A stretch of DNA of 35,562 nucleotides from Chiloscyllium plagiosum (GCF_004010195.1 NC_057718.1:88763728-88799289); one strand, 5' to 3'; positions 1 to 35,562 are shown, counted from the first letter of the stretch. Program-made: numbers and translations. The notes: generated from the letters alone by a model not told the origin.

Positions 1-649
1 TGCTTGATTTCACAGGATCGTCATGTGCTTGAGCCTTTAGGATATAGAGGGGAGTGGCATGCCAGTTGACTTCCTAAATTGATCGTTGAATCTACTCTCC
101 TTCATGATACGAGAGAATATGTGATACATTACCATGTTCCGGATCATATTTTTTGGCATTTACACTTGAGAAATCGAAACAACTGAATGCACTACAAGAA
201 TTAATTAACAGCGCTTGCATCTGTGGGGGAGATTGTAGCTTCATTGGCCAGGCACCCACCCCCTGGACAAGGAAGGAGGTAAAGTTCAAATTTTCTCTGC
301 ATTCAAGTCACACAAAGACGGAAGGATCACAAACCAGTACTCGTTGCCAGCAGCAAGAGTCCACCTAGTTCATATATTAGAGTTGGTCAAAAAGAAGACA
401 AACACAAGATTTTGCTCACCTTTAAGGATTGTCTACTGTATACACTTATTTACCAAGTCATTGGATGGATTACAGAGCCTGGCATTTAAAAGAACAAAAA
501 AACCCTCATTCTTGGGATGTGCTTAGGGCTGACACTTTATTGCTCATCCTTAAATTCCTTGGAGAGTGTGTTGGTGAGCCTTCCAGAAATGACCTGCTTC
601 TAGATTTTACAAAGGTCATTGTCCCACCACAGTGCTCTTGGATCATAAA

Positions 650-842
650 ATCCCTACAGTGTGGAAGCAGGCTTTTTGGCCTATCGAGTCTGCACTGACC
701 CTTTGAAGAACATCCCACCCAGACCCACCGCCTAACCTATCCCTGTAACCCTGCATTTCCCATGGTTAACCGACCTAACCTACACACCCTTGGACCCAAT
801 GGGCAATTTAGCTCGGCCAATCAATCCAGCCTGTGCATCTTT
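650..842 (-). mobile_element. 3' half of an HE1/V-SINE
   Basis: Same tail motifs (acagtgtggaagcaggc..., gggcaatttagc, cacatctttg-like) as the full copies at 9005 and 21759. Confidence 0.7.
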
Positions 843-1231
843 GTCCTTTTCCAAAATGTTAGAGAGGAGGTATGCACAAAGTTGCAAAGGCTCACTCTGG
901 CATCTAATCCTTTGGAGAAGAGGGGTTCATTTTGTACACCTTTGAGGCAGCATAGTATAGATGTAGATATTGGGTTACAAAATGGAACTTTAAATCATGA
1001 GGGATATGGCTGTGCCTGCAGAAGAGGTCAGCTGCATAAACCCTGAGAATGACAGGAGTAAAAACAAACTTTGTTTTTTTAAGGGTCCAAGGGCCAAAGA
1101 GAGGAACTGTCAAAATGGTCTATTAACTTTGATTTTATGCAACTGGTTTCCCTTCCCTTGGTTAGTCCCTGGGCCATAACAAAGTCTGTGTGCTATGCTT
1201 CAGTTTTTGTTAGTATCTTCAAGATTTCTGA

Positions 1232-1830
1232 TGTGACGATACTGTAACTTTGTTTTGTCCTGGTTTGTTTTAAGAGAGAAATTCGAATAAAGGGTGATGA
1301 GCTGAGTGAACAGCTTGGGAGGGTTGAGCTTTTTTTAAAACTAACCCTGAATAGGTATGGCTAGCTCTCACACATTATGATATTTGGGTAGCAGCAGGAG
1401 CTGCTGGAGTCTCAACAGAGTTGGAAATTTCAGTGAATATCTCCTGGCAATTACTCTCTCTGAATTTTATCTTGATGTTTTTTTTTCCGCCTGGATTGGA
1501 GAACTGTATGTGAGAATATGTGTCTGAATTTGCTTTTTTTGCCAAGGGGTATGTTTATGGAATGTTACTATATTGAAACAGTTGATTAGTAATAGTTACA
1601 GCATCTATTATTCTGTTAAGTTTTCCAATGGAGATACTAAAATTCCTCTTTCTTTGGTTGTATTTTAACTATAGTGTTTAAATAAATTGTGTTTTGCTAA
1701 CATCAAGTAGTTTGACCGGTCGCATTGCATCAGGAGCAGTCACTTTACATTTGCCTTTAATATAAGGAAAAGTTAGGGTTAAGGCTTCCTTCTTAAAATG
1801 TTTTGAGGTGGTCTGGTCTGGTCTATAACA
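1232..1830 (+). mobile_element. Solo LTR of a Gypsy-type retrotransposon (599 bp)
   Basis: TGTGACG...TATAACA termini and AATAAA at 1681. Shares blocks (ccaagggg..tgtttatg, aataaatt.tgttttg, aaagttaggg, ctggtc.ataac) with the LTR at 33005-33643. Imperfect 4-bp flanks ctga/ctta. Confidence 0.75.
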
Positions 1831-1973
1831 CTTAACTTCTCTGACTAATATACTTGTTCATTTTGTTTTTTTTAAATCATGGTATTGTACTACATCTGTA
1901 ATGTTGGCATTATTCTAATATTTTGGCTCTGTACCAACAATTTCTTGTGCTTTTTCTCTTCCTCTCGTTCCAG

Positions 1974-2001
1974 GTGTCGGAGCAGATTGGAAGCTCAGAA
2001 G
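1974..2001 (+). CDS. Candidate 28-nt micro-exon upstream of the CCDC170-like exons (may be 5' UTR)
   Basis: Long polypyrimidine tract ending ...cctctcgttccag| at 1973 and donor AAG|gtatat at 2001/2002. It reads (G)TGT CGG AGC AGA TTG GAA GCT CAG AAG = CRSRLEAQK, open and in phase with the exon at 3026. Confidence 0.5.
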
Positions 2002-3025
2002 GTATATGATTTGGTTGAAAGTTGCAAATGGTGATATTAGCAATTTGGTTTTCCCAATATTTCAGTCGAGCTATCAACCCCTTCAAAAAACCAAGTTAAC
2101 ATTTGATTATCTAAACAACAGTGGAATATTGTAGGGACATCTAAAAACTCATTTGATTGCCGATGTCGAAAATGGTAATCGTTAGGGTAACTTACACTAT
2201 TGCTACATGTTTGCCTTTTTTTGGCAGTTGATTTCTGTGGAATTACACAGATTTTAGAGTGCAGAGTTCCATCTAACTGAACAAATGGACTCTGTGTCTC
2301 TCACAGACTGGGAAAACCAAATTTTAAAGATCAAAAATCCAGATCTCAGGGGCTGGGTTAAATTATCTCCCTCAACTCCTTCTGACTTTAGCAATGATGA
2401 AATGCTGTTGTTGTATGTAGTGATGGTTGTTCTTCACTGAGAAGTACAGTGGAACTTCTAATTCTGTCTCATTTTCATTTCCACAGCAGCAGGGAAAGGA
2501 AAATTCACAGTATTTTGACTCACCCATAAATTCATATTTGCATGCACTGCTGATTATTGTTCACTTCCAACAGCTAGTTGTCTTACACCTCTGAAAGCCC
2601 ACATATTTTCAGCTGTATAATTTTTGACACCATTTCAAACAACATGGTTTATTAGCCGCCTCAAACTGCATACAAAGGTACTTACAGCAGAGGAAGAGAT
2701 CTCATGGCTATGGCAAGCTAGCCAATACAATAAGTACACTTGCATTTTTCCAAACATTCTCATTGCACACCAAGGAACAGAGGCTGTTGAGGGAGTGCCA
2801 TATTCTCTGCCTCACAGCAGAGCCCTGGAGATAACTGATAAGGCACAGTGTGACGTTAACTTTGGAACAGCTGTGAAGCAGAGCACTGCGAAGTTTGGAA
2901 ATTCTAGAATCAAATCTATCTTGAAGCAGGAGTTTAGTTCATCAGTGAAACCGAATGTTCATCCACCTGTCTGTGTGATATGCAACAAGGAAAGTTTACC
3001 CATTGTGTTTTTATTGATCCTCCAG

Positions 3026-3154
3026 GGAATCTTTGACCCAATGGTGGAAAATCCAGTTTTACGTGACCAACTGAATCACTATCGGGTAGCTTCTGAAACA
3101 GCTCGCAGTGAACTGGCTGCACTGCAGGTCAAATATAAAGGCAGTCAGACTGAG
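3026..3154 (+). CDS. CCDC170: CCDC170-like coiled-coil protein, coding exon (129 nt)
   Basis: Acceptor tcctccag|, donor GAG|gtaatc. Encodes GIFDPMVENPVLRDQLNHYRVASETARSELAALQVKYKGSQTE, collinear with the CCDC170 N-terminus as I recall it (EVPVTREQLNHYRNVAQNARSELAATLVKFECAQSE). Confidence 0.88.
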
Positions 3155-3384
3155 GTAATCTGAAATACCGAGGAAGTGGCGAATAAGTTAAGACTAATTG
3201 CCTGATGGCTATTTCAGAATTTTCTTTTATTCAGATATCTTTGAGTGGATTTTCAACCTGTGTTAAGGAGGCTGTTGATCCACCCAACACAGACTTAACA
3301 GAAGCCTTTAATTACCAACCACAGGGTCTGGCTTTTGTACAGTCCTTGGGTATTTTCCTGCACTGTCCTCTCCTGAACCCGTTG

Positions 3385-4730
3385 TTGGAGGTTTGTGTAG
3401 GTATTTGGAGTTCGGGTACCAGTTGCAGTTGTTGTAAGTATTTACGCCAAGCTGGGAATTTGGATTGCAGACGTTTCTAGGTGACATCCTCAGTGCTGAG
3501 GAGCCTCCTGTGAAGCGCTGCTGTACTGGGTCAGTTGGAATCTATTTGGTTTCGCTCGCACTGCTTCTGGTTGCCTGTTCCGGTTGTTCGATGGAGTGGT
3601 TGGTATATTGGGTCGAGGTCAATGTGTTTATTGACAGAATCCGTAGATGAGTACCAGGCTTCTAGGAATTCTCCAGCTGTCCTCTGTTTGGCTTGTCCTA
3701 TTATGGCTATGCTGTCCCAGTCGAATTTGTGGTCCTTGGCGTCTGCGTGTATAGCTACTAGGGACAGCTGGTCGCGGCGTTCAGTGGCTAGTTGATTTTC
3801 ATGAGTGCAGATCGCAAGTTGTCTGCCTGTTTGTTCTATGTAGTGTTTTGAGCTGTATCTGCATGGAATCTTATACACCACGTTTGTCCTGCATGCGATG
3901 GGTCTTTTGTTCTGGTGAGTTGTTGTCTGAGTGTGGCTGTTGGTTTATGTGCTGTCATAAATCTGAGTGGTCAGAGGAGTCTGGCTGTCAGTTCCGAGAC
4001 ATTTATTAGATAAGGTAGACTGGTTAGTGTGTTGGGTCATGGTATGGCCTCGTCGCATTGTTTGTCTGCCAGGCATCTGCAGATGAAGTTGCGGGGATAT
4101 CCGTTCTTGGTGAAGACTTTGTAGAGGTACTCTTCTTCTCTTCATAGGTCGGGAGTGCTGCAGTGTGTTGCAGCCCTTTTGAACAGGGTCCTGGTGCAGC
4201 TTCGCTTGTGTGTGTTTGGGTGGTTGCTGTTGTAGCTCAGGATCTGGTCCATGTGTGTGGCTTTTCTGTACACTTTTGTGGTGCACTCCCTGTTCTGTGT
4301 TCTTTCTACCATCACATCCAGGAATGGGAGTGAATTGTTGGTTTCCTCCTGTATCCTCAATCTGATCCCTGTGAGCATGGTGTTAAAAATCCAGTGTGTG
4401 TTCTTGATTCCTGTTCACTTAATAATTACAAAAGTGTCATCCACGTATCTGATCCAGAGTTTGGGTTGGATTTGTGGGAGGATTGTTTGTTCCAGTCTTT
4501 GCATCACTGCTGCTGCTCTGAGCCCGGAGATGGGTAAGCCCATAGATGTCCCATTGATCTGTTCATATATATGGTTGTTGAACGGGAAGTGTGTCATCAA
4601 GCACAGGTCTAGTAGCTTGAGTATGCAGCCATTGTTGATAGGTTCTCCGTCGTGCCGTCTGTTCTGTTTGTCCAGGAGGTTGGCTATTGTCTCTCTGACT
4701 AAGGTTTTGTCAATCGAAGTAAACACTTCA
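3385..4730 (-). mobile_element. Penelope-like element (family A), decayed RT + GIY-YIG endonuclease, left arm of an inverted pair
   Basis: Minus-strand ORF pieces with PLE RT motifs (YEQINGTSMG.PIS, WIRYVDDTF, LPFLDV, VYRKATH) and GIY-YIG (VYKIPC...YIEQTGR). Frameshifted. Confidence 0.9.
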
Positions 4731-4732
4731 TA

Positions 4733-5833
4733 TTCAAAGCCATAAATATGAACAAAGCAATGGGACATCTATGGGCTCACCTATCTCCGGGCTCATAGCA
4801 GAAGCAGTGGTGCAAAGACTGAGAAAATTGGCCTCCCACAAATTCAACCCAAACTCTGGATCTGAAATGTGGATGGCACTTTTGTAATTATTAAGAGAAC
4901 AGGAATCGAGAACACAAACTGGATTTTTAACACCATGCTCACAGGGATCAGATTGACGAGGAGAAAACCAACAATCCACTCCCATTCCTGGATGTGATGG
5001 TAGAAAGAACACAGAACAGGGAATGCACCTCAAAAGTGTACAGGAAAGCCACACACATGGACCAGATCTTGAACTACACCAGCAACCACCCAAACATGCA
5101 CAAGAGAAGCTGCACCAGGACCCTATGAAGAGAAGAAGAACACTTCTACAGAGTCTTCACCAAGAACGGATATCCCTCAACTTCATCCGCAGAAACAATG
5201 CAATGAGGCCATACCATGACCCAACACACTAACCAGTCTACCTTATGTAATAAAGGTCTCGGAACTGACAGTCAGACTCCTCTGACCACTCAGATTTATG
5301 ACAGCACATAAACCGACAGCCACACTCAGACAACAACTCACCAGAACAAAAGACCCAATACTCCTGTGCGGACAAACGTGGTGTACAAGATTCCATGCAC
5401 AGACTGCATAAAAAGCTCTATAGAACAAACAGGCAGACAACTAGTAATCCGCATTCATGAACATCAACCAGCCACTAAACGCCATGACCAGCTGTCCCTA
5501 GTATCTACACCCACAGACAACAAGGAACACAAATTCGACTGGGACAACACAACAATAATAAGACAAGCCAAACTGAAGACAGCCAGAGAATTCCTAGAAG
5601 CTTGGCACGTCCGTGGACTCCGTCAACAAACACATTGACGTAGACCCAATATACCGAGCACTTCAACGAACAACTGGAAGCAACAGGAATGAAACCAAAT
5701 AAATTCCAACCGACACAGTACAGCAGCACTTCACAGGAGGCTTCAAAGCACTGAGGATGTCACGTGGAAAGGGGACAAAATGTCTGCAAACCAACCTTCC
5801 AGCTCAGCAAACATACTGTCAACAACTGCACCC
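4733..5833 (+). mobile_element. Penelope-like element (family A), right arm, inverted relative to 3385-4580
   Basis: Reverse complement of the left arm with internal deletions. Encodes NVVYKIPCTDC...IEQTGRQL.IRIHEH. Decayed hammerhead motif at 5748-5787. Confidence 0.9.
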
Positions 5834-6159
5834 ATTGTTTGGAGTTGATCAGGCTCCTTCTTTGCAGAGGTGTTCCTCCCACAGCTCGGGTCGATCCTTG
5901 ATGCCAGTGTATATCTGTATTTTCCTTGCCCTGCAGTCATTGTTTAGCCATTTCACTTCCACTTAACATGATGGCAATATCCCTAGTGCTGCCCTCCTTG
6001 CATTCCTGTTCAGGGCCGAAGAGTGTCAAGATTGGAATGTTTTCTCATAACCCTAATCCCTCCAATATCAGGGATCAACCTCATCAAACATCTCCACAGC
6101 ATTTTTAGCGTTGAAATTTCTCTCCTGTCTTGCTCATCAGACTTGATTGCTGTGATCAA

Positions 6160-6455
6160 GGTAAAGTAAACATAGTCCTACCAGATCATAGAGGTAAAAA
6201 CAATGACTGCAGATGCTGGAAACCAGATTCTGGATCAGTGGTGCTGGAAGAGCACAGCAATTCAGGGCTACTCTCCCGTTAGAGAGAGAGATGACTGGTG
6301 GTGGTTTAACCTGAAGGTCACCATAAAGTGAGTGGAGAGGTTCAGAAGGAGAGTCCTGCATGGTAACCTCAGCCAGTGCAGGAATTTAACCCATTCTATT
6401 CATGTTATTTTGTGTTGCAAACCAGCCATCCAGCCAACTAACCTAATCAACACCC
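6160..6455 (-). mobile_element. tRNA-derived SINE-like repeat interrupted by a ~70-bp PLE terminal fragment (about 6193-6266)
   Basis: Decayed A/B-box-like head near 6380-6450 on the minus strand. The insert gactgcagatgctgga...gtgctggaa.agcacagca resembles the PLE termini elsewhere in the window. Confidence 0.5.
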
Positions 6456-6586
6456 ACTCCATTCAAGTTCAGTCTGACTAAAGCAACCTCAAGTGAAGAA
6501 TTAACTTGCATTCATATGACCTTTACAAAGTCAGGACATCTCTCATCGCCTCAGAGTCAATTAAATCTTTTGCAGTGTTTTTTGTT

Positions 6587-8624
6587 CACCAACACCTCCG
6601 CCTACCGCCCCTTGACCATGACCCCACCTCTCCTCACCATTCCATCATCTCCCAAACCATTCACAACCTCATCACCTCAGGGGATCTCCCATCCATAGCC
6701 TCCAACCTCATTGTTCCCCAAACCTGCACCACCCAGTTCCACCTCTTACCCAAAACCCACACAACCTGACTGCCCCGGTCGACCAATTGTCACCACCTCT
6801 CCTGCCCTACTGAACTCATCTCCTCATAACCTGATTCCGTCCTGTCCCCCTTGCCCCATGAACTCCCTGCGTATGTTCGAGACACCACCCACGCCTTCCA
6901 TCTCCTCCATGACTTTTGATTTCCCAACCCACATCACCTCATCTTCACCATAGATATCCAGTCCCTATACATGTCCATCCGCCATGACAAAGCCCTACAA
7001 GCCCTCCATTTCTTCCTCTCCTGTCTATCCAACCAGACTCCTCCACGGACACACTCATTTGATTGGTGGAACTCGTCCTCACCCTCAACAATGTCTCCTT
7101 CGAATCCTCCCACTTCCTACAGACAAGAGGGGTAGCCACGGGCACCTGCATGGCCCCCAGCTATGCCTGCCTCTTTGGAAGAGAGACTGTTTGAAGTATC
7201 CTACGGAGTTACACGAGCACTATCCCCCACCTTTTACTCTGCTACATTGATGACTGTATCGACACTATCTCATGCTCCCACGAGGATGTTGAACAGTTCA
7301 TCAACTTCACCAACACCTTGCACTCTGACCTCACGATCACATGGACCATCTCCCTCCCCTTCCTGGACATCTCCATCTCTGTTTCTGGTGACTGCCTCAA
7401 CACTGATATATATTTCAAACCCAATGACTCCCACAGCTATCCTTGACTACACCTCCTCCCATCCACCCCTCATGTAAAAACAGGATCCCTTACTCCCAAT
7501 TCCTCCGCCTCCCCCGTATCTATTCCCAGGAGGAGCAATTCCACTCCAGGACATCCCAATGGCTCCTATTTCAAGGACTGCAATTTCCCCTTCCAGTTGA
7601 TCAACAATGCCCTTCATCACATCTCCACCATTTGAAGCCCTTGAACCCAACTCCTCCAACCGCAACAAAGTTAGAACTCTCAGTCCCCCCTTCCACCCCA
7701 TTAATCTCCAGGTACAGCTCATTATCCTCTGTCATTTTCGCCACCTACAGTCAGGTCCCACCACCAAAAATGTATTTCCCTCCCCACCCCTATCTGCATT
7801 CCGCAGAGACCATTCCCTCCGCAATTCCCTCGTTAGATCCATGCCCCCCAATAACCCATCCTCTACACCTTGGTACTTTCCCCTGCCACTGCACAAAGTG
7901 CAAAACCTGCACCCAGACCTCCCCCCTCACCTCTGTCCAAGGCCTGAAAGGATCACTTCAAATCCGGCAGAGTATTTCCTGCACCTCCATCCACCTCATC
8001 TACTGCATCTGTTGCTCTCGATGTTGTCTCCTCTACATTGGGGTGACAGGACGCCAACTTACAGAGTGGTTCTGGGAACATCAAACAACCCCACTGCCCT
8101 GTGGCCAACCACTTCAACCCCTCCGCCCACTCCCACAAGGGCATGCAAGTCCTGGGCCGCCTCCACTTCCAAATCAAAGCCACCCCCCAACTGGAGGAAA
8201 ACGTCTCATTGTGCACCTCAGGACCCTTCAACCACACGACATCAACATCGGCTTCACCAATTTCCAAATCTCCCCTCCTCCCCACCTCATCCTAGATCCA
8301 ACCCTCCCACTCAACACTGCCCTCATGACCTGTCTTACCTGCCCATCTTCCTTCCCACCTATCCACTCCAACCTCCCCACTGACCCATCACAGTTACCTC
8401 CCACCTGCGTCCATCTATCGTCTTCCCACCTACCTTTCCTCCAGCCCCAACCCACCCCCCCCAATTTCTCTCTCAGCCCCCTTGTCCCTCCACAATCCTG
8501 ATAAAGAGCTTATGCTCGAAATGTCGATTCTCCTGCTCCTTGGATGCTGCCTGACCAGCTGTGCTTTTCCAGCACCACACTTTTTGATTCTGAATCTCCA
8601 GCATCTGCAGTGCTCACTTTCTCT
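6587..8624 (+). mobile_element. Penelope-like element (family B), 5'-truncated and decayed, RT + GIY-YIG + 3' terminal repeat
   Basis: C-rich strand. Frameshifted pieces include PDCPGRPIV, IPYSQFLRL.RI.S and LIYCICCSRC.LLYIG.TGR. The 3' terminus ...ccagcatctgcagtgctcactttctc is shared with other copies. Confidence 0.9.
8494..8529 (+). ncRNA. Degenerate minimal type I hammerhead ribozyme motif in the PLE terminus
   Basis: AATC-CTGATAA-A-GAGC(TTAT)GCTC-GAAA-TGTC-GATT. Stems I and II pair, but the core CUGANGA is mutated to CUGAUAA. Confidence 0.65.
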
Positions 8625-8859
8625 GCCTCGTATAATTTCAGAAATGTCGAAGCTACTTTGTACAAAACAAGGTCTCTCCAAGAACAGTGGGATGAGTTGA
8701 GGGATAACCACTGTTCAGTGCAACTTGCATATTTCTTTGGTTGGAAAAGCTTAAAAAAACAGTGCAAGTGAATCCACCATAATTCTGTCACACTAATATC
8801 AGTCAATAGTTGGGTGAACAGCTCAAGATCAATTGTTTTGAGATTCTTTCTTGTGACTT

Positions 8860-9490
8860 CCTTTGGATGAGATATTAAGCTGTGATTCCATCTTCCCTGT
8901 CAGGTAGATGCGAAAGATCCCAAGGCACTTGCTCAAAGTACAGGAGTTATTTCTGGGTTCCTGGTCAATGCTTATCACTTAGCCAGGATTACTAAAGCAT
9001 ATGGAAACGTAGAGTCCATACAGTGTGGAAGCAGGCCATTTAGCCCATTGGGTTTCACTGCCCCTCCAAAAACCAAACCCCCCCCTTCCTCTACCTTATT
9101 CCTGGAACCCATAGCTAATCCATCTGGCCTACACATCCCTGAACTCTATGAGCAATTTAGCATGGTCATTCCACCTAACCTGCACATCTTTGGACTGTGG
9201 GAGGAAACTGGAGCACCCAGAGGAAACCCATACAGACACGGGGAGAATGTGCAAACTCCACACAGACAGTTGCCTGAGGGTGGAATCAAATCTGGGTACC
9301 TGTGAGGCAGCAGCACCAACCACTGAGCCACTGTGCTGCCCCTAATGTAAGCTAGTCCTTGTCATATGTGGGAACTTATTGCATACAAATCAGTAGTCAC
9401 ATTTCTGACATTACAGAAATGACTACACTATTTTTTCCAAGAATACTTCATTTACTGTAAGAAACTTGGAAGTCCTGAGGTTGTAAAACC
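8860..9490 (+). mobile_element. Deu-domain SINE (SacSINE1/AmnSINE-like), old, interrupted by a V-SINE
   Basis: ctttggatgagatattaa...caggtagatg.gaaagatccca.ggcact...ctggtcaat resembles the recalled Deu core. The tail resumes after 9345. Confidence 0.6.
9005..9342 (-). mobile_element. HE1/V-SINE, full length, diverged
   Basis: tRNA-like head plus the V-domain core tgtgtggagtttgcacattctccccgtgtctg.gtgggtttcctc on the minus strand. Confidence 0.85.
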
Positions 9491-9754
9491 ATGGCAGTGC
9501 AATAATCAGGAAGGTATTTGGAATTTCCTGCCTAAAAATGTGGAAAAAGTAGCATTCACAGAGACATTCTAGAGCTATTTAGATGAAGGATTCAAATGCC
9601 ACAGGATACAATATGGACAAATTATGAAAAAAGGTTCTAGAATAAGATGGATGTTTGATGACTGATGCAGACACACTTTCTGTGCTGTAAAAACTCCATG
9701 ACTGCCAAAAAAAAATCGCTCACTCCTGGGGGGAGGAGCAAATCTTATAAAGAC

Positions 9755-10110
9755 GGTTTGAACAGGTTAGGCCTGTACCATTGAATGGAAGAGGTGATCC
9801 TACTGCAAAATATAAGGACTTGTGACAACTTCGTAGGGTGGATACTTTGGAAGATGCAGAGATGAGGAGAAATTCATTCTGTCAGAAGTTGATGGAAGTG
9901 TGGAATTCTCTTCCTGGAGTTGGTAGTGGAGCTGGGTCTTTAATTTTATTTCAGGCTGAGTTAGATTGTTTTTTGTTAAACAGCGAGTCATGGGCTATCG
10001 GCGGTTGGAAAGTAGACCCGAGAACACAGACAGATCAACCAGGAGCTTGTGGAATGGGGCAACAGGTTCAAAGGGCCTAATGGCCACCTTCTGCTCCTGT
10101 GTTCCATGAT
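9755..10110 (+). mobile_element. CR1-type LINE 3' fragment
   Basis: gagatgaggagaaatt..ttc..tcaga...tgtggaattctct and the tail aatggcc.c.ttctgctcct are typical CR1 3' ends. Confidence 0.7.
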
Positions 10111-10256
10111 TTAAATGTACATGATTTTACAAATGTTGATTGTAGAAAATTAGCTTATTTAGATTTCTTCTCTTGGCTGAAATAAGATGCCAATTGTTAC
10201 ATGACATGGTCTTTAGAAGTATCATTGCATTCTGTGCTGACCTATTCCATTCATAG

Positions 10257-10513
10257 CTCACAGACATTTGTCTGAAGCAGACATCTCAAGAGGGCTATAT
10301 CCAGGAGCTAAAGGCAGAAGTTGAAAGCTACAAGATGGACAACACGAGGCAGCAGTCGCTCATTGGTTGCTTGAGAGAGAGAATCCTGGAATCTGAGGAG
10401 AAGTCCAGAACACTGCTTTCTTCAAAGACTGAAACGGAAGTAACTCTGCAGGTTTTACAGAACGAGAACAAGGAACTCCGACAGAGGAATACAGAATTAG
10501 AGAGCAAACTCAG
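10257..10513 (+). CDS. CCDC170: CCDC170-like coding exon (257 nt, phase 0 to phase 2)
   Basis: Acceptor ttccattcatag|, donor CAG|gtaggc. Encodes LTDICLKQTSQEGYIQELKAEVESYKMDNTRQQSLIGCLRERILESEEKSRTLLSSKTETEVTLQVLQNENKELRQRNTELESKL(R), matching CCDC170 QELKAEMESYKENNAR..SL..SLRDRV. Heptad coiled-coil pattern. Confidence 0.9.
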
Positions 10514-10770
10514 GTAGGCCTCTTTGTTTAATACACCAGTTGAAATTCTATTTTCTGTTTAATTCTTTTGGAGCAGTGTTTTCCAAACGTGATCCCAATG
10601 TAATGTTATTTAAGTGCCTCAGGCTTTGTGTGTCTTGGGTGGGCTGTTGGGCTTTAGCTCCTGATTTTGGGGGATGGGCAGAGTGGGTGAGCCTTGGAGC
10701 TGTTAGTATCTAATCTGTTGTCTGTGGGGTCCTGATCCCCAGTTGGAAACACTGCGTTAGAACTACACTT

Positions 10771-10975
10771 GTATGAACATATGAATTAGGAGCAGGGGTT
10801 TGGCCTCTCCACTATTTAACAAAACCATGGCTGATCTGATTGTGGCCCTCACTTTCCTACCTTCCTCCAATATCCTTTGACACCCTTGTTATTAAAGAAT
10901 TAATCTAACTCTGTCTTAAAAATAATCAATGGCCCTATATTGAACTTTCCCTAGGGAAGTGAGTTTCGAAGACTG
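10771..10975 (-). mobile_element. CR1-type LINE 3' end
   Basis: The start gtatgaacatatgaattaggagcagg... is the reverse complement of a CR1 tail. Confidence 0.6.
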
Positions 10976-12319
10976 TGTATCTGTTTTTGTTTTTAGAGAG
11001 AATGTTTTCCACTAAACTCCAATCTGTTGTGTAAGTTGTTTGGGTGTTTAGTTGTTAGACTCTCAGGCATCTAAGGAAGCTAGCTAGAAATATAAAAATA
11101 GATAGGTATTTAAAATGGAAAAGAGTGTGTTGATCCTCCAGAGGGTGAGAATGTGGAGTTAATAGTAGATAATAAGAAAATGAAGGATGAAATAAACTTC
11201 AATACAGACCATACAAAAGTCATCCCACTGAGGTGGAAGGGAAAGAATAATTTAGTGAAATTATAGTGAAATCACTAGGGAAGTGGTGCTGAACAAATGG
11301 GTTGAGCTATGATCCCCAGGTCCTGGTCTTAAAAGAGGCAGTAGTATTAAGATTGTGGATGCATTGGTGTTAATTTTCCAAAATTCACCAGTTTCTAGAA
11401 ATATTCCATCAGTTTGGAAAACAGTAAATATGACGAAAGAAAGAAAGTTGGCAGAAGACTGAAAACTAAAGGCCAGTTATCTTTATACCTTTCACATGGA
11501 AGGCCATTAAGATGGTTACAGCTGGGCATTTTGAAAACTCAAGCTAATCTGAAAGTGTTAATGTTGTGTTGGAAAAGAGAAATCATGTTTTACTAATCCT
11601 GTGGGGTCTGTGGAGGAGTAATGTCCCCTGTGGATAAAGGAGATCCTGTAGATGTACTGTACTTGGATTTCCAGAAAGCATTTGAGAAACTGGCTCTCAA
11701 AATGTTATTGCGCAGTATAGGAGCTCTCGATAAAGGGGGTAAGATATTAACTTGGCTAGAAGATTGGTTGGCTAGCAGAAAACAGGGTATGCATAAATGT
11801 CTATTTTTCTGATTGGATGTGAAGAATGGAGTCCTGCAGGGATCTGTGCTGGGGCTTTAACTTTAGTATCAGTGTCTCAGATGAAAGGATCTAAGATATG
11901 TTCACAGAAGACAGAAGGATAGGTAGGAAAGTATGTTGTGAAGAAGACATAAAGAGGTTGCAAACAGACATAGATAATTTGAATGGATAAACATCTAACA
12001 GATGGCATATAATGTGGCAATTCAGTAGGAAGAATAAAAAAAACGTTTACTGAAACAGAATTAGCACAGCTATGTGCTGAGAAAAGATCTAGGTGTTCTA
12101 GTGCGGAAGCCAGTAAGAATTAGTTTGCAAGTACTGCAAGTAATTAAGAAAGCTAATGGAATGCTATCCTTTTATTACAAGAGGAATTGAATATTAAATC
12201 TATTCCATTAAATAGGGCAATGGTGAGTTTACATTTGGAGTACAATGTGCAATTTTGGCCTCCTTACTTAAGGGAGGATGTAAATGTTTTGGAGGCAGTT
12301 CAAAGAATGTTTACTAGAT

Positions 12320-12487
12320 GAATCAGAATTAACATTTCGGGTCCAGTGATCTTTCTTCAAAGGTCACTGGACCCAAAATATTAACACTGCTTTCTCTCTT
12401 CAAATGCTGCCGGACTTACTGAATTCTTCGAGCAATTTCTGTTTTGTTTCTGATTGCCACCATCCACAACTCTTCGTTTTTTTTTAA
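12320..12487 (+). mobile_element. Short PLE terminus (family C) with inverted 5' piece and decayed hammerhead motifs
   Basis: ttaacatttcgggtccagtgatct / aggtcactggacccaaaatattaa form an imperfect palindrome (12329-12384), followed by the PLE-type tail atgctgcc.gac.t.ctga. Confidence 0.65.
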
Positions 12488-12517
12488 ATAGATTATTGCC
12501 TGGGATGAGCAGGTTGT

Positions 12518-12873
12518 CATGAGGGGCATGGAGAGGGTGAATAGATGAGGTCTCTTCCCTGTGGCGGGGGAGTCCAAAACTAGAGGGCATAAGTTTATGC
12601 TGAGAGGGGAAAGACTTAAATTGGACTTGAGGGGCAACTTTTCCACGCAGACGGTGGTTCGTGTGTGGAATGAACTGCCAGAGGAAGTATCGACACATGA
12701 GGGGCATGGAGAGGGTGAATAGATGAGGTCTCTTCCCTGTGGCGGGGGAGTCCAAAACTAGAGGGCATAAGTTTATGCTGAGAGGGGAAAGACTTAAATT
12801 GGACTTGAGGGGCAACCTTTCCACGCAGATGGTGGTTCGTGTGTGGAACGAACTGCCAGAGGAAGTATCGACA
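12518..12873 (+). repeat. 178-bp tandem duplication (12518-12695 / 12696-12873)
   Basis: Both units run catgaggggcatgg...gaggaagtatcgaca. I see 3 substitutions between them. Confidence 0.95.
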
Positions 12874-13050
12874 TTGTGGTGCTGGAAAAGCACAGTAGGT
12901 CAGGTTCTTGATGAAGGATCACCTTCTTGATGAAGGATTTTTGCCTGAAACGTTGATTCTCCTGCTCCTCGGATGCTGTCTGACCTGCTGTGCTTTTCCA
13001 GCGCCACTCTCTTGACTCTAATCTCCAGCATCTGTAGTCCTCACCTTCAT
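12867..13050 (+). mobile_element. PLE family B terminal fragment with an inverted 5' piece
   Basis: 12876-12903 is the reverse complement of about 12980-13007. Decayed hammerhead TTGATGA..GAAACGTT. Flanked by ctgccagagg at 12853 and 13051. Confidence 0.8.
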
Positions 13051-13114
13051 CTGCCAGAGGTAACGGTAGAGGCTGGCACAATTACAACGTTTACAAGGCA
13101 TCTGGATGGATATA

Positions 13115-13742
13115 GGAGAACGTGAGGACTGCAGATGCTGGAGATCAAAGCTGAAAAATATGTTGCTGGAAAAGCGCAGCAGGTCAGGCAGCATCCAAGG
13201 AGCAGGAGAATCGACGTATCGGGCATAAGCCCTTCTTCAAGAATGAGGAAGGTGTGCCAAGCAGGCTAAGATAAAAGGTAGGGAGGAGGGACTTGGGGGA
13301 GGGGCGTTGGGAATGCGATAGTTGGAAGGAGATTAAGGTGAGGGTGATAGGCCAGAGAGGGGGTGGGGGCAGAGAGGTCGGGAAGAAGATTGCAGGTCAA
13401 GAAGGCGGAGCTGAGTCCGAGGGTTGGGACTTAGATAAGGTGGGGGGAGGGGAAATGAGGAAGCTGGAGAAATTTGCATTCATCCCATGTGGCTGGAGGG
13501 TTCCTAGGTGGAAGATGAGGCGCTCTTCCTCCAGGCGTCGTGTTGCAATGGCGATGGAGGAGGCCAAGGACCTGCGTGTCCTTGGCGGAGTTGGAGAGGG
13601 AGTTAAAGTGTTCCGCCACAAGTGTTCCCTCTCTGCCCCCACCCCCTCTCCGGCCTATCACCCTCACCTTAACCTCCTTCCACCTATCGCATTCCCAACG
13701 CCCCTCCCCCAAGTCCCTCCTCCCTACCTTTTATCTTAACGA
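13115..13742 (-). mobile_element. PLE family B 3' fragment with a 111-bp inverted segment and 15-bp TSD
   Basis: TSD atctggatggatata at 13100-13114 and 13743-13757. Arms at 13267-13377 and 13628-13738. GIY-YIG C-terminus RRLEEERLIFHLGTLQPHGMN. Confidence 0.92.
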
Positions 13743-14360
13743 ATCTGGATGGATATATCCATGTTTAATAGGAAGGGGTTACAGGGATATTGCCCAAACG
13801 TTGGCAAATGGGACTAGATTAGTTTGGGATATCTGGTCTGCATGGACGAGTTCAATCAAAGGGTCTGTTTCCATGCTGTACATCTCTATGACTCTATGAC
13901 TTTTGATGAAAGGTTGGAAAGACTGGGCATCTATCCACTGGAGTTTATAAGGATGAGGGGTGATTGAAATGAATAAGGTCCTAAATTGTCTGGACAAGGT
14001 GAACCCCTACGGAAGGGATGTTTCCTGTTGTGGATGAGTCCAGAACTAGGGACACTGTTTAAAAATCTGGGGTCGTTGGGACATTGAAATAGCAAACCGA
14101 ATGAACCCAGCATCACTATCACCAGATTTGCAACACAGTAAAATTAAAACATTCAATGACCCTCAAAATTGCTCAGCTGTTCCTAACAAGGTCTTGGATG
14201 CCAAGTTTATAACTTAAATAAAACTGAACAATTTATTATTAGTAATGCATCTGTAGCAGTACTCAGAAAAAAGGTAATCTAATTAATATTTATGATATAA
14301 GCCATATCTCCTTTGATCTAAAGACACCTCCCCCCCAACTCATGCACTAACAAACAGACA

Positions 14361-15147
14361 ATATCCATATGTTAGTTTACAAGGACTTGCTGGGTGTATC
14401 CCAAATGGCAAACTGTAACAAAGGAATTCCATCATCCCAATTGTTAGGACATTCTTGACAGTAAGATCAATCAGGATGCAAGCAGGATTGATAACGGTGA
14501 ACCAGTAGATGAGATATATTTAGGTTTCCAAAGGATATCCCATAAGGTACGTGCAAAGCAATTTAATAAGATAACAGCCCATTGTCCATTAGCATATAAA
14601 GAGGATTGCTATCTAATTGAAGACAGAGTTGGGATAAGGAGGCATTTTCAGTATGGCAATCTATAACTAGCGGAAGACAATAGGAATCAGTGCTAGGACC
14701 ACAATTAATCACAATATATGTTAATGACTTGCATAATGGATGTAAATTAACTATCGCCAAGTTTGCAGATAACACATGAGACTAATGAGACTACAGTTGG
14801 AGCCTACGTTTTTAACTTCAGCGAGAAATTGACCAAAGCATGTGTTGTGTTCTCAATAAACAAGGAAAACTAAACCAGATAAAAAGGCCAAAGTTGGAAC
14901 TTTTGTTGCTGGAGTTGAGTTGTAGCATTGTTGCCTGTCTTTGGGGAACAATTAAAAGCAAAGTTCACTGGACTTTGTCAAATCAAACAGAAACGCAATG
15001 ATGTGAATTATGCAGCGAGTACTCCAAGTAGGGGAACAAATCAGTGCATGTGTGTCTTGTTAATATGTTAAAGATAAATTATGATTGGGACAATAGCCAG
15101 GGGAAAAATGTACTTGTGATAATGAAAGAAAGAGGGAGAGAAATAAA
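14361..15147. repeat. Rearranged local duplicate of 17575-18412 (first half inverted, second half direct)
   Basis: 14361-14776 is the reverse complement of 17575-17993, and 14791-15147 matches 18051-18412. The ORF track shows near-identical peptides at 14563(-) and 17540(+). Confidence 0.92.
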
Positions 15148-15768
15148 GAGAAACAGAGTCAAGATGAATTAAAAAAGAAAATTAAAATAATCATAATTTT
15201 CCAATTCAGTAACAGTTTCAATGATGAATGCCTGACCTTCGTGAAATCATTCAATGATGGGCTGCATGACAGGCAGATAGAACAGTATATTTTTGCTTGA
15301 ATTTTGAAGTCACCAGTCAATGGAAACCTACAGAAGCAGACTTACAGAATTATTCACCTACTTTTTACAGACTCTAATTCGCTTCTCAGAACATTTGGCA
15401 AATCAGTAACGGGAATGAAACAAGCGAGAGAGCAAAACAAGAGCAACACCGCTTAGAAGCTTTCAGAACATAAATTGCTTGCTGCTCAGAACCCAATTCA
15501 CACCAGTTCACTCTTTATTTTCTCTTTATTTTTCAATGTTCTGTGCTTGGCCTGACTTTCCTTCACTGTCTAATTCAACATCCAACCAGCTGTCAGTTCC
15601 TGAGCATAGCACTGTGACCTTAGAGAGTAATTAACCTCCATTATCTTTCCAGGCCAGCTCCTAACAACAGACATCTGTACTTTGTTCTTTTTTTGATAAA
15701 ACAGGCTGAACAAACAAAATTTCAATTGTCAAATTCAACTCGCAGTTCCAAACCAAAAAATAAAAGAA

Positions 15769-15887
15769 AATTGCCCGTAGTGTTAGGTATAGGGGTAAAT
15801 GTAGGAGTATGGGTGGGTTGCGCTTCGGCAGGTCGGTGTGGACTTGTTGGGCCGAAGGGCCTGTTTCCACAATGTAATGTAAATGTA
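15769..15887 (+). mobile_element. HE1/V-SINE 3' fragment
   Basis: aaattgcccgtagtgttaggt...gggccgaagggcctgtttccaca matches the tail of the 21759 copy. Confidence 0.85.
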
Positions 15888-16379
15888 AAAACTTTTATCT
15901 CTCCAAGTGTTGTGTTTCAGATTCTCTGGCTCAGACAGTGCCGGAAGCAAGATCTTTGAATATTGTTAAGGCAGACCTGGTTGGAATGTTGTTAGGCAGT
16001 GGATCATGGGTTAATGAAGGTAGATCGGAATGTAGAATTCAAAACACAAACAGATCAGTCATGATCAAATGATTGGTGGAATGAGCTTGAAGAGCCAAGT
16101 GACCTACTCTGCTCTTAGTTTGGACGTCTCTATGTTTGCATCTGTCCATTGCATACAGACTGTGATGCAGGTTGTGCTAGATGCCATTTCGATGAATGTG
16201 TTGCAATGTGTGCAAGAGTAGGCATAGCATTGTGTAAGATTAATTTGATACCGCTTTAGATTTCACCACTCCATCTAGCCTCTCACATTCAATTGAATAG
16301 ACGTTCAGTGATAGGAATCCCACCAGTGCAAATTTGATCATCAACTACTTCAGACATTAGTTGCCGAATGTTTCCTGCT

Positions 16380-16475
16380 CAAGAGTGTGGTGCTGGAAAA
16401 GCACAGCCAGTCAGGCAGCATCCAAGGAGTAGGAGAATCAACGTTTCGAGCATAAGCTCTTAATCAGAAATGAGG
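16380..16475 (-). mobile_element. PLE family B terminal fragment with a degenerate hammerhead
   Basis: Minus strand reads CTGATTA-A-GAGC(TTAT)GCTC-GAAACGTT-gattctcc. Confidence 0.8.
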
Positions 16476-16794
16476 ATGACGAGACCAGCCATTTTGTCAT
16501 TGAATGGTAGAGCAGACTTGTTTCCTTGTTTCCTGCTGGCCGTTGAAACAATTGTTCAGATGTTGTACACTTTCTCAAGTTCTTTGAAGTTGTACAAGTC
16601 TCCATTCTGCTCTTTATCACATGTGGGCATCGCTGACAAGGCCAGAATTAATTTTCCATTCTGAATCACCTGAGAGAATGGATGCTGGTCTTTTTTTAAG
16701 AGTTACTATACCACACACCTTGTATTTATGTAGAGCTTTTTGACATAATGAAACATCCCAAGCCATTTCACAGGAGATTACGGTCTTACTGTTT

Positions 16795-17860
16795 CATAAG
16801 ATGTAGGAACAGAAGTAGGTCAGTCAGCCCATTGAGTTTGCTCCACCATTCAATGAAGAAGTGGTTGGTCTCATCATCCTAATCTCTACTTTGCTATCTT
16901 GCCCCCTACCCTTTTGAGAGAAGAAGTTTGTCTTCCTCGCTGTCTTAAATGGGCAGCCCCTACTTTAAGATTAAGCCCTCTGGTTCCAGATTCTCCCACA
17001 AGGAGAAACAAGCTCTCACCATCCACTTTGCCAAGCCCTTTAAGAATGATGTATTTTTCAGTGAGGTCACTTTTCATTCTTCTAAACTGAAATGAGTACA
17101 GGCCCAACACACTCTGCCTCTCATTATAAGAAAATCCCTCCATACCCAGGATCAACATGATTAACCTTCTCTGGACTGACCCCATCTTTCTTTAGATGAG
17201 AGGACTGAAACTGTTCACAGTGCTTTAGGTGTGACCATGCCTTGTACAGTTTTAGCATGACTTATATTTTTATGTTCAGTTGCCTTTGCAGTAAAGGTCA
17301 CTATTCCATTTGCCTTCTTTATTACCTACTGAATGTGGATGCTAGCCTTTTCTTTGTGAATCATGCATGAGGGCTTCATATCCCTCTGTGCTACAGACTT
17401 CTAAAGTCTTTGTTCATTTTAAATAATATTCAGCTCCTTTATCCTTCCAGCCGAAATTCATAAGCTCACAGTTTCTCACATTATATTCTGTCTGCCAAGT
17501 GTAAGTCCACTCACTTAATATATCTATATCCCTCTCCTTGTGTCCTCCCTAGTAGTTGGTTTTCCACCTACATTTGTGTTATCTGAAAACTTGGCAATAG
17601 TACATTCACATCCATTATCCAAGTCATTAATATATATTGTGATTAATTGTGGTCCTAGCACTGATTCCTATTGTCTTCCACTAGTCATAGATTGCCATAC
17701 TGAAAATGCCTCCTTATCCCAACTCTGTCTTCTATTAGATAGCAATCCTCTGTATATGCTAATGGTCTATGGGCTGTTATCTTATTAAATAGCTTTGCAC
17801 ATACTTTATGGGATACCTGAATATATCTCATCTACTGGTTCACCGTTATCAATCCTGCTT
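16795..17860 (-). mobile_element. CR1 LINE, 5'-truncated and decayed
   Basis: VQRR...LI.GMEGFSY.ER...LGLYS...RRM.SDL and ESGTRG motifs in ORF 16886-17185. RT remnants extend to about 17850. Confidence 0.85.
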
Positions 17861-18419
17861 GCATCCTGATTGATCTTACTGTCAAGAGTGTCCTAATAAT
17901 TGGGATGATGGAATTCTTTTGTTACAGTTTGCCATTTGGGATACACCCAGCAAGTCCAAAGGATTTAGCCCTTGTGAACTAAGATATGGATATGAGCCGA
18001 GAGAACAACTTAAATTAATTAAAGGAGAAACTTAATAAACCAACTCGATGCTACAGTTGGAGCCTACTTTTTTAATTTCAGAGAGAAATTGGCCATAGCA
18101 TGTGTTGGGTGCTCAATAAACAATGAAAACTAAAACAGATAAAAAGGTCAATGCTGGAACTTTTGTTGCTGGAGTCGAGTTATAACATTGTTGCCTGTCT
18201 CTGGGGAACTATTAAAAGCAAAGTTCACTGGACTCTGTCAAATCAAACAGAAACTCAATGATATGAATAATGTAGCGAGTACTCCAGGTAGGGGAACAAA
18301 TCAGTACGTGTGTGTTTTGTTAATATGTTAAAGATAAATTATGATTGGGTCAATAGCCAGCGGGAAAATAAAAAGTACTTGGGATAGTGAAAGGAAGGGG
18401 GAGAGAAATAAAAATAGCA

Positions 18420-18965
18420 GAGAAAATGCATAATGGTGGCATAGGCTATGAGTAGAGTATTGTTGGCAGCTCTGGAATCTGCATTGCACGCGGGGTATAG
18501 TTACGCTGGAGAGAGTGAAGAGGAGATTTACTGGGATGTTACCTGGAGTGAAGAGAGATTGGATATATAGAGCCTTTTTGGAGTTGAGGAGACTACAGGG
18601 AATGTATCAAATTAGTGGGAGCACAGAAAGAAGACAGGGAGGAAATGTTTCTCTTTGTGGAGGGTTAAGTGACCAGGAGCATAGATTTAAGGTAAGGGGC
18701 TGGAGGTTTTGAGGGAATATAAGGAAAAAGCTTTCACATGTAGGGTTCTAGAAATCTGGAACTCGTTTCCTTTCAGGGTAGTAGAGGTAGAAACCCTCCA
18801 TAACATTTAAAAAGTATTTAGATGTATATTTGCGATACCAAGGCATAAAGCCTATGATCCAAGTACTGAAAGAAATTGAATAGTTAGGTGCTTGTTTTTC
18901 GATCAGTATGGATTTGATGGGCCAAAGGCCTTTCTCTGTGCTGTAGACCACTATGACTCTGATTC
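18420..18965 (+). mobile_element. CR1 LINE 3' fragment inside the Gypsy element
   Basis: LERVKRRFTGMLPG motif and the tail ctgtgctgta...actatgactct. Confidence 0.75.
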
Positions 18966-20553
18966 AATGAATCAGAAATGGAAAATTTAAAAATTGACCC
19001 TTCAGCAAGGAGAACGCAGCAGTGTTTAAAAGCTTATGTAACATCAGGTTTTATTTTTTGACCACAATCCAAGCGACTCAAGAAGGCTTGAGCAGAATCA
19101 TAAATCAATTTGTGGGAATAGACCGTGGAAATGGTTTTGACTATTTACAATGTGAGTACAGGGGATGTCTTATCCGCAAAAGAACATCCTTGCAGTCTCA
19201 ATCTGGAGAGATTAGCTCAAATAAGGGGAGAGGTTAAGTTCATGATGAGCGATGATATTATTGAGTGGAATCATTGTGGGTGGTGCTCACTTCTTATGCC
19301 TGTGCCAAGAGCGGATGGGTTATTATTTGTGTTGATTATCACAAAGTCAACCTCCTAACAGAAACTGACTCATATCCTAATCTAAGATTGGAGGACTGCA
19401 TTGAATGAATTGGACACACACAAACTTTTACCAAAGTCAGCTTTTTAAAAGAGTATCAGCAAGTTCCATTGACTGATATAACTAATGAACTATCAGCTTT
19501 TGCAAAAATGGATGGATTTTATCAACACAGTCGTGCTGTTTGAAATGAAAAATGCAAAAGCAATGTTCCAAAGATTAATCAATAAATAAAATCAATGAAG
19601 TCTTATATAAGTATAGCTAGGTCAATGATTTGGCTGTTTTTAGCTAGATGTGGAAAGAACATTTACACCACTTAACTGAACTGGTTGTTTTTAGCCAATT
19701 TGCTTAAAAATGAGTACATTTTTAAAGGAAAAGTAATTTATTTGGACCACACTGTGGGACAAGGCCAAGTAATATCTAGAGAAGTGCAAGTGTGAGCTCT
19801 TTTAGATCTTCACTTGCCTAAGACAAAATGTGCAATTTTGTTTTATTTTGGCATAAGTGGATTATACCACAAATTTTTCCCACACGAAAGCACTGTTATT
19901 GTGCCTGTAACAATCGTGCTGAAGAAAAGCAGAACATTTGAGTGATACAAGGTCAGTGTATCTTTGACAACTTGAATACTGTGCTGACAACGTTCAGGTT
20001 TGGCCACTTTTAATTGTGAGAAACCATTCAAACCGGTTGATGCCAGTGAAATGGGCTTGGGTGCTGTTTTGCTGCAAGATGCCACATGTCAACAAAATAT
20101 TCAGCAATTGAGAAGGAGACATGGAGTCTTGTGTTGACTTTGCATCATTTTGAAATATGCATCACAACAATTTAAAGAGACTTATTTGTATGGATCAGAA
20201 CACTTTGATTTTTCTGGAATCACTCTTTTGGCCAAGAACTTAACAATTATTTTGGTAAAACATAATTCCCCAACTCTGAAATTGTTTTTTTGACTGTGGG
20301 AAAAAATGTTTTGGTTGGTGCTTTATTGAGAGTGAATATGAAAGGCCCATGGGCTGATATAAATGTAACATTGAAATAGTGTTAAGAAAAATTTTTTTTA
20401 ACATGTAATGAAAAATATCTCTTTTTTTGTGGGGCAGCGTGATGTTAGCTCTATTTTAATACTGTATGGTTTATAGTTTGGATTTTGAACATGTGGTATG
20501 TGAGTTTTTGTGTATGAGAGCATTTAATGATTAACTTGTCAGGGTATCAGGAA

Positions 20554-20778
20554 GGAGAAAGTGAGGACTGCAGATGCTGGAGATCAGAGCTTAAAAATGT
20601 GTTGCTGGAAAAGCGCAGCAGGTCAGGCAGCATCAAAGGAACAGGAGAATCGACGTTTCGGACATAAGCCCTTCTTCAGGAATTCCTGAAGAAGGGCTTA
20701 TGCCCGAAACGTCGATTCTCCTGTTCCTTTGATGCTGCCTGACCTGCTGCGCTTTTCCAGCAACACATTTTTAAGCTA
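20554..20778. mobile_element. Young 225-bp palindromic PLE-terminus insertion with 13-bp TSD
   Basis: TSD agggtatcaggaa at 20541-20553 and 20779-20791. 20588-20777 is a spacer-less palindrome centred on GAA|TTC (20682/20683) with one mismatch at 20662. Confidence 0.95.
20679..20719 (+). ncRNA. Minimal type I hammerhead ribozyme motif with intact core (mirror copy on the minus strand at 20646-20686)
   Basis: CTGAAGA (20686-92), extra A, GGGC-TTAT-GCCC stem II, GAAAC, then GTC with predicted cleavage after 20713. Loop-less palindromic ACGT stem III and a short bulged stem I. Confidence 0.75.
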
Positions 20779-21758
20779 AGGGTATCAGGAACCATTTTTT
20801 AAAAAAAAAAAGACCAGTATAGGGGAGGGAGTCCCTCAGGATGATGGGATTTTGTTTGCATTGGGAGAGGTTTAGGAGCAGACAGAGTAAATATTGAAGT
20901 GCATTAGTTTGTTTTATGTTAGAAAGATAAGGAATTGATGTGTTTTTTTGCTGGTGGAAAAACCCATAGATTAGAAATATTTTGGTTTCAGTTCACTTAA
21001 ATCTTGGTTGAAGTTAGATACACGAAACAATTTTTCCTAGGAAAGGGAGTTTGTTCAGAAATAGGCTATCCCAGGGTAAGGATTTTAGCTTGTAGGTTCC
21101 AGACTGGAAGTCTTTCATTTGAATAACCCCTTCAAGATTCTAATATGAGAAAATCTAAACTCAGTTGTGTGAATACTCAAGAAAGAAGCTATCAAACTTG
21201 CAAGACCAGAAATTGAAACAAACAGTTAAGTCAAGCCTGTAGATGAGATAGAAGAGGGAATTCTTCCAGGTGTTTGAGTACTGTAAATGATGTTTTGGCA
21301 GTAGATTGGATTGTATTTTTACTCTGTCCTTCAAAACCTTTCATTGTGCTATGTAAATAGGGTTAGTTTATTCTGTTCTATCTTTTGCATAATAAATATG
21401 TTTTATTATTAAAATCAGATCTGCAGCATTGTAAGCTGGTCTTTCAGTGAAAGACTGCCTCATTAATTAAAAGAAAAACAGATATCAAGCCAGATATCAG
21501 GCTTGGTTCTGACTTGTCCAGTAATAATATCACCTGGGATCATAACACTATCATGTAATATGTTATAGATTGTCATGCAAGACAAATGCCTATTCTTGTT
21601 AAAACTCAATAGTGGCACTATTTCGTGCCAGTGATAGTTAGACAGGCCCCAAGACTCAGCAGGGAAAGGAGAAATGGTGTCAGCAAACTAGCTGCCAGTA
21701 GTTGGTGATCAGAAGATGCCATATCCTGGCAGTGTTGGAAACTGAAAATATGACAAGT

Positions 21759-22066
21759 TTAGATTACTTACAGTGTGGAAACAGGCCCTTCGGCCCAACA
21801 AGTCCACACCGACCCGCCGAAGCGTAACCCACCCATACCCCTACATTTACCCCTTTACCTAACACTACGGGCAATTTAGCATGGCCAATTCACCTGACTT
21901 GCACATCTTTGGAGTGTGGGAGGAAACCGGAGCACCCGGAGGAAACCCACGCAGACACGGGGAGAATGTGCAAACTCCACACAGTCAGTCGCCTGAGGCG
22001 GGAATCGAACCCGGGTCTCTGGCACTGCGAGGCAGCAGTGCTAACCACTGTGCCACCGTGCCGCCC
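21759..22066 (-). mobile_element. HE1/V-SINE, full-length young copy
   Basis: Minus strand: A box TGGCACAGTGG, B box GGTTCGATTCC, V-domain core, LINE-like tail ...cacactgtaagtaatctaa. CpGs retained. Flanks (c)aagt on both sides. Confidence 0.92.
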
Positions 22067-22724
22067 AAGTGATGTTGTATCTAGTATATTGAGCAGAATC
22101 TGTAGCTGGTGGTGTATATGGTGACATTTGACCTTGTCAACTCATGTGATAATAATACCTAGATCCTTGGGCTTTGACATCTGGCATTGATCTGCTCCCA
22201 TTCCTTTTGCATCTTTCTGGAAGGCTTTCTGTGGACACAGGTCCTATACGGTGCCATAATTTTCAACGTAAGAGAGACACTTAATATCCAGTCAGCATCT
22301 AAATCTGCTTTTGAGATGTAGACTGACCTTAAGTGTTTAGACTAGCTTTAACTCCTGCAAAACGTTCAAATTTTCAGTCTGTTTCTCCACACTGGAGTAA
22401 TGTGAGGGAAATCAACCCCTACTGGTCCTGGAGTGGTTACAAAAGTTAAAAGATTTAAAGATACTCAAAATTAGGTATTATTCAGTCCCAGGTTGACAGA
22501 AACTTGGACCAGGTTTCTGTACTGAACAAGAACATCTATTCATTACAAATAAATAGATTCTAACTACAGATAAAAAATAATGAATTGTTGACATATAATT
22601 CTACTAGTTAAAATTTTAACCCATTTTAAAAAACTCACCCTCTATAAGTACCACCATCACACCCTTCTCAAGAGCAATTGGGAATGAGCAATAAATTCTG
22701 GCTCAGTTGCATTAATTAATTTCT

Positions 22725-23130
22725 GTATATAAAAGGAGAGGCTGGATAGGCTGGGAAACATTTCATCGGAGCATAGGAGGTTGAGGGGTGACCTTAGAGA
22801 GGTTTATAAAATCATGAGGGGTATAGATAAGATGAATGGCAGGTGTCTTTTCCCTAGGGTGGGGAGTTCAAGACTAGGTGGCATATTTTTAAGGTGAGAG
22901 GAGAAAGATTGAACAAAGATAAGATGGGCAAACTTTTTTTACACAGTGGTTCATGTGTGGAATGAACTTCCAGAGGAAATGGTGGATGCAGGAACAATTA
23001 TAACATTGAAAAGACATTTATTAAGTATATGAATAAGAAATATTTGCAGGCAGGTGGATCTAGTTTAGTTTGGGATAATGTTCGGCGTGAACTGTTTGGT
23101 CTGATTATTTCCGTGCTGTATGACTCTGTC
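22725..23130 (+). mobile_element. CR1 (HER1-like) 3' fragment
   Basis: aggaggttgaggggtgacctt..agaggtttataaaatcatgagggg and the tail gtgctgtatgactct. Confidence 0.85.
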
Positions 23131-23944
23131 CTCTATCATGTAAATGAATAAAAAGTCGCAAAGGAAGAAAAGGGTGTTACGGGCAGAGGGATAGTCTAGG
23201 AAGGGATTTCAGTAGTCCCTGTCCACAAGGTTTGCTGAAATGATACTTTTGATCAGAATGCTGCTCCTTCTCTTGGTATTCTCACATTTGCAGGAGGCAC
23301 AGGGTGACTGGTTTGCACTTACAAAGATCTCTGACTTCTTGATTACAAGTGACCTCTTATAGCAACTGATGAGGGGGAGCAAACTGGCTGCCTTCAGGCG
23401 TGAGATACATTTATACTCTGCAGTATAAAGCCTCCTTCCCTCCTAGAGATCCAATGGCTTCTGACTGAACGTTCACGCCCCCAAGCTGTGCAGCAACCTG
23501 GGAGCCAATCGCATAGCTGTTGGCAGGCAGGAGGCCTTTGAAAATGGCAACTAGGTATCAATTTTAAAGACCAATCTGCAACTTGTTGCTGGCCAAATTT
23601 CCATTTGTACCCAGCTCATAAGCTCCAGCTCATCTGTAACGAAGCTCCTCCCACCGCTCGAACTAAGAGCTGTATGAACCGTTCTTACAACAACTGTCAA
23701 ATAACTTGCTTTTAAAAAGTGCAGCAACCCTTCAACCGTCCTTGGTTTTTAAAACAGTCTCTTCCTCACCCACCCTCCCCATTTTAATCCACAATCAAAA
23801 ATGCAGAAAAAGAAGATGATACGGTCTTTATAAGTTTCTTGCTGATTTGTACAACCACTCAACATCACAGACAGTGCTAATTACTTATTGCAATCATTGT
23901 ATCAGGTAAGCAGCGCAAGGTTGGCATGCTATCTACATATTGTA

Positions 23945-24168
23945 CATGTACAGAGTAGGACAGCAGATTTCCTTCCTTATAGGACATTAGTGAATTGGAT
24001 GGGTTTTTATGACAATGGTTATGACGATCACAATTAGACTAGTATTTAATTCCCAATTTTATTGAATGATTATTCATCTGCCATGATGAGATTTGAACCG
24101 ATGTCCCCAGAATATTTACCTGGGGGCTCTGAGATTTCTAGTCCAATGTCCTTACTGCGATGCCACCA
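23945..24168 (-). mobile_element. Old tRNA-derived SINE
   Basis: Minus-strand head ggtggcatc...ggactag...ggttcaaatctc (B box) and body cactaatgtcct..a.ggaaggaaatctgc. Confidence 0.6.
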
Positions 24169-24297
24169 TTTTATCATGTTCAGTCCAGTTATCAGTTGAC
24201 ATGATAGATTTTGTCATGATATTTAAATTACCAAAGACTTGATTGCAAAACAGTAACACATTTAACATTCTGTCATTTGTTAATATTTATCCATCAG

Positions 24298-24442
24298 GAA
24301 ACATTTAATGGAGTGGGATGTGGCCAAGCAGGAAGACACAAGAAGAATTAAAGAGCACGATGAATTCTTGGAGAAGCTCAGCCGTGCCATCAGTGTTGAT
24401 TCTAGAGCAGGAGAGCATCATCTGGATTTGCTGTTGTCACAG
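24298..24442 (+). CDS. CCDC170: CCDC170-like coding exon (145 nt, phase 2 to phase 0)
   Basis: Acceptor atccatcag|, donor CAG|gtatgt. The phase matches the previous exon (AG+G = Arg). Encodes KHLMEWDVAKQEDTRRIKEHDEFLEKLSRAISVDSRAGEHHLDLLLSQ, similar to CCDC170 ..KHEEFLTQL... Confidence 0.85.
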
Positions 24443-24547
24443 GTATGTATGGTCGTGCTTAATCGAGGGACCCGTCTTCCAGGCAATAGTTAACTAGACC
24501 GCTTCATGAGTCAACATCTACAGCCTCTCCAGGAAACTAGCTAAAGA

Positions 24548-26725
24548 AATAAAGACTTGTGTTATTTTAGTGCTTTTCAAATCTACTGAATGTTTCAAAG
24601 AACAGTGCAGCTAATGAATTGTCTTTGAAATGTAGTCATGATTATAATGCAGGAACCACAACCAGCAACATAGTCAGTGGAATCTAATTAGGGGCCTGAG
24701 CATCATGGGCTCTGGTGAGATTTGTGGCAGAATTCGACAAGAAGTGCAGTGAGGCCCATCCTGATGTCAGGAACATCTCACTCTACCTTTTGTTTTTCCA
24801 CAGGCAGTAGGGTACTACTGTCACTAGGGTAATGGTGAGTTATTGATTGACAGTGATTAAAGATTGCTAACTGCCTTGTTGGCATCCCAGCTTGACCCAT
24901 TAATATTCAGCTTTTTATCAAACTCCCCAAAAAACGTAAATGTCAAGAAAACGTGGAAAAGCAGAGCAGGTATCTGGTGAATTCCGCATGCCACTTGCTC
25001 TGAACAGCCTCTATGTTGGACACCAGTATCTCAGGGCATGGTCCATGGGCAGTGGCCGTGCACTCCCTACCTTCATGGACATTGACATCTGACGTGAGCT
25101 AGCTTCCACAAATCCTCATGGGAGATATTCAAACCACTTTTACAATGCTTTTGCACTTCAATGCTGCACCCAAGTGCACAACAGCAACTGTTATTATAGT
25201 GCTGCAGCAAGGACACTTGGTGCTCAGGGACATGCACCTAGCTCATAGAGTGAACTAGGCTACATCTCCCAGCTCTTCACTTGCTGTTATAGCACTCACT
25301 CACTCTAATCCTACCAGGATGCATTCTTGTCATGCCTTGCCTTTTTGCACTTTGTTCCCTCAGCCAGCAATACCAAGTTCATTTTACTGCTGCATTGTCT
25401 TGCAATTTAGCCCAGACACATTGAAGGGAGCTTGTCATGGATGTCAGCAGGCCTCTGCCAAGTCAAGGATAACATCTTTCACTGAAGCAGTGTCAGGCAC
25501 ACACTATCAAGGGCAGCCTCCGATTCCAGGTTGGGGCTTGAACATGGTCCGTTGGATGCTTAGAGAGGTCAGAGATGGGATGCTGCCTACGTAAAGGGTG
25601 AGGAGCTGAATGTTGAGTTGTCCACCGCCTATCATGACCTGTTGGGGGCTGATTTCCTACTGGAATGAGAGAGGGGCAGCGATAGGAGTGTCACACTGCT
25701 GTTACTATTGGTGCAGGTAGGGAGGTGTCCCGAGCGAGTGAGTAGGCAGCTCAGAGGACATGTCGGTTTCATGGTGTTGGGGATTTGAATAGGTAACAGC
25801 GAGTGACAAGGGGAAATATTGACACAATCGAGTATGAGCCTTGTTGAGAGGTGAGTGTGGTAGGAGAGGGAGTGTGAGTATGAGATATAGGACAGACATT
25901 GGTGGCCTGGTGAAGAACATTCCTCCAGTCAGCTGAGGATGAACTGTCCCAAGTAATAAACCTGGGACCAGGTGGCATAGTCTGATGTGGCACCTTCCAT
26001 TGCTGGGCCTGGGAGAAGAGGAAATCTGAGCTGTGTACCACCACGTTCTAGAGGATACCAACTCCCCCACCCCAACTTCCTTCCCAGAATGACGCCCGCA
26101 AAGCAGGGCATTAATTTGCCCTTGTTTTCCACATCTGGTGCAAATATGAGGAGCTGAGCAGAGCAGCAGCTCCCAACTGGCAATGCTTGTCTGGGTGCCC
26201 AGCGGACAGGACAAGGGATGCTGGTGAATTCAGGGATATCTACTGAGTGGACAGTTCCAGGAATGATACACGCTAAGATAGGCCATAAATTGGACATTGT
26301 AAGACAGCAATGGGCTCAGTAGGTAGTTAATGCGGAGAGTTTAGTGTGATACAGTGAGAGAACTCTTTTGGCCCCATGGTGGGAATCCCTCTGAGAAACT
26401 CTACACAACTTGGACTTATCCAAAAAGAGCATAAAATTCAGCCACAAAATGGAAATCATGACCAGCGAAATTGTCTTACTGATGTTGATTTAAGGGTTAA
26501 ATATTGGTCAAGACCTCAGGGATAACTCCTCTGCTTTCCTTCAAAATAATGGCATGGGATCGTTTCCATTCACCTGAACAGTCAGATGGGCCGTTCTTAT
26601 CTGAAAGGTAGCACCCGGAGTCCTTTCTCAATACTGGAGTATCAGCCATTATGTTCAAGTCCTTGTGTGAGACTTGAAGCCACAACCTTCTGAATCAGAA
26701 TGTGCTGCCAAACATAGCTAACACT
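24548..26725 (-). mobile_element. Deu-domain SINE split in two (tail about 24548-24672, head/core about 26445-26725)
   Basis: Both halves are reverse complements of the corresponding parts of the 8860-9490 element. Confidence 0.55.
24675..26445 (-). mobile_element. Possible highly decayed PIF/Harbinger DNA transposon
   Basis: A ~1.8-kb block that interrupts a SINE and ends ...ataaaattcagcc. Faint transposase-like remnants on the minus strand (SAPHICTR..NAL; YATW...FILS). Confidence 0.4.
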
Positions 26726-27829
26726 TGATAAATCAGGAGCTGTCTTTGAGGAGGAGGAAGCAAAAGAAATTTAGAGAGGAAATTTCAGCCGAAGTCTTGC
26801 TGGCAACAATGGATTGATTAAAACTGGAGATTTGCAAGAGGCCAGAATTGGAGAAGTTGGCAAGTGCAATAAACAGTAAAGATGCTGGGTTTGTAGTCTA
26901 CTCCCTTTTGTTCCAGCTCACTTTATTCCAATTATCTGATAGTTCACATTTTTAGCCACAAACATTTGCTTCCTGATTTCCTTTGTCCAAATTATTGGAT
27001 AACTTTTTATGCCAAAAGAGGACTGAATCATCATATCACAAGGATTGTATTCTTCACCAAAATAAAAAAGGGGCTGTACACAATGATATATTGACTTTCC
27101 GCCAAAAGTGGCTGTGATCCTGACATCACAGGGCAGCAATTTATAGATCATGTATGAAACATCAAATACATCATAATCTAGGATTAGTAATTCTGTCTTT
27201 GTTTCTAAATGATTTTGAGTATTACTGAAATGAGATAGTTTTCATCTTGCATTCATCAGGACAATTCGCAAGAATGCATATTCAAGGGGTAAATCAATGT
27301 TGTGGGAGAGGCGATTGCTGTTCAGTAAGCAAATGGACTTGAAGGGTAGGGATGTTACCATGAAGAATGCACCAGTTAATACTGATTGACAGTTACCTGC
27401 CAGACTACTTCTACATGTTAAAGCAGGCACATTGACTCAGATTAGCTGTGCCTTGCCCTGAAAAATGAATCAGCAAGTGGTTAAAATACATTTTATTATG
27501 CTTGCTGGTTTTTCTCACCTTTGCAAAGGTTGCTAATTCTTCTCTGGGTTCAGTCTTACTTTGTTATTTTAACTAACTAGCCATTAAGCATTTGCACAGA
27601 GTCTTTTGTAACCTTGGTTCAAATCACCTAACTCAACTCAGGAGTTTAAGACAGAAAAAAGATGAAAATGTGGATGCCATTACTATACAATATGATGGTG
27701 TTGACAGTCAATCTCCATCCATTAGTCAGCAACATCCCATGTGCAATGAGAACCATTCAGAGCTGTCAGGAAGAACTGCCTAAAATAAAGTGTGCTTCAT
27801 TCACATTATTCTTTCCCTTTATTGAGAGA

Positions 27830-27998
27830 TGAATAGAGGCCAGGAAACTGGTTGCATCCACCTGAACAGGGAGATAAGCCTCAGTTTAATATCTCATCTG
27901 AACAACTGCACCTCTGACAGTACAGCACCCCTCAGTAGTGTACTGGAGTGTCAGTCTTGATTTTCATGCTAAAGCCCTGGACTGGGCCTTGAACACAA
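27830..27998 (-). mobile_element. Deu-domain SINE fragment
   Basis: cacctgaacag...cctcagtttaat.tctcatctgaa...gcacctctgacagt.cagcac.cctcagta, similar to 26570-26690. Confidence 0.65.
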
Positions 27999-28056
27999 GG
28001 ATGTTTTATAAAGACATAAATTGCAATAAGATAACTAAGGAAAGAGTGGGGCTGAG

Positions 28057-28524
28057 TGTGATGAAGCAGCTCCTTTTAACAAGGTTATGCTGTCCTTGGC
28101 TTTTTTTTCCAGAGAGGTCGTAAATGTCACAGACTCAAAAAGGTCTGGGGTTGAAGGGTTTTGGGGCCAATTTGGTAATAGCTAACAGGTACTGCCTCAG
28201 GCAAAAGACTTTCAAGTTTAAAAAAAACTTGTACAATGAAAGGGGAGTGGCCAGTTCTCCCACCTCAGCTTTTCTCTGGTTTGGTTTGGTTTGGTTTTTA
28301 GCAGTAGTGTGGAAAAAGCTGCTGGACCCAAAAAACAGTTCTAGGCTAGTACTCTCTCTCTGACATCTCTCCTGTAAGACCCTGTGTTTGATTTTACCTT
28401 TTGTGCCAAGGGGTTTTTATGTGGATTGTTGCAAGTATTTGCAACAGCATCATTAAGGTGGGATGATCTGTTGGATTTTTGGATCGGTTAAGTTATTCTG
28501 TAATCTGTTCTCGTGTGTGTTTCA
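28057..28524 (+). repeat. 5' LTR (truncated by a CR1 insertion)
   Basis: Collinear with 33005-33477, starts TGTGATGAA and stops at ...gtgtttcat. Confidence 0.9.
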
Positions 28525-29930
28525 TAGAACATAGAACAGCATAGGCCCTTTGGCCCTCAATGTTGTGCTGGCCTTTATCCACTCTACGATCAGACTAACC
28601 AACTTCATTGTACTAACTTCCATGTGCCTATTCAAGAGTCGCTTAAATGCCCCTAATGTATCTGACGCTACTACCACTGCCAACAGTACATTCCACACAC
28701 CCACCACTGAACAAAGAACCTAGCTCTGACATCTCCCCTAAACCTTTCTCCAGTTACCTTAAAATTGTGTCCCCTCGTGGTAGACATTCCTGTCATGGGA
28801 AAAAGTCTCTGTCCACTCTATGTATGCCTCTCAATATCCTGTACACCTCTATCAAATCACCTCTCATCCTTCTTCACTCCAATGAGAAAGGCCCTGGCTC
28901 CCTTAGCCTTTCTCCATAAGACATGCCCTCCAGTCCAAGCAATATCCTGGTAAATCTCCTCTGCACTCTTGCTGAAGCTTCTACATCCTTCTAATAATAA
29001 GGCGACCAGAACTGAACACAATATTCCAAGTGTGGTCTAACCAGAACTCCATAGAGCTGCAGCATTACCTCACGGTTCTTAAACTCAATCCCCGGCTAAT
29101 GAAAGCCAATACACCATATGCCTTCTTAACAACCCTATCAACTTGGGTGGCAACTTCGAGGGATCTATGGACTTAGACTCCAAGATCCCTGTGTTCCTCC
29201 ATACTGTCAAGACTCCTGCCTTTAACCCTGTACTCTGCATTCAAATACAATCTTGGTTTTCCAAGTAATCATAAATCCTGTCTCTCAGAATCCTCTCTAA
29301 TGCTTTGGCCACCACTGGTGGGACAGTAAGACTGTCTGGTCTGTAATTCCCATGATTATCCCTATTCCCTTTCTTGAACAAGGGAATAACATTTGCCAAC
29401 CTCCAATCATCTGGCAGTACTCCAGTGGACAATGACGATACAAAGATCATCACCAAAGGAGCAGTAATCTCTTCCCTCACCGCCTGTAGTAACCTTTGGG
29501 TATATTCCGTCTGGCCCAGGGGATTTATCTATCCTTATATTTTTCATAATTTTCAGCACATTCTCCTTCCTAATATCAACCTGTTCAAGCATATCAGTCT
29601 GTTTCACACTGTCCTCAGAAACATCAAGGACCCTCTCACCAGTGTATACTGAAGCAAAGTATTCATTAAGGACCTCCCCTAACTTGTCTGACTCCAGGCA
29701 CAAGTTCCCTGCACTATCCTGGATCAGCCCTACCTTTATTCTGGCCATCCTTTTGTTCCTCATATAAGTTTAGAATGCCTTTGGGTTTTCCTTAATCCTA
29801 CACACGTAAGCTTTTTCATGCCCACTACCAGCTCTCCATTCTTCAGTTCCTTCCTGGCGAACTTGTAACCCTCTATAGAGCCCTGTCAGGTCCTTGCCTC
29901 CTCAACCTTAAATAAGCTTCTTTCTTCCTC
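28525..29930 (-). mobile_element. CR1 LINE, internally deleted, inserted in the Gypsy 5' LTR
   Basis: VLNEYFASV, KSPGPDGIYP and PDDWRLANVIPLFKKG.RDN.GNYRP motifs. Tail (atagaac)n at 28523-28537. Confidence 0.92.
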
Positions 29931-32900
29931 TTGATGTTCCATAGCTCACGCAAGTGGACTATTGCAGGACACATATCCTGGGATTTCTCCTGGCTGTGTG
30001 GTAACGAGGTCACAAGGTCACCAGATGAAACAAAAGAGACCAAAGAGTACAGATAAGGAAGTTGAAATGGAATAAGCAGATACCCTGTTTGATTAGATGA
30101 TTGAGACAAACCAGGTGCACATAGATAATACAGCAGACATCTTTAGCACAGATAATTTGAGTTACAGCAGAAAGATGAAAATTTAAAGTAATTGTATCAA
30201 AAGGAATACACAGAAAAAGAACCCAAATGTACCCCTGAATGTTACTATCTTTAAAACGTTGTCTGAATGAGGAAATGGAGACCATCACATATTCAGGCAG
30301 ATAAGAAATGGTCAGATGTTGTTCAAATCATATTCCTAGTTAGCTATAGAAAGGAGATGTTGTGAGGGGCGCAAAAGTTACCTCTTGGGATCATTTAGGA
30401 GTGAGAAAAGCTCAAGCTAAAATACAAAAACATTTTTACTGGCCTGGACTGCACAAGGATGGAGTTGAATTTTGCCAGATGTAATTGGAAAACCACAGGC
30501 AATAATAAAACTCGCATCTTTAATACCTATTCCTGCATTTGAGGAGCCTTTTACAAGATTCTTAGTTGATTGTGGAGGATCTATACCTCAAACAAAATGT
30601 GGGAATCAGTATTTGTTAACAATAATGGATGTGTCTAATAGATTTCCAGAGGCCGTTCCATTACGCAATATCACAGCTAAAAGGGTTGTAGAGGAATCAC
30701 TCAAATCTTTCACTAGATACAATCAGATCAAGGGTCACACTTCACATCAAAATTATTCAAGGAAGTTATGGACAGCTTAGGAATAAAATAATTCAAATCA
30801 ACTGCACACCATCCAGAACTGCAGGGAGCGCTAGAAAGGTGGCATCAAACATTGAAGACCAAGTTGAGGGTTTATAGTCAAGACTATCCAGATGATTGGG
30901 GTAAGGGAATTCCGTTTGTACTTTGTGCGATCAGAGATGCACCAAATGAATCGAGAAAATTCATTTAATTAGATTTGGGGCATGAAGTGAGAGGCCTGTT
31001 AAAATTGATTAAGGAGAAATTGCTGAGACAGAATTCAGAGATCTCATATTTGGACTGTGTCAAATTTTAGGGAGCAATTAAATAGATGAGGGAGTTAGGT
31101 AGACAGTATTTAAAAGTATCACAGCATACAATAAAATCCGAAACAGACAAGAAATCAAAACTTCGCAATTTTGCTACTGGGGATAAGGTGTTAGTGATAG
31201 GTGAACCTTTAGTGGACCTTATCAAGTCGAAAGGAAATTGAGTGAGGTGAACTACTTGTTAGGAACTCCAAACAGAAAGAAATCTCACAGAGTGTGTCAT
31301 GCTCAAAAGGTATTTTGACAGCGAAGGAAGGCAAAAGGAGACACTGTTATTGGTTACAACACAGCGGGAAGAACCAAGTTCAGAGGATTCTGAATTGGGT
31401 ATTCCTCATATTAAATTGGACAATGAGGAACTTGTCAAAAATTGGGATAAATTATTGAGTTACCTTCCAGAGAAAAATTGAAATGACCTGAAAGCATTAT
31501 TACTATCACATGGGGAGATAAGTGGAAATAAGTTGGGAAGTACTAGCCAAATTATGCATGAGGTAGATATAGGAGATGCTGTTCAGATTAAGCAACATCC
31601 ATATAGGCATACACCTCTAAAGTTGGTACAGGTTCAAAATGGCATTGAATGCATGCTCCAAGACAACATAATCAAAGTGTGTTACAGGGACTGAAGCTCA
31701 CCCATAGTAATGGTGCCAAAACCCAGGTGGTACCCAACAGTTATGTGTGAACTGTCACAAAGTCAATGCCGCTACAAAGACTGATTCAAATCTGATTCCG
31801 GGTTTGGAAGACTGTGTTGAGAAAGTGGGACAAGCAACTTATATTTCTAAGTTGGACTTGCTCAGAGGATACTGGCAAGCACCTTTATCAGAAAAAGCAA
31901 AGGCAATTTCGGCTTTTGTAATGCCGATTGACTGTATCAGTTTAAAGTCCTGCCATTTGGCATGAAAAATACACCAGCCACATTTCAAAGACTATCCAAT
32001 AAGATCACTGATGGACTACCCAGCTGTGTCGTAAATATCGATGACCTGGTGATTTTTAGTCACAGGTGGAAGGAACATTCACAACCTTTATCAGACTTGT
32101 TTGATGAACTTCGGGAGGCAGGCTTGGTGATAAACCTGGCTAAAAGTGAATTTGCCAAAGCCCAGGGTTACCTTCCTGGGCCATGTTATTGGACATGGAC
32201 AAATGACCCCACAGGATACAAAAACAAAGGTATTTGGGGATTTTCCCATCCCATCAACAAAAAAAGCAGTCCCACAGTTACTGTGAGTGGATTTTATTGA
32301 AAATTCATACCAAATTTTAGCGGTGTGGCTGCTCCACTCACTGAATTGCTAAAGACAGGCAAGAGGTTTCAGTGGACAGTGGGCTGTCAGAAGGCATTTG
32401 ACAGCCTGAGAGCTGTGTTAACCACTGTCCCAGTGTTAGCCACACCTAATTACGCAAAACCATTCAAGGTGGTTATTGATGTGAGTGATGTGGGTGTCGG
32501 TGTTGTGCTCTTACGGGGAGATAATGAAAAGATAAAAAGACCTGTCGGATATTTCTCCAGGAAATTGAACTTGCATCAGCAGAAATGGTTGAGAAGGAGA
32601 CTTTGAGCTTGGTGTTGGGATTACAACATTTCAGTGTTTACGTTACCAGTAACGTATCTAAGATAATCATATATACTTTTCATAACCCATTAAAGTTTGT
32701 GAAGAAATCTAAGGACAAAAAATGCCAGACTGTTTAGTTGGAGCTTGTTGTTACAGCCATTCAATTTGAAAGTTGTGCATGTGGCAGGACGAGACAACAT
32801 GATTGCTGACGCATTGTTCAGACTTGAATGAAAAATGGATGCATTCATTGGTGGAGTACAACGGACTGAAATGAAATGTAGTGCATATGTTTATAGTCAA

Positions 32901-33004
32901 TGTAATGTATATGTGTATTTTAGATTACTAACAATTTAGGTTTAAGGGGTTTTAAAGTGAAGCCATCTTTGGATTTGATGGTTCTTTTTTTTTAAAGGGA
33001 GTGC

Positions 33005-33643
33005 TGTGATGAAACTGCTCCTTTAACAAGGTTATGCTGTCCTTGGCTTTTTTTTCAGAGAGGTTGTAAATGACATAGACTCTGAAAAGTCTGGAGTTGA
33101 AGGGTTTTACGGCCAATTTGATAATAGCTACAGATACTGCCTCAGTCAGAAGGCTTTCAAGTTTTAAACAAACTTGTAAAATGAAAGGTGTGTGGCCAGT
33201 TCTCTCAGCTCAGTTTATCTCTCGTTTGGTTTGGTTTGGTCTTTAGCAGTAGTGGGGAAAAAGCTACTGGACCCAAAGAGGCAGGTCCAGGCTGGTACTC
33301 GCTCTCTCTGACATCTCTCCTATAAGACCCTGTGTTTGATTTTACCTTTTATACCAAGGGGTGTTTATGAGGATTGTTTTAAATATTTGGAACAGCATCA
33401 TTAAGTTGGGATGATCTGTTGGGTTTTCAGATAGGTTAAGTTATTCGGTATTATGTTCTCTTTTGTTTGTGTTTCATTCAGTAATCTTGTAAATAAATTC
33501 TGTTTTGTTTTAAGCTACTGTTTTGACCAACTGCATTCCCTCCTGGAATATCTGTGTTATACCTGCTTAAAACAACTAGCAAAGTTAGGGTTTGGGCAGA
33601 TTTCATGAATTGTTTTGAAGGAGGGCTTGCCTGGTCCATAACT
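33005..33643 (+). repeat. 3' LTR
   Basis: TGTGATGAA...ggtccataac(t). AATAAA at about 33491. Confidence 0.9.
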
Positions 33644-34520
33644 TTAGTGAAGACCAAGCAGATAATATTTCTGTGAAGGTGGGAGACATGGGGCGTGGTT
33701 CTCAATGAAAACTTAGTGTCTGTCTTCATAGAAAAGGGATAACAATGGAGACATTTCAGTTAAGGAGGAAGACTGTGAAATATTGATGGGGAAAATACAG
33801 CGAGAGAGGTTTGGTAGCAAAAATAGGAAGGCAGGTTATTTTTGGCTATGAATTGAGGAGGAGATGTTGAACAAGACCTGGTGTCCTTGTGCAACAGTTG
33901 CTGCAAGTTAGTGTGGAGGTGTGGCAAACACCTGTGTGTTAGCCTTCATAGTGAGAGGATTTGAGTATAGGAATAAGGATGTCTTCCTGCAGTTACACAG
34001 AGCATTGGTGAGGCCACACCTGGAATATTGTGCGCAGTTTTGCTGTTCTTGTTTCTGCTAAGCGACAAAGGTTTACCAAATTGATATCTGAGTTGACAGG
34101 ACTGACGTATGAGCAAAGATTGAGTCGGTTAAGATTGTACTCACTTGACTTTTGAAGAATGAGGGGAGAATCTCACAGCAACCAATAAAACTCTCACAGG
34201 ACTAGACAGGTTAGATGCAGGAAGGATTAACTAGCTGGAGGAGGGAGTCCAGAACAAGGGATCATAGTTTAAAGATAAGGCGTAAACATATTAAGACTGT
34301 GATGAGGAGACATTTCTTCACTCAGAGGGTGGTGAGCCTGTGGAGTTCACTACCACAAAACATGGTTGATGCCAAAACAATGGCTCACTTGGCTGAAGGG
34401 GATCAAGGAATATGGGGGGAGGGTGGGTATTGGTATTGACCTCGATGATCAGCCATGATCATATTGAATGGTGGAGTAGGCTTGAGGGGCTGAGTGGCCT
34501 ATTCCTGTTCCCATCTATGT
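33644..34520 (+). mobile_element. CR1 LINE, continuation of the stub at about 27998-28056 that the Gypsy element split
   Basis: MFYKDINCNKITKERVG (stub) joins ..EDQ...ISVKVGDMG. Downstream motifs [11 protein letters not shown] and ESRTRDHSLKIR...FFTQRVV. Confidence 0.8.
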
Positions 34521-35109
34521 AAACATTAAGGGCTTTACCATCTTCTAAAGAAGACAAATCACCTTGATTAGATCCACAATGAATGCAGTACTCCAGGCAG
34601 AGTCTGACCCAAGGCACAGAGACCCAGAGCATTACTCCCACTCTCTGAGATGGAAATGAACCAGCCTTTCCAGTAACTGACTCAATGAGAGCTACTCATG
34701 GGCTAGGTGAAGTAGCTCTGGTCATTAAGATGAAATGGTTTTGATTCAGTAATCTCTGCAGGGATTTAGATGAATAGATATTGAGCATCCACTCCAAGAG
34801 GGCAGCTCGTCATTGTAAGCAGTATTTCCTACTAGCAGTACATTAACCCAATCCTTGGCACTGAGAGTTGAAAGATCAAAGTGTAGCCTTATTTCTCACT
34901 CCCTCACAGTAGTAGGCAGCATGAAAATGGGGGAAAGGTCACAAAGGGCTATCTTAATCCACCCTAACAACAATTCCTCCATCCATCCAGCTTTGTGCTC
35001 AGACTCTTCCCCATGATCTCTCTCAGCATTCCCTTGAAATTATTGGCCTAGCAACCCTCCACCATGACCCAATGGCTCTAGCCACCTGCACCCACCACCT
35101 CTCAAACTC

Positions 35110-35562
35110 CCAACATTAGTGGATGTGCAGGTAAAACTTTGATGGATGTGGAAGGCTCCTTTAGGGCCTTGAATGGAGGTGAGGGAGGAGGTGTGGACGC
35201 AGGTTTTGCAATTCCTGCAGTGGCAGGGGAAGGTGCCAGAATGGGATGGTGGGTTGTAGGGGGGCATGGACCTGACCAGGTAGTCACGGAGGGAACGGTT
35301 TTTGCGGAAGGTGGAAAGGCGTGGGGAGGGAAATATATCCCTGGTGGTGGGGTCTATTTGGAGGTGGCGGCGATGTCGGCGGATGATTTGGTTTATGTAA
35401 AGGTTGGTAGGGTGGAAGGTCAGCACCTGGGGCATTCTGTCCTTGTTATGGTTGGAGGGGTGGGGTCTGAGGGCGGAGGTGCGGGATGTGGACGAGTTGC
35501 GTTGGAGGGCATCTTTAACCACGTGGGAAGGGAAATTGTGGTCTCTAAAGAAGGAGGCTATC
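35110..35562 (-). mobile_element. PLE family B fragment, continues beyond the window
   Basis: VLTFHPTN...IFPSP.LS.FR...SLRD.LVRS...GTFPCHCRNCKTC, homologous to 7560-7990. Confidence 0.9.

Follow-up and report, generated by a model that had tools for sequence, protein, structure and literature searches.

The 225-bp insertion at 20554-20778 in Chiloscyllium plagiosum is a real and ordinary stub of a common shark Penelope-like element (PLE), one among thousands. It lies in a window of 35,562 nucleotides, the whole stretch of DNA that was analyzed (NC_057718.1:88763728-88799289). The stub holds the leader of the element twice, +1 to +130 and +1 to +96 head to head, and was probably built as both nicked ends of the target primed reverse transcription (RT). 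More broadly, there is about an even chance that the inverted pseudo-LTR (pLTR) and one-sided tail of Penelope elements result from programmed twin initiation by a protein dimer on a capped RNA, with tens of thousands of such events recorded here. The value of the locus is that of a data point; the genomic tallies connect the inverted repeat of genomic copies with the two RT starts observed in vitro, through one tail per palindrome, arm ends that are both used alone, zero-loop junctions and ends at the probable cap.

The original prediction had described a 225-bp insertion with 95-bp arms, no spacer, one mismatch, retained CpGs and a perfect 13-bp target-site duplication (TSD), and each of these features is reproduced. 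The insert sits between exact direct repeats at 20541-20553 and 20779-20791 and contains 8 CpG. Its palindrome (20588-20777) consists of arms of 95 nt each, 20588-20682 and 20683-20777, with zero spacer and a sole mismatch of 20662 against 20703. A TSD of 15 bp with one substitution (20539-20553 and 20777-20791) is an equally valid reading; 15 is the modal length in the family, and with this reading the orphan base 20778 disappears. Also right were the recognition of a Penelope-like terminus, its minimal type I hammerhead motif and the turn just 5′ of the core. The insert as a whole is asymmetric, though, with 34 nt (20554-20587) on one arm only. In the unit numbering used here the A of ATTCCTG is +1, at 20682 on the plus strand and 20683 on the minus strand. 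The features are as follows.

20541-20553, no strand: tail-side copy of the target-site duplication, an exact 13 bp (20539-20553 in the 15-bp reading)
20554-20683, minus strand: tailed arm spanning unit +1 to +130, corresponding to the 5′ leader or pseudo-LTR end of a putative Neptune-type PLE
20554-20587, minus strand: tail of 34 nt (unit +97 to +130) found on a single arm, with the probable first RT start site at its outer end; a tail as in PMC8557442, PMC3846280 and PMC11167929
20648-20683, minus strand: minimal type I hammerhead motif, predicted cut after 20652 (C17), its stem II with a G-U owing to the change at 20662
20682-20683, no strand: 2-nt AT overlap of both arms, unit +1/+2, center of GAATTC, from the sequence and the junction survey; probably a microhomology join
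20682-20717, plus strand: minimal type I hammerhead motif, core 20686-20692, stem II 20694-20705, predicted cut after 20713, with sequence and features as described in PMC4209133
20682-20777, plus strand: tail-less arm spanning unit +1 to +96, with the probable second RT start site at its outer end
20779-20791, no strand: target-site duplication, second copy, 13 bp exact

The predicted RNA fold of the 225-mer is one hairpin of -189 kcal/mol (z -28), a stability that 0 of 200 shuffles equalled; transcribed, the palindrome is predicted to form a 93-bp hairpin or duplex. The insertion had been called young, which holds as a relative term. Among 45 loci with the exact center the arms carry no mismatch in 11, one in 13 and at least two in 21, so a single mismatch is typical, and contigs from a second organism (organism B; X13, X14), with flanks ~3-4% diverged, enter the same tail-side junction. 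No empty site was seen in contig sets X4, X5, X13 and X14, in which contigs show presence only and most joints are not displayed.

The family is abundant in the 3.56-Gb genome (G000). Exact 33-nt tails occur there in two variants with 30,599 and 29,698 copies, and 7,190 loci have a head-to-head junction, sought within 20 nt of the core. The exact 24-nt center is found at 786 loci, 11% of the junctions (696 for a 30-nt version), and each sampled copy has its own TSD. These numbers contradict the suggestion of a one-off product. They give no better standing to a foldback family by descent, for which one turn point had been expected: 89% of junctions have other centers. Among the first 50 listed, GAATTC accounts for 3, GGAATCC, the commonest, for 10 and GGAATGATTCC for 5, the remainder being mostly short inserts copied from nearby element sequence (hand counts). 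The turn is thus focused at +1 while the junction letters vary. The exact-center copies (49 parsed of 50) span at least six subfamily haplotypes, which are common to copies with other centers, so the palindrome recurs by convergence and not by descent from one master. Parsed samples are the first-listed loci of contigs C1-C2 and not random draws. A tail-selected set (100 fetched, one duplicate dropped, leaving 99, 6 of them with a 5′ gap of N) has an inverted arm in 50 of 99 loci; in 38 of those 50 it starts at +86 to +109 by alignment. Stubs at such a density would be expected to give host transcripts numerous long RNA hairpins.

Two outer ends recur in these copies, one near +130 and one near +95. 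A TSD was found in 109 of 134 palindromes examined; all 109 differ, and 94 measure 13-16 bp. In 94 of the 109 palindromes with a TSD the second arm is short of 32-40 nt of the tailed arm, and in 39 of 49 parsed exact-center loci it ends at +89 to +101 by alignment. Among 90 center-selected palindromes, 85 have one tail, 2 have two and 3 were scored with none (one of these through a tail shifted by a deletion), which indicates that the two start sites are used as a coupled pair. Each end is also used on its own. Among 40 hand-picked copies starting at +1 are 18 single copies with a readable TSD, and 11 of these end at ~+95 and 7 at ~+130. Since +95 is used alone and flush with a TSD, it is not just the stopping place of a self-copy.

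The two arms also differ in how far they reach 5′. In 47 loci (automatic parse, a few of them shifted by a later parse) the tail-less arm extends more than 4 nt further in 22 and the tailed arm in 15, and 10 lie within 4 nt. Neither arm is consistently longer 5′, so neither is always a copy of the other. In one locus (L019) the arms run from -127 to +95 and from +79 to +130. The arms of one palindrome are nonetheless close kin: they agree at 899 of 951 subfamily-diagnostic cells (135 loci), against 607 expected for random partners, and have private changes in common, for example an 8-bp deletion in L005. Wholesale homogenization of arms after insertion was considered and rejected, for unshared changes dominate (322 against 66 shared) and most shared ones are subfamily alleles.

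The base composition of the TSDs and one compound insertion merit separate mention. The 109 TSDs tend to start with C or T and finish with G, partly from assigning shared bases to the TSD; this bias may reflect 1-3-nt primer-template pairing at both start sites. Locus L070 (G000 C1:150532780-150533430) has the exact GAATTC center and a three-part insertion within one 15-bp TSD: an inverted arm, a unit running ~65 nt past +130, and a second unit from +1 to +95 of mixed haplotype. The arrangement suggests template jumps from the RNA 5′ end.

The inner ends point to the 5′ end of an RNA. A base other than the native one stands at -1 in 9,566 of 38,342 matches, which makes +1 a sharp boundary. The context of +1, TC/ATTCC with the slash marking the boundary, is initiator-like. 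In 100 listed rows the foreign -1 base is G in 55, A in 31 and T in 14 (hand count; many G rows are ambiguous, with the opposite arm supplying G). Of 13 G rows with a TSD, 5 have exactly one extra G separating the TSD from +1, among them both tailed and tail-less copies; a single extra base occurs in 0 of 5 A/T rows, a contrast that is not significant in this small hand-picked sample. By analogy with L1 (PMC11702581), the extra G is suggestive of a copied cap. Taking G at -1 as a pure cap signal holds only partly, with a target-derived G in 5 of 13 rows. It is likely that +1 is a capped transcription start. One set of RNA reads (X21) contains 2,058 family reads on both strands, 95% of which run on into unlike sequence, with no pile-up of starts; a second set (X22) contains zero family reads. 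No RNA set is listed with the locus itself.

Under twin initiation, the GIY-YIG endonuclease would make a staggered cut of ~14-15 nt in the target. A protein dimer on one RNA would then start one cDNA at the tail end (~+130) and the other at the tail start (~+95), and both would run to the RNA 5′ end, likely the capped transcription start, with the rear RT displacing the first cDNA or using a second RNA. The cDNA 3′ ends, both GGAAT, would likely anneal via their terminal AT, and host end-joining would fill in. Each insertion would build the palindrome anew, and the product would likely be a dead end. The double copying of the same 95 nt from one RNA is taken here as a proposal.

A biochemical counterpart is the Poseidon element of Anolis carolinensis (Frangieh et al., 2024, PMC11167929), which cuts and extends both strands of its target in vitro. 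RT begins at two internal sites that bracket its tail, the protein is predicted to act as a dimer, and uncleaved RNA is used (PMC11167929). The shark family is alike in its two start sites around the tail, in the apparent use of both strands and in apparently having no need of hammerhead cleavage. It differs in that the Anolis element belongs to the Poseidon clade, without the CX2-5CxxC linker, and has an ORF that starts inside the hammerhead, as opposed to ~+168 in the shark. In the available text of that paper, the two start sites are not tied to inverted repeats.

A possible but unlikely alternative is snap-back, in which one cDNA, having reached the 5′ end of the RNA, turns back and serves as its own template; the hybrid version has the +95 cDNA fold and then gain the tail from a short cDNA at the other target end. 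Several observations favor this explanation and count against twin initiation. The arms nearly always belong to one subfamily, and their shared private variants are predicted equally by snap-back. Hairpin-compatible junctions and templated inserts are common, and a 3-nt loop that a cap-derived C closes would account for GGAATCC. The hybrid version moreover predicts a tail-less arm that is more often longer 5′, as found (22 against 15). A folded single strand, however, has a minimum loop size, and a zero-loop turn is sterically hard. The insert and 785 other loci have a zero-loop center, and among 87 parsed junctions 14 need a loop below 3 nt in the absence of added bases, 14 show microhomology with a loop of at least 3 nt, 5 are blunt and 54 were scored as insertions, some wrongly owing to point mutations. 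Pairing of the last AT is open to two separate cDNA ends but hardly to one folded strand. Pure snap-back from the tailed cDNA cannot yield a second arm that reaches beyond the tailed one (22 of 47) and leaves the stop at +95 unexplained; the hybrid version cannot yield a longer tailed arm (15 of 47). In 5 of 122 loci the arms differ at 2-3 diagnostic sites by common alleles, weak evidence against a single copied strand (~1 expected by mutation, a rough estimate). Fold-back, the mechanism first proposed for the insert, is probably wrong for the GAATTC center, where the arms overlap by 2 nt with no loop; tail-less arms also occur alone with a TSD.

Self-priming on an antisense template, in which antisense RNA primes on its own palindromic end and so yields a head-to-head repeat, is quite improbable. 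It is the published hypothesis for exactly this architecture in rotifer Penelope elements (PMC3846280), and family RNA reads are found on both strands. Against it, the ends pile up at a sense-strand initiator-like site with an excess of G at -1, a signature of the sense cap by analogy with L1 (PMC11702581). The junction letters vary, with no single encoded palindrome, and the Anolis protein uses sense RNA in vitro (PMC11167929). Marginally more doubtful still is a self-propagating non-autonomous family, whose master palindrome would be transcribed whole and mobilized in trans. The recurrence of the exact 24-nt center at 786 loci and of a second arm ending at +89 to +101 would fit such a family. 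The prevalence of other centers and the spread of exact-center copies over at least six haplotypes shared with other-center copies speak against it, as do an arm length shared with single copies and a whole RNA predicted to form a 93-bp duplex; individual palindromes may occasionally be re-mobilized. An assembly artefact from read fold-back, to which the short-read contigs lend themselves by breaking in the repeat so that none spans the whole insert, can be dismissed given the intact TSD, the arm mismatch, thousands of parallel loci with distinct TSDs, and contigs from another sample (X4), which join the left flank to the tail in one case and the tail-less arm to the right flank in another.

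Twin initiation, the preferred reading, also draws on the parentage of the unit. One locus (L207) has a 590-residue frame, partly shifted and left uncorrected, that includes an RT (Pfam RVT_1 at E 2e-8) and, after a CX4CxxC linker, a GIY-YIG-type end with a YIG motif. Behind this frame follow ~155 nt and then the unit at 92% identity, ending at +95. The Pfam GIY-YIG match in another locus (L203) reaches only E 0.093, and PF01541 is present in several homologues. The closest named relatives are proteins of sharks (carpet sharks) and rays, with 82% identity in Chiloscyllium punctatum. The linker of the predicted protein (P0001) conforms to the CX2-5CxxC RT-EN linker motif that marks the Neptune and Nematis clades (PMC8557442). 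On this motif the parent is assigned as a putative Neptune-type PLE.

The unit stands at both ends of this element. At 842 loci it runs past +130 into shared sequence, and in one of these continuations (L216) the frame that opens at +168 gives a match of 38% (E 3e-19) to the N-terminal part of a full-length relative. Among the matches listed, many of 30 continuation loci are partial tandems, with another unit restarting at or near +1. As the unit precedes the ORF start (~+168) and also follows the ORF, it serves as RNA leader and as 3′ repeat of the autonomous element. No intact full-length parent was present among 24 loci examined, the ORF start and the ORF end coming from different loci. The family thus shows an ORF-linked repeat, an inverted 5′-truncated copy beside the pLTR, a 34-nt tail at one end and a TSD, the hallmarks of EN+ PLE insertions.

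Insertion units of EN+ PLEs have an inverted 5′ pseudo-LTR, a one-sided tail of 30-40 bp and a TSD (Arkhipova et al., 2013, PMC3846280; Craig et al., 2021, PMC8557442). The shark copies resemble them in the head-to-head inverted pLTR, palindromic junction, one-sided tail, TSD and partial tandems. They differ from the rotifer examples in TSD length, 13-16 bp against 8-10 bp, and favor two primed cDNAs over the self-priming proposed there. Shark copies consist of the leader alone and occur in thousands, which makes counting possible. How PLE inverted repeats and tails arise is described as unresolved in the available text of PMC8557442, PMC3846280 and PMC11167929. As far as these sources go, the architecture (inverted pLTR, palindromic junction, one-sided tail, TSD) is published and only the mechanistic case is new. 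A search of mostly open literature, without Repbase, turned up neither a derivation of the inverted repeat from twin initiation nor a description of the shark family, which is a weak negative.

The L1 twin priming model explains 5′ inversions. L1 events are similar to the shark insertions in that a second target end primes cDNA, the TSD is kept, junctions have microhomology and full-length 5′ ends bear an extra G (PMC11702581). In L1 the two cDNAs are adjacent and nearly non-overlapping, and the second primer lands anywhere by microhomology (PMC11702581), whereas the arms of the shark stub share 95 nt and the second cDNA starts at a fixed site that the element itself encodes. Near non-overlap is confined to a few loci such as L031. 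The proposed mode is that of twin priming, but not in its L1 form.

The hammerhead motif was recognized by eye against the description of metazoan PLE hammerheads by Cervera and de la Pena (2014, PMC4209133). On the plus strand the order is CUGAAGA (20686-20692), an extra A, stem II (20694-20705), GAAAC and GUC with its C at 20713. The core has CUGANGA, GAAA and UH, an unpaired base after A9, G10.1-C11.1 and a palindromic stem III. It shares with the published hammerheads CUGANGA, the unpaired base before stem II, G10.1-C11.1 and the palindromic stem III (ACGU), and differs from them in a stem II of only 4 bp and a U-U in stem I of the insert's subfamily. Stem I of the insert pairs C-G, U-A, U-U and A-U and is weakened by the U-U; a sister subfamily with A at +35 (21 of 128 arms) has a perfect 4-bp stem I. 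Rfam gave no hammerhead model match at the insert or three related loci, only sub-threshold matches to miRNA-like hairpins.

The insert had been seen as carrying two back-to-back ribozymes. There is indeed one core per strand, but the pair is a by-product of the symmetry: any transcript holds one core and its antisense. The single mismatch does place a G-U in stem II of the minus copy, as had been pointed out, yet it is merely an ordinary C-to-T change. The minimal PLE hammerheads of that study had no activity as monomers, and in Schistosoma opposite-strand motif pairs lie 100-700 bp apart (PMC4209133). The shark cores, by comparison, are 7 bp apart on opposite strands, so that a tandem dimer is impossible. 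As the core and its antisense would pair in one long hairpin, no cis dimer is expected, and the symmetry of the palindrome is predicted to silence the ribozymes rather than pair them.

Copy ends give little sign of ribozyme cleavage. The cut site was rejected as their main source, starts there being more than 20-fold rarer than at +1; minor use is possible. A purine before +33 was matched 1,019 times, and the control position +39 has 1,026 matches; true junctions make up ~35 and ~15 of 100 listed rows, respectively (both hand counts), and +1 has 9,566 matches. This amounts to a two- to three-fold excess of cut-site starts over one control, confounded by GA/GAT microhomology. The scarcity of starts at +33 is in line with the use of uncleaved RNA as template in vitro. 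The counts argue against the hammerhead setting the ends of most copies, and it is likely a passenger, carried along uncleaved.

Non-LTR retrozymes, which have been reported from one cartilaginous fish, are likewise short, non-coding, hammerhead-bearing and derived from PLE pLTRs (bioRxiv 10.64898/2026.07.22.740005). Retrozymes are head-to-tail tandems with a ribozyme per unit, unlike the insert, where a head-to-head pair lies on opposite strands and same-strand tandem hammerheads are lacking. A recurring 224-bp head-to-tail unit, composed of the unit, an 82-nt continuation and a short upstream piece, is found in L222, L223, L225, L226 and others. Each 224-bp unit has a perfect-stem-I hammerhead on the same strand, which makes it a candidate for a true retrozyme-like derivative.

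Seven further pieces of the unit are found in the window, with 8 matches in all counting both insert arms and a distant family. A longer insertion of the shark PLE family at 13115-13742 lies within an exact 15-bp TSD (13100-13114 and 13743-13757); its tailed arm runs into the 3′ end of the ORF, and its inverted arm (13628-13738) begins upstream of +1, not at +95. Next to it, at 12868-13048, is an older two-armed copy with a rearranged center and a 10-bp direct repeat around it (12853, 13051). A tail-less single arm of an older subfamily (16377-16470, minus strand) ends near +94, with no TSD found. On the plus strand at 7136-8623 a decayed, 5′-truncated Neptune-type copy retains RT-thumb and GIY-YIG-like remnants in shifted frames and ends in an older variant of the unit with its tail (8496-8623).

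The window has other repeats as well. A 2.4-kb head-to-head inverted pair at 3424-5830, with arms of ~1.1 kb that are 83-96% alike, represents a second Penelope-like family; it has RT (weak RVT_1 match) and GIY-YIG-like remnants and 9-bp direct repeat flanks, and repeats the two-armed pattern of the insert on a larger scale. An inverted repeat of ~390 bp (14383-14776 and 17575-17957, 93-97%) is interleaved with a 300-bp direct repeat (14791-15147 and 18051-18412, 91%) whose copies are 3.26 kb apart. Finally, direct repeats of ~415 bp at 28102-28518 and 33048-33466, 4.95 kb apart, delimit a decayed LTR retrotransposon, with integrase-like, RT and RNase H remnants (Pfam RVT_1, RT_RNaseH) between them at 30469-32606.
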